From the NCBI GenBank assembly GCA_963804995.1, contig CAWDSK010000006.1, positions 1,952,001 to 2,016,000 of the forward strand: a stretch of DNA of 64,000 nt. Reading direction: 5' to 3'. How positions within the stretch are numbered: position 1 is the first letter of the stretch; each line of letters begins with the position of its first letter. The DNA comes from an uncultured Acidobacteriota bacterium. Its GTDB lineage: Bacteria > Acidobacteriota > Terriglobia > UBA7540. The position numbers and the translations under genes are program-made. Positions 1 to 64,000 of the stretch are shown piece after piece. A model generated the notes under the pieces. That model was given only the letters and a program-made list of their open reading frames with translations. It ran no database searches and had not been told where the DNA came from.

Positions 1-131
1 GGCACAAAGACACAAAGAAGAGCAGAAGGGACAGGGCAATTGTTTTTTTGCTATCTGCCTTCCGGCCTTTCCTTGGTGTCTTGGTGTCTTGGTGGTGCAT
101 CTTTTGAGTTCCGAGATCCAAATACCTTGGG

Positions 132-3100
132 TCAGAAGTTCATCCGCAAACTGAGCGTGACGGCGCGCATGGCGCCGACGCCGGTGACCCAGCCAAAATT
201 CTGGGCGTTGAAAAACGTTGCAACACCTGAATAATTCGGGTGGTTGAAGATATTGTTAGAGTCGATGCTCAATCGGCCGCGTATCCGCTTCTCCTGCGAG
301 AAGGTAAAGAAGCGTCCGAGGGACATGTTGAAGTTAACTGTACCAGGTCCGGTGATGGTATTTCTTCCCGCCGTGCCGTATTGCCCCGCAGCCGGAAGCG
401 CGAACGCCGCGGTGTTGAAGAAATCCTTCGTGGTCCGCTCCGAGCGCGGCAGGCTGACGGCAAGGCCGGTGGCATCAGGGCGCTCGGAAGCGAACGCGCC
501 CGAACCGTTGTTATTCGACTGGTTCCCGGCCACCTGCGCCGTCAAGGGCATCCCGGATTGCAACGTGGTCACGCCGCTGATCTGCCAGTCGCCGATGACC
601 CGAGCAAAGACCCCGCCCCGGTTCAGGAAACGGCGCTGCGCCCCGAATGGAAACTCATAAGTATGGTTGATGATCAACTTGTTGCGGACGTCGAAGGTGG
701 AAAGCGCGCGTTCGGCCTCGAGATCAAAACTATTCTGCGGCACATTGTGGCCGGAGCCACCCACGCTGGCGGCGTCATCGATGCTTTTCCCCCACACGTA
801 GTTGCCGCTCATCGAGAACCCCCCATGGAACTGCCGCCGCAGACTCACTTGTAGCCCATTGTAAATCGAGGCCGCGCCGGAAGTTTCATAGAGAAACTGC
901 TGGACGTTGGGGATGGAGGTTTGCTGCGAACCGGAAGCGCTGGGGTTCACACTGTTGGGCGAGAGCAGCAAATCGAGCTTCGTTCCCTTGGTGCCCACGT
1001 AGCCCACCGAAAGGATGACATTGCGAACCAGTTCCTGCTCAGCGCTGACGTTCCAACTTTGCGCGTAGGGCCGGCGGAAATTAGGGTCCGCCGCATAGGT
1101 GTTATGAATCGTGTTGGCAGAAATCGTCGGGAAGCCGTCCTGGAGCGTCAACTGCTGCTGCGGGTTGGTGGTCAGTGTGGAGGCCTGCGCGAAGGGCGGC
1201 TGGTCCACCATGTTGGTCACCAGGCGTGAGTAAATACTGCCGTCGTAAAAGAGGCCGTATCCCCCGCGCAGCACAAGATGATGCTGAATCCATGGCCGGT
1301 AGGCGAGGCCCACACGGGGCGAGAAGTTATGCGCGTCGCTGTGAATGAACGAGGAGGGCAATGTACCGGGGTGTAGCCCCGTATCCACTTCCGGCGAGGT
1401 GAACCCGGGTGCAAACGACAAGTCCGACAGGTGCCCGTATTTTTCGGTGAAGGGCAGGAAGTATTCGTAGCGGAGACCATAATTCGCCGTCAGGTGCGAG
1501 CCCACGCGCCAATCATCCTGAATGAAGGCCGAAGTCGCCCAGGCACGGAGATAATTGCTGGCGACACCGTAACGAACCGAGGTGGTCTGCGGGAGGCCGA
1601 GCAGAAAATCCGTAAAGTCAAAGCCCGTGCCGGCCACGGGAAAGCCGTTGCTGAAGTTGCTGGTACCGTAGCCGGTGAAGCTGAAGGTGCCGCGCGCATT
1701 GGGGTCAGTCTCGGTATTCTGTTGGATGCGGCGCAGGTCACCCCCCAGGCGAATATTGTGTTTGCCGCGGTTCCAAATCAGGGTGTCGTTGGCGCGAATC
1801 GTTTGGGGGCGGGTGAGCGACGGAAGCGGGTCGTTCAAGCCTCCAAAATTGGTGAATCCAATCCCCGGAATTCCCCAATCAAAGGGATTGGTTGAGACCC
1901 CCGCAATCCCCAACTGCGCGGCAATGTCATCCAGATACGCAAAGGCATTCAGCGTAGAACTCCGCTGGCGGCTGAAGTTCAACGCCGCGGTGTTAACCAG
2001 GTGAGGATTAAAGGTGTGCGTCTCGCTCAGATTCACACTCTGGCCGCGGCTGGAGGTATGGGAAGTCAAGGCGGGGAAGCCGGAAACGGATCGGCTGCGC
2101 GCTGAATTGAAATTGTACATAACGTTCAGACTGTCTTTGGAATTGATTTGCTGTCCGATGCGGGCCATCACGCGGTCATTGGCCGTGGGTAGGGACTCCT
2201 GCAAGCGATAGTTCTGCACCGTGCCCGGGAGGTTGGGCAAGGGGATGTAACTCAGTAAACCAGTGGCGGCGGAATTCAGGCGCGGGGTCGGGATGATGTT
2301 TCCCATAAATGCCGCGCGCGCGCCCGTCGCGCTTGACAGCGGATCGTAGAGGGTCGGAACCGTCCCCGCATAGGGTCCGGAGGGGATGAGAGCGCCGGAA
2401 AAGTCGCCCAAGCGCTCCGCGGCAGTCGGAACCGTTGCGAAATTGCTGAGACCATTTTGCCCGCGCTGCAGGTTGTAACTCGCAAACCAACTCGTTTTGT
2501 CGCGCGCGTTCAAAATCCTGGGGATCACAAGTGGACCGCCCAGCGAGAACCCGAAAGTCTCATGATAGGAGGGGACCTGGGGCAACGAAGCTACGTTCAG
2601 AGGATAGGGATGCGCGTCAAAAGCGGAGTTGGCGTACTGCTCAGTGATGTTGCCCCGGACGCGGTTCGTCTGGGAACGATTGCGACCCCAGCCGCGCACT
2701 CCTCCGCCCCCACCACCACCTCCACCACCGAATCCACCGCCTCCACCCCCGAACCCACCGCCACCAGGGCCACCTTGGCCCGGGCCACCGCCGAATGGAC
2801 CGCCCCCGCCAGGGCCACCCTCACCGGGGCCGCCACCGAATTCACCGCCACCCCCGAATCCACCACCACCACGCATCCGGCCGCCGCGCCCGCCGCCAAA
2901 TCCGCCCTCGCCTGGACCGGCCATGTTCCCCATTCCGCCGGCCAGCAGAAAGGAATTGGCTGCACTTGCGGAGGTATCAACTTCCGAAGTCTCGGCGGAG
3001 ACGGGGTTCTCAATACCGGCGCCCTCGGCAATGCGCACGGATCCTGCCGCCCCGCCCGCCCCGGGGCCCTCGCCGGGAGTTTCTTCGGAATCGCCAAGAC

Positions 3101-3554
3101 TCTCGGGACGGTCGCGTCTTTCCATAGGCAAGTTCGCGAGATCACCTCTGGGGCGGGCGGGAGCCTGGGTCTTCTGAGGCGCGCTGCTTTCCGGTAGGGC
3201 GAGCACCAGCGCCACGTTCACCTTGAGTACCTTGTCGGACGTTACCGGTACCGGTTCGCGCGCATCAGGCCGGAATCCAACCAGTGATACGTCAATGCGA
3301 TACGTTCCAGGCTTGATATCATTGAATGTATAATCACCTGACTCGTCAGTCCAGGTTTCCTTGCGCTCGCCAGTTTGGGGGTTGGTGAGCTGAACGGTCG
3401 CGCCAGGCACGGAGGTGGCACCGGGGCCGCGTACGTGCCCGGTAATCGTCCCGGAGGTTGGCGTTTGGCCAAACAACAGGTTGGCGGCCAAAATCCCCAG
3501 AGCGAGAAATGTCCAGGCAGTTTTGATGAATCCTGCGGTTTTTCCCAATTGCAC
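132..3554 (-). CDS. TonB-dependent receptor-like (Oar-type) protein with N-terminal carboxypeptidase regulatory-like domain and Gly-rich linker
   Basis: Signal peptide, GTITGHVRGPGATSVPGATV domain, FIQDDWRV..LTANYGLRYEY, NFSPRVGLAYRP, C-terminal Phe. Confidence 0.9.
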   Translation of the reverse strand: MQLGKTAGFIKTAWTFLALGILAANLLFGQTPTSGTITGHVRGPGATSVPGATVQLTNPQTGERKETWTDESGDYTFNDIKPGTYRIDVSLVGFRPDAREPVPVTSDKVLKVNVALVLALPESSAPQKTQAPARPRGDLANLPMERRDRPESLGDSEETPGEGPGAGGAAGSVRIAEGAGIENPVSAETSEVDTSASAANSFLLAGGMGNMAGPGEGGFGGGRGGRMRGGGGFGGGGEFGGGPGEGGPGGGGPFGGGPGQGGPGGGGFGGGGGGFGGGGGGGGGGVRGWGRNRSQTNRVRGNITEQYANSAFDAHPYPLNVASLPQVPSYHETFGFSLGGPLVIPRILNARDKTSWFASYNLQRGQNGLSNFATVPTAAERLGDFSGALIPSGPYAGTVPTLYDPLSSATGARAAFMGNIIPTPRLNSAATGLLSYIPLPNLPGTVQNYRLQESLPTANDRVMARIGQQINSKDSLNVMYNFNSARSRSVSGFPALTSHTSSRGQSVNLSETHTFNPHLVNTAALNFSRQRSSTLNAFAYLDDIAAQLGIAGVSTNPFDWGIPGIGFTNFGGLNDPLPSLTRPQTIRANDTLIWNRGKHNIRLGGDLRRIQQNTETDPNARGTFSFTGYGTSNFSNGFPVAGTGFDFTDFLLGLPQTTSVRYGVASNYLRAWATSAFIQDDWRVGSHLTANYGLRYEYFLPFTEKYGHLSDLSFAPGFTSPEVDTGLHPGTLPSSFIHSDAHNFSPRVGLAYRPWIQHHLVLRGGYGLFYDGSIYSRLVTNMVDQPPFAQASTLTTNPQQQLTLQDGFPTISANTIHNTYAADPNFRRPYAQSWNVSAEQELVRNVILSVGYVGTKGTKLDLLLSPNSVNPSASGSQQTSIPNVQQFLYETSGAASIYNGLQVSLRRQFHGGFSMSGNYVWGKSIDDAASVGGSGHNVPQNSFDLEAERALSTFDVRNKLIINHTYEFPFGAQRRFLNRGGVFARVIGDWQISGVTTLQSGMPLTAQVAGNQSNNNGSGAFASERPDATGLAVSLPRSERTTKDFFNTAAFALPAAGQYGTAGRNTITGPGTVNFNMSLGRFFTFSQEKRIRGRLSIDSNNIFNHPNYSGVATFFNAQNFGWVTGVGAMRAVTLSLRMNF

Positions 3555-3678
3555 TCGCGATTTTCCCCGCTGGCTACACTTCTTTGAGCTTACACCGAGT
3601 GTGTACGTATTCCAACCTCAAACGGTTACAAAGTAACCCGGGGCGTCTGACGAACGTCAAAGGCAGGCGGAGGGCTCT

Positions 3679-4449
3679 GTGCGCAATAAGGTCTTTTTGT
3701 GTCTCCTGCTTCTTGTCATCCTCGCAAGTTTCGGCACTCTGGCAGCACAGGATAAGCCCCCAGCTCCGGGGCAGGAACCGCCACGCCGGGGCATGGGTGG
3801 CGCGCCGGTAATGGGAACCGTAGCCTCCGTAGGCGTCGATCGCTTTCAAGTCAAGCAACCGGATGGCGTTACCGCGACCGTCCTGGTTAACGACCAGACG
3901 CGCTACCGCCAGGAACAGCAGGAATTTCAATTGGAGGACCTCAAGGTTGGCGATCACGTGTTTGTGCGTGGCACACCCAATTCCGACAAACAAGTTGTGG
4001 CTGTTGGTGTTCGACGCATGACTGAGGAACAGTTCCAGAGATTCCAAAGCGGCGCTCCTGGCGGTGGCCCGGCCGGTCCAGGGGGTGGACGAGGAGGCCC
4101 TGGAGGTGGCAATTGGGGACCCGGTGGCGGCCAGGGAGGTCCAGGCGCTGGCAACCGGGCGGGCGGCGAAATTCTTTCCATTGACCAGAACCAGATCAAG
4201 GTGCGCGGCCGCCAAGGTGAGAGAGTCATCGTGGTCAATGACCAGAATACCTTCGACAAAGAGGGCCAGTCGATCACGTTGAAAGACCTCAAAGTCGGCG
4301 ACCGCATCTTTGCCACGGGAAAAGAAGTGGACGGCAAATTCGTGGCCACCGAGGTCAGGTCGGGCCGCATGGGAATGGGCCAGGGGCGGCGCTTTGGCCC
4401 ACCGGGAGTCGAGCCCCACACTCCAATCAATCCTCCCACTCAGCAATGA
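3679..4449 (+). CDS. Secreted protein with two OB-fold-like (DUF5666-like) repeats and Gly-rich linker
   Basis: Signal peptide; repeated LxDLKVGDxV/IF motif; divergent from the TonB gene. Confidence 0.75.
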   Translation: MRNKVFLCLLLLVILASFGTLAAQDKPPAPGQEPPRRGMGGAPVMGTVASVGVDRFQVKQPDGVTATVLVNDQTRYRQEQQEFQLEDLKVGDHVFVRGTPNSDKQVVAVGVRRMTEEQFQRFQSGAPGGGPAGPGGGRGGPGGGNWGPGGGQGGPGAGNRAGGEILSIDQNQIKVRGRQGERVIVVNDQNTFDKEGQSITLKDLKVGDRIFATGKEVDGKFVATEVRSGRMGMGQGRRFGPPGVEPHTPINPPTQQ

Positions 4450-4538
4450 ACTGAAGGTTGATGCAGAACGAGAGGCTTGGTTTGCGCGGAACCCTGCCGC
4501 CACACCTCAAGCCCCTACTCAAGAAGGAGAGTAATTCC

Positions 4539-5063
4539 CTACTTCACCACCGAGAGACGGCAGTGAATATTCCTCGCCGGGAAAATCCAGGCAAAGTGTT
4601 TTTCGTAGAAATCCATCGAGAGTTTTGCAATCAATCGCCCTAAATTATCCAACAGGAAATTCCCGCCGAAGGTGAGGCGCCGCTCGAGAATGCGGAAGCC
4701 ACCCCCGCCGTAGGTAAAATCCTGAAAGCTGTCCTGAACGAAGTAATCGAAGCTGCGCAGCCCCAGGTGCACAAGGTGTGAGGGATCGGTGTAGGAATCG
4801 CGCGAGCTGTAATGTGGCGTGACGATTTCAACCTCCGCGCCGGCCTTCGCCACGCGGTGCACTTCCGCCATGGCGCGCAGGACGTCAGACTGGTGCTCGA
4901 GCAAATGGGAGAGATAGATCTTATCCGCGCAGTTATCCCGGATCGGCCAGGGAAAGTGCATGAGCTCGCAAAGAACATCTGCGTTCGAGCCCGGCTGGCG
5001 ATCGAGCCCGATGGCCTCCGCTACCTGTTTCTTCTTTCCACAGCCAATGTCGAGAATGAGCAT
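4539..5063 (-). CDS. Class I SAM-dependent methyltransferase
   Basis: ILDIGCG motif I; SHLLEH; start placed at ATG 5063 because the upstream extension is repeat-derived. Confidence 0.85.
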   Translation of the reverse strand: MLILDIGCGKKKQVAEAIGLDRQPGSNADVLCELMHFPWPIRDNCADKIYLSHLLEHQSDVLRAMAEVHRVAKAGAEVEIVTPHYSSRDSYTDPSHLVHLGLRSFDYFVQDSFQDFTYGGGGFRILERRLTFGGNFLLDNLGRLIAKLSMDFYEKHFAWIFPARNIHCRLSVVK

Positions 5064-5071
5064 TGTTTTAA

Positions 5072-5327
5072 ATCCGGAATCTTGAATCCGCAATCTCGAA
5101 TCCCCGTCCCTGCTCACAAGCATCCGGAATCATGAGTTTGCAATCTTGAATCGCTGCATGCGTTTACTGGCATCCGGAATCATGAGTTTGCAATCTTGAA
5201 TCGCTGCGCCCGTTTACATCCGGAATCTGGAATCCGGAATCTTGAATCGCCTTTCCCGCGCGGCCAGAGGGGCTTCCGATTCCTTATTCCCTATTTCCTG
5301 TTCCCTGTTCCCTATTCCCTGTTCCCT
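5072..5327. repeat. 37-bp direct repeat (5121, 5171) within heptamer-type short tandem repeats (GAATCYK, CCTGTTC)
   Basis: CATCCGGAATCATGAGTTTGCAATCTTGAATCGCTGC twice, 50 bp apart; CCTRTTC tandem at 5297-5327. Confidence 0.85.
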
Positions 5328-5331
5328 TCCC

Positions 5332-6969
5332 CTACTCTACCACCAGCAAGGCGTGGGGCGGCAGTCGCAGGATCGCGCCGTCGGAAGCGAGTGTGGCGCC
5401 GTCGGTCGCATAGACTTTGGTGTATTTGCGCGCCATCCCTGCCATTCCCGCGAGGCTGCAAGTCACCGGAAGTTCCGTGTAGTTCACCACCGCCACGCGC
5501 CCCCCCAGTGGGAAGACCGCCACACGTGGTGGAGCGTTGAGCGAAGTTACGGTGAATTCTGAAACTTTGTTGCGCAGTTCCGCAAGCGCCGTGCGCAGCT
5601 CCGGCGTGAGTTGCGCCACGCGATTCTGCGCATCCACGCGGGTAAGCTGCGGCAGCGCTTCGGAGAAGATCACCAGCTTTCCATTTCCCACCACAACAGT
5701 TTTAAGGTAATGGTCCTTTTCGAGATCGAGCGATTCCTGGACGGGCAATCGCGGATCAGCATTGAGCCGATGCGCGAGGCTCTGGCTCAGGAAGCCCGTA
5801 CCGGCGGCGGCAAGGAAGCGCGCGAGCTTGGGAACAAACTCCGCATCCTCGAGCGCGTGAACTGTGAAGAGTGCGCCCCGGGCGGTCGTGGGAAAATGCG
5901 CGGTGGGGGCAAGAGGAATTCCCAGCATACCGATCTCATCGAAAATGTACTCTTCGTTTGCGGGCTCGCTCGACACGGGCTTGTAGGTCGGAAGGCCGCC
6001 CCAGCCGGAAACGAATTTGGCGAGCGAGTCATACTGCGGGCGGCGCAAGGCAAGCGCCTCCGCCTGGCCGCGGAATTCCTGCGAGGTCAGCGCCCCGTAG
6101 TGGAAAAGGAAAACCTCCTGCGCGCCCGCCAGCACCGTGGTCAGCGGCTGATCGAGGTACAGAGTGGGTGTCGTGCCGTAAGTGTCGAACCACCCCCCGC
6201 CGGTCTTGGCCCCTCCGACATCGGTGAGCCACCGATAAATGAAGTAGCCCTCGTATTGCTGCTTATGGCCCCACTGGTCGGAACTGGGATCGCGCAACTC
6301 CGTGCCCACCCAGATGCGGTCGTAGAGTGCGGCTTCCTGGTCCGGCACGTAGCCGCGGTCCTGGAAGTGGTCGTACCACTGGGGGAACTTCAAAATCACT
6401 TTCACATTCGGATTCACGGCGCGGGCCGGGCCCAGGACGCGTTCGCGGCTCATCTGGAGCATCAGCTTCTCGCGATATTGCCTCCAGCTCTGTGCACCTT
6501 TCGCCGCCGCGCATTCCGAGCATTCGCAATCCGTGAAAAAGAAATCGTCGATCATGATTTCGTCAAACAGAGCGGCAGTGAAGCAGAAGATCGACTCCAG
6601 CCGCTCCTGGTTCTGGCGATGGGTGTAACAACAGGCCACCGGCCAGTCGCTGGACGGCTTACCGATTCCGGTGGTCGTAACGCAGCCGGAAACCTTCAGG
6701 CCGGCCTGCCGGAAAAATTCGCGCGCGGCTGTGAGGGTGGCTTCCTCCGCCTGGTAACCGTCGCGGAAGGCTTCGATGTAAACCTTGGTGATACCCATCT
6801 TGCGGCAGAATTCCAGCGCCTCCTGGCGGCCCGACGCGCCCGCAAGGTGATCACGCACATCCTGGGCGGTAAAAAGCGTGGACCACTCAACGGCCGTGAG
6901 GGGACGGGGCGAAACAAGCAATGCGCCCAAGAAGAGCGCGGCGAGCACGGCTCCGAAAAACTTCCGCAT
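5332..6969 (-). CDS. Secreted hypothetical protein, possibly glycoside hydrolase-like TIM barrel
   Basis: Signal peptide MRKFFGAVLAALFLG; IMIDDFFFTDCECSEC motif; long ORF. Confidence 0.6.
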   Translation of the reverse strand: MRKFFGAVLAALFLGALLVSPRPLTAVEWSTLFTAQDVRDHLAGASGRQEALEFCRKMGITKVYIEAFRDGYQAEEATLTAAREFFRQAGLKVSGCVTTTGIGKPSSDWPVACCYTHRQNQERLESIFCFTAALFDEIMIDDFFFTDCECSECAAAKGAQSWRQYREKLMLQMSRERVLGPARAVNPNVKVILKFPQWYDHFQDRGYVPDQEAALYDRIWVGTELRDPSSDQWGHKQQYEGYFIYRWLTDVGGAKTGGGWFDTYGTTPTLYLDQPLTTVLAGAQEVFLFHYGALTSQEFRGQAEALALRRPQYDSLAKFVSGWGGLPTYKPVSSEPANEEYIFDEIGMLGIPLAPTAHFPTTARGALFTVHALEDAEFVPKLARFLAAAGTGFLSQSLAHRLNADPRLPVQESLDLEKDHYLKTVVVGNGKLVIFSEALPQLTRVDAQNRVAQLTPELRTALAELRNKVSEFTVTSLNAPPRVAVFPLGGRVAVVNYTELPVTCSLAGMAGMARKYTKVYATDGATLASDGAILRLPPHALLVVE

Positions 6970-7351
6970 AAAACTCGGTGACTTATCGGAGGATGATGGC
7001 ATCAAGGAAGGTCTCCTTGGGGGAAGATGGCCAGACAGGGCCAAGACACCTTGCCTGCCCCACGCGGGGCGTAGATGCACACCATAGCGGAATCGAGAGG
7101 CAAAGGGAAGGGGGCCACGGGCGGGGCTAACGATCGGGAGATCGGGTGATCCGGTGATCGGGTGATCGGGTCATTTGTGAATGGCGATTGGTGATTGGCG
7201 ATTTTCGAAGTCAGTATTTGATTCATCTTCTCACTTGGCGCCGCCGATAACCGAAGCGAGGAAGTATGTGCCGGCCGCGTCAGGCAATCGGGTGATTTGG
7301 TCATCAGGCCATTGGCCCATCGATTCATCGGTCCATGGCGAAAGTTCATAG

Positions 7352-7445
7352 CCCTCTCCGAGGGGAGAGGGTGGACCGCCGCCGGCGTACTCACCAGCCG
7401 GGGCGGGAAGGGGGCCCCACGTTTTGCGCGGTGGGGGTGAGGGGG
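7352..7445. repeat. REP-like palindrome family CCCTCTCC..GGAGAGGG..GGGTGAGGGG
   Basis: Related copies at 13646-13669, 17499-17567, 17641-17688, 30213-30345, 56878-57006. Confidence 0.8.
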
Positions 7446-8571
7446 TAAGCTGCTGTTGTGGCCCACTCAATTTCCCTCATCCTCAGCGTCGAGCCCGCCG
7501 ATAACCGAAGCGGGGGAGTGCGGGCCGCCGGGGGCTGAGGATCGGGAGATGCGGTGATCCGGAGATCGGGTGATCGAATGATAGGAGCAGCACGTCACTG
7601 CCAGGCTCCGGTCGGCCGAATTGAGCTCATGTTCCTGTGCCGTCCATCCGATTACCGATGTGGGGAAGTGCGTCACGGCCGGGCGATTTTCGGTAGATGG
7701 GGTTCGTGGCTCGCCGCGGGTCTTCCGGGCCGTTGCGGTTTTCTGTCCCCGCAGTGACAACCGGTGGCCAAAGTAGGGGGCTGCGGCGGGTCGGTTAGGG
7801 CAGCGGGCCTCACCGCTTTTAATCTCCTGTGCAACGCTTTTCCTACCTTCCAGTTTCGCCCCGATCATCGCGTCACCCGTTTCTTTCAGCCCTTTTCTCG
7901 ATGGGGGTTCTTTCCTGTCCCAATTTGTACGCAGCGCCGCCCGCTTGGCGGGTCAATGCCGGCTGGAGGCCGACGCTTGGTTCGAATTGGGACGGCTTGC
8001 TCCATTTTTCCCCCACTTATTTCATCTAACTACATTTATTTTCATAAACATCGTTAGAAAAAACGCATAACTTACTTGTTTTCATCAACATCGTTAGACT
8101 TGCCAATTTGTCGCTTTTATTTTCCTTTGTTTTCATACACATCGTTAGACTATGCCAATCGAAATTATGTTGCCCTCTTCTTCTTTCCTCAGTAAAGACA
8201 ACTTATTTTATTTCAACTAGATAGATTTTTGCCAAAAACCCCCTCGCCACCCCTAACCACTTTTGTTTTCATGAACATCTTCACAAACAGCGGACCCTGC
8301 GTGCCGATAAACGGAAGAACTTTAGCCGCGTCTTGGCACGGCGCTGCGCTCACCCAGAGCCTCTCCGTGACCTCTGCTCTTCGGGACGCAGAGGACACAG
8401 AGAAATGTCTGCCAAGAAAACCAGCCTTGACGGTAGGGCATGGCAGACTCCCGATTCTGGGGCCCGTGGTCGTTCGGTAGAGAGGGCTGACTGGACGCAT
8501 CGGGGCACTACGCTTCCTCACCTCTATTGTGCGCTTGATCCACTGGGCTATGTCAATAGGCAATACACGCG

Positions 8572-8593
8572 TTTGGGCTACCGGTAGCCCAAA
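8572..8593. promoter_or_regulatory. Perfect 22-bp palindrome TTTGGGCTACCGGTAGCCCAAA (operator or element end)
   Basis: Perfect inverted repeat; 16-bp core recurs at 56651-56666, in both cases next to a TTGACA. Confidence 0.6.
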
Positions 8594-8747
8594 AATGCAA
8601 AGCGGGCAGCGAATTGTCCGGAAAAAGTGGTGTGGGCATGACCTTGCGGGAATACTCGTCCACGCCCGCCCTTTTGAATGAGGGCAATGATTCGTTGCCC
8701 TATCCGTTCAATTATGGTAACTATTCCTTCCGGCTGGACTGCTTGGA

Positions 8748-11700
8748 ATGACACCGCTCGATACCTATCTGCGCGAGCTACGCGACATCCGTTCTTTGGG
8801 TGCGGCGGTTGATGAGACAGCGTACTATCCCGCGCTCGCGAATCTGCTGTGCGAAGTCGGTAAAAAGCTCAAGCCCAGGGTTCGTTGCATCATGGGGCTT
8901 AAAGATCTGGGAGCTGGTTTTCCGGACGGCGGCCTTTTCACTGAAGAGCAATTCGATAAAAATCACACCCTTAAGCCACTTCCAGGGCAACTCCCTTCCC
9001 GAGGCATCATCGAAGTCAAACCCGTCAAAAGCGACGCGTGGGTTACTGCGGAAGGTGAACAGGTTTCCCGCTACTGGGGAAAATACCGGCAAGTGTTGGT
9101 GACGAACTACCGCGATTTCGTTTTAGTGGGACAGGACTCGGAGGGCAAGTTTGCCAAACTGGAATCCTTCCGCCTTGCCGACAGCGAGAAAGCATTCTGG
9201 GCCGCCGCCGCGCATCCGGGGAGCCTTGCCAAAAAGATCGAAGCACGGTTCGAGGAATATCTGCTGCGCGTCATGCGGCACGCCGCCCAGATAGCCACGC
9301 CAGAGGATGTTGCGTGGTTTCTGGCATCTTACGCTCGGGACGCCCGAGCGCGTATTGAGGGTGTTGAACTCGCCGCGCTGGCTACGGTGCGCACGGCGCT
9401 GGAAGAAGCTCTGGGCCTGAAGTTCGAGGGCGAGAAGGGCGAGCACTTTTTCCGGTCCAGTCTGGTTCAAACCCTCTTTTACGGCGTTTTTTCGGCCTGG
9501 GTGTTATGGGCCAAGCAAAACCCGCCAACTTCCAAGGCACGCTTCGACTGGTACACCACGGCGCGTTATCTGCGCGTGCCGATGATCTCGAAACTCTTCC
9601 AACTGGTTGCCGACCCCCAAGAACTCGATATCCTCAAGCTCACGGAAGTGTTGGATTGGGCGGCCCTGGTTTTGAACCGCGTTGACCGCCGCTCGTTCTT
9701 TGACAAGTTTCAGGAATCGCACGCCGTGCAGTATTTCTACGAGCCGTTCCTCGAAGCCTTTGACCCCGAATTGCGCAAGGAACTGGGCGTCTGGTACACA
9801 CCGCCAGAAGTCGTGAAGTACATGGTGGAGCGCGTGGACACGGTTCTGCGTGAGGAATTGAATCTACCGGACGGGTTGGCCAACAAGAATGTTTATGTGC
9901 TCGATCCGTGCTGCGGCACAGGTTCCTACCTTGTGGAGGTTCTGGACCGAATCCACCGCACCCTCAAAGAGCGTGGTGAGGACGCCCTGACCGCGAGCGA
10001 CCTCAAGGAAGCAGCTCAAAAAAGAATTTTCGGATTCGAGATTCTGCCCGCGCCTTTCGTCGTCTCCCACTTGCAGCTTGGCTTACTCTTGCAGAACTTG
10101 GGCGCGCCACTCTCCGAGAAGTCGAGAGAACGGGTTGGCGTTTATCTGACCAACGCCCTCACCGGCTGGGAACCGCCCAAAGGCCCCAAGCAGCGCCTTA
10201 TCTTTCCCGAGTTGGAGGAAGAACGCGATGCCGCCGAGCACGTCAAGCGTGACGTACCAATCCTGGTAATTCTCGGCAACCCGCCCTACAACAGCTTCGC
10301 GGGAATTGCCAGGATGGAGGAAGAGCGCGACCTTTCTGAAGCCTACCGCACCACACGGCAAGCGCCCGCTCCGCAGGGCCAAGGCTTGAATGATCTTTAC
10401 GTGCGTTTCTTCCGCATGGCCGAAAGGCGCATTGTTCAAAAGACCGGCAGGGGCGTAGTGTGTCTGATTTCCAATTACTCGTGGCTCGACGGCTTATCCT
10501 TCACTGGCATGAGGGAGCGGTATCTTGAAGCGTTTGACCGCATCTGGATTGACTGCCTCAATGGAGACAAGTACAAGACCGGCAAGCTGACTCCCGAAGG
10601 TGAACCTGACCCTAGCGTTTTTTCGACGGAGTTCAACCCCGAAGGTATCCAAGTCGGGACCGCAATCGCTGTGCTGGTACGAAACGGCGCAGCCCGAACC
10701 GGAAACCCTCCGCTTTCGCCACGTGTGGGGGAAAGCCAAGAAACAGCAGTTGCTCGAAAGCGCTATCCAGAATGGGGAGGCACTGTACCAAGAGCTAACC
10801 CCTTCACTTGAATTGGGGTTGCCGTTTTCACCCGCGCTGGTGACCACTGGTTATCTGCAATGGCCGTTGCTACCCGATTTGTTCCCCGAATTTTTCGCGG
10901 GCGTGCAGTCAAAGCGGGATGAACTTGTAATCGAGATCGAACGCACGCCACTAATCGAGCGGATGAGGGCATATTTCGATCCTGAAATCAGCCACGAGGA
11001 AATGCAACATATCTGTCCCCGTGCGCTGCAACCTACGGCCCGCTTCGAAGCTAGACAGGCTCGTGATTACTTGCTGAAACGTGGGTTCCTGCCGCAGAAC
11101 ATCGTCCCACACTGTTACAGGCCATTTGACCGTAGGTGGATTTACTACGAACCCGAAACGCGACTACTGGGCGAAAAATCGCCCGACTATTTCCCGCAGG
11201 TCTTTAATGGAAACGTTTGGATTGTATCTCAACAAAAGCCACGACGGGAATGGTCAAGGCCGCAGTTCATTCGCAGCATCGGGTGCTTGGACTTGATGGA
11301 TCGTGGGGCAAGCTGTATTCCCCTCTACCTCAGGCCCACAAACGAGACAAAACCACTCCTTGCTACGGATGAAGGCGAAAGACCCGCGCATAATGGCGAA
11401 CGGCACGCGGTTCAACATCAGCGATTCGCTGCTCGCCTACCTCACGCGCATTGGGAATGTCGACGACGCGCCGGATGTCTTTTATCACGCTCTCGCTATT
11501 CTCCACGCCCCTGACTATCGCAAAGAAAACTGCGGGCGCGCTGCGCCAGGACTGGCCGCGCATTCCGCTGCCGGACAGCCAAGGAAGCCTTGCTTGCGTC
11601 GGCGGCGCTGGGCAGGCAGATTGCCGCGTTGCTGGACACGGAAACCGACGTAGGGGCGGTTCGCGAACCGCCTCTACAGAAGATCGCCACCTTCACTCTT

Positions 11701-12142
11701 GCCACACGGGACGACTCTGGATGAAGCGAAGCACTTTGCCGTCACCGCCGGTTGGGGACACGCGGGCAAGGGCGGCATCACCATGCCGGGCAAGGGAAAG
11801 TCGTCGACCGCGATTACACGGAGAAAGAGCGGGCGAGTTTAGGCTGACGCGGTCAAGCTGCTGGGGGAGCGCACTTGCGACGTTTACCTGAATGACGTGG
11901 CTTACTGGTCGAACATTCCCCTGCGGGTTTGGGAATACACCATCGGCGGCTATCAAGTCATGAAGAAGTGGCTCTCCTACCGCGAAGAAAAACTCTTGGG
12001 CCGCCCCCTGACGAAAGAAGAAGTCCGCTACGTGCAGGAGATGGCCCGCCGCATCGCCGCCATACTTCTGCTCGAACCGGCCCTCGACGAAAATTACCAC
12101 ACGGTGAAAGCTCATACTTACAATTGGCCAAGGAACGGGTAA
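8748..12142 (+). pseudogene. Fused restriction-modification enzyme (Type IIG/ISP-like N6-adenine MTase with C-terminal specificity domain), multiply frameshifted
   Basis: N-terminal PD..EVK nuclease-like motif, VLDPCCGTGS motif I, ILGNPPY motif IV, C-terminal VWEYTIGGYQVMKKWLSYR; frame breaks near 10683 and several in 11380-11850. Confidence 0.8.
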
Positions 12143-12209
12143 GAGCAAGGATGCGGACTGCTTTGGAAAGAGGGGGATGCCCCCGGCATAAGCGTAGTAA
12201 AATGGGCTT

Positions 12210-12461
12210 ATGCTGACCGAGTTTCCGCCAGATGTAGTCGAAGCAGCCTGGATCAGAGCGCGAGGCCATTGTGAATGCCGCCGAAAGACCCATGGACCGC
12301 CAAGATACTGTAGGAAGCAGTTGGCATGGCCGAATCGTGGAAGGCATGGAAGGGGATGCTGGGAGGCACATCATATCAACTCCAATCGCCCTGGCACTCT
12401 TTCAAACTGCGAGATTCTGTGCTGGGATTGTCACGTCGGTACTTTCTCACACAAAAGATGA
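12210..12461 (+). CDS. Small HNH endonuclease
   Basis: CEC..C, EAHHI...NCEILCWDCH HNH/zinc pattern. Confidence 0.8.
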   Translation: MLTEFPPDVVEAAWIRARGHCECRRKTHGPPRYCRKQLAWPNRGRHGRGCWEAHHINSNRPGTLSNCEILCWDCHVGTFSHKR

Positions 12462-12515
12462 GTTTTAGTAAGGCGGGTGGCGGATGCATCGGTTACATAG
12501 AACATCGGCTACCAG

Positions 12516-13319
12516 CTAGCTCGCAGAGGGCGGCGCGGCTTTAGCGTTTTGGAAGCTTTCGACGTGCACCTTAAACACCTCAGGAGCCAAAGCGACGCGA
12601 ATGGTGAAAACGATTGCGTGAGCATCCTCAGGACTGAGGATGACCCTAGTGCCCATGGGGAGGATTTTTCGGTCAGTCACGAGCCTTAGCTGAACCATTT
12701 GGCCGCCATGGCATACGGCAGGCAGTTCTGTGGTTTCAACGTCGTCGATAAACAGCTTTTGTCTGTACACGTGGATCTCGATGTCTTCTTGCGGCATACC
12801 TTGATGGTGCTCGAGGCTGCGCCGGAGGGCGAAGTAAGAGAGCGCCGCGCGTTTCGAAAAGTCAGACAGCGAAGGAAAATAGTTGAGTTTCTTCGGGTTT
12901 GTTAGTGCTCTATCGCTGGCCACCTGCGAAATTTTTCTGGCAAGGTAAGCATTAAAATACTCCTGGATTTCTTCATATGCGGAAAGATCTCGCTCGATTC
13001 TGATTCCTTCCTTGCGCAAAAGCACGGTGGCGATTAGCTTGTTGAGGAAACTAATGAAGCTGGCGATGGCCGCGCGAAAGCAGGTCTCGCTCGCACGCTG
13101 CAACGCCTTGGACGAGAAATAGCTGCTGTCGGGAGGGAAGTTGACTTCAACAAGGCCAAACCGCTGGCCAGTCGCTCTTTCGGCGTAAGTCCCTTCCTGG
13201 ATCGCACTCATCGTCTGGGCTAGGTCTGCAAGACAGCCATCAAGCTCGGCGTACAGTTGCGGAAGCCAGGGCGTTAAGTCAGGTGCAGCGGAGATGTCGT
13301 GCTTGAGATCGTCGGGCAT
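12516..13319 (-). CDS. Hypothetical protein
   Basis: 267-aa ORF, convergent with HNH gene; no family recognised. Confidence 0.65.
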   Translation of the reverse strand: MPDDLKHDISAAPDLTPWLPQLYAELDGCLADLAQTMSAIQEGTYAERATGQRFGLVEVNFPPDSSYFSSKALQRASETCFRAAIASFISFLNKLIATVLLRKEGIRIERDLSAYEEIQEYFNAYLARKISQVASDRALTNPKKLNYFPSLSDFSKRAALSYFALRRSLEHHQGMPQEDIEIHVYRQKLFIDDVETTELPAVCHGGQMVQLRLVTDRKILPMGTRVILSPEDAHAIVFTIRVALAPEVFKVHVESFQNAKAAPPSAS

Positions 13320-13374
13320 GCTTCGAAGATATACCTTTTACCAACCAAAGGGTAAATTCTCCATTAAGCGGGCG

Positions 13375-13410
13375 TAGGGCAGAGTCACGTGCTCCCCGAG
13401 ACTCTGCGGT
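13375..13410. repeat. REP-like hairpin GCAGAGTC..GAGACTCTGC (second copy 16923-16959, inverted)
   Basis: Inverted repeat seen at both sites. Confidence 0.65.
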
Positions 13411-13912
13411 TTGTCCGTTAGGGCTTCCCGAAGCGGGGTCTTCGTTCCCCCGAAAAAACAGTGACAAGTGGCGAGTGACGACCCAAGCCCCCCTCACTTA
13501 AGAACTGTGGTTAGTGGCTAGTGACGGGCAGGGCCCCTCACCCCGGAACTACCAAAGCGTGGCCCCCTCACTTAAGAACAGTGGTCAGTGGCTAGTGGTT
13601 AGTGACGAGCAGCGGCCCTCACTCCTGAACAACCAGAGCGCGGCCCCCTCTCCCCGGCTGGGGAGAGGGGGAAGGAGTTTCTCAGCGCAGGGTGCGTGCC
13701 ATTCACAATCTGTGGGGTCTTTACCTGATAAACCAAAACTGTATTATTGGTCCACGACTTTTTGTTATGTGGGACATGTCCCACATGTTGCTCTCCGCGG
13801 GGCATAGCGCGCGAGGTCCCACTTCATTTTCCACCTTCATGCGTTTTTTTCCTATGACTTTTGATCAGCAGTTCCGCCGCGCTACGCTACACGCTCCCCT
13901 TGCCGATGAGGC

Positions 13913-13940
13913 TTGACACGTCTACAGGTTCCGATATGCT
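13913..13940 (+). promoter_or_regulatory. Sigma70-type promoter for the MFS gene
   Basis: TTGACA-16 nt-TATGCT. Confidence 0.5.
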
Positions 13941-13949
13941 GGGGCGTCT

Positions 13950-15248
13950 TTGACACCCAGGGCGGGACTTGTGACAACCCCAACTCTTGCTGAGTCTCGA
14001 GCGTCCGCGGCATCTCCTTCCGGCATCTCCGACGCGCGCCGTTGGACGATCGTGGGGCTTTTGTTCCTCAGCACGGTCATCAACTACCTGGACCGCGGCA
14101 CGCTATCCGTGGCGCTGCCGATGATCTCGGCGGAGCTCGGCATCAGCCCGGCGCTGAAGGGTGTGCTGCTGTGGTCGTTCTTCACGTCCTATGCCGTGAT
14201 GCAGATTCCGGTGGGGTGGCTCGCGGACCGGCTTGATCTGCGCTGGCTCTTTGCCGGAATGTTCACGCTCTGGTGCGCGAGCTGCGGTTTGATGGGCCTG
14301 GCGGGAAGCTTTGCCATGCTGGTGGCGCTGCGCGTGTTGCTCGGCGTGGGCGAATCCATTTTTCTTCCTGGCTCGAACCGCATTGTCAGCCTCCTGTTCC
14401 CACCGGCGCGGCGCGGGCTCCCCACCGGCCTGTTTGATTGCGGCACACGGGTCGGAATGGCCATCGGAACGCCGCTGATCGCCTGGCTGATCGTGGGCTT
14501 CGGTTGGCGCCGAATGTTCGCGCTGGTGGGATTTGCCGCGCTCATTTGGCTGCTCCCCTGGTTCAAGGTTTTTCCTTCGCAGAAGCTTTTGGCGAAATCG
14601 ATTGCAGATCCTGCCAGCCTGACCCCGAAGGGAAAACCCGTACGCGGAATTACCTTGAATCGCGATTTGCTGGGGCTGTGCCTGGGATTCTTCTGCTTCG
14701 GATATAACTGGTACCTGCTGGTCACGTGGCTGCCCGATTATTTGATGGAGGTGCGCCACCTTTCTGTACTGAAAGCGGGATTCTCCGCCGCGCTGCCCTT
14801 CCTGGTTTTTGCCGTGGGCGAGCCCTTGGGAGGCTGGATCGCAGACCTCCTGGTGCGGCGTGGCTGGGATGAAACGCGTACCCGCAAAGGCATCGTCACC
14901 ATTTCCTTCGCCATGGGCTTGCTCTTGATTCCCGCCACTCTGGCGCGCAATCCGCAGACGGCCATTCTGCTGGTTGCGGGCGCCTCGCTTGTAGGCTTGT
15001 TGAGCGCGAACCTGCTCGTCATCTTGCAGCGATGCGCTCCGCCCGGTGAGATCGGCGCGTGGACGGGAATGCAGAATGGCATTGGGAACCTGGGAGGCAT
15101 CTCTGCCCTGGTCACGGGATATCTGATCGGCCGCACTGGCTCGTATATTCCGGGCTTTGCTTTGGGACCCATCGTACTGCTTTCCGGCACGCTGGCGTAT
15201 TGGTTCATCGTGGGTAAGCTGCGCCCTGCGGCTGTGGCGTCGGAATAG
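13950..15248 (+). CDS. MFS transporter (anion:cation symporter / hexuronate-galactonate type)
   Basis: RWTIVGLLFLSTVINYLDR, GWLADR, LRVLLGVGES; about 12 hydrophobic segments. Confidence 0.9.
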   Translation: MTPRAGLVTTPTLAESRASAASPSGISDARRWTIVGLLFLSTVINYLDRGTLSVALPMISAELGISPALKGVLLWSFFTSYAVMQIPVGWLADRLDLRWLFAGMFTLWCASCGLMGLAGSFAMLVALRVLLGVGESIFLPGSNRIVSLLFPPARRGLPTGLFDCGTRVGMAIGTPLIAWLIVGFGWRRMFALVGFAALIWLLPWFKVFPSQKLLAKSIADPASLTPKGKPVRGITLNRDLLGLCLGFFCFGYNWYLLVTWLPDYLMEVRHLSVLKAGFSAALPFLVFAVGEPLGGWIADLLVRRGWDETRTRKGIVTISFAMGLLLIPATLARNPQTAILLVAGASLVGLLSANLLVILQRCAPPGEIGAWTGMQNGIGNLGGISALVTGYLIGRTGSYIPGFALGPIVLLSGTLAYWFIVGKLRPAAVASE

Positions 15249-15513
15249 CGCGGCCGTTTGGCGACTGAGGTCTTCAAGGAATCGGGAAATTTCTGAAGGC
15301 GTCAGGAGAGCAAGAGTGGTGGGACAACGCCCGCCACGCCCCGCGTACGTGTACAAGTGGGACAGGTTCACCTGCGCATCTCGGACTTTTCGGCACGCTG
15401 GACGCGCCCGTGCGCAACTGGGACAGGTGCTACAGCAATAGCCGCTTGCATTACCCCTTGCCGCCTGTCTGCCAGCCGTGATATTTGTACCGCGGTCTTG
15501 GAGGAGTCCCACC

Positions 15514-16656
15514 ATGAAAACATCCGGAACTGATCTCAATCAGGCGCGAGTTGCTTCGAAGGAACGAGGCGAGTCTGGTGACAATCTGGTTTTGAGTGAA
15601 AGGCTGGCAGCGGCAGGATCGGGCGGCTTGTCCACCACCCGCAATCCCGAATCGACATCGCCCTTAACCCTGGGGCGACGGGATCTGTTGCGGGCAGGTC
15701 TGGCGGGCGCGGCGAGCCTGGTGGCCGGTGTGGCGGCAAGCGCGCAGGCAATCCCGGCGCCGCAAAAGCCCCCGAACACCGGCAAGCGCACGCCGCAGCA
15801 TCGCGTCATTGATTCGCACAATCATCCCCGCTGGGTTTTTCACGACGGGGCGCGCATCGTTGAGAACATGGACAACGCCGGTATCGAGCGCACCTGGCTG
15901 CTGAGCTGGGAGATTCCGGAAACGGAAATCGATCCCACTTATTACGGGGAGTTGAATCCCACCGGCGTGGGGATTCAGTTCCGTGACGTAATCGAGGTGG
16001 CAGAGCGCTATCCCGATCGATTCATTATGGGGACCACCACGGACTCGCACGACCCGCACGCGCTCCAGAAACTGAAGGCCGCCGTGGATATTTTCCACGT
16101 CCGCGTGTTTGGCGAATTCAAGCGCCGCATGCGCTACGACGATCCTGACGCGATTCGGCTCTTCCAGTACTGCGGTGAGCTGGGTCTGCCCGTAACTTTT
16201 CACCTGGACGTGACGTTTCCCCGGCATGGGGTACCGAGTGACTGGCAATGGTGGTACGGCGGCGGCCTGGAAAATATGGAGGCCCCGCTGCGACTGTGCC
16301 CGCACACGCATTTTCAAGGCCATGGCCCGGCCTTCTGGCGCGAAATCTCCGGGGACGCCGACCAGCCATCCCAGTCTTACCCCACCGGACCCATCGTGGG
16401 ACGCGGCCTCATACTGGAGTACCTCGACAAGTTTTCGAACCTGAATTGCGATTTATCCGGAGGCTCCGGCCACACGGCTCTGAGCCGCGATAAGGAATTC
16501 ACGCGGAAGTTTCTGATCGACTACCAGGACCGCATGTTTTTTGCCCGCGACGACTATAACAATGACATGTATGATCTGCTGGTTTCACTGAACCTGCCGC
16601 CGGCCGTCCTTGCCAAGATTCTGTCCGGCAACGCCCTGCGCCTGGTTCCGGTGTAA
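15514..16656 (+). CDS. Amidohydrolase family protein, probable Tat signal
   Basis: IDSHNH metal motif, PVTFH, GHG, FARD; RRDLL twin-arginine motif; GGAGG RBS. Confidence 0.8.
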   Translation: MKTSGTDLNQARVASKERGESGDNLVLSERLAAAGSGGLSTTRNPESTSPLTLGRRDLLRAGLAGAASLVAGVAASAQAIPAPQKPPNTGKRTPQHRVIDSHNHPRWVFHDGARIVENMDNAGIERTWLLSWEIPETEIDPTYYGELNPTGVGIQFRDVIEVAERYPDRFIMGTTTDSHDPHALQKLKAAVDIFHVRVFGEFKRRMRYDDPDAIRLFQYCGELGLPVTFHLDVTFPRHGVPSDWQWWYGGGLENMEAPLRLCPHTHFQGHGPAFWREISGDADQPSQSYPTGPIVGRGLILEYLDKFSNLNCDLSGGSGHTALSRDKEFTRKFLIDYQDRMFFARDDYNNDMYDLLVSLNLPPAVLAKILSGNALRLVPV

Positions 16657-17030
16657 GAGCGGACTTCGGACGAGCCGTGGTGCGGGTTCGACGACGCGTG
16701 GACCTTGATGAGTCCAGCGACCCCTAGACGGGGTTTGGCGCTCTAGCCGCGGACGGCGCAGCCGGCAGCAGGTAGCAGAGTGTGGTCCTTTCACACTCTG
16801 CGGTCCTTAGTTTGATAAACATGCGACGTAGTAGTAATACAGTGTGATGACATGTTACGTGGTAACCCGATTTCTCTGGAGGTCGTAAGCGGTGATCGGC
16901 AGTCACGCGCAATAAATAAAGAGCCGCAGAGTCTCGGAGAGCGTGAGACTCTGCGCTACCTGCTGCTTTGGACTGCCTGGGGCCCTGCGGCAACAGACCG
17001 CGTGGCCGGCAGGAATTACAGGAGGATTCG

Positions 17031-17411
17031 ATGAGCAAACAGGAAGTGAAGCATCCGGATAAGACGGCTTCCACGGGATCTTACTCCGCGGGAATAATTT
17101 GTGATGGCTGGCTCTATGTCAGCGGCCACGCTCCGCAGGACTTGCGGACCGGCGAGGTGGTGCACGGTACCATCGAAGAGGAAACCCGCCTGACGCTCTC
17201 GCACATTGGCAAAGTGCTGGCAGCGGCAGGGTGCCGATTCGAAGATGTCGTCAAGTCCACCTGCCACCTGGCCAGCATTGATGATTTCGACCGATTCGAC
17301 CGTACCTACCGCGAGTTCTTCTCGGGCGTGATGCCGGCCCGCACCACGGTGCAGTCAGTCCTGTGGGGGGGGATTAAGGTGGAAATTGATGTGATTGCGC
17401 GTATTCCGTAG
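17031..17411 (+). CDS. RidA/YjgF family protein
   Basis: YSAGI..LYVSG, VVKST, PARTTV, KVEIDVIA; GGAGG RBS. Confidence 0.9.
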   Translation: MSKQEVKHPDKTASTGSYSAGIICDGWLYVSGHAPQDLRTGEVVHGTIEEETRLTLSHIGKVLAAAGCRFEDVVKSTCHLASIDDFDRFDRTYREFFSGVMPARTTVQSVLWGGIKVEIDVIARIP

Positions 17412-17498
17412 GGCTGAAATTAGCGCCCTTCTTCTCGGCGGGTGGGTGGGCGGGGCTTATGGTTTTTGAATTCCTGGAATCCTCAAACGCCCAAGTGA

Positions 17499-17688
17499 CC
17501 CCTCACCCGTCCCGCCCCGGCTGATGAAAACGCCGGCGGCGGTCCACCCTCTCCCCTCGGAGAGGGCTAGGAGTCGTGAATCGCAGCCTTCTCCCAGGAA
17601 GGAAGGTAGCTGACGGACGGCTAGACATCCATAATCACAGCCTTCTCCCTGGGGAGAAGGTGGCTGACGAAGGAGGCCGGATGAGGGG
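17499..17688. repeat. REP cluster; 17499-17567 is an inverted copy of 56939-57006
   Basis: Direct sequence comparison. Confidence 0.8.
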
Positions 17689-17802
17689 TTACTTACAGGC
17701 CCGAGGCATCGAAGGAATCTAAAAATTCAAAGACGATCCGCCCGGCCCTTCCGGGGTCCAAAAACAAAATCTGCTACTAAAGCAACTAGTGAGGTGAAAT
17801 CC

Positions 17803-18804
17803 ATGGCAACAAAATCCGCAGCCGCATCAAAAAGAGCAGCAAAGCCGCAAACCGCCTTGCCAAGTCCGCGTATGGTGCCCGCCGGCGTGGTGGGCCTTGG
17901 CCTGATGGGTAGGAGCATCATCGCCTGTCTTCTGGCCGCCGGTCATCGCGTAGTGGGCGTGACACGGAGCCTTAAGCGCCGCAGCGATACGCGCCGCCGC
18001 ATCCTGGCCCTGCTGCGCGAGATGAAACACGAGAGGCTTTTCTCTGGAGACCCTGCCGCGGCCGTGAGCAGGCTTCAGTTGTCGGAAGACTTCTCCGCCC
18101 TGAGCATTTGCGGGATTGTAATGGAATCCGTGCTGGAAGACCTTGCGGTCAAACATGAGGTGATCCGCAAGGTGGAAGCCGTGGTATCGCCGGAAACTTT
18201 GATTGGAAGCAACACCTCCGCGCTGCCCGTCACCGAACTGCAACGCGGCGCTCAGCACCCGGAGCGCATCCTGGGCATTCACTGGGCCGAACCCGCTCAC
18301 ATCACCCGCTTCATGGAAGTCATCTGCGGAAATCAAACCAGCCCGGAGTCCGGGGAGCGCGTTATCCAGATGGCAAGGCGGTGGAAGAAGGAGCCCACCC
18401 TGGTGCGGCGCGACGTGCGAGGCTTCATCACCAACCGGATCATGTACGCCATGCTGCGCGAGTGCTTCCACCTGGTCGAGGCCGGCTACGCGACACCGGC
18501 GGACGTGGATCGTTCCTGCCGCAATGATTACGGCGTCTGGATTACCTTGGCCGGCCCCTTCCGGTACATGGATCTGACCGGTATCCCCGCGTATATGGCG
18601 GTGATGCGCGACTTGCTGCCGGACCTCAACTGCGACAAGGAAATCCCCAAACTGATGCGCGAAACCGTGGAGTCCGGCGCGCTGGGCATAGCGAATGCGA
18701 AGGGCTTTTATAAATACACCCCGGCGGAAGCCCGGCGCTGGGAGAAGAAATTCCTCAAGTTCAGCTACGACATTCGCGCCCTGGGGCAGAAGTATCACGA
18801 GTGA
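17803..18804 (+). CDS. 3-hydroxyacyl-CoA dehydrogenase family protein
   Basis: GLGLMG Rossmann motif, ESVLEDL..K, SNTSAL, GIHW..P, GFITNR. Confidence 0.9.
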   Translation: MATKSAAASKRAAKPQTALPSPRMVPAGVVGLGLMGRSIIACLLAAGHRVVGVTRSLKRRSDTRRRILALLREMKHERLFSGDPAAAVSRLQLSEDFSALSICGIVMESVLEDLAVKHEVIRKVEAVVSPETLIGSNTSALPVTELQRGAQHPERILGIHWAEPAHITRFMEVICGNQTSPESGERVIQMARRWKKEPTLVRRDVRGFITNRIMYAMLRECFHLVEAGYATPADVDRSCRNDYGVWITLAGPFRYMDLTGIPAYMAVMRDLLPDLNCDKEIPKLMRETVESGALGIANAKGFYKYTPAEARRWEKKFLKFSYDIRALGQKYHE

Positions 18805-18826
18805 TTGGAAGGGCACAGCCCGCTTC

Positions 18827-18898
18827 TCACCGCAGAGGCACAGAGACGCAGAGAAAAGGCATTAGTTTCGAATCTCTGTGCCTCAGTGTCTCTGCGGT
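18827..18898. repeat. CACCGCAGAG..CTCTGCGGT inverted-repeat family (related tracts at 1-98, 29078-29150, 31395-31454, 56424-56478)
   Basis: Imperfect inverted repeats built from 8-mer subunits. Confidence 0.7.
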
Positions 18899-19109
18899 AT
18901 GCGGAAAGGGTTTTGGGGTTCAGGATTCAGAACTAACTGTAGGCTGTAAGCTGTTAGCTGCTTTCTGCGGCTGCCGCTGGGGCATCGGGCGTGATAAAAG
19001 TACGGTCAAGGCTGCACTTGTCTTTATACAAGGAGGGAAGCGGATTCAATCGAAAGTCGCAACTAATCCCGTTAAGCGTGCAGGATTGCACTCGAAGGGG
19101 AGAGGAAGG

Positions 19110-21224
19110 ATGTCGATGATTCGCCGCGCTTTCAGATCACTCATGCTACTGGGACTCTTCTCGGGCAGTGGGCTATTTGGCCAGACGCCACAGCCGCCCA
19201 TTGCGCCCAAAATTGAGCACCGCGAAACGCGCCACGGAGTCACCGTGGTCGACAACTATTACTGGCTTCGTGAGAAGTCGAATCCGGAAGTCATCAAATA
19301 TCTCGAGGCGGAGAACGCCTATACCGAGGCAATGACCAAGGCCTTGAAACCGTTCCAGAACGCGCTCTATGACGAGATGCTGAGCCACATCAAGCAAACC
19401 GATTTGAGCGTGCCCGTCCGGCGGGACGATTACTACTATTACTCGCGCACCGAGGAAGGCAAACAGTATCCCATCCAATGCCGCAAGAGGGGCAGTCTGG
19501 ATGCACAGGAAGAAGTATTGCTTGATCTGAGCGAGCTAGGGAAAGGTAAGAAGTTCGTCGGGCTCGGAGCCTTCGTCGTGAGCGACGATCAGAATCTGCT
19601 GGCCTATACGATCGACTACGTCGGCTACCGCCAGTTTAGTCTTCAAGTCAAGGATCTGCGGTCAGGCGCCACGCTCCCGGATACGGTGGAACGGGTCAAC
19701 AGCGTGGCCTGGGCTGCCGACAACCGGACCCTCTTCCTAACCACCGAGGACGCAGTAACCAAACGCGCGAACCGGGCGTGGCGCCATTTGCTGAGCCAGA
19801 GGGAATCCGAACCTGTTTATGAAGAAAAGGACGAGACCTTCAGGCTCGGCGTGCACAAGACTCGAGACAAGAAGTACCTGTTGCTGGCCAGCGAAAGCAC
19901 GGACACGACGGAGTTCCACTACCTGCGGGCCGATCAGCCGCAGTCCGAATTCATCGTTTTCCTCCCGCGAGAAAAGCAGCACCGCTATTTCCTCGATCAT
20001 CGCGAGGACCTTTTCTATATTCGCAGCAACAAAGGGGCGAAGAATTATCAGGTTTTCACCGCGCCCGAAAATGATCCCCATCCGAACAACTGGAAAATCT
20101 TCATCCCCCACGATAAGGAAGTTCTGATCGACAACATCGACCTGTTCCGGGATTTTGCGGTTTCGGTGGAGAAGTCGCAAGCGGTCAATCGCATGCGTAT
20201 CTTCGATTTTAAGTCGGGGAAGTGGAGCGCGATCTCCTTCCCTGAACCCGTGTATGCAGCATTTCCTGGCGACACGCCCGAATATGCCTCCCAGACGTAT
20301 CGCTACAGCTACCAAAGCCTGATAACGCCTGCAAGCGTCTTTGACTACGATACCCAGACTGGCAAGTCGACACTTCTGAAACAGCAGGAAGTGCCGGGCG
20401 GTTATGTTCCCTCTCAGTATGTCTCGGAACGCCGGTGGGTGACGGCGCGGGACGGCGTCAAGGTGCCGCTATCGATTGTCTATAAGAAAGGGTTCGAACG
20501 CGACGGCACAAGGCCGCTCTTCCTGTACGCCTATGGTGCTTATGGAATAGGCATGCCCGCCGCGTTTTCGAGTTCACGGCTGGTCTTGCTTGACCGCGGC
20601 TTGGCTTTCGTGATCGCTCACGTACGCGGCGGCAACGACATGGGTGAGCAATGGCGCGACGATGGCAAGCTGATGAACAAGAAGAACACGTTTAACGACT
20701 TCATTGACTGTGCCGAATACCTCATCAAGGAGAAGTGGACCTCCCAGGATCGTCTTCTGATAGAAGGTGGCAGCGCCGGCGGGCTGCTGATGGGCGCGGT
20801 GGTCAACCTGCGTCCGGATCTGTTCCGAGCCGTCCATCTGGCCGTGCCCTTCCTCGATGTCATGAATACCATGATGGACCCGTCAATACCGCTGACCACG
20901 ACCGACTACCCGGAGTGGGGCAACCCGAACGACAAGGCCTTTTACGAATACATCCTTTCGTATAGCCCTTACGATAACCTGCACCCAGCGGCGTATCCGC
21001 CGATGCTGCTCACGGAAAGCCTGAATGACAGCCAGGTCCCGTACTGGGAGTCGGCGAAATTCGTTGCCAAGGCGCGTACTCTAAAGACGGACAACAACCC
21101 GATCCTGCTTAAGATGAAAATGGATCCCGCCGGCCACGGCGGCGCTTCGGGACGTTACGACAAACTGAAGGATAATGCCTTCGAATACGCCTGGCTGCTC
21201 AGCCAAGTCGGCATTACCAAATAA
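19110..21224 (+). CDS. ptrB: S9 family peptidase (oligopeptidase B)
   Basis: DNYYWLR, HVRGG, GGSAGGLL nucleophile elbow, NDSQV, AGHGGASGR. Confidence 0.85.
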   Translation: MSMIRRAFRSLMLLGLFSGSGLFGQTPQPPIAPKIEHRETRHGVTVVDNYYWLREKSNPEVIKYLEAENAYTEAMTKALKPFQNALYDEMLSHIKQTDLSVPVRRDDYYYYSRTEEGKQYPIQCRKRGSLDAQEEVLLDLSELGKGKKFVGLGAFVVSDDQNLLAYTIDYVGYRQFSLQVKDLRSGATLPDTVERVNSVAWAADNRTLFLTTEDAVTKRANRAWRHLLSQRESEPVYEEKDETFRLGVHKTRDKKYLLLASESTDTTEFHYLRADQPQSEFIVFLPREKQHRYFLDHREDLFYIRSNKGAKNYQVFTAPENDPHPNNWKIFIPHDKEVLIDNIDLFRDFAVSVEKSQAVNRMRIFDFKSGKWSAISFPEPVYAAFPGDTPEYASQTYRYSYQSLITPASVFDYDTQTGKSTLLKQQEVPGGYVPSQYVSERRWVTARDGVKVPLSIVYKKGFERDGTRPLFLYAYGAYGIGMPAAFSSSRLVLLDRGLAFVIAHVRGGNDMGEQWRDDGKLMNKKNTFNDFIDCAEYLIKEKWTSQDRLLIEGGSAGGLLMGAVVNLRPDLFRAVHLAVPFLDVMNTMMDPSIPLTTTDYPEWGNPNDKAFYEYILSYSPYDNLHPAAYPPMLLTESLNDSQVPYWESAKFVAKARTLKTDNNPILLKMKMDPAGHGGASGRYDKLKDNAFEYAWLLSQVGITK

Positions 21225-21375
21225 GCTGGACGGGGTAGGATTGTAATTGCGCCGTTGGAACGCTGCTCATGCTCGCCCACAAACTCCATTTTGCGCCGGA
21301 ACAGCCGCAATTCGCGACCACCGACACCTATCGCCGCGGCGATATCGCAACTGCAGGCTATGTCTCGCGCGGCAC

Positions 21376-22746
21376 TTAGACTTGGCTGAAATCGATCATT
21401 TTGGGTTGGGTGCGAAAACCTCGGGTAATGATGGCATCATAGAGGAGCCCCACTCCGAGCGTCACCAACCCGAAAGCATTGGTTTTCCATGGCAGGTACA
21501 ACCAATCCGCCACGCAAAAGAGGAATGCCAGCGAGGGTGCAAGGGCATCCACTACCAGGCGCGATTTTCGGCCAACTTGTTTCAGACTATAGAATTGGCG
21601 CAGGCAGGCTAAATTAACCGCCCCATAGGTGAATAAGGCGACAGAAGAAAAGACCTCCAAAGCGCCCTCCCAATTAAGTGCCTGAGTGCCCAGGAAGGCC
21701 AGCATTCCAATGATCCCAATATTGTAAGCAGGGTTCGCGCGCTTGGGGTCGAGATGGGCAAAGATCTTGCGGGGCAGAATACCATCGCGCCCCATACTGA
21801 AAAGGAGGCGCGCCGAACTGACTTGGCCCGTGAGGCCGGTCCCGAAAAAATTTATGAGAAAACACGCCGCCATGGCGTTGAACAGCAGGACGCCGCCCAC
21901 GCGCCGGGCGATGTCCACAAAAACCGTATCGACATTTTGATAGTTCTGATACTCCGGCCAGACTTGCTGCGCCAGATACATTTGCAGCATCGAAAAAAGA
22001 CCTACGATGACACAGACCAACACAGTGGCCAACAAGACATTCCGTTTAGGATTCTTTACTTCTTCGGCCAGCGTCGTTACGCCGTCAAACCCCATGTAGG
22101 TAACCGACATGAATGCGATTCCCAGCGCGAAGGCGTGCAAATCAAAGGTATGGGAATCGTAAAACGGCTGGATGGAAACAAGTCCGTGCCAACCTTGCTG
22201 GTGGAAGATGTAACGGACCGCCAAGAGCATGAAAATGCCGAGGATCGAAGTCATGAGGAACATCAGAACTTTGTTGGCAAGGGCAGTCCAGCGGATCCCC
22301 AGCAGATTCACAAAAGTTATCAGACCGACCGCTAGTGCCGCTGCCAAAACATAAGGAAGTTCGGGGAGCAATCGATTCACAATCAGCGCAATGTAGATGC
22401 CGGAGGAAACCACCAAGATCATGTATTCGCTAAACATCGCCCAACCCACCACAAATCCAAGGTGAGGGTTCAACCCTAGCGAGGTGTAAGTGTAGGCAGA
22501 TCCAGCGGAGGGATAAATCGTCGCAAGTCGCCCGAAGCTGAGAGCCGTCAGCGCCATGGGAATCATGGCGGCAAGGAGAATGGAAACCGTGTGGCCGTGC
22601 GAGATGACTTGCGCGTTACCTAACTGTGGGGCGGGCGTGATGGAAGTGATGACCAGCCCGTATAAAATCAGGTCCCAAAGCGAGAGCGCACGTTTCAGGT
22701 GCGGCGCATCGCTCGTGGAACCTGCTGAAGCGGGATTTGATGCCAT
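21376..22746 (-). CDS. APC family amino acid/polyamine permease
   Basis: LKRALSLWDL, PSAGSAYTY, GFDGVTTLAEE, ARLLFSMGRDG. Confidence 0.9.
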   Translation of the reverse strand: MASNPASAGSTSDAPHLKRALSLWDLILYGLVITSITPAPQLGNAQVISHGHTVSILLAAMIPMALTALSFGRLATIYPSAGSAYTYTSLGLNPHLGFVVGWAMFSEYMILVVSSGIYIALIVNRLLPELPYVLAAALAVGLITFVNLLGIRWTALANKVLMFLMTSILGIFMLLAVRYIFHQQGWHGLVSIQPFYDSHTFDLHAFALGIAFMSVTYMGFDGVTTLAEEVKNPKRNVLLATVLVCVIVGLFSMLQMYLAQQVWPEYQNYQNVDTVFVDIARRVGGVLLFNAMAACFLINFFGTGLTGQVSSARLLFSMGRDGILPRKIFAHLDPKRANPAYNIGIIGMLAFLGTQALNWEGALEVFSSVALFTYGAVNLACLRQFYSLKQVGRKSRLVVDALAPSLAFLFCVADWLYLPWKTNAFGLVTLGVGLLYDAIITRGFRTQPKMIDFSQV

Positions 22747-22791
22747 GAGATATCCTGAGTATAGCTAAAATGTCACCATTGATCGAGAGTT

Positions 22792-22882
22792 GGGTGGTGG
22801 TGTCATTTGGTGTGGCACGGCCATCTTGGCCGTGACCCTTCACGGGCGGGACGCCCGTGGCACTTCCAAATGACACCACTAC
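22792..22882. mobile_element. MITE-like element: GGTRGTGGTGTCATTTGG terminal inverted repeats around a REP doublet
   Basis: ggtggtggtgtcatttgg ... ccaaatgacaccactacc; related at 29012-29209. Confidence 0.6.
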
Positions 22883-23170
22883 CGAGAGTTGAAAAGGGGT
22901 GGTCGAACCCGCGTACCACGGCGCGCCGCGGGCGCTTTTCATCGCCTGCCCGATGGCGCGCAATTTGGACAGGCCGATTCGCGACCTGTCCCGCTTTGAT
23001 CGGGAACCAGCTTTCCCCCCAAACTGAAAAGTGGTAGCATCCGCGCTGGGCGCCACGGCAAGCGCCCTCAACAATTCGTGCCCGCCAACCTGTCCCGAAG
23101 GTTCGGATCGGAAGGCGGACTTTACGATTGCCGGCGCGATTGTCATCCAGTCTCTACGGAGGAACCAAGG

Positions 23171-24766
23171 GTGAAGCGAAAAGTGCGAGAAATGCTGGTT
23201 TGTGGAGGGGTTGCGGCGGTGCTGGCGCTGGCGGCATTTGCGGCTTTGGCGCCTGCCCAAGCCCCGAGTCCTAATCCCAACGTCCCTCCTTTCGGATTAC
23301 CTCGACTTCATTCGAAGCCCGCGCCCCCACCGCCGGTGGAAAACCCTACGCCGGGACACGTTCACATCATCCTTTGGTTTGATACGGAGGACTACATTCT
23401 GCCGCAGAGCGACGATGCCGCCAAACGCCTGGCCGTGTTCCTGACGCAGCAGGGAATCTCCGCGACCTTCAAAGTGGTGGGACAGAAGGCGCGCACGCTC
23501 TCGCAGCGGCAAAGGTTGGACGTAATTGGCGCCTTGTCCCACCACGACATCGGGTATCACTCCAACACGCACAGCCAGCACCCGACCGTGGCGGAATACG
23601 AGTCGACGCTCGACTGGGACACTGGCGTCGAAGAATTCACGCGTCGTGAACGCGCGGGCTATGACGATGTTGCTCACATCTTCGGAAAGGCTCCCGTGGC
23701 TTACGGACAGCCGGGGTCTTCCTGGGCGCCGCAGGTTTTCCCAGCGCTGCGTAAATGGGGGGTGCAGGTTTATCTCGACGAAGGCACGCAAGTCGGATTG
23801 AAAGGCCGCCCCTTTTGGTATGGAGGCCTCCTCAACATTTTTAACACGCAAGAGGGAGAGCAGCTTCATCCCAATCAGGACTGGTCCAATTTGGACGCGG
23901 CCAAGGCCAAGTTCCAGGATTTCTATATCCGCATGACCTCGCGGAAAGAGGGTGGAATCATCAGCTTGTATTTCCATCCCTGCGAATTCGTGCACAAGGA
24001 ATTTTGGGACGCCGTGAATTTCCGGGAAGGGGCAAATCCGCCCGAGTCGGAATGGCGGCTCCCTCCGGTGAAGACTCCGGAAGAGAGCGAGAGGTCCTTC
24101 AAGTATTTTGAAGACATGGTGGTCTACATGAAGACCTTCCCGCGCGTGGATTTCATCACCGCCTCCCAAGCGGCCAGCCTGTTTGCGGATCGCGCCCAGA
24201 AGCACGTATTTACCTCGCAGGAAATTGCCGAGATGGCGGGCCAGGTGGAGCCGGATGTGTCCTTTCAGGTGGGTGGACGCTTCAACCTCAGCCCCAGCGA
24301 GGTTCTTTATCTGCTCAACAAATTCGCGGCAAACATCATCAGGCACCAGGGCGCCGATCCGCTCTTCCTGGTGAATGGCACCCCCTACGGGCCCGCCTCG
24401 GCGACGGGGGAGCTTACGGCGAAGCTGGAAGTTCCCTGGAACCAGTTCGCGCGCACGGTTCTGGACGTCCAGGACGAACTGGACAAGACGGGGCAGATTC
24501 CCAATGCCATCTGGCTGGGCAGCCAACCCATTCCGCCGGAGAGCTATCTGGTTGGGCTGGCCCATACTACGGTGACACTTACCCAGCAAGGTGAAACGCC
24601 GGCGAGCGTTACTTTCGAGCCTGCCCACCTGGCAACTGCCCAGTACGTGGCTGAGGATTCCCCGGCACTGTGGGGCTGGATTATTTTCCCCCGCGGATTT
24701 CGTGCTCCCAAGCTCATGTCGCTCGCCAAATTGCAAGCCTGGACCTTAAAGCCCGCGCGCGAGTAA
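23171..24766 (+). CDS. Secreted polysaccharide deacetylase-like protein
   Basis: Signal peptide; WFDTED, ATF, IGYHSNTHS, YFHP NodB-like motifs. Confidence 0.7.
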   Translation: MKRKVREMLVCGGVAAVLALAAFAALAPAQAPSPNPNVPPFGLPRLHSKPAPPPPVENPTPGHVHIILWFDTEDYILPQSDDAAKRLAVFLTQQGISATFKVVGQKARTLSQRQRLDVIGALSHHDIGYHSNTHSQHPTVAEYESTLDWDTGVEEFTRRERAGYDDVAHIFGKAPVAYGQPGSSWAPQVFPALRKWGVQVYLDEGTQVGLKGRPFWYGGLLNIFNTQEGEQLHPNQDWSNLDAAKAKFQDFYIRMTSRKEGGIISLYFHPCEFVHKEFWDAVNFREGANPPESEWRLPPVKTPEESERSFKYFEDMVVYMKTFPRVDFITASQAASLFADRAQKHVFTSQEIAEMAGQVEPDVSFQVGGRFNLSPSEVLYLLNKFAANIIRHQGADPLFLVNGTPYGPASATGELTAKLEVPWNQFARTVLDVQDELDKTGQIPNAIWLGSQPIPPESYLVGLAHTTVTLTQQGETPASVTFEPAHLATAQYVAEDSPALWGWIIFPRGFRAPKLMSLAKLQAWTLKPARE

Positions 24767-25103
24767 GCCGCTAGTCAATCCGGACGCGCCGGCGGTAGCG
24801 GTTCCATTTGCAGTAGAGGTGGCGCGCCAAGCGCTGGGGTAGTGTTGACAGGGGGATAAAGGGGTGGTGTTGATAGTGAATAAAACGATAATGCAGGCTA
24901 AAGCCCGGACGTTAGAAGTCCGATAGTCAACGCGAGGCTCGCTGGGGAACACCCCGCAAAGCCATCCGTAGGGACATATTGTCTCTTTTGAATATACAAG
25001 TATATGGAGAGATTATACAAATTATCATATTACGGGGGACGGGACAGGAGATTGAGAACTTGGTCGCATATTTATTTTCAGTGAGTTACATACATGCATG
25101 GTT

Positions 25104-25118
25104 TGGCCGTAAATTTGC
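25104..25118 (+). promoter_or_regulatory. Possible sigma54 promoter for the TonB gene
   Basis: TGGC-CGTAAAT-TTGC (GG-N10-GC) following an AT-rich region. Confidence 0.4.
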
Positions 25119-25309
25119 GGGAAGTCAATATTCTGGTGCGTTTGTGGGCCAGACCTGTCCTATTTGGGTGAAATAACCATTTGGTTTGCAACCCCCCCAT
25201 GTTTTACCCGCCCTCGCAGTGGCAGCTTCTTAGCAGAAGTTTTTTGGTGTTGTCCGACCCTGTCCCGGAACCTCGGGTAGTTTAATACTGGTTTTCTTGA
25301 GGAGGTAGT

Positions 25310-28300
25310 ATGCGCATCAACCCGGCATTGAAGGCATTGCTTCTGGGTGTCGCAATCGGCCTTTTTACCGTCAGCCCCGTAAGGGCTGACGATGTTTATG
25401 GCAGAATCCGCGGTACGGTCACGGACCCCAGCGGCGCGGTAATTCCGAGTGTGCCTGTGACGGTCAGGAATGTTGACACCGGAGTCACGCGGACGACCAC
25501 GACGGCGACGGACGGCAACTACGAACTTTTGAATCTCCTCGCGCCGGCAATCTACACGGTCAGCGTCGAGCATTCCGGGTTCATGCGCTTTGAGGCGACC
25601 AACATTCACCTGGCGCTGACCCAGATTTATGTACTGAACATCAAGCTGGAGCTTGGCCAAACCACCCAGCGGGTCACCGTGGAAGCCGCTTCCGCGCAAG
25701 TCGAAAGCACCAGTATGCAACTGGGTGCAAACCTGACGGGGAGTTACATCGTCGACCTTCCGCTCAATGGCCGCAACTGGGTGGATCTTCAGACAGACCC
25801 TGCCGGGCGTAGTTTCATCCATCGACTTCGCGCACAACTTCTCCACCAGTGGGTCCCGCTCCCAGGACAACAGCTTCCTGGTCAACGGCACAGACGCTCA
25901 GGACCTCGCCTTGAACACTCCTTTGCTCACCGTCAGCCCTGATGCGATCGCCGAAGTGAGCATGATCACCAACACCATCAATCCTGAATATGGACGGAAT
26001 GGCGGGGCGATCATGAATGCGGTGACGAAATCCGGGACGAACCGATTCCACGGCGATGCGTTTGAGTTTTACCGCGACCCCTTCTTGAACGCGCGCAATT
26101 TCTTCCAGGCCAAACCTGCCCAGTTTCACCAGAACCAGTTCGGGGGTACCCTCGGCGGCCCGATATGGAAGAACCATACGTTCTTCTTCTTCTCCTATCA
26201 AGGCACCCGGAACCGCTCCCCGATCGCCAACGGCCGTGGCTTCGCGGGCCCCACTACCCCAGTATTCACAAGTGATCAGCTCAGCGGAATTTTCCCCGGC
26301 CTCGCCACGTCGAAGAAGAAGTCTCCTTTCGCGCTCCAAGGCGAGGATGGCAATACCTATCCGGCAGGAACACCGTACTCAACGCTCTTCCCGACCGGGC
26401 ACATGCCGGCGGCTGACTTCAATTCGGTTGCGGTCAACATGCTTAAGACTTATATGCCCCCCGCCAATCTGAATGGGGACACCTTTAGCTGGAATCCCAT
26501 CTCCACCAACAAGTTTAATCAATACATTAGCCGCATTGACCACAACTTCAGCCCCAAGGATTCGATCGCCGCCTACTGGTTCATCGAACAGCAGGCGAGT
26601 CAGGACGACGAGTCCTTTTATGGGGGCAGTGTTCCCGGGTTCGCCGAGCAACAGACCGCCCGGATCCAAAACATGAATGTGACCTGGAACCATACTTTCG
26701 GCGCGGCCATAATTAACGAAGCGCGCTTGGGGTACAACCGGTTCGGGTACAATACGGTGAACCCCGTGAAACCGATTCTACCCTCCGCACTGGGCTTTAC
26801 GGGGATCATTCCACAGAATGCCGCCGGTGCGGGGGCTCCTTGCCTTGACATGATCGACTATGAGCCGCCCGGGGCGGGCTGCACGCTGGGGTTCAGCCAG
26901 GACGGCCCGCAGCCCAGGATCGATCAGACCTATCACGTTACGGATAATTTCACCTGGCTGCACGGGAACCATACGATCAAACTAGGTTTCGACATGCGTC
27001 GCGCTGAGGTTTGGAACCCCTTCAACTTCCTTAACAACGGATACTTTCAATTCTATGGGAGCGGCGCTTACAGCACGGGGATTGACGGAGCGGATCTCCT
27101 GCTGGGGATTCCCGACGTTTACGTGCAAAGCAGTGGTGGCATTATCGATGCCAGAACGCGGGAATACTATGCGTACTTCCAGGATCAATGGAAAGTCCGC
27201 TCGAATTTGACCCTCACGTATGGGGTGGGGTGGCAAGACAATACTCCGCAGAACGACATCTACAATGGCGGCGTGGCCATCAATGCTTTCCGGCCCGGGG
27301 TACAATCCACGGTTTACCCGACAGCGCCCGCCGGACTGTTGTTTCCCGGAGATGCCGGCATCTCGACTTCCAGCTACAGCAACCAGCCTAAGCATTTTGG
27401 CCCCCGCCTGGGCTTTGCCTGGAGCCCGGATCAAGCGCGCAAGTGGAGTGTCCGAGCGGGCTTTGGGGTTTACTTCAACCAGATCGAGGAAGAGATCACC
27501 CTTCAAAACCTGCAATCGCCTCCTTTCTCATTGACGGACTATGGCATCCTGGATGTGGGGGGGACCTCCGCTTTCGCTACTCCTTTTACCGACATCCACA
27601 CGGGTCACTCGATAGCTAACAAATACCCCTTCGTCCCGCCCAAGACTGGAGACAAGTCGGTTGATTTCGGCTTCTTCCAGCCGATGGTGCTGAAGGTTTT
27701 TGATAAGAACCTCACCACCCCCAGCGCCTACAACTACAACTTCACGGTGCAGCGCGAACTGCCCGCCGCCACGATCCTCCAGGTAGGCTACGTGGGGCAC
27801 CAGGGGCGACACCTGTCGCAACGTTACGAGCTGAACCCGCCAGGACAGGCGCCGGGAGTTAACCCCGTCTGTGCGGCCGATCCCAGTTGCGGTTACGGAA
27901 CGATGGGTTTCACAGATCCTGGGACTTTCCGTTATGACCCCCTAACCTTCGCCTCGGTGGGGGTGCAGGCTACGGATGCAAACTCCAATTACAACGCGCT
28001 GCAAATCGCCATCACCAAGAAAACGACGCACGGGTTGGATTTTCAGTCGAGCTATACCTGGTCGCATTCCCTTGACACAACCTCCAGCCTTGAGAACACC
28101 GGCCGCAGTAGCTCGGCGCCCAACCCTTGGAACCTGGGTGCAACCTACGGCGACTCTGCTTACGACGCCCGCCAGCGGTTCGTCATCAGCTACGGCTATA
28201 CCATTCCTTCCATTCGGCAGTTTGATTCTTTCCGTGCGGTTCCCAGCCGCCTGGTGGAGGGATGGAGATTGGGTGGCATAACCGTTTTCCAAACCGGGTT

Positions 28301-28757
28301 CCCCATTGGTCTTTCTGACAGCTCCGATAACTCTCTTACCTGCTGGGCGTACACCAGCTATGGTTGCTCGGAGCGGCCGAATCTGGTCGGCCCGATACAA
28401 ACGTACAACCCGCGGACTGCCAATTTGATAAATTCTACACACGGCGCATCCACCCATGTCCGGACAACGTACTGGTTCAACCCCAATTCCTTTGCCCCCG
28501 AGACGCTCGGAGTTATTGGAAACTCGGGAGAGAACTTCTTCCACGGGCCCGGCCTAAACAACTGGACCGTGGGTATGTACAAGGACACCAAGATCACGGA
28601 GTCCACCAAGATCGAACTGCGCTTTGAATTCTTTAACTTCTTCAATCACACGCAGTTCACCAGCGTGGGCGGTGATATCAATTCCAGCACCTTTGGACGT
28701 GCCACCAGCGCCCGCGATCCCCGGCTGATTCAATTGGCCGCCAAATTCGTGTTCTAG
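25310..28757 (+). CDS. TonB-dependent receptor-like (Oar-type) protein, one frameshift near 25793
   Basis: GRIRGTVTDPSGA, DLPLNGRN, TKSGTNRFHG, QDQWKV, C-terminal LAAKFVF; removing one A in CTTCAGACAGACC joins the frames. Confidence 0.85.
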
Positions 28758-28781
28758 TCGATCGTAAGTTCTGGAATGATT

Positions 28782-28820
28782 AAGGGCGTCCCGATTAACC
28801 GGGGCGCCCTTGCTTTTTTT
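28782..28820 (+). terminator. Rho-independent terminator
   Basis: AAGGGCGTCCCG/CGGGGCGCCCTT stem followed by T7. Confidence 0.8.
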
Positions 28821-29045
28821 GCTGCGACTATTTCTTGACCGCCCAATGCAGTCCGATTCCGCCAAAAATATACGCGCGAGTGTCCACCCGAGTGTATCCT
28901 CTCCGCTGCAACAGGGAAGAGAAATCCGCGATGGAAGCAAATCCACGGAGCGAGCGAGGTATGTAGGTGTAGAGGCGGGGACGTCCATGCAAGAGCAGGC
29001 CCCAGAAGGCTGGTGGGAGGTGTCCTTTGCGTGCCACGGGCGTCC

Positions 29046-29174
29046 GAAGGTGTGAAGAAATCGTCTAAAACCTTCTTACCGCAGAGACGCTGAGGCGCAG
29101 AGCAATGAAAATAAAGGTCCTTTTCTCTGCGCCTCCGCGCCTCCGCGGTAAAAATACTATTTCTTCACGCCTTC
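29046..29174. mobile_element. MITE with GAAGGTGTGAAGAAAT TIRs and TCC target duplication, inside a REP
   Basis: cacgggcgTCC-gaaggtgtgaagaaat...atttcttcacgccttc-TCCcgcccgtg. Confidence 0.7.
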
Positions 29175-29351
29175 TCCCGCCCGTGGCACTTCCCAATGAC
29201 ACCACCACCGGCCGGTGCGTCGCGATGGCATCCCGCGCGGGCTTGTGGTACCATTTTTGCCGCACAATTGCTTTCCTCGCGCAACCCGCCTCCGCGGTGT
29301 GTTGCGGGTTGCCATCGGGATTAATGTTATGAGCTGAAAGGAACGTTTTAT

Positions 29352-30101
29352 ATGTCAGGCCATTCTAAGTGGGCGACGATCAAGCACAAGAAGGGCGCAG
29401 CGGACGCGCGCCGGGGAAAGATTTTCACCAAGGTCATCAAGGAAATCACGGTGGCGGCGCGCATCGGGGGTGGCGATGTGGACACCAATCCTCGCCTGCG
29501 GACGGCGGTCAGTGCTGCCAAAGCTGAAAACATGCCCGCCGATAACATCAAGCGAGCCATTCAGAAGGGCACCGGCGAACTGCCCGGCACGACCTATGAA
29601 GAGTGCGTGTACGAGGCCTACGGGCCGGGTGGCGTGGCCATGATGTGTGAGGTCACGACCGACAACAAAAACCGCACAACGTCGGAAATCCGCCACATCT
29701 TCGCCAAGCACGGCGGGGCATTCGGGGCCTCCGTGGCGTGGATCTTTCACAAGAAGGGTTACGTGGTCGTGGAGAAAGGCAAAGCGGACGAGGAAAAGTT
29801 GCTGGAGCTGATTACCGAGGCGGGCGCTGACAACATGATCGATGACGGCAGCAACTGGGAGATTCTTTCCAGTCCGGAGAACTTCCACAACGTCGTGGAA
29901 GGCTTGAAGGCCGCGCAAATCACTCCGGCAGCAGCGGAGGTTACCATGGTGCCGCAGAACTACGTGAAGCTGACCGGCAAGCAGGCTGACCAGATGCTGC
30001 GGCTGATGGATGAATTGGAAGACCACGAAGACGTTTCGCACGTCTACGCCAACTTCGACATTGAAGAATCGGAAATGCATGCCCTGACGCAGACGAAGTG
30101 A
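29352..30101 (+). CDS. yebC: YebC/PmpR family protein
   Basis: [34 protein letters not shown]. Confidence 0.95.
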
Positions 30102-30162
30102 GGGGCGGGGCACTGAAGCCCCGGTCCTCACCTTACTGGTGAGAAATGACCTAGCCCCGATG

Positions 30163-30391
30163 CTGTTCACTTAAGCTCTTTTAGGTGGATAGTTTCCTGT
30201 TCAATGCCAAGACCCCCTCACCCCCGGCCCCTCCCCCAAAGGGGCGAGGGGGGAGTTAATTTGAATTTACTACCCTCGCCCCTTTGGGGGAGAGGGTGGA
30301 CCGCAGCCGGCGTTTTCATCAGCCGGAGCGGGACGGGTGAGGGGGTCGCCTGGGAACAAATTGCGAAGGAACAAACCCATTAAGTGAACAG
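30163..30391. mobile_element. MITE-like element with CTGTTCACTTAA terminal inverted repeats around a REP doublet
   Basis: ctgttcacttaa 30163-30174 and ttaagtgaacag 30380-30391. Confidence 0.55.
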
Positions 30392-30476
30392 TATTGGACC
30401 CAAAGGTGAGGGAGCGCGCCCCGCCCCAAATAGCGCGTGCGGTGGGCTCTTCACCTCACGAGGAATCAGAAGACGA

Positions 30477-31172
30477 ATGATGGGAGCAGGTAATCTTAAG
30501 ATCATCTTCAAGTTCATCCCTCGCCCGCAATCCCTATTTCTTTTGATAGTTGGAATCCTGACACTGACCCTGCGGGGGGGTGCAACCGCGCATGCGGATT
30601 CCGTGCCTTGTCTTACCTTTACCAAAATCCTGCAGGGTAGTGCTCCCGAATACATGCACCTGCGTGTGGATGCGGACGGCAAGGCGACCTACGATGGCCG
30701 CAAGCTGGCAGACCCGCCGAACCCCCGCCCGCTTGAGATTTCACGGGCCACGACCGCGCGCCTCTTTTCTCTGGCGGAGTCGTTAGGCTACTTCCGTGGT
30801 CTCACGCTGGAAAGTCGTCACAAAGTCGCGAACATGGGCCTGAAGACCCTGACCTACGAAACCGGCGGACAGGTCAGCCGGGTGGAATATAACTACACCG
30901 AGAACCGCACCGCGGACGAACTTTCCCTACTCTTTGAGAAGATCAGCGCCGTCGAGGAACACGTCGCGCAACTCGATTACGCCCTCAAATATGACCACCT
31001 GAGTTTGCCCCAGCAATTGCGCCAAATCCAGATGGAGATGGACAATAATGATTTGGCTGAGGCCCAGTTGCTTGTCCCCATACTTGAGAAGATTTCGAGC
31101 AACCCGCGCGTGCTGCACCTGGCCCAGTCCCGCGCCCAGGATATCCTGACCCGCCTCCACGCGAATAATTGA
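30477..31172 (+). CDS. Secreted hypothetical protein
   Basis: Hydrophobic signal-like segment followed by a soluble domain (KVANMGLKTLTY); start uncertain. Confidence 0.7.
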   Translation: MMGAGNLKIIFKFIPRPQSLFLLIVGILTLTLRGGATAHADSVPCLTFTKILQGSAPEYMHLRVDADGKATYDGRKLADPPNPRPLEISRATTARLFSLAESLGYFRGLTLESRHKVANMGLKTLTYETGGQVSRVEYNYTENRTADELSLLFEKISAVEEHVAQLDYALKYDHLSLPQQLRQIQMEMDNNDLAEAQLLVPILEKISSNPRVLHLAQSRAQDILTRLHANN

Positions 31173-31202
31173 TGCCCGACCGCGCTAGTGGCACGGGCAT
31201 CC

Positions 31203-31484
31203 GAAGGTGTGAAAAAATGCAATTTTCACCGCAATTTCCCATGAGCCTTCGGCTCGCCACTGTACATGAAAATGTGCGAAGCACCTTGGAGTGCGGCGGC
31301 TCAACGCCGCCTTGAATTTACGCCGAGGACGATGACGAAGGCGGCGTTGAGCCGCCGCACTCCAAGGTGCCTTTGGCACGTGCATTTTCATAGCTGAGAC
31401 GCAGAGAAATGCCTCTTTGTTTTCAGACCTCTGTGCCTTCGCGCCTCTGCGGTGAAAGTTATGCGGGGATTTTTTCACACCTTC
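31203..31484. mobile_element. Second GAAGGTGTGAA-TIR MITE with TCC duplication, containing a nested TTGGAGTGCGGCGG REP doublet (31286-31366)
   Basis: cacgggcaTCC-gaaggtgtgaaaaaat...attttttcacaccttc-TCCcgcccgtg. Confidence 0.7.
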
Positions 31485-31648
31485 TCCCGCCCGTGCGCAC
31501 GGCCAAGACCCCGATGCATCGGGGCAGGTCGGCCGTGCCACGCTGGGGGCCGGCCGCGCAGCTTGCAACTTTTGGTCTACCGCGTACGTCTAGCTAAGTG
31601 TACGATAGGCACTGTGGCGCCATGCAGGCGGTGGCGGGGAGGTGCCCC

Positions 31649-33490
31649 ATGAGACCGCGTCGGCGTATCTGCTTTCTCATCATCTTCGCAGGAATTCCAG
31701 CCCTCTTATCAACCCGTCTGGTCTGGACGCAGGATTCTTCTCAGGCGCGAGTTGTTCGCTTGAGTTATGTCGAAGGCGCAGTAACCGTCCAGAGGCCCGA
31801 CGTTGCAGCTTGGGCCCAGGCGCCGGTTAATACGCCGCTTGAGGAAGGCTTCAAGCTATCTACGGGGGAGAACAGTTTCGCGGAAGTGCAATTTGAAAAT
31901 GGTGGCACCCTCCGGCTGGGGCAACTCGGGTTGCTGACCATCAAGCAATTGGGCCTGACAGCGGGCGGGGGCAAGATCAACGACCTGCAACTCGAGGAAG
32001 GATACGCCACATTCCATGCCTTGGGCGCGAGCGGGGTGGATTCCTACCAAGTGGGAACCCCGTACGGCGTTCTCACCGCGGAGGGCGCAGCAATGTTCCG
32101 CGTGGATCTTGACCAGGGCGCGGAGCGAGTTGAGGTCTTCGAGGGTATCGTTGACGTGCAGAGCAACCTGGGGTCTCGGGCTCTCCCAAGTGAAACTGTG
32201 CTGGTGCTGCAACCGGGAGCAAGCAACCCGGCTAACGTCTCGCAGGGCATCACCCGGGACGATTGGGACAATTGGGTGGACAATCGCGAGAGCCAGGTCG
32301 AGACGCCACAGACCGGTTCCCTGCCGAACGGCTACACGGGTAACACCTCGAACCTGGTTTACGGCTGGGGCGATCTTTCGGAATACGGCAACTGGTCTTA
32401 TATTTCCGGGTACGGCTATGGCTGGATGCCTGCCTCGGCGGGTGGCAGTTGGTCACCTTACGGGTCAGGGCAGTGGTGTTGGTACCCTGGTTTCGGCTAT
32501 ACCTGGATTTCTGCCGAGCCCTGGGGTTGGTTGCCCTTCCATTACGGAGAGTGGGATTTTGTGCCGGGAATGGGTTGGGCCTGGTTTCCCGAGAATTTCG
32601 GGGGGTGGTCGCCGGCGCCGGTGAATTGGTACTCGGGACCCGGTTGGATCGGTTGGACTCCCAGGGTAAACCCGGGGCACGGCAGGCCCATCCACAATCC
32701 TTGCGTGGGTGGCAACAGTTGCGGTGGTGCAGTAGTGAGTTCCAATACCTTCCGCAATGGCGGGTTGGTAAGTGCGTCGAACACCATGGCCTTAAGCCCT
32801 GCCACGGGAGAGAGGATCAACCAGCCGGGGATTCAGCCGACTACCGCGGCCATGCTGCCGGGCCAGGCGCTTTCGCAACCCCCATCGGTTACACACGGAC
32901 CGGGGAGAACAATGCCCGCAAGAACCGGGGCGGTAACCTTACCGGCGGGCCCTAAGGGTACTGCGACGCCTGCTCCCGCGACGCGTGGCGCCGGCTCACT
33001 TCAACCTGGCTCCAGTATTGTCTATGACCCCCAGGCCGCAAGCTACGTGAATAACCCGCACGCAGCGCCGGTGCAGCCAGCGGCCGCCCCGAAACCGGGA
33101 ATGACGGTCACCACTGTACCCGGGGCAGTACCAGCACTGATGCAGCCGGTGCCGGTGGGGGGCCGCGATCAGAGTGACCGCCCTGTGGACAGGGGAGGCT
33201 TGCTGCCGTCCGATCCCGTGGGAGGCGTCCGGCCCGTGCAGCCCAGGCCTCTGAGTTATGGCCCCGGACACGTGAATGCGCCGCCGAGTAACCCCAACCC
33301 TCAGCCTTCTGCTCCCCTCCACGTGACGGCTTCTCCGTCGCCACCCACCCCTGGACCGTCCGGCCAGGCGCCTTTTCACGCCGGAGGCGGATCTGAAAGC
33401 CATGGCGGGGCTGGGCTGGGCGGAGCTCACGCCGGAGGCGGAGGAGTCGGAGGCGGGGGCGGAGGCCATGGCGGCGGTGGCCATCACTAG
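31649..33490 (+). CDS. FecR-domain / DUF6600-like protein with Pro/Gly-rich tail
   Basis: ARVVRLSYVEG, AEVQFENG, YGWGDLSEYGNW, EPWGWLPFHYGEW. Confidence 0.8.
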   Translation: MRPRRRICFLIIFAGIPALLSTRLVWTQDSSQARVVRLSYVEGAVTVQRPDVAAWAQAPVNTPLEEGFKLSTGENSFAEVQFENGGTLRLGQLGLLTIKQLGLTAGGGKINDLQLEEGYATFHALGASGVDSYQVGTPYGVLTAEGAAMFRVDLDQGAERVEVFEGIVDVQSNLGSRALPSETVLVLQPGASNPANVSQGITRDDWDNWVDNRESQVETPQTGSLPNGYTGNTSNLVYGWGDLSEYGNWSYISGYGYGWMPASAGGSWSPYGSGQWCWYPGFGYTWISAEPWGWLPFHYGEWDFVPGMGWAWFPENFGGWSPAPVNWYSGPGWIGWTPRVNPGHGRPIHNPCVGGNSCGGAVVSSNTFRNGGLVSASNTMALSPATGERINQPGIQPTTAAMLPGQALSQPPSVTHGPGRTMPARTGAVTLPAGPKGTATPAPATRGAGSLQPGSSIVYDPQAASYVNNPHAAPVQPAAAPKPGMTVTTVPGAVPALMQPVPVGGRDQSDRPVDRGGLLPSDPVGGVRPVQPRPLSYGPGHVNAPPSNPNPQPSAPLHVTASPSPPTPGPSGQAPFHAGGGSESHGGAGLGGAHAGGGGVGGGGGGHGGGGHH

Positions 33491-33567
33491 TCCGTATTTC
33501 CCACGGCAACAGTCTTCAAGCTTTCCAAAGAATTAAACTTCAGCGAAAAACGAGAGAAGGGGTTTCG

Positions 33568-34395
33568 TCAGGAAACCACGATGCCGGCGTAACCTACTAC
33601 GGCGCTGCGGTCGCCACTGACATCACCGGAGGTGGCGTAGCGGACCAGTTCAGCGCGGGTGGCGCCGATTTCCTTGGCGGCGGTGAGCATCGCGATGGCG
33701 GGACCGTAGCCGCACATGGAAATGCTCTCCTGGCCGATGACCTCGTATAGGCCTGCGGGATCAAGCGCCAAAATGCGGTCAATAGCCTTGTGGTCCTTGA
33801 GGCGAGTGACGTCGTCCGGCTCGTAGTGGTTCATATCGCTCGAGGCCACGATCAGCACCGTGCCCTGCCAGCGCTTGAGAGTTTGAGCGATTCCGCGCCC
33901 CAGTGAATCGAGCGCCGCAAAGCGGCCGACACCAATGGCGATGGGGACGAAAGTGAACGAGCCCACGCTGCGCTGGAGAAAGGGAAGCTGCACCTCAAGG
34001 GAATGCTCGTCCTCGTGAGCCACCTCATCTTCCATGAGCAGGTGGCAGGATTGGCGCAGGCTCAACGCCAGGTTGGCGTCAACCCGCACCACGCCCAAGG
34101 GTGTCAGCCACTCACCTCCTGACCTGATGGCCAGCGGCGCGCCGCGTCCAGTGTGGTTGGGGCAAAGAATGATATAGGCGGCGCGTTGCGGCAGCCGGCC
34201 GAAGACGGCTCCTGCCACGTGGCCGGAATACATGTAACCGGCATGGGGAACCAGGCAGCCCAGCGCGGCCTCAAACTTCTCCCCCGACGCGGCTTCCGAA
34301 GTGAGGTATTGATCGACCTGCCGCTTCAGAGAGTCCGGCTTCGCAGGATAAAATCGCCCCGCCACGGCCGGGCGTCGAACCGCGGGTGCTGACAT
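33568..34395 (-). CDS. amrB: AmmeMemoRadiSam system protein B (MEMO1 family)
   Basis: RRPAVAGRFYP, PHAGYMYSG, EHSLEVQLPFLQ, SSDMNHY, SMCG, VVGYAG. Confidence 0.9.
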   Translation of the reverse strand: MSAPAVRRPAVAGRFYPAKPDSLKRQVDQYLTSEAASGEKFEAALGCLVPHAGYMYSGHVAGAVFGRLPQRAAYIILCPNHTGRGAPLAIRSGGEWLTPLGVVRVDANLALSLRQSCHLLMEDEVAHEDEHSLEVQLPFLQRSVGSFTFVPIAIGVGRFAALDSLGRGIAQTLKRWQGTVLIVASSDMNHYEPDDVTRLKDHKAIDRILALDPAGLYEVIGQESISMCGYGPAIAMLTAAKEIGATRAELVRYATSGDVSGDRSAVVGYAGIVVS

Positions 34396-34489
34396 GGATG
34401 CATCCTAAGCCTGGCGTTCCACCTCTGTCAAGGCAGGCTTTAAAACCTGTAAAACGGGGTTCGATGCGGGGCGGGTGCAAGGCGCGGGG

Positions 34490-34789
34490 CTAGTCGTCGG
34501 AGTTTTCTTCCACTGTGATTTTCAGCGCGCGAAGGAATTGCGTGTCCTGGGAGGTCAGCCGGAAGTCAGGGTCAGGGCGGGCGTCAGTGTTCAGTTTCTG
34601 GCGATGCACCAGGTTGACCTCACCGCGTTTGTTGAAGCCGATGGTAACTTCGAGAACCAGAAAGAGGTCGTAACCGGCGTTGCGGATGCGCGACATGACC
34701 TCAGCAATCCTTTCCGATTCGGAAAGGGATTCGTTAATGGCGTCACCCAATTCCTTGATGAGTCGTTTGAAATTGTCGTCAAGCTCCAA
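34490..34789 (-). CDS. Small hypothetical protein
   Basis: 99-aa ORF with protein-like composition; TTG start, start position uncertain. Confidence 0.7.
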   Translation of the reverse strand: MELDDNFKRLIKELGDAINESLSESERIAEVMSRIRNAGYDLFLVLEVTIGFNKRGEVNLVHRQKLNTDARPDPDFRLTSQDTQFLRALKITVEENSDD

Positions 34790-34871
34790 GGCTCACCTGG
34801 CTTGTCGAGGCTGGCTTCCACACTTCATTCTAGGGTTGGCAGCGAAAGACTGTCAAGGTGAAACCCGGCCG

Positions 34872-34983
34872 GGTGGTGGGTGAATTTGATGTCGTAGCGG
34901 CGAGTTTACCTCGCCATCAATCGAGTAATCTCAACGAACGATGGCGGGGTAAACCCGCCGCTACGTCAAACTGAACCAGTACC
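34872..34983. repeat. REP doublet GTAGCGGCGAGTTTACCTCGCCA family (also 43405-43490, 46908-46977, 54898-54967)
   Basis: Inverted repeat arms seen at four sites. Confidence 0.8.
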
Positions 34984-35172
34984 CCCGGCCGGCGAGGGCA
35001 ACAGGTCTTCACACAGGGTTGAGAGCTTGGCGTGAACGCTGATTGCTCAGATTTGGATTGTCGCAACGATCTGCATTGCTTGTACCCTTCCAAAATTTGA
35101 CTGCACAGAAGTTTGTTCTTGCGATAACCTACGGAATGGGGAAGGGCCCGCGCAGGGCAGGGAAGGAAGACT

Positions 35173-35418
35173 TTGAGTCGACTCGGCAATCTGTTCCATT
35201 ATTGGTTTCTGAATGCAAAGCGGCTATTCCACATGTTGATTGGACTAGCCTTCATGTTTTTGACGGTGCTCGGTGCGTCAGTGACCCTTTCGGAATGGCG
35301 ATACTACCGCAAGGCTCCAGAATTGGGGATTGTCTACTTTAGTATGGTAGGTGTATTTACCGTGCTGCTGGCAATCCTATGCCTTTACTCCTTTGCAAAA
35401 GCCCGAAACGTGCGCTGA
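35173..35418 (+). CDS. Small two-TM membrane protein
   Basis: Two hydrophobic segments; purine-rich RBS before TTG. Confidence 0.6.
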
Positions 35419-35458
35419 GAGTGCAAGCCAGGATCCCTGGATGGACGGGTTGCTTCCT

Positions 35459-37069
35459 ATGGCTTCACAAGATGGCAAGAAACTGAAGCCGAAATCTACA
35501 ACTGGCCCAGGCCTGGAGCCCAAGAACTTCGTGAGGCCCGACGACCTTGGCGGCTGGGAGTATGAACGTGATCTCGGCTATCCGGGCGAGTATCCTTATA
35601 CGCGCGGGGTCTACCCCACACTCTACCGCAGCCGCCTCTGGACCATGCGCCAATACGCGGGCTTCGGTTCAGCACGCGAGTCGAACGCGCGCTACCGTTA
35701 TCTCCTTTCGCAAGGGCAGACAGGGCTTTCCGTCGCGTTCGATCTTCCCACCCAAATTGGAATCGACTCCGATCATCCCCTGGCGTACGGCGAAGTGGGC
35801 CGGGTGGGGGTGGCCATCGATTCGCTCGAAGACATGGAAACGCTCTTTGCGGGCATTCCACTGGAAGGCGTCTCAACCTCAATGACCATCAATGCCACCG
35901 CGGCGATTCTGCTGGCGCTCTACTTTGCCGTGGCGGAAAAGCAGGGTGCGGATCTTCGTCGTCTGGCGGGGACGGTGCAGAACGACATTCTGAAAGAGTA
36001 CATGGCGCGCGGCACCTATATCTATCCCCTCGGCCCTGCCCTGCGCATCGTAACGGATATCTTCGCCTATTGCCGCGAGAACGCTCCCGAGTGGAACACC
36101 ATTTCCATCAGCGGCTACCACATTCGCGAGGCCGGCTCGACCGCCGTGCAAGAGGTGGCGTTCACTCTGGGCGACGCCATCGCTTACGTTGAGGCCGCCC
36201 TTGAGCGTGGCCTGGGGGTGGATGAATTTGCGCCCCGGCTCTCTTTCTTTTTGAACGCACACAACGATTTGCTGGAGGAAATCGCGAAGTTTCGCGCCGC
36301 ACGGCGGCTGTGGGCGCGTATGATGCGCGAGCGCTTCAAGGCCCAGGACCCGCGCTCCTGCATGTTCCGTTTCCATACCCAGACCGCCGGCTCAACGCTC
36401 ACCGCGCAACAGCCCAACGTCAACATCGTGCGCGTAACGCTCCAGGCGGTGGCGGCCGTCTTGGGAGGAACGCAATCGCTGCACACCAACGCTCGGGACG
36501 AAGCCCTGGCTCTACCCACAGAAGATTCCGCCTTGCTGGCTCTGCGCACCCAACAGATTCTGGCTGCGGAAAGTGGGGTCGCGAATACCATCGATCCGTT
36601 GGCGGGTTCGTACATGATTGAAAAGCTGACGAACGAGATTGAATCCTCTGCCCAGGAATACTTGCGCAAGATCGATGCCATGGGCGGCATGGTGCGCGCC
36701 ATTGAGTCCGGCTATGTGCAGCGTGAGATCCAACAAGCGGCCTACCAATATCAAAAAGCCATCGAGGCAGGCGACCGCATCGTGGTGGGTGTGAACCGGT
36801 ACGTCGGCGAGACCCGCGCTTCGCCACCCCTCCTGCGCATTGATCCCGAAATCGAACGCGCGCAGGTGGAGCGTCTGGCCAAGCTGCGGGCCCGCCGTGA
36901 TGCGAGGCTCGTAGAAACCACGCTCCGGGCCGTGGAGGAGACGGCGCGCACTGACCGCAACTTGCTGCCGCCCATCCTCAACGCCGTCAAAGCTTACGCT
37001 ACAGTGGGTGAGGTTTCCGATGCCCTGCGTCGTGTCTTCGGCGAATATCAGGAGTCGGTGGTGATTTGA
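35459..37069 (+). CDS. Methylmalonyl-CoA mutase family, N-terminal catalytic subunit
   Basis: [43 protein letters not shown]; no B12-binding domain. Confidence 0.95.
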
Positions 37070-37100
37070 TACGCCGCCCCGCATCTGCTATCGTTCATCT

Positions 37101-37490
37101 ATGTCGAAGGCGAAAGTGCTGGCGTTCCTGCTATGCGAGAATGCGACCAAGGGCCGCGATGGGAAGGTGACCCTGCATGATCTATTTGACCGCATCATCA
37201 CTCCGCGGACTCCGAGGGAGGATAAGCTCTTCTTCGTTTACTACAAAATCGTTGTGGACGGGGCGTGCACCGTTTCGCTGAGTGTCATGCATTCCTCCGG
37301 CCAGGAAATTTCTGGGAATTGGCGCGATTCATTCTCGCATCTTGGGCCGGTGCAATCGATTTGGGCGCTCGTTTCGAGTCTTTTCAAGCAGCCTGGGAAC
37401 TACGTGCTTGAATTGAGACAGGAGATAGAAGGTTCGGAACCGCTCTCATTAGCGAGTATGTTATTTGTCGTCGATCAGGAGGGCGAATAA
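37101..37490 (+). CDS. Hypothetical beta-sandwich protein (DUF6941-like)
   Basis: AFLLCE....DGKV.L..LFD..., FKQPGNY pattern. Confidence 0.6.
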   Translation: MSKAKVLAFLLCENATKGRDGKVTLHDLFDRIITPRTPREDKLFFVYYKIVVDGACTVSLSVMHSSGQEISGNWRDSFSHLGPVQSIWALVSSLFKQPGNYVLELRQEIEGSEPLSLASMLFVVDQEGE

Positions 37491-37808
37491 ATGGCCATGA
37501 ATAGTGGAGTTCTCACTGTAAGTGACACCCTCGATGTTCACGCATTTCCCGTAGATGCGCAGAACGCACTTGAGTCAGGGAATGTCCCTTCTTCTTCTGT
37601 CCGGGACGAGGCCATTCGAGCTCGGCTCGCCGACGTTGCCCAGCAAGAGGTAAGGCGTCGACGCTTGCTGGAGATATTGAGAAGACCGACTCCCGCTTGG
37701 AATCCTGACGACCATCCCGACATCGACGCGGCGGGCGGTGCCGCTGAATGGGTGAGGAAGCTACGCAGTGAGGCAGAGCGGGGATTTGAAAGGCGCACTC
37801 GAAACTAA
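37491..37808 (+). CDS. Probable antitoxin
   Basis: Directly upstream of the PIN gene; AW..DDHPDI...AAEWVRKLR motif. Confidence 0.6.
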   Translation: MAMNSGVLTVSDTLDVHAFPVDAQNALESGNVPSSSVRDEAIRARLADVAQQEVRRRRLLEILRRPTPAWNPDDHPDIDAAGGAAEWVRKLRSEAERGFERRTRN

Positions 37809-37816
37809 GAGCGGGA

Positions 37817-38206
37817 ATGATCATACTTCTTGATACTTCTGTTATCATCGATGCCCTGCGCATACGGCGTGGCCGGCGCGAGTTTTTGGACCAGAGAAAC
37901 CAGGCCGGTGACACGCTCGCGTGTTCTGCCGTTAGCGTGGCGGAAGTCTACGCCGGGATGAGACCCAACGAGGCGGCTGCCACGGAGGAATATATTGAAA
38001 ACCTGGTCTGTATCGAAGTTACTCAGGAAATTGCGCGAACGGCGGGTAGCTTGAAGTACGCGTGGGAGCGCAAGGGAGTCACCATCGACATCCCGGACGC
38101 TATCATTGCCGCAACGACTCTTAATTTCAATCTGTACTTGGCTACGGACAATCTCCGGGATTTTCCCATGCCGGAATTGAACCATCTCAACCTCCCGACA
38201 ACTTAG
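37817..38206 (+). CDS. PIN domain (VapC-like) toxin
   Basis: LLDTSVIID, VAEVYAG, PDAIIAAT, LATDNLRDF. Confidence 0.9.
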   Translation: MIILLDTSVIIDALRIRRGRREFLDQRNQAGDTLACSAVSVAEVYAGMRPNEAAATEEYIENLVCIEVTQEIARTAGSLKYAWERKGVTIDIPDAIIAATTLNFNLYLATDNLRDFPMPELNHLNLPTT

Positions 38207-38212
38207 ACCGTT

Positions 38213-39604
38213 ATGCCCACTCTAACTTTTCTCGGTGCCACCGGCACGGTTACCGGTTCAAAGTATCTGCTGGAAGCCGGCGGCGAACGCCTGATGATCG
38301 ACTGCGGACTTTTCCAGGGCGACAAGGAATTGCGGCTGCGCAACTGGAACCCGCTGCCCGTGCCCCCCGCGAGCATCCAGTGGTTGGTGCTGACGCACGC
38401 GCATCTCGACCACGTCGGATATATTCCCCGCCTGGTGAAAGATGGTTTTCGCGGGCAGATCCTGGCGTCTTCTGCCACCGTGGATATCACCAAAATCGTG
38501 CTTCCGGATTCCGGGCATCTCCAGGAAGAAGACGCGGAGTTCGCGAACAAGAAGGGGTTCAGCAAACACGCCCCGGCCCTGCCGCTCTATACATATGAGG
38601 AAGCTTTGAAGGCGCTTGAATTTCTTCGTGCCGTGGACACCAACCAGCCCCTGGAGCTTTCTACGCATTTCTCCCTGCGTTTTTTCTTTGCCGGCCACAT
38701 TCTAGGTGCGCGGATGGTGGAAGTGACGGTCCGGGAAAACGGCACCACCAAAAAGCTGCTCTTCTCCGGCGACCTCGGCCGCTTCCCACAGTTGATCATT
38801 CCTGAACCGGTGGTGCCGGAAGACAGGTTCGATTACATGCTGCTGGAATCCACTTACGGCGACCGCCTGCACCCGCAGGAAGACATTGGCGCGCGCCTGG
38901 CTTCCGTTGTTGAAGACACCGCCGGGCATGGCGGGACCGTGGTGATTCCTTCCTTTGCGGTGGGGCGCACGCAGGAACTGCTCTACCTGTTTCGCGAATT
39001 GATCGAAGATAAAAAGCTGCACTCGCTTCCCATCCATGTGGACAGCCCCATGGCGATCGACGTGACGAATCTTTACATGAAGCACGCCGAGGATCACTCC
39101 CTGATATTGGAGGCGCTGGAAGAAAAGGGAATCAAACCCTTCTCGCCCCCCAACTTGCACTTCGACAAAACCGTGGATGAGTCGAAGCAGCTCAACGATG
39201 CGCGCTACCCGACGGTGATTATCTCGGCCAGCGGTATGGCGACAGGGGGGCGCGTTGTGCACCACCTGGAACGCTGCCTGCCGGATCATCGCAATACGGT
39301 TTTGTTCGTAGGCTTTCAGGCAGCGGGAACACGGGGCCAGGCGATCCAATCGGGCGCTCAAGACATAAAGATGTACGGGCATGAAGTGCATGTGCGGGCA
39401 CGCATCGAGACTATTGAGAACTTGAGCGCCCACGCCGACTATGGTGAAATCCTCGCCTGGCTTAAGCGATTCAGCAAGGCGCCGGGGCGGACCTTTATGG
39501 TGCATGGTGAGCCGAAGGCTAGCGAAGCGCTGCGGCAACGCATTGCGCAGGAACTCCATTGGGATGTCACGGTGCCGACGTATCTTGAACGGGTGACATT
39601 GTGA
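38213..39604 (+). CDS. MBL-fold beta-CASP ribonuclease
   Basis: THAHLDH, AGHILG, ESTYGDR, FAVGRTQE, SAHAD, VHGE. Confidence 0.92.
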   Translation: MPTLTFLGATGTVTGSKYLLEAGGERLMIDCGLFQGDKELRLRNWNPLPVPPASIQWLVLTHAHLDHVGYIPRLVKDGFRGQILASSATVDITKIVLPDSGHLQEEDAEFANKKGFSKHAPALPLYTYEEALKALEFLRAVDTNQPLELSTHFSLRFFFAGHILGARMVEVTVRENGTTKKLLFSGDLGRFPQLIIPEPVVPEDRFDYMLLESTYGDRLHPQEDIGARLASVVEDTAGHGGTVVIPSFAVGRTQELLYLFRELIEDKKLHSLPIHVDSPMAIDVTNLYMKHAEDHSLILEALEEKGIKPFSPPNLHFDKTVDESKQLNDARYPTVIISASGMATGGRVVHHLERCLPDHRNTVLFVGFQAAGTRGQAIQSGAQDIKMYGHEVHVRARIETIENLSAHADYGEILAWLKRFSKAPGRTFMVHGEPKASEALRQRIAQELHWDVTVPTYLERVTL

Positions 39605-39637
39605 AGCAGGTTCGCAGGGGGCGATGAAAGGGAACGC

Positions 39638-40225
39638 CTAGGCGCCTGCCGATGCACCGGGGGTCGCGCCGGCCGGAGCGAGACCAAGCTGGCTTGCGAT
39701 ATTACGCATCGCGGCTATGCAGAATGTAATATGTTCATCCAGGGGCACCCCTAGTTCCTCGGCGCCCTTGGTAATGTCCTCGCGGCTGACGGAACGGGCA
39801 AAGGCTTTGTCCTTCATTCTCTTTCGTACCGACTTCGCTTCCAGGCTCACAATCCGGTCCGGGCGGACCAAGGAACAAGCCGTAATGAAGCCCGCGACCT
39901 CATCACAGGCAAAAAGCGTTCTGGCCAGAAGGGTGTCGCGGGGAACTCCCGTGTAATCCGCGTGACCCAGAATGGCACGGCGAATTTCTTCCGAAACGCC
40001 TCTCTCCTTGAGAATCTCACTTCCCTTCAGCGGGTGGTCGGGAGCGTTTGGATACATCTCGTAGTCAAAATCATGGATCAATGCGACCACGCTCCACTTT
40101 TCCTCGTCTTCACCAAACTTGCGTGCATAGGCAACCACGCAGGCTTCCACGGCCAAGGCGTGCTTCCGCAAGTTCTCATTCTGTGTGTACTCGCAAAGTA
40201 ATTCCCACGCCGCTTCGCGATTCAT
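39638..40225 (-). CDS. HD domain (HDIG-type) phosphohydrolase
   Basis: LRKHALAVE, LIHDFDYE, LFACDE, KDKAFARSVSR; upstream ORF extension is repeat-derived. Confidence 0.85.
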   Translation of the reverse strand: MNREAAWELLCEYTQNENLRKHALAVEACVVAYARKFGEDEEKWSVVALIHDFDYEMYPNAPDHPLKGSEILKERGVSEEIRRAILGHADYTGVPRDTLLARTLFACDEVAGFITACSLVRPDRIVSLEAKSVRKRMKDKAFARSVSREDITKGAEELGVPLDEHITFCIAAMRNIASQLGLAPAGATPGASAGA

Positions 40226-40343
40226 GGTTTGCACCCCTTTCGGCAGAAGGCTGATTATACGCCGCGCGAGGCTTCGCTCCCAAGCCAGGAAGCGGTAGCG
40301 AAGGCCAAAGCGGATTTGCGCCGTTTGCCCGCACGGTCCTGCG

Positions 40344-40372
40344 TTGACAGGTTTTGAGAACTGCGATAGTTT
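40344..40372 (+). promoter_or_regulatory. Sigma70 promoter for the tRNA repeat array
   Basis: TTGACA-17 nt-TAGTTT, ending 14 nt before the first repeat. Confidence 0.75.
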
Positions 40373-40386
40373 GAAAAGGTTCTCGC

Positions 40387-40742
40387 AGGCCCGTAGCTCA
40401 GCCCGGTTAGAGCGGGCCGACCCGTCGGCCAGGTCTGGGGCGGGAGAAGCAGATAGCAATTCACAGACAGCACGTAGGCCCGTAGCTCAGCCCGGTTAGA
40501 GCGGGCCGACCCGTCGGCCAGGTCTGGGGCGGGAGAAGCAGATAGCAATTCACAGACAGCACGTAGGCCCGTAGCTCAGCCCGGTTAGAGCGGGCCGACC
40601 CGTCGGCCAGGTCTGGGGCGGGAGAATCAGATAGCAGTTCAGAGACAGCACGTAGGCCCGTAGCTCAGCCCGGTTAGAGCGGGCCGACCCGTCGGCCAGG
40701 TCTGGGGCGGGAGAATCAGATAGCAGTTCAGACACAGCACGT
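40387..40742 (+). repeat. Four tandem 89-bp tRNA-Val-derived repeats with the anticodon arm replaced by a hairpin
   Basis: Units start at 40387, 40476, 40565, 40654; 54 nt tRNA-like plus a near-identical 35-nt spacer. Confidence 0.95.
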
Positions 40743-40820
40743 AGGCCCGTAGCTCAGCCCGGTTAGAGCGCTACCTTGACACGGTAGAGGTCTGGGGTTC
40801 GAGTCCCCACGGGCCTACCA
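40743..40820 (+). tRNA. tRNA-Val (GAC)
   Basis: Cloverleaf: AGGCCCG/CGGGCCT acceptor, GCTC/GAGC D-stem, CTACC-TTGACAC-GGTAG, TGGGG-TTCGAGT-CCCCA, encoded CCA. Confidence 0.97.
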
Positions 40821-40831
40821 TTGGTTCCTTG

Positions 40832-41083
40832 ATGGCTTTCCTCTAAATCCTGGAGAGTCTGACAACAGGCCGCTTTTACATCGGTTCCACCAGCGATCTC
40901 GACCGCCGCATCGAGGAGCACCAGCGAGGGCACACGCCGTCCACGCGAGGCCGCGGCCCGTGGAAACTCGCTTATCGCGAATCCTACCCAAGCTTGCGCG
41001 AGGCTCGCAAACGCGAACTCGAAATCAAGTGCTGGAAATCCGCGAAGCTAATCCAACAATTGATGGCGAGCCAGCCCGGTTAG
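40832..41083 (+). pseudogene. GIY-YIG nuclease copy 1, nonsense TAA at codon 5
   Basis: MAFL*ILES..RFYIGST..RR..EH; 14 of 83 positions differ from copy 2. Confidence 0.85.
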
Positions 41084-41136
41084 AGCGGGCCGCCCGGTCG
41101 GCCAGGTCTGGGGTTCGAGTCCCCACGGGCCTACCA
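41072..41136 (+). repeat. Pseudo-tRNA 3' portion (D-loop to CCA) with replaced anticodon arm
   Basis: cagcccggttagagcg-GGCCGCCCGGTCGGCC-aggtctggggttcgagtccccacgggcctacca. Confidence 0.9.
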
Positions 41137-41148
41137 TTTGGTTCCTTG

Positions 41149-41400
41149 ATGGCTTTCCTCTATATCCTGGAGAGTCTGACAACCGGCCGCTTCTACATCG
41201 GTTCAACCAGCGATTTCGACCGCCGCATGCAGGAGCACGAGCGCGGACACACGCCCTCCACGAGAGGTCGGGGCCCGTGGAAACTCGTCTATCGAGAGTC
41301 GTTCCGGAGTTTACTTGAGGCCCGAAGGCGTGAGGCGGAAATCAAGCGCTGGAAATCAGCAAAGCTAATCCAACAATTGATTGCGAGCCGGCCCGGTTAG
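41149..41400 (+). CDS. Small GIY-YIG nuclease, copy 2 (intact, 83 aa)
   Basis: FLYIL...FYIGST..FDRR..EH...PWKLVYRE...ARRREAEIK. Confidence 0.9.
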   Translation: MAFLYILESLTTGRFYIGSTSDFDRRMQEHERGHTPSTRGRGPWKLVYRESFRSLLEARRREAEIKRWKSAKLIQQLIASRPG

Positions 41401-41453
41401 AGCGGGCCGACCGGTCGGCCAGGTCTGGGGTTCGAGTCCCCACGGGCCTACCA
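41391..41453 (+). repeat. Pseudo-tRNA 3' portion with perfect 16-bp palindrome in place of the anticodon arm
   Basis: gcccggttagagcg-GGCCGACCGGTCGGCC-aggtctggggttcgagtccccacgggcctacca. Confidence 0.9.
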
Positions 41454-41772
41454 TTACTTTCAACAATCTAGCAATCTCGCTTGCCTTTCGCGTTGCTCCA
41501 CATTCCTTCAATAAGTGCCTAAGTTCTTGCATCCACTGACCCACCTTGGCCACAACGACCCCACGCGCCAGAGGAACTCCCAACAATCCGGTCCTGAGTT
41601 GCGATGCGTTCGCCTGAGACAACCACGCTGGTAACATTGGCGCATATTTGAGCCCTCCCTGGGCAGGATGCCAGAGGAACGTACCAACCCGCCAATTGAC
41701 TAACACCGGGGAGCCGCCGTATGATCTTGAGAATTCCCAATTTGGAGATTGTCTCCGGAGGTTGTAGCACAT

Positions 41773-42129
41773 ATGGGCGTGCGGAAGCTGAAACCCAAAC
41801 CTGGAATTAATCTCCCCCCGATCAGCAAAGCGAAACTGGAGGAGCTGATTGAGGAAGCAACGGTAGACGCTTACAACGAAGAGGAACAGACGGTCGGGTT
41901 CCTTACGATGATGCAGGAGCACTTGGCGCTCCCTTTTTCGGTGAACCTTCTCGGTATTGATGCTGTGGTAGAGAAGATCGATATGACCCGGGATGGCTGG
42001 ATTGTGGCGATCTGCCGCCGGGGCGAAGTCCGACAGAAGATAGGAATCCTCGATCTGCCACTGCCAACGCCCGCACCAGAAGGCACGGAATGGATCGCAG
42101 CATATCATCACTGGCGCAGAGGGTTTTAG
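41773..42129 (+). CDS. Hypothetical protein (CcbP-like calcium-binding family)
   Basis: LIEEATVDAYNEEEQ..GF...EHLALPF...EWIAAY; family recognised from memory only. Confidence 0.6.
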   Translation: MGVRKLKPKPGINLPPISKAKLEELIEEATVDAYNEEEQTVGFLTMMQEHLALPFSVNLLGIDAVVEKIDMTRDGWIVAICRRGEVRQKIGILDLPLPTPAPEGTEWIAAYHHWRRGF

Positions 42130-43272
42130 ATGAGCGAATACCAGTATTACGACTTCCGGGCGATAGATCAGGCGCTGACCAAGGCTGACATCGCTGCCCT
42201 GCGATCCATTTCCACGCGCGCCATAATCACTTCGACGAGTTTTACGAATCACTACGAGTGGGGAGACCTAAAGGCCGATCCCCTCAAACTTCTGGAAAAG
42301 TACTTCGACGCGTTTGTTTACGTCGCGAATTGGGGGACGCGAGAGTTCTATCTTCGACTTCCACGGGAGTTGGCCGACTACGGACAGCTCAAAGCTATGC
42401 TTCCCGGCGACGCCGCCCGTGTGCAAAGAGTTGGAAAACACCTGATCGTCGGTTTTGAAGCGCAGTCGGAGATGGATGACTGGGATGATGGCACCGGCTG
42501 GATGGGTTCTCTGCTGTCTCTGCGCTCGGACCTGCTGCGTGGCGACCGCCGCTGTCTTTATCTCGGATGGCTCCTGTGCGTGCAATGTGATGAATTCTCT
42601 GAAGAGGAACTGGAGCCTCCGGTGCCTCCCGGCTTGGGCCAATTGTCGGCTCCTCTCCATTCACTGATCGAGTTTCTTGGAATCGACGAGGACCTTGTCG
42701 AAGTTGCCGCATCGGCTTCAGCGCCGCTGAGCGCTGCCCCGAGCCGGAAGGAATTGGCGGAGTGGATTCAAAATCTACCCGAAAAGGAAAAGAACGATTT
42801 GCTTCTAACCGCTGCGTTGGAATCCGGTGAACGCGGGAAAATCGAATTTCTGCGGCGCTTTCAGCAACAAAATGCAGCACGAACCTTGGACGCACACGCC
42901 GCAATTAAACCCCGTACAGTCCACGATCTTGTAACTGCGGCCAAGACACGCGCAGAAGAGAGAACCCGCCGATTGGAAGCCAAGCGGGCAGCGGAAGCAG
43001 CGCGACAGAAAGCGAAGGACGAGGCCGACCGCGCACGCTATCTGGATCAACTGGAGAAAAGCGAAGGAGAGACTTGGAATCGCATCACGGCACACATCCA
43101 GAAGCGGCAACCGAACGAATATGACAAGGCGGTCAGCTTACTGATCGACCTGCGCGATCTTGCCGTCCGCAAGCAACGTGTTTCTGAATTTCAGTCAGCG
43201 CTGGAGGAACTCCGCCATGCGCACGCCGCCAAGCACAGTTTTCTACGCCGGCTGGAGAAGGCAGAGTTTTGA
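42130..43272 (+). CDS. Conserved hypothetical protein
   Basis: MSEYQYYDFRAID..LT, FDAFVYVANWGTR, YLGWL; abuts the upstream gene. Confidence 0.8.
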   Translation: MSEYQYYDFRAIDQALTKADIAALRSISTRAIITSTSFTNHYEWGDLKADPLKLLEKYFDAFVYVANWGTREFYLRLPRELADYGQLKAMLPGDAARVQRVGKHLIVGFEAQSEMDDWDDGTGWMGSLLSLRSDLLRGDRRCLYLGWLLCVQCDEFSEEELEPPVPPGLGQLSAPLHSLIEFLGIDEDLVEVAASASAPLSAAPSRKELAEWIQNLPEKEKNDLLLTAALESGERGKIEFLRRFQQQNAARTLDAHAAIKPRTVHDLVTAAKTRAEERTRRLEAKRAAEAARQKAKDEADRARYLDQLEKSEGETWNRITAHIQKRQPNEYDKAVSLLIDLRDLAVRKQRVSEFQSALEELRHAHAAKHSFLRRLEKAEF

Positions 43273-43643
43273 TGAGACTGTTGGCAAGTGGTCATATAGC
43301 CAAAGGTCCGAATAATTCCGCCACCGAAAGCGGTGCGTCAATAGGTTTGCCCTTGCTTTTTGTTCCGATGAGGCGTACGGGGTTGAAGTTGAAACGTCTG
43401 GCTGGGTGGTTCAATTTAAAGTAGGGGCCTCATTAGGCCGCAATTTGGTGGGGCAAGCTCGCCGCTACTGCATCAAATTAACCCATCACCGACGATGGGT
43501 GCCATTTCAAGGAGCGCGGAGAGGAGCAGTTAGTTGTTATGAGTTGTGTGTAATGAGGTAGGAATTAGGTTTCAGGTGTTTGGTGTCAACTTTCAACTTT
43601 GAACTCTTAACTTTCAACTCTTAACTGTCACCCCGCCCCCGCC

Positions 43644-44471
43644 TCAGGCGGCAAAAGATTTGGGGAAGTCCTGATCCACAGGGGCGACAGATTCCTGCAA
43701 CAGGTTCTCGATGCGGCTGCGCCAGCCATTCATAACCTTTTGGACCGAAGTGTGGTCTCCCCGCAATTCCCAGTACTGGAGCCTCAGAGAGAGGCGCTTG
43801 TTCCGCACCTTCATCACAAAGGTGTCCCGATCGATATGCCACTCCCCCTCCGTGTAGAGCGAGGAGAGTCGCAGATAGGCGTTCGCATAAAGCTGCAAGC
43901 GCTTCAGGATTTCGGGGGCCAACCGGTCCGCGGTATCCGCCAGGGAGCGGCCCTCAAACACCATGGCCACCACGGCTTCGTAAACGTTGGCGTAATCCGT
44001 CAGTGCCCCGCGCCGGAAGAACGACAGAGGCGAGCTGAATTCCACCAGCACTTCGGAATCCCACAGCCGCGCAAGAAGCGCCGCTTCGAGGTAAGCAAGA
44101 TCAACAAAAGCCGTGGCGTGAGCGGCGCCGGCCGCGATTTCTTGTCCTCGAGCTCCCATCCAATCGCGATAGTCCGTCGCAAGAGTCAGAGCAAACTCCT
44201 GGAGTTGCTCTAAGACCAAGCGCACGCCCCTCCCCATCCCGGGGACTTGGGCCATCGCCGCCCGGACTTCGAGATCGACCAGATCCTTACGAACTTCATC
44301 GCTGTAAATCGCCGGAACAACCACCGCGTGAACACCCGGTTCGATTTCCAACTGACTTACGCGCCGGGTGCTGTAGCTCAAGTCGAGCAGATCTGACCAG
44401 CGTTCGCGTACCGTGGCATTCGAGGTATGGGGGAGCAGGGAGCGCATGGCGAGATTTGTGGGTTCAATCAT
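43644..44471 (-). CDS. Hypothetical protein
   Basis: 275-aa ORF with GGAG RBS; possible sigma54 site TGGCAGTTGCCATGCA at 44487-44502. Confidence 0.7.
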   Translation of the reverse strand: MIEPTNLAMRSLLPHTSNATVRERWSDLLDLSYSTRRVSQLEIEPGVHAVVVPAIYSDEVRKDLVDLEVRAAMAQVPGMGRGVRLVLEQLQEFALTLATDYRDWMGARGQEIAAGAAHATAFVDLAYLEAALLARLWDSEVLVEFSSPLSFFRRGALTDYANVYEAVVAMVFEGRSLADTADRLAPEILKRLQLYANAYLRLSSLYTEGEWHIDRDTFVMKVRNKRLSLRLQYWELRGDHTSVQKVMNGWRSRIENLLQESVAPVDQDFPKSFAA

Positions 44472-44821
44472 TTCGCTCCACTTGCTTGCATGGCAACTGC
44501 CATCCGGATTGCAGGCCTCACGAGCTATCTAGCTTGACCTCATGAAGATAGCCGAAGCGTAGAAATCGGCAGCAGGCAGGGTCGAAAGAATCGTGGGTTA
44601 AACCACGCAGAAGGGGGATTGTCGCTGCAAAAATCTTGATCTGAGGCAGAAACTTAGATTCTTTGCTAACCCGTATTTCTCATTACGTCAGGATGGGGCT
44701 GCCGGAAGAACACGCCTAGATAAAGATGCCCCACTGCGGATAACCACCCCGACACCCAGCGCGCCACCCACGGTAACCACCCCGGCGCTCGGAGCGCCAC
44801 GGGAATCAGGAGGGGAGTTGT

Positions 44822-45355
44822 TTAAGAACTCCACTCCTCAGATGAGGAGGGGTGGCGCGCCGAGCCCCGATAGCGCGTTCTTTCCAAATTGATCATCGGG
44901 GCCGAGCGCCGGGGTGGTGCTGAGGAGTCATGAGCAACGTCTTTGCTGAGAAAACACACAAGATTCGCGAAAGCTCGCACGGAAGCTTTGTTACCCAGTT
45001 TGACCCGCACCCGCCCTCCGCTTTCGGCAGCCGCCTGCACGGCTTTCTTCATGACAATCCCGACGCGTCGTGAATCCAAAATCCGCTCACGCTCGGCGGG
45101 ATTGAGTTCAAGGCTGGCTTCAAGCAATCCCGGCACGATGTGGGCTACGAAGAGACAGGCATCCCCTACGCGATAATGCGGCGCCCATCCGAGCTCCGGC
45201 CCGAGGTAGTGAAGCTCTTCGATCAATCCCTCAATGTCGGCGACTTGGCGGCGCAGATCCTCAAACAGGATCGCGGCGTGGTCGCCCGCCAGCCGAGTAA
45301 GTTGTGCCCACTGCGGCGGACGCTTGGGATCGCAAAAGGGGTTTGTGTGGACCAT
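44822..45355 (-). CDS. Hypothetical protein (DUF3788-like)
   Basis: NPF.D..PP, HYLGPELGW..Y pattern; directly downstream of the M48 gene. Confidence 0.55.
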   Translation of the reverse strand: MVHTNPFCDPKRPPQWAQLTRLAGDHAAILFEDLRRQVADIEGLIEELHYLGPELGWAPHYRVGDACLFVAHIVPGLLEASLELNPAERERILDSRRVGIVMKKAVQAAAESGGRVRVKLGNKASVRAFANLVCFLSKDVAHDSSAPPRRSAPMINLERTRYRGSARHPSSSEEWSS

Positions 45356-45361
45356 GTGGAT

Positions 45362-46802
45362 TCACCGCTTCGGCAGGCTAATGCTTTGCACCATCTTGTC
45401 AAAGGTCGGGGCGTATCTTTCGAAGGCCCCCTCGGGCGCGATGAAGATCAGGGCCAGCACATAATCTCCCTGGCGAACCGTAACCAGATGATCTGTCTCT
45501 CTCTGTCCCTCGATGGGGGAAGCATTCTGCAACAGAGTGCTCATGGCGGGATTGCCTTGCAGGTTTATGCCGGTTTGTTGTAGGAGGTGCATTTGCGGAT
45601 TCGACTGCTGCATGGATTTCAGCAGATCCTGGGTGGCATCCACCAGTCCCCAATTCCCCTGTGGGGGCTGGTAGCGGCTGACCGCGGCGCCATACGCCTG
45701 CGCCGTCTCACCTTGGGACCCCGTCACCATGCCGCCGGGAGGAAATAGCTCCACGCCATCTTCGCTCTCCTGCACCTGCCAGTTATCAGGATAGTTAAGC
45801 GTAAATACCTTGCCGTCGAAACCAATCAGATGCTCGGAGGGTAGGGGCGGGGGTTGCTGTGTGGCGCTGATTTTGGGCGTACCCGGCACCTTGGGCGGGG
45901 GAGCCATGGCCGACAAGCGTTGCTTGGCCGCCTCAAATTCCGGGCTGTCGGCCTTGGTTCCCCGCGATGGGCCCAAATGAGCGATCTCCGCGTCCACGTC
46001 CTTAATGCGGTTTTCGGGATTGGGATGATCGGAGAAAAACTGCACGGTGCGCTGCGGATACTTGCGCTCAATAACCTGGAAGAACTGCACCAGGGCATGC
46101 GGGTCGTATCCCGACAAGTAGAGAATGTAAGTTCCTACCTCGTCCGCTTGCGTTTCCGCCGTGCGTGAGTTTTTCAGGAGCAGCGAATTTAGTCCCAGGC
46201 CGATGCCCAGTTGCGCCAGTTGTCCTGTGAGGCTGCCGCCCTGGCCCAGAATGCCCCCCAAAATCGTCAAGGGCGCCTCTGCCAGCATGGTTTGCGAGGC
46301 CATGTGCGTGCCGTGGCGCATCACCACATGACCGGATTCGTGGGCCAGGGCGCCGGCCAATTGCGCTTCGTCCTCTGCGGCCTCAATCGTTCCGCGATTT
46401 ACGTAAATGTACCCTCCCGGCAGGGCGAAGGCATTGATCTCCAGGCTGTTCACGACCCTGAATTGCCAGACATATTCCGGATGATTGTTGGGCGCGTGGG
46501 CGACAAGTTTTTTGCCCAGGCTGTTGATGTATTGCAGGAACGTCAGGGTCGCTTACTAGCGGCATTTGCTTTTCTATCTTCTCCGAGGTTTCCTTCCCCA
46601 ACTGCACGTCCTGTTGGAGCGAGAAGAGGTTGAATCCGGGCTTGAATTGAAGCGCCTCAACTCCCCAAACGAGATTGGGCGCCAGGGCGAGACACACGAA
46701 AATCCCCGTCGCCACGAATTTCCGGGGCGCCGCGCGGGCCGTGAGGCAAGTCCTCTTTCCTCTTCCCCTCACCTTACTTGAACCTCCTCGGAGCCTGGCC
46801 AC
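45362..46802 (-). CDS. M48 family metallopeptidase, one frameshift near 46540 (start uncertain)
   Basis: FNLFSLQQDVQLG, INAFALPGG, LAHESGHV (HExxH), ETQAD, SDHP; one extra T in GACGTTCCTG. Confidence 0.85.
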
Positions 46803-47075
46803 TGCGAGTTGTTATCTCTGAATCCGCCTTGAGAACATTCTACACTCACTCTTGCGGTTTTGGGGATAGAGCGAAACGCCGCGTGGGTAGTGTCTCAGCC
46901 TGAGGACGTAGCGGCGAGTTTACCTCGCCATAGGGCGGCGTCCCGATCAAATCGGGATGAATGCCGCCGCCTCTACAGCAAACTGCGATACTACTGCCGC
47001 GTGAGGGTGTCGCCCAGGAACGAATCGAGAAGAAATTTCCTGAAACCATTTATGGGAACTGGATTCCCCCCCAAC

Positions 47076-47987
47076 TTACTTGGGCAAAAGAAACTTCCGG
47101 ACGGCTTCATTAAACTCCACGGGCTCTCCAATCATGGGGGTGTGCCCGGTACCCTCCAGCACCACAAGCTCGGAACCTGCAATGCCCCGGTTGAGTCGCT
47201 CACCAAACCGGAGCGGAATCAGCATGTCGTCCCGTCCCCAAATGAGCAACGTGGGGGCATGCACTTTCTCGAGTTTCTTGTCTTCAAATTCCTTGCCCGT
47301 GGCCATTTCCGCTACGCTGCTGGCGATAGTGTAGCTGTCCCCGTTCTCAACGTGCCGCTCAAAAGCATTGGTGCCCAGATCCGCCGTCACCCATTCCTTG
47401 TTGGCGGCCATGAAATCGAAAAACCCTCGCACGTTGAGAATGGATAGCGGCTTCAACCCGCCGGGCGGCTCCTTCAAGGGGGCTTCGGGACTCAATCCGG
47501 CAGCGTCCACCAGAACCAGTTTCTCCACCATCGGCTCGTGTCGAATTGCAAAATCCAGCGCAATCCAGCCGCCCAAGGAGTTCCCCACCAGGCTGGCGCG
47601 GGGAATCTTCAGCTCCTTCAGAAAACCGTGCAGGTACTTGTCAAAGTTCTCGACGGTGTATCGCATGATCGGCTTGTCAGATTGGCCGTAGCCAATCAGG
47701 TCAAGAGCGATGACGTGAAAGTCATGGGAAAGCGGGCCGACAGTGGCTGCCCAGTGCCGGGAATCCGCTCCCAGGCCGTGGATCAGGATTACGTCGCTTC
47801 CCTTCCCTGCCTCGTAATAGGCGAGTTTGTGCCCATGCACGACCACCGTCTGCCGCGGTGGCAACGGCCCCCCCTGGCACCAAGCCTGGGTGCTGAGAAT
47901 CATCAGGCATGCCAGCCACAAACAAACCCTGCATAATGACTCGGCGAAATAAGCTACTCGTTTACGCCCCATTGGAATAGACCCCAT
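47076..47987 (-). CDS. Alpha/beta hydrolase
   Basis: LIHGLG, DLIGYGQS, GNSLGG, GTGHTP. Confidence 0.9.
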   Translation of the reverse strand: MGSIPMGRKRVAYFAESLCRVCLWLACLMILSTQAWCQGGPLPPRQTVVVHGHKLAYYEAGKGSDVILIHGLGADSRHWAATVGPLSHDFHVIALDLIGYGQSDKPIMRYTVENFDKYLHGFLKELKIPRASLVGNSLGGWIALDFAIRHEPMVEKLVLVDAAGLSPEAPLKEPPGGLKPLSILNVRGFFDFMAANKEWVTADLGTNAFERHVENGDSYTIASSVAEMATGKEFEDKKLEKVHAPTLLIWGRDDMLIPLRFGERLNRGIAGSELVVLEGTGHTPMIGEPVEFNEAVRKFLLPK

Positions 47988-47991
47988 AAAA

Positions 47992-48228
47992 TCATATGCG
48001 TTTTACCAATTGACCCGCTGCGTCCACCCGGTCAAGAAGTCGGTACCGGGCGCCGCAAGTGGGGCAGCGAAGCTCCTCCGCGGCCCATAGCGACCCTCGT
48101 CCCACCACATTCACAAGCCCGAAGTGGCCATCAGGTGAACGATAAAACTCAAACATCAATTGCCCGCAGCGCGTGCAGAATTGCCGCCGGCGCACCACGT
48201 GTGCCTCTTCTGACATTGCACATGCCAT
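47992..48228 (-). CDS. Small zinc-ribbon hypothetical protein
   Basis: CTRC and CPTC pairs. Confidence 0.55.
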   Translation of the reverse strand: MACAMSEEAHVVRRRQFCTRCGQLMFEFYRSPDGHFGLVNVVGRGSLWAAEELRCPTCGARYRLLDRVDAAGQLVKRI

Positions 48229-48374
48229 CCTTCGACGCGAGCCAAGCCTACCTTCCGGAATGAGCGGAGTAGTATACCGGAAGTAAGGAGTCAGAAGTCA
48301 GGAGTCAGAAGTTAGCGTCAGGAGAAAGCACTCCCAAAGATTGTCGCTATCGATTCCGAGGACAGTCTTCATCG

Positions 48375-49163
48375 TTGAGAATGGATGGCCTCGTCGCCAA
48401 CCCTCTCACCCTCACTTACGATGAGATTCGAAAGCTGCCTCAAATCGAGAAGGAACTTACGCTTGAGTGCATTTCGAATCCCATCGGCGGCACTTTTATT
48501 GGCAATGCGCGCTGGACCGGTACAGCTCTGAAACCGCTGCTGGAACGCGCCAGCCCCGCGAAAAATGCGACCCAGGCCATCATCTACGCGGTCGACGGCC
48601 TTTCCACCGGACATCCCATCGAGCGCCTGTGGAACGACGAGAATTTGCTCGCCTACGGGATGAACGGTGAAGACCTGCCGCCGAACCACGGCTATCCCGT
48701 GCGCATTTTCATTCCTGGAAAATTCGGGATGAAGCAGCCCAAGTGGGTTACGCGGATTGAGCTGGTCGACCACGCCTATCTCGGCTACTGGGAAAAGCAA
48801 AGTTGGTCAGATGAGTGTGAACGTTGGGCGCAGGCACGCTTCAGTGACCTGAAAGACGGCGCGCGGCTTACGGGCAGTAATCTTGAATTGACGGGTTACG
48901 CCATCGGCAACCTGGATGGAATTAAAGCAGTTGAAATCAGCTTTGATGATGGCAAAACCTGGCAGGAGACAAACCTTTTTAGTAATCCCTCGCCCCTTAC
49001 GTGGGCGTTTTGGAAATACCTCTGGGTCAATCCCCTGCCGGGTAAATACCGCCTGCGCGTGCGTTCGATCGACGGCCAGGGCCGCGTGGAAGGCCCTGAC
49101 CCCACCGGCATCTTCCCCGACGGCGCCACCGGCCAACAGGCGCTGGATGTGACGGTGGCGTAG
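48375..49163 (+). CDS. Molybdopterin-dependent oxidoreductase (sulfite oxidase family), apparently N-terminally truncated
   Basis: TLECISNP, GNARWTG, MNGEDLP..HGYPVR..PG..G.K..KW, VEISFDDG. Confidence 0.75.
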   Translation: MRMDGLVANPLTLTYDEIRKLPQIEKELTLECISNPIGGTFIGNARWTGTALKPLLERASPAKNATQAIIYAVDGLSTGHPIERLWNDENLLAYGMNGEDLPPNHGYPVRIFIPGKFGMKQPKWVTRIELVDHAYLGYWEKQSWSDECERWAQARFSDLKDGARLTGSNLELTGYAIGNLDGIKAVEISFDDGKTWQETNLFSNPSPLTWAFWKYLWVNPLPGKYRLRVRSIDGQGRVEGPDPTGIFPDGATGQQALDVTVA

Positions 49164-49181
49164 CGCGTAATTCCAAATGCC

Positions 49182-49331
49182 CTATTTGCTCAGGTACTTT
49201 TCAGGGTTTTGATCGAACTTGGCTTTGCAGCCTTTGGCGCAGAAGTAGATGGTTTGGCCTTTGTATTCGCTGGTGGCAACGGCCTTCTCAGAATCAATCG
49301 TCATCTTACAAACCGGGTCTACGACTTTCAT
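49182..49331 (-). CDS. YHS domain protein (49 aa, below the ORF-track cutoff)
   Basis: MKVVDPVCKMTIDSEKAVATSEYKGQTIYFCAKGCKAKFDQNPEKYLSK; GAAGGA RBS. Confidence 0.9.
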   Translation of the reverse strand: MKVVDPVCKMTIDSEKAVATSEYKGQTIYFCAKGCKAKFDQNPEKYLSK

Positions 49332-49424
49332 ATTTTGTCCTTCGCAGATGGCTTATTGGAGACGGCAAGAACACGCGCCTCCCTGCCTCGCGCGCCCTGG
49401 AGCCACCCCAGGTCAAGGGGTGGG

Positions 49425-49695
49425 TTACAGGCCCAGAGCCAGGGCCCGCGCCGGAATCTTCCTTTTTTCCTGCTTAACCTGACACCTGGGGCAAACCAGG
49501 ATAATGCTGGCGACGCGTTCGCCTTCCACGCGCTCGAACATCCCAGCCCGTGCCCACTGCGTCCTCGACGCGCGGCAGGCGCACATCGCAGTACCAGCAG
49601 CGCCCCTTGCCCGTCGAGCAAATGGCGTGCAGCGCCGCGTGCACGTCCAGCCTGATCCGCTCGGGTGCTTTAACTGCGCTCAAACTCACCTCCAA
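49425..49695 (-). CDS. Small CxxC..CxxC protein, one frameshift near 49538
   Basis: CWYC in one frame, CPRC in the next; removing one base at GATGTTCGAG joins them. Confidence 0.45.
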
Positions 49696-49944
49696 AGCAT
49701 CTCGATCCGTTCCTAGACATCAGGTCGTGTCTGATTTTCGATCCCGCTCGCGTAAGAAACCCACAGTGCTGTGAAGATTTTCCGCATTCCCCTCGCCAGC
49801 AGATCTCTTGCCCTTATCGACCGCCCCAGCATTCAGAAGGGATTGGCCCGGCCAAGAAAATTTCCCGCCCTTTGATACCCCACCCACTCCCCAGGGTAAG
49901 CAAGCCGGTTGCCAAGGATCTCCTGCTGAGCCACCTAAGTCACG

Positions 49945-50586
49945 CCCCGCAGGGGCACCATATAGTAGCCGGGGGCAGCGCCCCCGGAAAACACGCGAAA
50001 CCAGATCCGACCCTGAAAGGGTCGCATAAAACCTCACGACCATATGTAGCGCTCGTCGTATTGAACGTTGTATTTCTTCAGCAGCGCCACGAGTTCCTGC
50101 TCGAATGAAATCTTCTTATGCCTTTCCTTCTGACCCGCAATGTAATTCTGCAAGGCTTCGACCTGTGATTGCCCGATTGTGAAAGCGCCGTACCCGTCCT
50201 GCCACCCGAAGGTCCGCAGCGCAGGGCTCTTGGTCTTGATCCATTTCGAGGAGCTCTTCTTGACCTCTTCCATCAAGCGGCTCAGGGCTATGGTCTTCGA
50301 CTGAGAGATTAAGAGATGAACGTGGTTGCTTGTTCCCCCAACGGCAAGACAAGGTGAATCCAGGTTCTTCGCCGTGCCGCCCATGTAAGCATAGAGTTCG
50401 GGCTCGACCTCGGAGTCGATCATGGGGCGCCGGTTCTTCGTCGAGAAGATAACATGTACCCGCAAGCATACGAGCGTCTGAGCCATGACCAGCACCTTGG
50501 CGGATGTGACCCCTTCAGGGTCAAGCCCCCATTGGGCCGTCTTCCGGGGGCGTTGCCCCCGGCTACTATATGAATCCCCTGCGGGG
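49945..50586 (-). mobile_element. IS200-type/RAYT-like element: tnpA flanked by inverted ~83-bp multi-hairpin repeats
   Basis: 49945-50027 and 50504-50586 are inverted homologues. Confidence 0.8.
50034..50486 (-). CDS. tnpA: IS200/IS605-family HUH (Y1) transposase
   Basis: HVIFSTKNR, NHVHLL (HUH), WQDGYGAF, YIAGQKERH. Confidence 0.9.
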   Translation of the reverse strand: MAQTLVCLRVHVIFSTKNRRPMIDSEVEPELYAYMGGTAKNLDSPCLAVGGTSNHVHLLISQSKTIALSRLMEEVKKSSSKWIKTKSPALRTFGWQDGYGAFTIGQSQVEALQNYIAGQKERHKKISFEQELVALLKKYNVQYDERYIWS

Positions 50587-50918
50587 ATTTCCAGGCGTCA
50601 CAACCCGCACGCTGGGACTCTCCAGGGTCTGCGCTGCCTAAGCTCGCCGCGAGGTCCTGGATTGACCTTGGCTTCGGTGGCCTGTCGCGACGCGCCTGAC
50701 GGGCCGGACCTCAGCGCCCACCCACCCTTCAATGCGGGCAGTCACAGCGTCATGATTAGCGGTTCCTTTGTCGGCGGAGCGTGCACCGTACTGTTCAAAA
50801 ACCTCGCTAGCCGGCCGCTTTCCCCAAACTTCGTATTTCATAACGTGCCTCACATCCGTGCAGCGCTCGCCCTAGGACCACCCGCCGGCACTTCACTGCT
50901 TACCGCCTACGTTCCACT

Positions 50919-53855
50919 CTACGAGCACCCGCTGGTCGATCCGCAATTCAGACACTTATAGCAGGCGCCGTTACGAACCATGATGGCACCGCAATCGGCG
51001 CAACTCGGGGCGTCATCGCTCTGGTTGACACCCGCCAAACCCGCCTGCATCGGCGACGAGGTAAATCCGATTGCCGGCGCCGGAGCTTCGGCGGTGGCGC
51101 GAGAGAACTGCGCGGCGATCTCCGTAGCTTTTTCCGCCTCCGTGCCGTTCAGTGATTGCACGCTGGCGTCCTCGCGAGGCTGGGCGTCGCGCGGCAGGAA
51201 CTTGTATGCCAGCCACCGGAAGATGTAATCCATCACTGACTTGGCGTAGCGGATTTCCGGATTGGGCGTCCAGCCGCTGGGCTCGAAGCGCGTGTGGCTG
51301 AACTTATCGCACAGCACCTTGAGTGGTACGCCGTATTGCAGGGCCAGCGAAACCGCGGTGGCGAAGGAATCCATCAGACCCGATACGGTTGAGCCTTCCT
51401 TGGCCATGGTGATGAAGATCTCGCCGGGTTGGCCGTCTTCATAAAGGCCCACGGTCAGGTAGCCCTCGTGTTGCGCCACGGAGAATTTGTGGGTGATAGC
51501 ACGGCGCTCGTCAGGAAGCTTGTGACGGAAAGGCTGCGGCGCGCTGGGGGCCGGGGCTTCAGTCTTGCCTGTCTTTGGTTCCGCATTGCCTGTTCCCTGT
51601 TCCCTATTCCCTGTTCCCTGACTTTTCGGTTTCGCGTCGGAAGTGTTGAGTGGTTGCGAGCGCTTGGAGGCGTCGCGATAAATGGCGATGGCCTTCAGTC
51701 CCAGCCGCCAGCCCTCGGTATAGACGTTGGCGATTTCCTCAGCGGTCGCATCTTCCGGCATATTAACTGTCTTGGAAATGGCGCCGGAAAGGAAGGGCTG
51801 CACGGCGGCCATCATGCGCACGTGGCCCATGTAGTGGATGGAGCGCTTGCCGTTGGCGGGTTTCAGCGAGCAATCGAACACCGGCAGGTGCTCCGGCTTC
51901 AGGTGCGGAGCGCCCTCGATGGTGCCCTGCTGGTCGATGTAGTTGACGATGTCGCCTGCTTCCTGCTCCGTATAGCCCAGCCGCAGCAGCGCCGTGGGCA
52001 CCACGTTGTTGACGATTTTGATCAGACCGCCGCCCACCAGCTTCTTGTACTTCACCAGCGCCAGGTCCGGCTCAATGCCCGTGGTGTCGCAATCCATCAG
52101 GAAGCCGATCGTCCCCGTTGGCGCCAGCACCGTAACTTGCGCGTTGCGGTAGCCATACTTCATGCCGCTCGCCAGGCAATCATCCCAGGTCTTCTTGGCC
52201 GCTTCCCACAGGTTCTCCGGAACGTTGTGCGAGTTGATGTGCTGCAACGCCTGGCGGTGCATGGAAATGACGCCCAGGAAGGAATCCCGATTCAGGGGGA
52301 AGCCCGCGCAGGGCTCCAGCTCCGCCGCGATGCGCGAGGATTGCAGGTAAGACTCACCGTGCATAAGGGCAGTGATGGCCGCAGCGTAATCACGGCCGCC
52401 ATCGGAATCGTAGGGCAGACCGTTGGCCATCAGCAATGCGCCCAGGTTGGCATAGCCCAGGCCTAGGGGGCGGAAGTCGTGCGAGTTAAGCGCGATCCGC
52501 TCCGTCGGGTAGCTCGCGTTATCCACCAGAATTTCCTGCGCCGTGGTCATGATGTCGACGGCGTGCCGGAACGACTCCACGTCGAACTTGCCGTCGGGCG
52601 TGAGGAACTTCATCAGGTTCAGGGACGACAGGTTGCAGGCCGAATCGTCCAGGAACATATACTCGCTGCAGGGATTCGACGCGTTGATGGGCGCCGTGGC
52701 TTTGGACGTATGCCACTTGTTGATGGTGGTGTGGAACTGCATGCCCGGGTCGCCGCACTGCCACGCAGCCTCGGCGATCTTCTTCATCAGGTCGCGCGCC
52801 CGGTGCACCTTGGCGGTCTCACCGGTGCTGATGCGGCGCGTCGTCCAGTCCTTGTCTTCGATGACGGCTTTCATGAACTCGTCGGTGACGCGCACGCTGT
52901 TGTTGGCATTCTGGAAGAAGACGGAGCTGTACGCCTCACCGTCGATGGCAGAATCGTAACCGACATCCACCAGCGCCCAGGCCTTGCGTTCCTCCTTCGC
53001 CTTGCACTCAATGAACTCCTCGATGTCGGGGTGATCGACGTTGAGGATCACCATCTTGGCGGCGCGGCGGGTCTTGCCACCCGATTTGATGACGCCCGCA
53101 AACGCGTCGTAGCCTTTCATGAAGGAGAGGGGACCGGAGGCCACACCGCCACCCGACAGCGACTCGACTGAGGACCTGAGTGGTGAGAGGTTCGTACCCG
53201 TACCCGAACCCCACTTGAAGAGCATCCCTTCCACTTTAGCCAGATTCAGGATGCTTTCGAGGTTGTCCTGGACGGAGTTGATGAAGCAGGCTGAGCACTG
53301 AGGGTGCCGGTAGGCCTCGGTCTCCTTCTTGATGCCGCCCGTGGCCGGATCCCAATACCAGCCGCCCCCCTGGGAGGTGCGGTGATACTTGTGCCACAAG
53401 CCGCAATTGAACCAAACCGGGGAATTGAACGCCGCCTTTTGGCGGACCAGGATGTGCGTCAGTTCATCGTGAAAAGTTCTGGCGTCTTCCTCGCTGCGGA
53501 AGTAGCCGCCCTCCACACCCCATTGCGCGATGGTGTCGGCCACGCGGCTGATCAGTTGCCGCACGCTCGTTTCGCGCTCCGGCGAACCCAGTTTGCCGTG
53601 GAAATACTTCGAGGCCACAATGTTGGTGGCCGTCTGCGTCCAGTCCTTCGGCACTTCCACATTGCGCTGCTCGAATATGATCTTTCCCTTTTCGTTCTGA
53701 ATCGAAGCCGTGCGAAGCTCCCACTCGAGCTCGTCGAAAGGATGCACACCCGCCTTGGTCGAAACCCGCTTGACCGCGATGCCGCGCTTGCTTTGACTGT
53801 CTGTGGAAGGGGCCCAGGATTTGGTCTCCATCGACACAACGTCACGCTCAGACAT
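50919..53855 (-). CDS. nrdJ: Vitamin B12-dependent (class II) ribonucleotide reductase
   Basis: FNSPVWFN, QCSACFI, SNPCSEY, APTGTIG, SGAISKTVN, C-terminal CADC..CLNCGSTSGCS. Confidence 0.95.
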   Translation of the reverse strand: MSERDVVSMETKSWAPSTDSQSKRGIAVKRVSTKAGVHPFDELEWELRTASIQNEKGKIIFEQRNVEVPKDWTQTATNIVASKYFHGKLGSPERETSVRQLISRVADTIAQWGVEGGYFRSEEDARTFHDELTHILVRQKAAFNSPVWFNCGLWHKYHRTSQGGGWYWDPATGGIKKETEAYRHPQCSACFINSVQDNLESILNLAKVEGMLFKWGSGTGTNLSPLRSSVESLSGGGVASGPLSFMKGYDAFAGVIKSGGKTRRAAKMVILNVDHPDIEEFIECKAKEERKAWALVDVGYDSAIDGEAYSSVFFQNANNSVRVTDEFMKAVIEDKDWTTRRISTGETAKVHRARDLMKKIAEAAWQCGDPGMQFHTTINKWHTSKATAPINASNPCSEYMFLDDSACNLSSLNLMKFLTPDGKFDVESFRHAVDIMTTAQEILVDNASYPTERIALNSHDFRPLGLGYANLGALLMANGLPYDSDGGRDYAAAITALMHGESYLQSSRIAAELEPCAGFPLNRDSFLGVISMHRQALQHINSHNVPENLWEAAKKTWDDCLASGMKYGYRNAQVTVLAPTGTIGFLMDCDTTGIEPDLALVKYKKLVGGGLIKIVNNVVPTALLRLGYTEQEAGDIVNYIDQQGTIEGAPHLKPEHLPVFDCSLKPANGKRSIHYMGHVRMMAAVQPFLSGAISKTVNMPEDATAEEIANVYTEGWRLGLKAIAIYRDASKRSQPLNTSDAKPKSQGTGNREQGTGNAEPKTGKTEAPAPSAPQPFRHKLPDERRAITHKFSVAQHEGYLTVGLYEDGQPGEIFITMAKEGSTVSGLMDSFATAVSLALQYGVPLKVLCDKFSHTRFEPSGWTPNPEIRYAKSVMDYIFRWLAYKFLPRDAQPREDASVQSLNGTEAEKATEIAAQFSRATAEAPAPAIGFTSSPMQAGLAGVNQSDDAPSCADCGAIMVRNGACYKCLNCGSTSGCS

Positions 53856-54001
53856 AGTCTGCCTCCATATGGTGGGTTCACGCCCTCAATTATGATTTGC
53901 TGCGATGCGGCCTGGGCCAACGGCTCAAGAATTGTTCTACTGCCCCGCTGCCGGCTTGCCCCCCTCCGGGCGGAGACCGGCTCCGCAACGACTGGGACGA
54001 A

Positions 54002-54029
54002 ATTCTACTCCTCCCGTTTGGTTTGTCAA
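54002..54029 (-). promoter_or_regulatory. Sigma70 promoter of nrdJ
   Basis: TTGACA-16 nt-TAGAAT on the minus strand. Confidence 0.75.
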
Positions 54030-54038
54030 GAGGGAAAA

Positions 54039-54085
54039 ACACAATAGGTAGTGGTTGGCGGGTTTATACCGACAAAATCTTGTGG
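54039..54085. promoter_or_regulatory. Tandem NrdR boxes
   Basis: ACACAATAGGTAGTGG (54039-54054) and CGACAAAATCTTGTGG (54070-54085), 31 bp apart, upstream of nrdJ. Confidence 0.8.
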
Positions 54086-54285
54086 AAAACCTGTGGAGGA
54101 GTGTGAATATCTCCAGACCCCATTTCCCCCCTCTTGCAACCCCTTATCTCTGCGTAACTTCTCTTAATTAGATGGTCCCACGAAGGTCCGCGCTGCCCGC
54201 AGGCACACACTGACACCGCCACTCCATCTCAATTGTCGTCAGGGGAGAGCGGGGCGAACGGACGTTCGCCCCACGTAAGCCACAC

Positions 54286-54795
54286 TTAGCTCGGAAGGGG
54301 TGCTTTTATATTGACCTTGGACAGCGACTTAACCAGTTGTGCTTCCACGGTTTCTTTCGCCAGCCCGCGCACCACAGCAACTTCGTCGACGAGAAGTCCC
54401 CAGGCGCGATCCAGCATCTTTTTCTCGCGGAAGGAGAGTGGCTTGGCCTGATTGAGGAACATCAAAGTCTTCAGGACTTCGGCCACTTGCATCAACGCGC
54501 CATTGCGCATCTTCTCGGAGTTCTCCTTGAACCGCCCCTTCCAGTCCTGAGCGGATTTACAGCGGCCCTTCTGAAGGAATTCGAGCACCCCGCCGATCTC
54601 GCTGGTTTTGGTCACGCGCCGCAAACCCACGTTAGCCACGCTGCTGAGAGGCACCATGACCCGCATGCTGCTGGAACTGAGCTTCAAGAGATAAAACATT
54701 TCCGGCATGCCGGTAAGATTGCGCGTGGAAATCTGTTCGACTATCCCTACTCCTTGATTGGGGTAGACAACCTTGTCCCCGATTTGAAAGTCCAT
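54286..54795 (-). CDS. carD: CarD family transcriptional regulator
   Basis: FQIGDKVVYPNQGVG, GLR, WKGRF, LSFREKKMLDRA. Confidence 0.92.
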   Translation of the reverse strand: MDFQIGDKVVYPNQGVGIVEQISTRNLTGMPEMFYLLKLSSSSMRVMVPLSSVANVGLRRVTKTSEIGGVLEFLQKGRCKSAQDWKGRFKENSEKMRNGALMQVAEVLKTLMFLNQAKPLSFREKKMLDRAWGLLVDEVAVVRGLAKETVEAQLVKSLSKVNIKAPLPS

Positions 54796-55083
54796 GGGGC
54801 TCCTTGGAGGAAAAAGAATGATTACAAAACGATTAAGTTTACCTTAGAATTCGCGTAAAGTCAATTGAATAGAAAGGGATGCAGTGTTTCATCTTGATGT
54901 AGAGGCGGCGGAATTTATCCCGATCTCGTCGGGATGCCGACATTTGGCGAGGTAAACTCGCCGCTACCGCATCATCGATTCACTGCCGAGGAAATCCACC
55001 AACCAATCCAGGCAGCAGACAGATTCCGCGCGGCATCGTATAATAGGTTTGTAGCACTTCTCACGGGGCACTACGAAAGGTTC

Positions 55084-56337
55084 ATGCGGCACTGGGTCAG
55101 TTTTTTAGTCCTTCTATTCTTCCTTCCGAGCCAGATCTTCTGGATTCGGCAGGTGCGAGCGCTGGGGGCGAAGCTCCTTCGCAGCGCTGCCTTACGCCGT
55201 TGGCTGGGAGGCTTGGCCGGCGTTTTCTATCTCATACTGTTATTGTATTTTTTTAGCAACCTGCTGGGAATCCGCCGGCACCCCGAATCCACCTACCTGA
55301 CGCTGCGGGCCGCACTGCTGCAAGCTCCCTTCAACTGGTGGATGTTCTCTTCAGTCTTGGGATTCGTGGCCATTGCCGCCTTCTTTCTTCTCGATCGCCT
55401 CGCGCGGGCGGCCTATGCCTCCTACGCCAGCTTGGCTCTACCCTCGAAACCAGGTCACCACCGCTTGCTGTCTCCGGAGCGCCGACGCTTTCTGGAAAGG
55501 ACAGCCGTGGCACTGAGTGCCACACCCTTTGCCGCTTGCGCTTACGGGATGCTTTACGAGCGCACGGCCACGGAGATCGTGCACCAACGCCTCAAGCTGC
55601 GCCGGCTCCCCAAAGCTTTTGAGGGCTTTCGAATCGCGCAACTTTCCGACCTTCACATCGGACCTTTTACGACCAGCGATGATATTCGGAAGTGCGTCGC
55701 GACCGTGAATCAGTTGAAGCCCGATTTGGTGGCGCTCACAGGCGACTTTGTCACGTGGGACGCCAAAACGCAGGGCCCCGCCGTCGCCGCGCTCAGCGGG
55801 CTCAAGGCCCCCTTTGGAGTTTTCGGCTGCCTGGGCAATCACGAGATGTGGTGCCACGCCGAGAATTCCATCACCAGGCTTTTCGCGGCCGAGGGTGTCA
55901 AGATCCTGCGCGAGGAGCGGGCCGCGATCGAATCGGGCGGCGAGCGCCTGAACCTGATTGGCGTGGATTACCAGACGCGCACGCGTTTTGGGCCCCCCGG
56001 CGAAGGTATTGTGACCCATTATCTGGATGGTGTTGAGCCCCTGATCCTGGCCGACACCACGAATATCCTGCTGAGTCACAACCCCAATACTTTCGACCGC
56101 GCCGCCGAGCTTGGCATCGACTTGAGCCTGGCCGGTCACACCCACGGCGGCCAGGTCACACTGGAATTCATCTCCCCTGACCTTTCCCCCAGCCGCTTGA
56201 TTACTTCCTACGTGCGAGGTTGGTTCCAAAAAGGCGACTCGCAGCTCTATGTGAACCGCGGCATCGGAACCATCTTCGTCCCCATCCGCTTCGACTCCCC
56301 ACCTGAAATTACCATGTTTGAATTGCAGCGCGGGTAA
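55084..56337 (+). CDS. Membrane-anchored metallophosphoesterase
   Basis: SDLH, TGD, GNHE, LLSHNP, AGHTHGGQ; N-terminal TM helices. Confidence 0.9.
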   Translation: MRHWVSFLVLLFFLPSQIFWIRQVRALGAKLLRSAALRRWLGGLAGVFYLILLLYFFSNLLGIRRHPESTYLTLRAALLQAPFNWWMFSSVLGFVAIAAFFLLDRLARAAYASYASLALPSKPGHHRLLSPERRRFLERTAVALSATPFAACAYGMLYERTATEIVHQRLKLRRLPKAFEGFRIAQLSDLHIGPFTTSDDIRKCVATVNQLKPDLVALTGDFVTWDAKTQGPAVAALSGLKAPFGVFGCLGNHEMWCHAENSITRLFAAEGVKILREERAAIESGGERLNLIGVDYQTRTRFGPPGEGIVTHYLDGVEPLILADTTNILLSHNPNTFDRAAELGIDLSLAGHTHGGQVTLEFISPDLSPSRLITSYVRGWFQKGDSQLYVNRGIGTIFVPIRFDSPPEITMFELQRG

Positions 56338-56650
56338 GACCGGCGTGATCGCATACAGGCCAAAAGCCAGCACGTATGCGCCACCCGTGGATTTTTCCTT
56401 TCGGCCCTTCGTCTAATGCCTTCTTGGTGTCTTGGTGACTTGGTGGTAAAAAGAAATTGAACCACCAAGACACCAAGGCACGGAGAGAGCGAGGAAACCA
56501 ACAAATTTGCACGAGATCGCTGCGGCTGCATTTGTGGTGCGAATGGCGCTCGCTGCCTGGTGCCTTCTATCTCCTGACTCCTATCTTCTGCATCCTTTCC
56601 TCCCACTGGCGCCCTGCGTTCGGGCAATTTGAGTGATTTATTTCATATTC

Positions 56651-58020
56651 GGGCTACCGGTAGCCCAAACCCACACATTGCCTATTGACATAGGCCAGTC
56701 GACTAAGAGCACAATAGAGGTGAGGAAGCGTAGCGCCCTGATGTGTCCAAGCAGCAATCTCTACCGAACAACCACGGGCCCCCAAATCGGGGGTCTGCCA
56801 TGCCATCCCGTGAATGCTGATTTCTTTAGCGAACCTTTTGGGGCAAGGGTTGAAAGTCACGGCTTCCGTCGAAGCAACCCCTCATCCGCTTCGTACCTCA
56901 GCACCTTCTCCCCGGGGAGAAGGTGGGAAATTAAACCGCCCTCTCCGAGGGGAGAGGGTGGACCGCCGCCGGCGTTTTCATCAGCCGGGGCGGGACGGGT
57001 GAGGGGTCACTTCGCCAGCGCATAACCACTTGGCAGCCCGCGCGCTCCCTCTGGAGATTCGCAGGTCCATCCTCAAGCGGCCTAGGGTGAGTCTGGCGGC
57101 ACGCGAGGCGTTCCGATTTGATTGGCTATTACACCTCATGAACACGCCGACAAACGTCCGGGAAGAGGCACTGACCCGTAGAGATGTTAAAAATGAAGGT
57201 CGATCCGGGGATGCGTATGAAAACACAGGAGCAGCGACACAATGTCAGGCTATTGTTTGGGCTTTTTGCAGAAAACACCGGAGTTTTGTGACAATGGACG
57301 ACAATCGAACGGGATTGTGGGTCGAAAATACACGGATTACGCCATAAATCGGGGTGAAGTAGCGCCGACCTTCAGATCCCGCCCTGAGCACCGCGAGGGG
57401 TCGGCACATGCGGACGTAGCGCCGACCGGAACCTGTCCCGACCTGGTCGGGAGGTCGGCACATGCTGAAGTAAAGTTCAGCACTACAAAAGGCCGTGGCT
57501 TTCCATTATGTTCATGAAAAGAAATAGGGTTACTGATAATGAGGGAAAAAATGGGAAGAAGAAATCATCGATCGGGATGAGGCTTTGAGGAGACGGGTAG
57601 CGCGATGGTCAAAGTGAAGCCGGAAGGTGCGATAGGCATTGGACGGGCGGTCAAAAGTGGTGGGGCCAGCCGTTTAAACCGATCTGCCGCAGCCGCCTAC
57701 TTCAGCCTCCGGTTGTCACTGCGGCGACAGAAAACAGTGTCGGCGCGGAAAGCAAGTGGCACAGGCGACCCACACCCCCGACCGAATGCCTCCCGTCCGG
57801 GACACACTTCCCCGTATCGGTAATCGGCAGTGCCAGGTGAGAAGATGAATCAAAGGCTGACTGCGAAAATCGCCAATCACAAATCGCCAATCACAAATCG
57901 CCATTCACCAATCAGCCGATCCCCCGATCACCAGATCAACCGATCACCCGATTCCCAGCCCCCGCCGGCACGCACTCCCCCAAATCGGTTATCGGTGGGT
58001 TGGCGCACGAAGATGAGCAT
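56651..58020 (+). repeat. Dispersed composite element, copy 2 (homologous to 7130-8593)
   Basis: Same collinear blocks as copy 1, with different REP insertions. Confidence 0.85.
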
Positions 58021-58106
58021 AAAGATCGGGGGGTGAATCGAATGGGCAGCCACCGGTTGAATTTTCACTCGACGGATAGGAACGCTCCTCATAGAATGGA
58101 AACTAC

Positions 58107-60152
58107 ATGCCCGCAGTGAGGCTCACGTTGAAGAAACTGACTCGATACGTTCTACTTTCCGGCACACTCGCGACGCTCGGTTACTTTGCGGGTTGCCATC
58201 GCGCCGCGCCCACACGTCCAGTGACGCAGCAAGTTGTGGTCTTGGGATTTGACGGCGCCGACCCGAAGCTGGCTGCCAAGTGGATTGCGGAAGGCAAGCT
58301 GCCGAACCTGGCGCGGCTGGCTGAGCAAGGTACCTTCAAGCCGCTGGGGACAACGAACCCGCCGGAGTCACCCGTGGCGTGGGCGGCGTTCGCCACAGGG
58401 CTTAACCCCGGAGCCACCGGCATTTTCGACTTCCTGAAGCGCGACCCGCAGACTTACCTGCCGGAGCTGGCACTGGTTTCTCGCGAGAAGGGTAAATTCC
58501 TGTGGGGCATGGTTCCCGTGAAGCTCCCGAAGGTAACGAACCTGCGCAGCGGCGTACCCTTCTACAAGGCCGTGGCTGATGCAGGTTACAAGACCACCAT
58601 CGTGCGCATGCCACTGGAGTTTCCCCCCACCCAGATTCCCGGAGGCAAGCTGCTGGCGGGTCTGGGCGTGCCGGACCTGCGCGGGACGTGGGGCACGTTC
58701 TTCTATTTCAGCTCTGACCTTACCCCTTGGGATGTGGGTGATACTGAATTCGGCGGCAAGCTGGTGCGCCTGGAGTTGAACGGCAACCACGCGGCCACCA
58801 CCATCGAGGGGCCGGCCGATCCCACCGCGGAAAAGTTCACACGCCTGTCGATCCCCATCGACTTCACAGTTTCGCCCGACGGGAAGACCGTAACCATCCA
58901 GCTTGAAGGGCAGACGGCCACGCTCCGGGAGCGTCAATGGAGCGCCTGGATGCACGCCAAGTTTCACGTAACCCCGTTCCTCCGTTTGCATTCGATCTGC
59001 CAGTTCTACATTTTGCAGGCCTCGCCCGATTTGCGCGTTTACATGTCACCGCTGAACCTTGATCCGGAGGATTCGCCGATCCCGATTTCCTCTCCGGCGG
59101 AATACAGCTCAGAGCTCGTGAAGAAGCACGGCCTGTACAAAACCCTGGGCTGGTGGCACGACACCTGGGCGCTCAACGAAGAGCGCATCGACGAGGGCAT
59201 GTTCCTGGAAGATTGTTGGCGCACCATGGACCAGTGGCGCGACATCACAGTTGACGAGCTGAAGAACGATCCGCCGAGTTTAATGGTTTCGGTTTCCACC
59301 GCCACGGACAGCGTCAGCCACATGTTCTACCGCTTGATCGATCCCACCCACCCGCGCTACGACCCGGAGCTGGCCGCCAGGTACGGCAATGCCATCGAGC
59401 GGACCTACGTGAAGATGGACGCGGCCGTGGGCGAAGTGATGCGGGCGATGAAGCCGGGGGCCACGCTCATCATCGTCTCCGACCACGGGTTTCATTCCTG
59501 GCGCAAAGGTTTCAACACCAATACTTGGCTCGTCGAGAATGGTTTCATGGCGCTCAAGAATCCGGGCGCCGCGGAGCAACAGCACAACCTGGACCAACTC
59601 TTCGGCAAGGGGAGCTTCTTCCCCAACACCGATTGGAGCCGCACCCAGGCGTACGCCCTGGGCCTGGGCCAGGTGTACCTAAACCTGGACGGGCGCGAGA
59701 AGGATGGAGTCGTCAGCCTGGGCGAGGAGTCAGAGCGGATTCTCGGAGCCATCCACGACAAGCTGCTGACTGTCCAGGACCCGGACACGCACCAGCCGGT
59801 GATTCAAAATGTTTATTTCGGCAAGGAAATCTTTCACGGCCCGCGCATGAGTGAGGCGCCTGACTTGCAGGTCGATTTCCGGGATGGTTATCGCACCTCG
59901 TGGCAGACCTCGCTGGGAGCGGTTCCCCCGGGCATCGTCGTGGCCAACATGAAGAAGTGGAGCGGCGATCACTGCGCCTCCGACCCCAGTGACACGCAAG
60001 GGATCTTCTTCTCGAATCGGCCTTATGCCGCTTCCCAAGCCTCCCTGCTGGATATCGCGCCAACCGTCTTAGGCATTTTCAGCGTGGCGCCACCCGCCCA
60101 ACTGGATGGCAAGGCGCTTGGACTCGCTACCGGCAATACGTCGAAGCCTTAA
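58107..60152 (+). CDS. Alkaline phosphatase superfamily / type I phosphodiesterase, probable lipoprotein
   Basis: VLGFDGAD, PPESPVAW, SDHGF, WSGDH; FAGC lipobox. Confidence 0.88.
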   Translation: MPAVRLTLKKLTRYVLLSGTLATLGYFAGCHRAAPTRPVTQQVVVLGFDGADPKLAAKWIAEGKLPNLARLAEQGTFKPLGTTNPPESPVAWAAFATGLNPGATGIFDFLKRDPQTYLPELALVSREKGKFLWGMVPVKLPKVTNLRSGVPFYKAVADAGYKTTIVRMPLEFPPTQIPGGKLLAGLGVPDLRGTWGTFFYFSSDLTPWDVGDTEFGGKLVRLELNGNHAATTIEGPADPTAEKFTRLSIPIDFTVSPDGKTVTIQLEGQTATLRERQWSAWMHAKFHVTPFLRLHSICQFYILQASPDLRVYMSPLNLDPEDSPIPISSPAEYSSELVKKHGLYKTLGWWHDTWALNEERIDEGMFLEDCWRTMDQWRDITVDELKNDPPSLMVSVSTATDSVSHMFYRLIDPTHPRYDPELAARYGNAIERTYVKMDAAVGEVMRAMKPGATLIIVSDHGFHSWRKGFNTNTWLVENGFMALKNPGAAEQQHNLDQLFGKGSFFPNTDWSRTQAYALGLGQVYLNLDGREKDGVVSLGEESERILGAIHDKLLTVQDPDTHQPVIQNVYFGKEIFHGPRMSEAPDLQVDFRDGYRTSWQTSLGAVPPGIVVANMKKWSGDHCASDPSDTQGIFFSNRPYAASQASLLDIAPTVLGIFSVAPPAQLDGKALGLATGNTSKP

Positions 60153-60694
60153 GGGTCGAGCCTCATGATGTCCCCGACTACATTTCGAACCACGTTTTGG
60201 CTGTCCACGTCGAGGATACGTGGCGTGTCACGGTAGGCTCGCGGCTGGGTCAGGCCCAAATCAAGCACACACCAGAGATTGATGCCCATGCCGCTGCACA
60301 CTGTATACGCCGGCTTGATCGGTTATCCATGCCAAGTGATCTCTATTTGTTCCATTACATACAAAGTGGATATATATTCTATGTATGGAACCCCTAAAAA
60401 AATTCATACATATTTAATATGGACAAAATACGCCTTTAAGATAAACAGCATTTTTGCACTTGACAGCCCCCATTATCAGTAGTATCCACTTTCCGTCATA
60501 TTGTAGACGGCCCAACGGCAAGGAAAGGTTGAGTCGTTTAATCGTGCGAAAATTTGTTCGGTTGCACCCCTCTTCGCTGTCTGTGTGTGCCAGGTGGTAG
60601 TGCATGTCCCGTCCCCACAGAGGCGCTCGCTCATGACCGCGAGCGAACTCATGCCGACGCAAGTGAATCGAGAAAAAAATTGAGGTGAGGAACC

Positions 60695-63600
60695 ATGCGA
60701 AATCGCACCATATCATTCATCATCTTTAGTTCTATGCTTTTTGGATTTCTGTTTCCCCTGACCGGGTGGGCGCAAACCACCGTCTCCTCGGGCAGCATTC
60801 AGGGAACGATCACGGACCCTAGCGGCGCGGTAATTCCCGGAGCCAAGATCACGATTTCCAGCAATGCAACGGGGCAGACCATCAATCTCACTTCAAGCAG
60901 CGGTGGCGCCTACAACTCGGGCGCGCTCATGCCCGGTGAGTACGTGGTGAGGGTAGAGTTTGCAGGTTTCAAGACTGTGCTTTTACCGGTGACCGTCCAG
61001 GTGGGTGTAACCTCAGCCGGGAACCTCAAGCTCGAGGTGGGTCATACGACCACCACGATTTCAGTGGAAACTGGCTACTCGCGCGTCAACACTGAGCAGG
61101 CAACGGTTCAGGGAGTTTTGACCGCTCAGCAGATCGAGCAGTTGCCTATCAACGGCCGCAACTTCCTGGATCTCGCAGCCTTGGAGCCCGGTGTTCAGAT
61201 TCAAGACGGCCGGGGATTCGACCCCACGAAAAACGGCTTCTCCTCGATTTCCTTTGGCAGCCGGTTCGGCCGCACGGCCCGCATTGAACTCGACGGGGTG
61301 GACATCAGCGACGAGACCGTGGGGACCACCACGCAGAATATCCCGGTGAGTGGCATCCAGGAATTCCAAGTCGCCCAATCCACGCTTGACCTTTCCACCG
61401 AGCTCACCTCCTCGGGTGCGGTGAACGTGGTCACCCGCTCCGGCAGCAACCAGTTTCATGGAGAGGGATTTGGCTACGGACGCAGCAGTGGCACCTCGGC
61501 GCGCTATGGCAACACGCCAGTTCCCTTCGACCGCGAGCAATATGGGGCGCGTTTTGGCGGGCCGTTTCTCAAGAACCGGCTCTTCTTCTTTGCCGATTGG
61601 GAACGGACCGTGCAAGACATGATTCAGAGCGTCTCCACTCCGGCGCCGTTCACGGCCCTCAGCGGATCGTACAATGCTCCCTTCCATGAATCCATGCTGA
61701 TGGCCCGTTTGGACTGGACCATCAAGCCCAACATGCGGGCTTTCTACCGCTGGACTTACAATCAGAATAACAATCAAGCCCCCTTTCTTATTAACACCTA
61801 TTCGCCGTATGCGAATCGTGACAATACTCCCGTGCAAGCTGCCGGGCTGGATATCACGCAAGGAATCATGTCACACAGCTTCCGCTTCGGCTATACGCGC
61901 TTCAATAACAGCATCGGCGATGCGGGGGGACGCGTTACCCCGTCGGGCCTGCCCACGAACGCTCGAATTAGTATTGGTCCTTTGTCCGGGTGCGGCCAAG
62001 CGGGAGATGTGTTTTGCTCCGGCCCCAACTATCTGGCCCCCCAGGCCACCGTGCAGCACAACACCCAGTTCAAGTATGACGCCAGCTTGATCAAAGGGTC
62101 CCATATCATACGGTTCGGCGCGGCGTTCAATCACATTCTGGGCGGGGGCTACGCCTCGTTCTACGGTCTGGGGCCGACCTTCCGCTCAAGTTTCACGTCC
62201 GCCAATCAGGCAATTGCGGCCAGCGGCCCCTTCGATGGAGGCGCCTCCAATCCCCTGAACTGGCCGATCAGCACCATGAGGTTTGGAAATGGCCAGGGAT
62301 TCTTCACTGAGATCCCCTCTCTGGGATATCCCGGCGGTGGACAGGAGGACAACCGCTTTGCCTTATACCTTGGCGATACGTGGAAAGCCAAACCGAACCT
62401 GACCGTCAGTTTCGGGGTGCGATATGCGCGGGACACTGGCCGCTCCGACAGCGACCTGCCGCCCATCCAAACCCTCAACCTGTGGGGTGCGGGGCTCGGC
62501 AACCGCGTGCACCAACCCAACCGGAACTTTGCTCCCCAACTCGGAATCGCCTACGATCCCTGGAAGTCCGGCAGGACGGTCTTCCGGGCAGGAGCGGGGA
62601 TCTATTACGAAAACGCGATTTTCAACAACGTCATGTTTGACCGCCCCGGACGGTTGCCCAAGGGATTGTTCTGGGGAGAAGCCAACCCCTGCCCCAGCGG
62701 CAACCTGCTCATGCCCGACGGATCGACCATCGATACTTCCAGCTTCTGCGGCGCCCCCATCGGCACGGTCCTCAATCAGGGCATCGCTCTGAATACAACC
62801 TACCAGAAAGCGACCGCGGCTGCCGGCGCGCAATCCAACCCAAATTACATCGACAACGCCATGGCCAACGGAAGCAACTCCACTGGTAATGGCTTCCTAA
62901 GCCCGGACTATCGCACGCCCTATTCCATCCAAATGAATGTGGGCTTTCAACATGAGTTCAAGCCCGGGACTGTCCTCAGTATCGATTACCTTCGTAACGT
63001 GGGCTTGCACTACATCCTGATCTACGACACCAATCATGTGGGCGACGCACGTTTCCTCGATCAGGGCGCAGCGCTGGGCGCGATCAATGCCACCAACGAA
63101 AGCTACCTCTGCCCGGACGGAGTGGGCGGCATCGACTGCGCGATTACGGCTGGCGCCGGGATCGCCGACTACGCCAACAACGGTCTGGACTCCGGCAAGG
63201 TGTATAACTCGGGGTATGGGGATTCAGGGACAGCTTTCCCAGGCATCAATTCAACGCTGGGGGAGAACGAGATGGCTTTCCCCATCGGTCGTTCCGTGTA
63301 TAACGCCATGCAAGTCTCCCTTCGTTCCAACAAGCAGAACCCCTTCCAGGGCGTTAAGAATCTGAGCTTGCAAGTGTCTTACTCCCTTTCGCGATTCGAG
63401 AGCATGGCACAGGATATGGATTTCACCAGCTACGCATATGACTATGCCAACATCAACCACTTCTTCGGGCCCAATGCCTTGGACCGGACTCACCAGCTCT
63501 CGTTTGGCGGATCCTTTGATTTCCCTCACGCGTTCCGACTGGCTTACAACGCGCGCTTTGCCACTGCCCTTCCGGTTGACATGCTCCTTCCCAGCGGTAC

Positions 63601-64000
63601 AGATCCTGGGGCTATCTACACCAGTGACTGGACCGGCGACGGCAGCAACCAGGATCACGTTCTCCCCGGGACGAACGTCGGCTCGTTCGGACGCGACGTA
63701 AAAGTGAGCAACCTCAACAACGTGATCAGTAAATACAATACGAACGTGGCGGGAACGCTTACACCCGCCGCTAAGGCGCTGGTCAACGCGGGCTTGGTTA
63801 CGAGCGACCAGATGGTCAAGCTCGGTGGGGTAATGGAGCCGGTTGCGGCCGCGCCGGCGGGGCAGGTGGCGAATCCACCCTCTCTCAACGCGGGGATTCT
63901 GTTGGGTTGGGTGCTCAGGCCCAGCAAGCGGTGGGCCTCCGCGCCGGAGAACTTGACTCTGGAACCCACGGTCTCCATATTCAATGTGTTCAACTTCTCC
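60695..64000 (+). CDS. TonB-dependent receptor-like (Oar-type) protein, 3' partial
   Basis: MRNRTISFIIFSSMLFG signal, GSIQGTITDPSGA, QLPINGRNFLDL, TRSGSNQFHG; runs off the window. Confidence 0.88.
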   Translation, partial: MRNRTISFIIFSSMLFGFLFPLTGWAQTTVSSGSIQGTITDPSGAVIPGAKITISSNATGQTINLTSSSGGAYNSGALMPGEYVVRVEFAGFKTVLLPVTVQVGVTSAGNLKLEVGHTTTTISVETGYSRVNTEQATVQGVLTAQQIEQLPINGRNFLDLAALEPGVQIQDGRGFDPTKNGFSSISFGSRFGRTARIELDGVDISDETVGTTTQNIPVSGIQEFQVAQSTLDLSTELTSSGAVNVVTRSGSNQFHGEGFGYGRSSGTSARYGNTPVPFDREQYGARFGGPFLKNRLFFFADWERTVQDMIQSVSTPAPFTALSGSYNAPFHESMLMARLDWTIKPNMRAFYRWTYNQNNNQAPFLINTYSPYANRDNTPVQAAGLDITQGIMSHSFRFGYTRFNNSIGDAGGRVTPSGLPTNARISIGPLSGCGQAGDVFCSGPNYLAPQATVQHNTQFKYDASLIKGSHIIRFGAAFNHILGGGYASFYGLGPTFRSSFTSANQAIAASGPFDGGASNPLNWPISTMRFGNGQGFFTEIPSLGYPGGGQEDNRFALYLGDTWKAKPNLTVSFGVRYARDTGRSDSDLPPIQTLNLWGAGLGNRVHQPNRNFAPQLGIAYDPWKSGRTVFRAGAGIYYENAIFNNVMFDRPGRLPKGLFWGEANPCPSGNLLMPDGSTIDTSSFCGAPIGTVLNQGIALNTTYQKATAAAGAQSNPNYIDNAMANGSNSTGNGFLSPDYRTPYSIQMNVGFQHEFKPGTVLSIDYLRNVGLHYILIYDTNHVGDARFLDQGAALGAINATNESYLCPDGVGGIDCAITAGAGIADYANNGLDSGKVYNSGYGDSGTAFPGINSTLGENEMAFPIGRSVYNAMQVSLRSNKQNPFQGVKNLSLQVSYSLSRFESMAQDMDFTSYAYDYANINHFFGPNALDRTHQLSFGGSFDFPHAFRLAYNARFATALPVDMLLPSGTDPGAIYTSDWTGDGSNQDHVLPGTNVGSFGRDVKVSNLNNVISKYNTNVAGTLTPAAKALVNAGLVTSDQMVKLGGVMEPVAAAPAGQVANPPSLNAGILLGWVLRPSKRWASAPENLTLEPTVSIFNVFNFS

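What the first reader, a model, noticed from the sequence alone, without database searches (positions are those of the whole stretch)
40344..41453. tRNA-Val locus carrying GIY-YIG nuclease cassettes and six anticodon-replaced tRNA copies: candidate undescribed system
Seen: promoter, then 4x89-bp pseudo-tRNA, intact tRNA-Val(GAC), then 2x[83-codon GIY-YIG gene + tRNA 3' part ending CCA], all on one strand. Established: GIY-YIG is a nuclease fold used by homing and repair endonucleases, and tRNA-shaped RNA is cut by RNase P/Z. Inference: this is a tRNA-targeting selfish or defensive module in which the nuclease is tied to creating or expanding the tRNA mimics. The mimics could be processing signals, nuclease-resistant target copies, or decoys for anticodon nucleases or tRNA-targeting integrases. 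I know of no characterised system with this layout.
Basis: partly seen in the sequence, partly recalled or inferred. Interest (0 to 1): 0.92.

Follow-up and report, generated by a model that had tools for sequence, protein, structure and literature searches.

The report
Selfish mini-nuclease cassette at tRNA-Val
A tiny DNA-cutting gene sits right behind a working valine tRNA gene, among broken part-copies of that tRNA whose anticodon arm is swapped for a conserved hairpin; the same package recurs in many soil bacteria and looks like an undescribed kind of selfish DNA rather than a set of tRNA decoys.

Summary
The layout is real, with two corrections: the first nuclease copy is broken (stop at codon 5), and none of the six 'tRNA copies' is a whole tRNA (four lack the 3' end, two the 5' end). 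In all six a 16-nt hairpin stands exactly where the anticodon arm was. The package recurs: 60 of 80 related genes lie within 300 bp of a tRNA gene (42 at tRNA-Val GAC). The hairpin stem is conserved with compensatory changes; the tRNA-derived parts follow the local tRNA in 32 of 34 scorable loci. It is patchy (12 of 201 genomes of the class), with empty alleles, broken copies and gene-less arrays. The protein is a bare 83-aa GIY-YIG domain closest to prokaryotic Slx1-like proteins. Best reading (0.55): a selfish nuclease-plus-hairpin cassette that nicks next to its own hairpin and spreads and amplifies by recombination with the tRNA gene; the cutting step is inferred. It works like Ssn/NTS and sits like SegB, but is shown to be neither. 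Decoy or RNase P signal readings are weak. Ten paper searches found no description. This scan had already noted the same cassette at other tRNA genes in other genomes.

The parts
40344..40372 (+). promoter-like element of the tRNA-Val gene (-35 box, 17-nt spacer, weak -10 box)
   Evidence: sequence; conserved in 9 of 16 same-genus upstream regions; not reported by the consensus scan
40387..40475 (+). 89-bp unit 1: tRNA bases 1-28, hairpin 40415-40430 in place of the anticodon arm, 10 tRNA bases, 35-nt tail of unknown origin
40476..40564 (+). 89-bp unit 2, identical to unit 1; hairpin 40504-40519
40565..40653 (+). 89-bp unit 3 (3 changes, all in the tail); hairpin 40593-40608
40654..40742 (+). 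89-bp unit 4 (4 changes, all in the tail); hairpin 40682-40697
40743..40820 (+). intact tRNA-Val(GAC) gene with encoded CCA; anticodon arm 40771-40787
   Evidence: ARAGORN; Rfam RF00005 67.8 bits; sole Val(GAC) gene
40832..41083 (+). GIY-YIG gene copy 1, broken by TAA at codon 5 (40844-40846); 83% identical to copy 2; final stop lies in the D-loop remnant
41072..41136 (+). 3' pseudo-copy 1: D-arm remnant, hairpin 41088-41103 (one stem mismatch), variable loop, T arm, 3' acceptor strand, CCA
41149..41400 (+). intact 83-codon single-domain GIY-YIG gene (Y5, Y16, G18, R26, E62 invariant); last Gly codon and stop are D-loop bases
41391..41453 (+). 3' pseudo-copy 2: D-arm remnant, perfect hairpin 41405-41420, variable loop, T arm, 3' acceptor strand, CCA
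41456..41645 (-). not part of the cassette: decayed left end of an integrative element, with a remnant of an integrase start; it directly follows the intact tRNA in cassette-free G005
   Evidence: 55% over 55 aa, E 2e-18; PF00589 in the adjoining G005 frame

Best explanation
A minimal selfish element: one single-domain, Slx1-like GIY-YIG nuclease gene plus its own short hairpin, which lives in tRNA genes. SHOWN: the 317-bp cassette reads tRNA 3' end, nuclease gene ending in the D loop, hairpin in place of the anticodon arm, second tRNA 3' end, so the host keeps one intact tRNA; the hairpin is conserved as a stem, the tRNA parts are copied from the local tRNA; the cassette is patchy, duplicates, decays and leaves gene-less arrays. 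INFERRED (from Ssn and Slx1 chemistry): the protein binds the hairpin when the DNA is single-stranded (replication, transcription of the tRNA gene, or incoming DNA) and nicks a few bases beside it, in tRNA-identical sequence, most likely 5-16 bases into the variable loop/T arm. The freed end pairs with the neighbouring or a recipient tRNA gene and is repaired off it. This refreshes the pseudo-copy, gives unequal exchanges (the 4 x 89-bp and 2 x 317-bp arrays here), and lets the cassette enter a new tRNA gene without an integrase. Events that leave no intact tRNA are selected against. Integrative elements that use the same tRNA may carry it between cells. The six copies in this window are handles and scars of this process, not functional RNAs.
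For: Link to tRNA: 60 of 80 genome loci have an ARAGORN tRNA within 300 bp (42 Val-GAC) and 10 more a tRNA-Val 3' half, against about 1% expected from 72 tRNAs in 7.55 Mb (hand estimate) and 0 of 6 for GIY-YIG genes of the other, GTCAT-repeat type. Link to hairpin: strict pattern right behind the gene in 42 of 80; in the class sample 11 of 12 nuclease-positive genomes against 17 of 189 others, reversed-pattern control 9 of 201; the twelfth has a variant stem. Stem: 95% of cells paired, 4 of 7 pairs with changes on both sides, loop free, as for Ssn, where loop identity is dispensable and stem sequence matters. Local copying: T arm and acceptor variant equals that of the own tRNA (0-1 mismatch) in 32 of 38 loci, differs in 2, absent or cut in 4; rare variants are tracked (L043, L048, L050). 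Junctions: upstream copies stop matching the tRNA 5-16 bases behind the hairpin; chimeric copies with a foreign first T-stem strand and local remainder (L046; L137; G015) and a wholly foreign T arm (L075) point to arrival from other lineages. Selfish pattern: 12 of 201 genomes; 2 of 16 same-genus tRNA-Val loci; empty allele in G005; premature stops in G000, G040, G159; gene-less 87-bp arrays at tRNA-Ile in G145. Protein: closest solved relatives are UPF0213 proteins 1ZG2/1YWL, HIGLE and Slx1, which act on branched DNA.
Against: No activity, substrate or cut site was measured. In ordinary homologous repair the cut molecule is the recipient, so nicking one's own hairpin could as well erase it; spread by a cut donor is inferred. 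Membership of the Ssn family is not shown and the SRM motif is absent near the gene. Related loci are kin and some are the same DNA found by two calls, so counts overstate independence; the loci were picked by words from my own alignment. Patchiness fits repeated loss between the 35-bp direct repeats as well as gain; no tree could be built. Some loci hold full-length hairpin cloverleaves (L192; ARAGORN 'Pro(cgg)' calls in L058, L116, L118, L144, L161), which leaves room for an RNA role. The conserved T-arm pairing (92%) would also fit selection on RNA.
Confidence: 0.55

Rival explanations
1. A free-standing homing-type endonuclease (SegB-like): it cuts the intact tRNA gene in or near the anticodon arm; repair off a cassette-bearing donor inserts the cassette, and the hairpin copies are resistant donor alleles or scars.
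For: The hairpin replaces the anticodon arm exactly in the Val, Ala and Ile groups; protein groups go with tRNA types (Val mostly 60-83% identity, Ala 53-61% in the nearest group, Ile 43-56%); the cut molecule is normally the recipient; SegB cuts tRNA genes, its own host's too, and is thought to be held down by low expression, and drives tandem amplification of tRNA regions.
Against: 83 aa with no separate DNA-binding domain, Slx1-like rather than I-TevI-like (Foldseek E 9e-6 for 1ZG2 and 3e-3 to 9e-3 for HIGLE/Slx1, against 0.12 for I-TevI); the intact target lies 11 bp from the gene and is identical to that of cassette-free genomes; resistance does not require a conserved, compensated stem; in other groups the hairpin sits after the D stem, after the anticodon loop or in the T loop (L011, L014, L024).
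Confidence: 0.2
2. A passive hitchhiker: the cassette is debris at the attachment site of tRNA-Val-targeting integrative elements, moved and duplicated by their integrases; the nuclease plays no part in mobility.
For: Eight genome loci with enough upstream DNA have the cassette behind a tRNA-Val 3' half that starts in the anticodon loop (L033, L036, L038, L039, L044, L079, L080, L087); arm-like repeats flank it on both sides in L087; G040 has it, 97% identical, at both ends of a 10.9-kb segment; an integrase remnant follows it in this window.
Against: Does not explain the conserved hairpin, the upstream 5' copies or the invariant catalytic residues; G005 has the same island end without the cassette; no integrase frame of 130 aa or more was seen in the G040 segment; only 2 of 43 viral loci were full-length relatives.
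Confidence: 0.12
3. A domesticated or defensive RNA system: the copies are transcribed with the tRNA and act as decoys, processing signals or regulators of the nuclease message.
For: All parts lie on one strand behind a conserved promoter-like element; the 3' copies keep a paired T arm and CCA; weak mascRNA-like scores below threshold (25.8 and 20.2 bits against 42.5); full-length hairpin cloverleaves exist in some loci.
Against: No copy here has both acceptor strands; the anticodon loop that anticodon nucleases read (own knowledge) is gone; folds no better than shuffles; stem changes are mostly on both sides (11 cells) and rarely G-U (3 cells), a weak sign of DNA rather than RNA; upstream tails vary freely and copies decay in G003 and G019; no PADLOC match.
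Confidence: 0.08
4. An assembly artefact.
For: No public contig spans the array; the stop in copy 1 and the count of four units rest on one assembly.
Against: Units 3 and 4 carry their own changes and the two cassettes differ by 13-14%; the same layout is in many independent assemblies.
Confidence: 0.02

Closest known systems
Ssn family (cd10448) with NTS/SRM hairpins; Chenal et al. 2025, PMC11893778 (read: parts 1-6 of 11, abstract to methods on assays; term search of the main text; supplements not opened)
   Same: Single-domain GIY-YIG of about 80-100 aa; same spacing of the catalytic Tyr, Tyr, Glu (Y5, Y16, E62 here; Y6, Y17, E64 in SsnA); gene flanked by its own hairpin with conserved stem and free loop; authors liken NTS-ssnA-NTS to mobile elements.
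   Different: The hairpin here is 16-19 nt, does not match the SRM consensus near the gene, is not dispersed in hundreds of copies but confined to one tRNA gene, and replaces the anticodon arm. The protein lacks the C-terminal NP..W extension of the GTCAT-repeat type (31-35% identity to those). The paper's main text has 0 mentions of tRNA.
SegB of phages T4/T6; PMC2330249 (read: abstract and part 1 of 2 of the discussion) and PMC13096335 (read: abstract and two results sections)
   Same: Free-standing GIY-YIG gene in a tRNA transcript; cuts within tRNA genes; drives homing and tandem amplification of tRNA regions by recombination.
   Different: SegB is a phage dsDNA endonuclease with a proposed C-terminal NUMOD3 binding part that reads the T-arm motif; no cognate hairpin or anticodon-replaced copies appear in the parts read. 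The protein here is a bare chromosomal domain of the Slx1-like lineage tied to one tRNA.
Prokaryotic Slx1-like / UPF0213 proteins (PDB 1ZG2, 1YWL); Dunin-Horkawicz et al. 2006, PMC1564403 (read: passages by term search)
   Same: Best sequence and structure matches (E 9.7e-13 and 3.3e-6; Foldseek rank 1); stand-alone minimal domain without the C-terminal Asn of the UvrC/homing lineage.
   Different: Those were predicted to be DNA-repair enzymes; the passages read give no tRNA-gene or hairpin link. The clade here is patchy and tRNA-bound.
REP/RAYT and IS200/IS605 hairpin systems (as cited in PMC11893778; otherwise recalled)
   Same: Small enzyme plus cognate ssDNA hairpin; gene-less hairpin arrays amplify.
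   Different: Those use HUH tyrosine transposases that cut and rejoin; a GIY-YIG domain only hydrolyses (own knowledge), so spread must rely on host recombination.

Membership tests
GIY-YIG superfamily | GIY-YIG domain with Tyr, Tyr-x-Gly, Arg and Glu of the active site | tested here: met
   PF01541 E 2.6e-14; Y5, Y16, G18, R26, E62 invariant in 33 homologues; model pLDDT 87, three strands and three helices
Ssn (cd10448) | single domain of about 80-100 aa with the SsnA catalytic Tyr/Tyr/Glu | tested here: met
   83 aa; Y5/Y16/E62 against Y6/Y17/E64
Ssn (cd10448) | cd10448 profile hit or E < 1e-10 to N. meningitidis SsnA | not testable with these tools
   Neither CDD nor that sequence was on hand. 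Indirect: 39% identity, E 1.5e-9, to the one locus with SRM matches (L015); 31-35% to four GTCAT-repeat-flanked proteins, whose C-terminal extension is missing here
Ssn (cd10448) | SRM motif in the flanks | tested here: not met
   Relaxed supersets of the published consensus give 6 and 4 matches in the 64-kb window, near chance, none between 37.0 and 43.7 kb
Ssn (cd10448) | site-specific cleavage of ssDNA next to the cognate hairpin; no dsDNA or RNA activity | not testable with these tools
   needs the purified protein
SegB-type free-standing homing endonuclease | gene next to tRNA genes | tested here: met
   11 bp behind tRNA-Val here; 60 of 80 loci
SegB-type free-standing homing endonuclease | C-terminal DNA-binding region (NUMOD3-type) behind the catalytic domain | tested here: not met
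   83 aa, domain only; TIGR01453 24.5 bits against a cut-off of 56. Only proteins of 45-146 aa were searched, so longer relatives were not looked for
SegB-type free-standing homing endonuclease | occupied allele differs from the empty allele at the cut site | tested here: not met
   tRNA-Val identical in 16 same-genus genomes with or without the cassette. SegB itself is not fully immune either, so this lowers but does not exclude
Prokaryotic Slx1-like / UPF0213 | stand-alone minimal domain, no C-terminal Asn, closest to 1ZG2/1YWL | tested here: met
Prokaryotic Slx1-like / UPF0213 | structure-selective nicking of branched DNA | not testable with these tools
   needs an assay
tRNA mimic / RNase P substrate | paired acceptor stem stacked on the T arm, 3' CCA | tested here: not met
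   each copy lacks one acceptor strand; z -0.4 to -0.8; 5' side not conserved; Rfam below threshold
Known anti-phage defence systems | match to a PADLOC model | tested here: not met
   0 families for the nuclease and three downstream proteins

The most novel reading that the evidence does not exclude
A new class of mobile element that needs no transposase, integrase or reverse transcriptase: a 317-bp unit whose 83-aa nuclease reads a hairpin grafted onto a tRNA gene's anticodon arm, cuts beside it in single-stranded DNA and uses the universal conservation of tRNA genes as homology arms to jump between lineages; by changing the tRNA sequence around the hairpin it retargets to other tRNAs (Val, Ala, Ile, Asp, Asn, Lys, Arg, Met, Pro seen in related loci). 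It would give a family of very small hairpin-directed ssDNA nucleases, parallel to Ssn, and a function for a large part of the prokaryotic Slx1-like proteins.
Probability: 0.35. Interest if true: 0.9.

Novelty: new variant of a known kind. Interest (0 to 1): 0.7.

Why it matters
Small stand-alone GIY-YIG proteins are common and mostly without a function. Here one clade comes with an obvious candidate substrate: a conserved 16-19-nt hairpin in a fixed tRNA context, with natural variants in stem, loop and target tRNA. A 40-60-nt oligo assay can therefore decide between a hairpin-directed ssDNA nuclease and a tRNA-gene cutter. If the best reading holds, it is one of the smallest autonomous selfish elements, explains a class of pseudo-tRNA calls in uncultured bacteria (several such copies are mis-called as tRNA-Pro or -Thr by ARAGORN), and adds compact programmable-type ssDNA nucleases beside Ssn.

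Tried and rejected
Rfam at E-value threshold: only the true tRNA passes; mascRNA and tymovirus hits are below gathering score and rejected. NCBIfam and PADLOC gave no family. Viral contigs: 43 loci, only L191 and L192 (49%) cover the protein; the rest are short matches to other GIY-YIG genes, so a phage origin was not supported. Sequencing runs: no RNA holder listed, so nothing on expression; four DNA runs were contigs that break at the repeats, so nothing on copy number. Origin of the 35-nt tail: no other match in the genome; it is loosely alike in G006, G015, G003, G019; resemblances by eye to the promoter spacer and to the gene's 3' end were too weak and were dropped. The hairpin is not a dispersed repeat of this cassette: the five other genome matches are four GTAG-type palindromic repeats and one not inspected. 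One search used mis-set columns and is void; one search replaces it. A genome-wide SRM count and a protein tree were not obtained. No complex prediction was run, as no protein-protein claim is made. Paper searches (listings only, except the four papers named) found no description of this layout; the library lacks most subscription papers, and the supplements of PMC11893778, which list flanks of GIY-YIG genes, were not opened. Look-ups of earlier findings by sequence gave nothing.
Full report
1. What is in the sequence. Behind a promoter-like element (40344-40372) lie four 89-bp units, one intact tRNA-Val(GAC) at 40743-40820 and two 317-bp cassettes. Each 89-bp unit holds tRNA bases 1-28, a 16-nt hairpin, ten more tRNA bases and a 35-nt tail found nowhere else in the genome. 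Each cassette holds a GIY-YIG gene (PF01541) whose last Gly codon and stop are bases of the tRNA D loop, then the hairpin, then the last 33 tRNA bases with CCA. The hairpin stands exactly where the 17-nt anticodon arm stands in the tRNA. Gene copy 1 has a stop at codon 5, and its hairpin has a stem mismatch. No copy is a whole tRNA: each lacks one acceptor strand, none folds better than shuffles as RNA, and ARAGORN and Rfam accept only the true tRNA. The tRNA is the only Val(GAC) gene of the genome.

2. It is not an artefact. The same order of parts is in other assemblies (L002, L003, L004, L005 at tRNA-Val; L006 at tRNA-Ile). A contig of a public run covers 41178-41389 with two differences, but none spans the array. 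The kind of structure is safe; the count of four units and the codon-5 stop rest on one assembly.

3. The link to tRNA genes. An alignment of 33 of the 120 listed homologues fetched the best 80 of 100 genome loci, mostly Terriglobia and other Acidobacteriota. Sixty of 80 have an ARAGORN tRNA within 300 bp: 42 Val(GAC), 18 others (Ala, Asn, Asp, Arg, Lys, Cys, Ser, other Val, one undetermined); ten more have only a tRNA-Val 3' half in front, two of them at a contig start; of the last ten, four lie at or near contig starts. About 1% would be expected from 72 tRNAs in 7.55 Mb (hand estimate). Six GIY-YIG genes of another type, flanked by long GTCAT palindromes, have no tRNA nearby (L021, L025, L026, L028, L030, L269). 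The 80 metagenome loci show the same picture but were not tallied. These loci are kin and partly redundant, so the counts show conservation, not independent events.

4. The link to the hairpin. A strict pattern finds it right behind the gene in 42 of the 80 genome loci. In 201 genomes drawn from the class, 12 have a close nuclease (E <= 1e-20); 11 of these have the pattern, the twelfth a variant stem, against 17 of the other 189; the reversed pattern hits 9 of 201 (the tally includes unpublished G130). Three of the 17 hold more distant nucleases (G041, G049, G057). On 58 aligned downstream regions, misses included, the 7-bp stem is paired in 95% of cells, with changes on both sides in 4 of 7 pairs, while the loop varies in length and sequence (0 of 500 shuffles, slid controls lower; relatedness inflates this).

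5. The tRNA parts are local, the hairpin travels. For 38 loci I compared the pseudo-copy with the locus's own tRNA. T arm and acceptor variant agree within one mismatch in 32, differ in 2 (L065, L075) and are absent or cut in 4. Rare variants are followed (L043, L048, L050), and in L041, L045, L048, L055 and L067 the match runs some bases past CCA. Upstream copies stop matching the tRNA 5-16 bases behind the hairpin. In L046, L137 and G015 the first bases behind the hairpin are those of another tRNA-Val variant while the rest is local or absent. So a donor-recipient junction lies just behind the hairpin.

6. It behaves like selfish DNA. Sixteen same-genus genomes have the identical tRNA-Val; only G000 and G006 have the nuclease behind it. 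In G005 the tRNA is followed directly by the DNA that follows the last pseudo-copy here, an empty allele. G015 has one hairpin unit and no adjacent gene; G003 and G019 have decayed units. G145 has six 87-bp gene-less or gene-end units at tRNA-Ile. Premature stops occur in G000, G040 and G159. The gene can lie before or behind the intact tRNA (L004, L007, L137). The DNA after 41455 is the decayed end of an integrative element. In eight loci the cassette follows a tRNA 3' half of the attachment-site kind, and in G040 it stands, 97% identical, at both ends of a 10.9-kb segment; no integrase frame was seen in that segment. Patchiness could also come from repeated loss between the 35-bp direct repeats; no tree was built.

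7. The protein. It is one domain (pLDDT 87) with invariant Y5, Y16, G18, R26, E62. Its closest solved relatives are the UPF0213 proteins 1ZG2 and 1YWL, then HIGLE and Slx1; I-TevI and UvrC rank far lower. It lacks the C-terminal Asn of the UvrC/homing lineage. This places it among prokaryotic Slx1-like proteins.

8. Mechanism. The best model is a nuclease that binds its own hairpin in single-stranded DNA and nicks beside it, in sequence identical to the tRNA gene; repair off the neighbouring or a recipient tRNA gene refreshes, amplifies and spreads the cassette and leaves one intact tRNA (0.55). Shown are the anatomy, the conservation pattern, local copying, the junction zone and the patchy, decaying distribution. 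Inferred are binding, nicking, strand and spread. The precedent is SsnA, a 94-aa GIY-YIG protein that cuts ssDNA a few bases upstream of its hairpin, needs the stem sequence but not the loop, and ignores dsDNA and RNA. The main rival is SegB-like cutting of the intact tRNA gene (0.2), favoured by the exact replacement of the anticodon arm and by the rule that the cut molecule is the recipient; against it are the missing binding domain, the unchanged target next door and the conserved stem. Passive carriage by integrative elements (0.12) may add to either. An RNA decoy or processing role (0.08) fits this window badly, though full-length hairpin cloverleaves exist elsewhere.

9. Known systems. 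It works like Ssn/NTS, but the SRM flank is not met, cd10448 could not be tested, and the Ssn paper does not mention tRNA in its main text. It sits like SegB but fails the domain test. It is not filed under either. Ten searches showed no paper on this layout; the library is incomplete and the Ssn supplements were not opened.

10. Earlier notes of this scan. Eight findings on other genomes describe the same cassette at tRNA-Lys, -Asp, -Gln, -Arg, -Pro and -Ala. They are unchecked notes and are not counted as support; they gave me the lead to PMC13096335 and agree with a reading I had formed before the look-up. This locus adds the Acidobacteriota Val group, the empty allele, the junction zone and the tandem arrays.

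11. Verdict. Real, conserved, apparently undescribed in print; a new variant of the small-nuclease-plus-hairpin kind, specialised to tRNA genes. Interest 0.7; the most novel reading (an integrase-free mobile class) has probability 0.35 and would deserve 0.9.

Noticed in passing
G000 C2:651643, C3:273860, C5:10478, C9:175883 (L264-L267): Four dispersed GTAG-type palindromic repeats have the same 7-bp outer stem as the pseudo-tRNA hairpin, with a longer inner stem. Chance or shared origin is open.
   Followed up: partly
G000 C6:1226340-1226579 (L269): A second small GIY-YIG gene (33% identical) among long GTCAT-type palindromic repeats, Ssn-like, with no tRNA nearby.
   Followed up: partly
G000 C5:1304904-1309125: A dense array of 26 tRNA genes in about 4.2 kb, typical of a mobile tRNA array.
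   Followed up: no
L003, L004, L039, L076, T loop of pseudo-copies: A second, unrelated hairpin-like repeat has entered the T loop of the pseudo-copy; L271 has a GTCAT-type repeat inside the hairpin itself.
   Followed up: no
L011, L014, L024, L009, L012: In more distant nuclease groups the hairpin replaces other parts: after the D stem (Lys, Arg), after the anticodon loop (Asn, Met), in the T loop (Met); L012 sits at the 3' end of tmRNA.
   Followed up: partly
L085, L191: Inverted layout: the intact tRNA lies on the strand opposite to the nuclease gene; in L085 each strand has its own hairpin copy.
   Followed up: partly
L008, L007, L064, L071, L137, L187: Upstream copies that include a duplicate of the tRNA promoter region; L008 has a tandem run of such 121-bp units at tRNA-Ala.
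   Followed up: partly
L087, L049, L066, L073, L084: Cassettes in assemblies labelled Verrucomicrobiia, Elarobacter, Baltobacteraceae and Fimbriimonadaceae; transfer between phyla or mis-binned contigs.
   Followed up: no
window 42130-43272 and L273:2964-4109: A 380-aa gene of no Pfam or NCBIfam family follows tRNA-Val closely in both this genome and G020: recurrent island cargo at this site.
   Followed up: no
window 5071-5334, 7132-7575, 43586-43630, 51578-51620, 57867-57958: Clusters of short 7-, 8-, 14- and 50-bp tandem repeats.
   Followed up: no
window 37491-38206: A PIN-domain gene with a small upstream partner, a likely toxin-antitoxin pair.
   Followed up: no

Follow-up and report, generated by a model that had tools for sequence, protein, structure and literature searches.

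The window, the whole 64-kb stretch of DNA that was analysed, contains a single tRNA gene, tRNA-Val(GAC). Four 89-bp units lie 5' of this gene and two units of 316/317 bp lie 3' of it. All six carry part of the tRNA sequence, and each 3' unit also carries a small GIY-YIG gene. The features are as follows.

40344..40372, plus strand: probable tRNA promoter (TTGACA, 17 nt, TAGTTT), read from the sequence
40387..40742, plus strand: four 89-bp tandem units, each with the first 28 nt of the tRNA, a hairpin, AGGTCTGGGG and a 35-nt non-tRNA tail
40415-40430, 40504-40519, 40593-40608 and 40682-40697, unstranded: hairpin copies of the upstream units (7-bp arms, 2-nt centre)
40743..40820, plus strand: intact tRNA-Val(GAC) (ARAGORN; Rfam RF00005, 67.8 bits)
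40771-40787, plus strand: 17-nt anticodon arm within the intact tRNA
40832..41083, plus strand: GIY-YIG mini-gene 1, with TAA at codon 5 (PF01541, E 1.6e-12 for the part after the stop)
41072..41136, plus strand: downstream partial tRNA copy 1, with a D-loop part, a hairpin at 41088-41103 (one stem mismatch) and the tRNA 3' end
41149..41400, plus strand: GIY-YIG mini-gene 2, intact, 83 aa (PF01541, E 2.6e-14)
41391..41453, plus strand: downstream partial tRNA copy 2, with a D-loop part, a perfect palindrome at 41405-41420 and a 33-nt tRNA 3' end

The putative promoter is conserved 5' of tRNA-Val in several same-genus genomes and falls below the threshold of a consensus scan. With a promoter at this position, the four upstream units would be part of the pre-tRNA leader. 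The last 33 nt of downstream copy 1 are identical to the tRNA 3' end, including CCA. The sequence after downstream copy 2 resembles the native flank of cassette-free relatives, a cassette being a nuclease gene with its hairpin-bearing partial tRNA copy. Probable island genes (a CcbP-like protein of 126 aa and unknowns of 380 and 275 aa) directly follow the last CCA, at 41454-44500 of the window. Fragments of the tRNA-Val 3' end recur elsewhere in relatives, which suggests an integration hotspot. Two other regions of the source genome (G000; other G numbers are comparison genomes and L numbers are loci) also stood out. G000:C5:1304605-1309125 holds 26 tRNA genes by ARAGORN and a degenerate tRNA-Thr copy, as is typical of a mobile tRNA array. 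Three identical 50-nt tRNA-Phe 3' fragments at G000:C6:815591, 843299 and 886824 are likely attachment-site scars of stacked islands.

In each partial copy, a hairpin takes the place of the anticodon arm. The hairpins start at 40415, 40504, 40593, 40682, 41088 and 41405, all six in the context GAGCG-[16 nt]-AGGTC, and tRNA identity reaches both arm boundaries every time. This bears out the exact swap described by the sequence-only reading, with the flanks kept and the three hairpin versions as it listed them. The four upstream copies have 28 nt of tRNA identity 5' of the hairpin and 10 nt 3' of it, and the two downstream copies have 16 or 14 nt 5' and 33 nt 3' (10 nt is a floor imposed by the anchors used). 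The upstream copies lack the T-loop and the 3' strand of the acceptor stem; the downstream copies lack the 5' acceptor strand and most of the D stem. Because the upstream copies are near-identical tandem units (96-100% identity), the six copies represent at most three events. Their number, four, is as assembled, and the same unit type is found in relatives. The 35-nt tail occurs at this locus only, genome-wide. An origin of the tail as a promoter duplicate was rejected, the likeness being only faint.

The six-copy hairpin pattern is not due to chance: GGCCGACNNGTCGGCC had no exact occurrence in a 3-Mb order-3 Markov simulation. In the 7.55-Mb genome the exact hairpin is found five times, always at this locus, together with the one-mismatch copy. 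The genome search for this GGCC palindrome proposed earlier thus leads back to the present locus only. Three further one-mismatch matches exist genome-wide, compared with 2.5 in simulation, and blastn found no hairpin-swapped copies of other tRNAs in the source genome.

These copies do not behave as tRNAs. Neither ARAGORN nor Rfam calls any of the six a tRNA, and none can form a cloverleaf with an acceptor stem and a T arm. Folding of three copies gave z-scores of -0.41, -0.34 and -1.91, with no tRNA-like fold. Rfam detected no structured-RNA family other than tRNA and a weak mascRNA-like match to the last copy (E 0.095, below gathering). An RNA motif named COG2827 exists; a link between it and this locus is without support. 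The earlier proposal paired two interpretations, and only one of them stands. Selection to keep a tRNA shape while removing decoding fails on the absent cloverleaf, the missing tRNA calls, the poor folding scores and the decay of upstream units in relatives. Structure-guided replacement is supported, since comparable swaps are found across many phyla at tRNAs of further isotypes, the stems covary and a sister hairpin replaces the stem-loops of REP-like repeats. The stated length of 16 nt also holds only here; in relatives the hairpin ranges from 16 to 19 nt.

The GIY-YIG genes, absent from the earlier account, are each 83 codons long, and each downstream partial tRNA copy closes one of them. 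The stop codon is a TAG in the D-loop-like flank, five bases 5' of the hairpin. In the intact protein Y5, Y16, G18, R26, H30 and E62 are present, and these residues are kept in 42-47 of 47 Val-linked proteins. The GIY-YIG domain makes up the whole protein, and a C-terminal DNA-binding domain is absent. The predicted structure (pLDDT 87.8) matches UPF0213 proteins, then HIGLE and Slx1, and the best matches are of UPF0213 type (PDB 1zg2 and 1ywl; sequence E 6.9e-11, fold E 1.3e-5). Sequence and model together point to an Slx1-like, UPF0213-fold, single-domain GIY-YIG protein with predicted nuclease activity. NCBIfam returned only a sub-cutoff match to a group I intron endonuclease. For the protein, cd10449 may be a likelier CDD model than cd10448.

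The nuclease is under purifying selection. Genes 1 and 2 are 84% identical with dS 0.68 and dN/dS 0.12, so both have long been under selection and are not a fresh duplication. Among nuclease genes the median pairwise dN/dS is also 0.12 (146 usable of 595 pairs, the other 449 being saturated or too close). Synonymous divergence among them is high (dS about 2), which indicates long residence, not recent mobility. With this query, no homologues were found in phage, plasmid or IMG/VR viral collections. Homologue representatives number 593 at 1e-10 and 7,048 at E<=0.001, the upper figure taking in other GIY-YIG groups. In a quick tree (120 rows by 87 columns, 52 of 117 forks open), nucleases linked to Ile, Val, Lys, Gln, Ser, Gly and Pro tRNAs form isotype groups that cut across hosts. 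Same-locus duplicates, rows with stops or fewer than 60 aligned residues, and L166 were left out of this tree. The source genome has four PF01541 matches, none flanked by the YCCC sister hairpin described below. A separate Ssn-type GIY-YIG gene lies at G000:C6:1226337-1226579 (L185) with many GTCATCC-type hairpins around it, and groups with NTS-flanked proteins.

The cassette is optional among relatives of the source organism. Its tRNA-Val(GAC) is 99-100% identical in cassette-free relatives. Among 29 other tRNA-Val(GAC) loci, four have clear hairpin copies (G006, G015, G053 and G045) and two more have decayed upstream units (G003 and G019). Units related to the 89-bp unit number two in G006 and one in G015. 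Two same-genus genomes with a nuclease at the locus carry multi-copy upstream units (four and two copies), and three without it, a small sample, carry one mutated or decayed unit. In the host family the nuclease is patchy, present in 22 of 133 genomes at E<=1e-12 (including the unpublished G140). In 132 of these genomes (source included, G140 excluded; kin are not independent), 17 have the nuclease and a tRNA-flanked hairpin, 4 the nuclease only, 5 the hairpin only and 106 neither; without the seven other unpublished genomes (G063 and G134-G139), "neither" becomes 99.

Beyond the family, the exact window pattern had no matches across GTDB. A relaxed flanked-hairpin pattern identified 72 loci (L031-L102) in named genomes of about nine phyla, among them Acidobacteriota, Ignavibacteria, Chloroflexota, Verrucomicrobia, Gammaproteobacteria, Peribacteria and Bacteroidota. 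Within 1.5 kb, 55 of the 72 have a nuclease and 60 a tRNA (Val, Ile, Met, Pro, Asp, Ala or Leu). The sequence-only reading had allowed for a hairpin confined to this locus, with relatives lacking comparable swaps; the opposite is found. The relaxed pattern forces arm-precise boundaries, so L031-L102 cannot test boundary precision, which rests on the tRNA-first and protein-first loci. The pattern leaves the two outer stem pairs free, and these are complementary in 37 of 39 distinct arms, with eight different dinucleotide pairs. Protein-first loci add inner compensatory changes (GAT/ATC, GCC/GGC and GCT/AGC). The hairpin stems covary.

Of 48 protein-first metagenome loci, 34 have a tRNA and 9 have an arm-swapped copy as scored by script. 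At the seven closest (62-82% identity), six have the hairpin and the seventh is cut by a contig end. In remote clades, the hairpin is absent, replaces the D arm (Pro TGG), or substitutes for the anticodon stem on its 5' strand alone (Lys, Arg). Arm-precise swapping is therefore typical of some clades, not of the whole family. L113 and L114 each have a tRNA-Pro(TGG) copy after the nuclease gene with the D arm replaced by a hairpin, and ARAGORN still calls a tRNA. In most cassettes the hairpin lies directly next to the stop codon of the nuclease gene, and its variant follows the nuclease clade. The GGCC variant is found only beside a nuclease and is not dispersed above control in any of the 133 family genomes. 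A tracking of the anticodon by the hairpin (GAC in Val hairpins, GAT in Ile hairpins) was considered and discarded on counter-examples (L106, L158, L161, Asp and Pro).

The 3' ends of the copies are largely local. In 25 downstream Val cassettes, the 33-nt 3' end of the copy equals the local tRNA variant in 14 and has at most two changes in 18. These cassettes span seven T-arm variants, and one carries a foreign variant. Foreign flanks also occur 5' in L156 and 3' of the upstream copy in G015, the latter a foreign T-arm variant. Local 3' ends and foreign flanks fit crossovers just 3' or just 5' of the hairpin; gene conversion could be another route to equal 3' ends. At 16 loci with upstream-type copies, tRNA identity stops 10-16 nt past the hairpin (10 being the method floor). 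A second hairpin is inserted at the T loop in 4 of the 25 Val cassettes, breaking the T arm. Spare tRNA copies with a second hairpin type at the T loop occur at L045, L079, L092, L105, L106, L029, L019 and L184, and several of these resemble CCTTCG...CTCAGG repeats. The Ignavibacteria G451 (C21/C24/C45/C72) and G452 (C1) hold several tandem hairpin arrays with 81-140-bp spacing and up to 11 copies. At L073 at least six hairpins lie beside tRNA-Val, and no nuclease match lies within 1.5 kb.

A sister hairpin, YCCCGAY-N2-3-RTCGGGR, is dispersed outside tRNAs, in about 280 copies in the source genome. With the two outer pairs relaxed, we counted 281 perfect hairpins, most of them of the sister form and 276 outside the locus, and none in a 3-Mb simulation. 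Counting the core gives 295 (control 2), more than in any other of the 133 family genomes. In other genomes the sister form stands where the anticodon arm would be at Ile, Pro, Met and some Val loci. Only 83 of 287 dispersed hairpins lie in long open frames, which make up 75% of the genome; dispersed hairpins are thus mainly intergenic. Tandem 40-48-bp repeats surround the sister hairpin at C6:1325795-1325973, C3:728097-728884 and C6:887424-887504, with TGCCTA-like low-complexity flanks. The source genome also carries a very large REP-like load (families of >330 and >310 copies) and many multi-copy elements of ~1.9 kb.

In five REP-like families the sister hairpin replaces the resident stem-loop and the flanks are unchanged. 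Hairpin-swapped versus normal copies number 6 versus 313, 8 versus 24, 3 versus 10, 7 versus 22 and 1 versus 331 in families 1 to 5. Families 1-3 are clean; in family 3, some 30 bases on either side are nearly identical. Family 4 is reachable by point changes, and family 5 shares a 5-nt microhomology with the start of the hairpin. By a cruder measure, 77 of 177 contexts have some alternative interior, hardly more than the 55-68 obtained with shuffled pairs, so the replacement claim rests on these five families.

The flanking base is also constrained. On at least one strand, a C directly follows the palindrome in 261 of 267 dispersed copies and in 130 of 136 contexts (partly related), against an expected fraction of 0.5, and 76 contexts with the C have no pairing G on the other side. 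All six window copies have this C on the minus strand. Val(TAC) swaps do not follow the rule. The density of dispersed hairpins is moderately tied to nuclease presence, at 5.9 per Mb in 20 nuclease-bearing genomes versus 1.9 in 104 others (within-genus permutation, p 0.024). The effect is absent in genera g35 and g50, and genomes with no nuclease match reach 117 copies. Both analyses left out the unpublished genomes G063 and G134-G140. Some dispersed copies follow a GTAG tag, which is absent before the palindrome in the window copies and in most dispersed contexts. Copies of the form GTAGCG-hairpin are present in the source genome and in five of five relatives tested, at 5-30 each. Because many dispersed copies lie behind this tag, RAYT amplification is likely for those, together with host REPs. 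The source genome has 14 Y1 transposase matches, and none of the 14 has the hairpin within 1.5 kb.

We compared the element with known systems, the cited papers being represented by part of their text. The Ssn nucleases and their NTS repeats are alike in several respects: a single-domain GIY-YIG gene of <100 aa flanked by its own short hairpins, catalytic Tyr, Tyr and Glu (cd10448; here Y5/Y16/E62), a stem of CCCG...CGGG type, a C right after the palindrome and dispersal of the hairpin in the genome (PMC11893778). In SsnA no base matters more for binding than this C, and cleavage occurs a few bases upstream (Chenal et al. 2025, PMC11893778); the same paper only suggests that nuclease-hairpin pairs are mobile. 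There are also differences. Eight Ssn-type rows, six of them NTS-flanked, form a separate branch in the quick tree (SH-aLRT 98, length 1.15), and the 83-aa protein is 33% identical to the N. gonorrhoeae homologue (pairwise E 3e-9). The published degenerate SRM pattern is unmatched at the locus, where there is no GTC tag, and has 52 matches elsewhere in the source genome; the pattern is not fully sensitive and also missed the hairpins of that genome's own Ssn-type gene. The present cassette is lodged in tRNA genes, whereas "tRNA" occurs 0 times in the main text of PMC11893778, and the present hairpin, unlike what the consulted part of that paper describes, replaces other stem-loops. Our best reading is that the element works like Ssn/NTS but belongs to a separate clade.

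Other systems share single traits. GTAG REPs and REPINs with their RAYTs are likewise short intergenic palindromes in hundreds of copies, many after GTAG (Di Nocera et al. 2013, PMC3733652). The present hairpin differs in flanking no Y1 gene, its partner being a GIY-YIG gene, and in serving as an interchangeable core within tRNA copies and within several unrelated REP families. SegB of phages T4 and T6 is a GIY-YIG gene among tRNA genes with tandem amplification of tRNA-nuclease units (PMC2330249, PMC13096335). It is phage-borne and two-domain and cuts dsDNA at a T-loop motif, whereas the present protein is chromosomal and has 83 aa; hairpin-stamped tRNA copies do not figure in the portions of those papers covered. 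IS1272 moves by "replacement by structure-dependent transposition", in which the mobile sequence ends up where a stem-loop had been, with no target duplication (Wan et al. 2017, PMC5678879), but IS1272 is a 1.9-kb IS with a DDE transposase and the present hairpin is 16-19 nt with no coding part. Stand-alone Slx1-like/UPF0213 proteins (PDB 1zg2 and 1ywl; PMC1564403) are closest in sequence and fold, and the part of that source covered mentions no tRNA or hairpin linkage. HIGLE and Slx1 cut branched DNA. A search of open-licence PMC and bioRxiv, with the Ssn supplement covered in part, found no literature on hairpin-swapped tRNA copies or the sister repeat. The element is real, widespread and undescribed in the open-licence literature searched.

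We consider the locus to be, with reasonable probability, a stacked small selfish tRNA-gene cassette consisting of a mini GIY-YIG nuclease and a hairpin-stamped partial tRNA copy. This reading builds on the anatomy of the locus, its recurrence, stem covariation, purifying selection, isotype-following clades and stem-loop replacement in both tRNA copies and REP-like repeats, all of which are observed. We infer the enzyme activity and the chemistry of the swap. The nuclease would bind the hairpin as ssDNA on the strand with the following C, here the template strand of the tRNA copy, and nick some bases 5' of it, inside the variable-loop/T-stem part. By analogy with SsnA, the nick would lie within AGGTCTGGGG, the stretch in which the upstream units depart from the tRNA sequence. 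The nicked end, with its tRNA flanks, could then recombine with the genuine tRNA gene. Crossing over on the 3' side of the hairpin would give tRNA-ORF-copy, with a 33-nt direct repeat; crossing over on its 5' side would give the upstream copies, and repeated nicking may produce tandem arrays. The hairpin itself would be copied from an existing copy into other extruded stem-loops, replacing them at the stem foot after a G. In tRNA genes with G26, this stem-foot boundary would be the anticodon arm. The cell would not survive a swap in its sole working tRNA gene, and swaps would therefore persist in spare copies only. As part of this explanation, the copies are probably DNA-level by-products and recognition sites, not designed tRNA mimics. 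The GIY-YIG domain cuts DNA and is not known to join it; completing the swap therefore takes host repair or a further enzyme. More tentatively, the 16-19-nt hairpin may itself be mobile and spread by replacing DNA stem-loops such as tRNA arms and REP stems at their foot, with mini Slx1-like nucleases lodged in tRNA genes acting in trans. The source genome today has no nuclease gene matching its dispersed YCCC variant; this, the undispersed GGCC variant and the only moderate tie between hairpin density and nuclease presence count against a simple link.

An alternative that we regard as unlikely, though the strongest of the rivals, treats the hairpin as a separate REP module of GTAG type that RAYT (HUH) transposases or host repair have moved and swapped, with the nuclease cassette only supplying spare tRNA copies. 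The D-loop end of these copies, GGTTAGAGCG, resembles the GTAGCG tag, and HUH enzymes both cut and join ssDNA, according to the part of PMC3733652 covered. The Y1 matches, the GTAGCG-hairpin copies in the source genome and relatives, and dispersed copies in genomes with no nuclease match all fit this view. However, no Y1 locus is flanked by the hairpin and most dispersed contexts lack the tag; the hairpin also adjoins the nuclease stop in most cassettes, varies with the nuclease clade and, as GGCC, stays exclusively beside a nuclease. A function at the RNA level is improbable. The copies might be anticodon-less decoys for tRNA-cutting toxins, or their T-arm/CCA end might direct processing of the nuclease mRNA. 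They lie within the tRNA transcription unit, the downstream ones keep T arm and CCA perfectly despite dS 0.68 between the two ORFs, and the last has the weak mascRNA-like match. Yet a cloverleaf is impossible, folding scores are poor and the last copy has no conserved 5' pairing partner. Broken T arms in 4 of 25 cassettes, decaying upstream units and the same hairpin class in intergenic REPs argue further against it.

Classical homing, in which the nuclease would cut the native anticodon-arm DNA of cassette-free alleles and the hairpin would be the cleavage-immune version, we judge more doubtful still. A homing enzyme of the GIY-YIG type that cleaves tRNA genes is known in SegB (PMC2330249), which also brings about tandem amplification (PMC13096335); the isotype-specific clades and the patchy presence of the nuclease are also in keeping with homing. 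Under that scheme the target should be altered, but the tRNA of the allele with the cassette is intact and does not differ from that of cassette-free relatives. The protein lacks a DNA-binding domain, the phage, plasmid and viral collections yielded no homologue with this query, and immunity needs neither one shared hairpin across phyla nor its presence in REPs. Least probable, and largely refuted, is that a single chance mutation was afterwards duplicated, or that the copies reflect an IS footprint or a fault of the assembly. The upstream copies are near-identical, their number rests on the assembly, and IS1272 is an example, from the part of PMC5678879 covered, of how ISs can replace stem-loops. 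Recurrence at different tRNAs in many phyla, with covariation, speaks against chance. An IS-footprint origin was rejected, as none of the multi-copy elements in the source genome is bounded by the two hairpin arms as a terminal pair.

The origin and spread of short palindromic repeats in bacteria are still to be explained. What is new here is a sister hairpin that replaces resident stem-loops in several REP-like families. Donor, recipient and boundary can be read directly, the same hairpin class having taken over the position of a tRNA arm and those of several unrelated REP stems, next to a fixed flanking base. Hairpin replacement thereby becomes testable with one 83-aa protein and short oligonucleotides. 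The cassette also accounts for a type of "pseudo-tRNA" debris and for tandem arrays found next to tRNA genes. If the proposed reading is true, these genes would be a large second family of candidate sequence-specific ssDNA nucleases, each of fewer than 90 aa and with differing hairpin specificities. The hairpin would be a "stem-loop-swapping" element without any gene, smaller than MITEs by an order of magnitude and present in many phyla.
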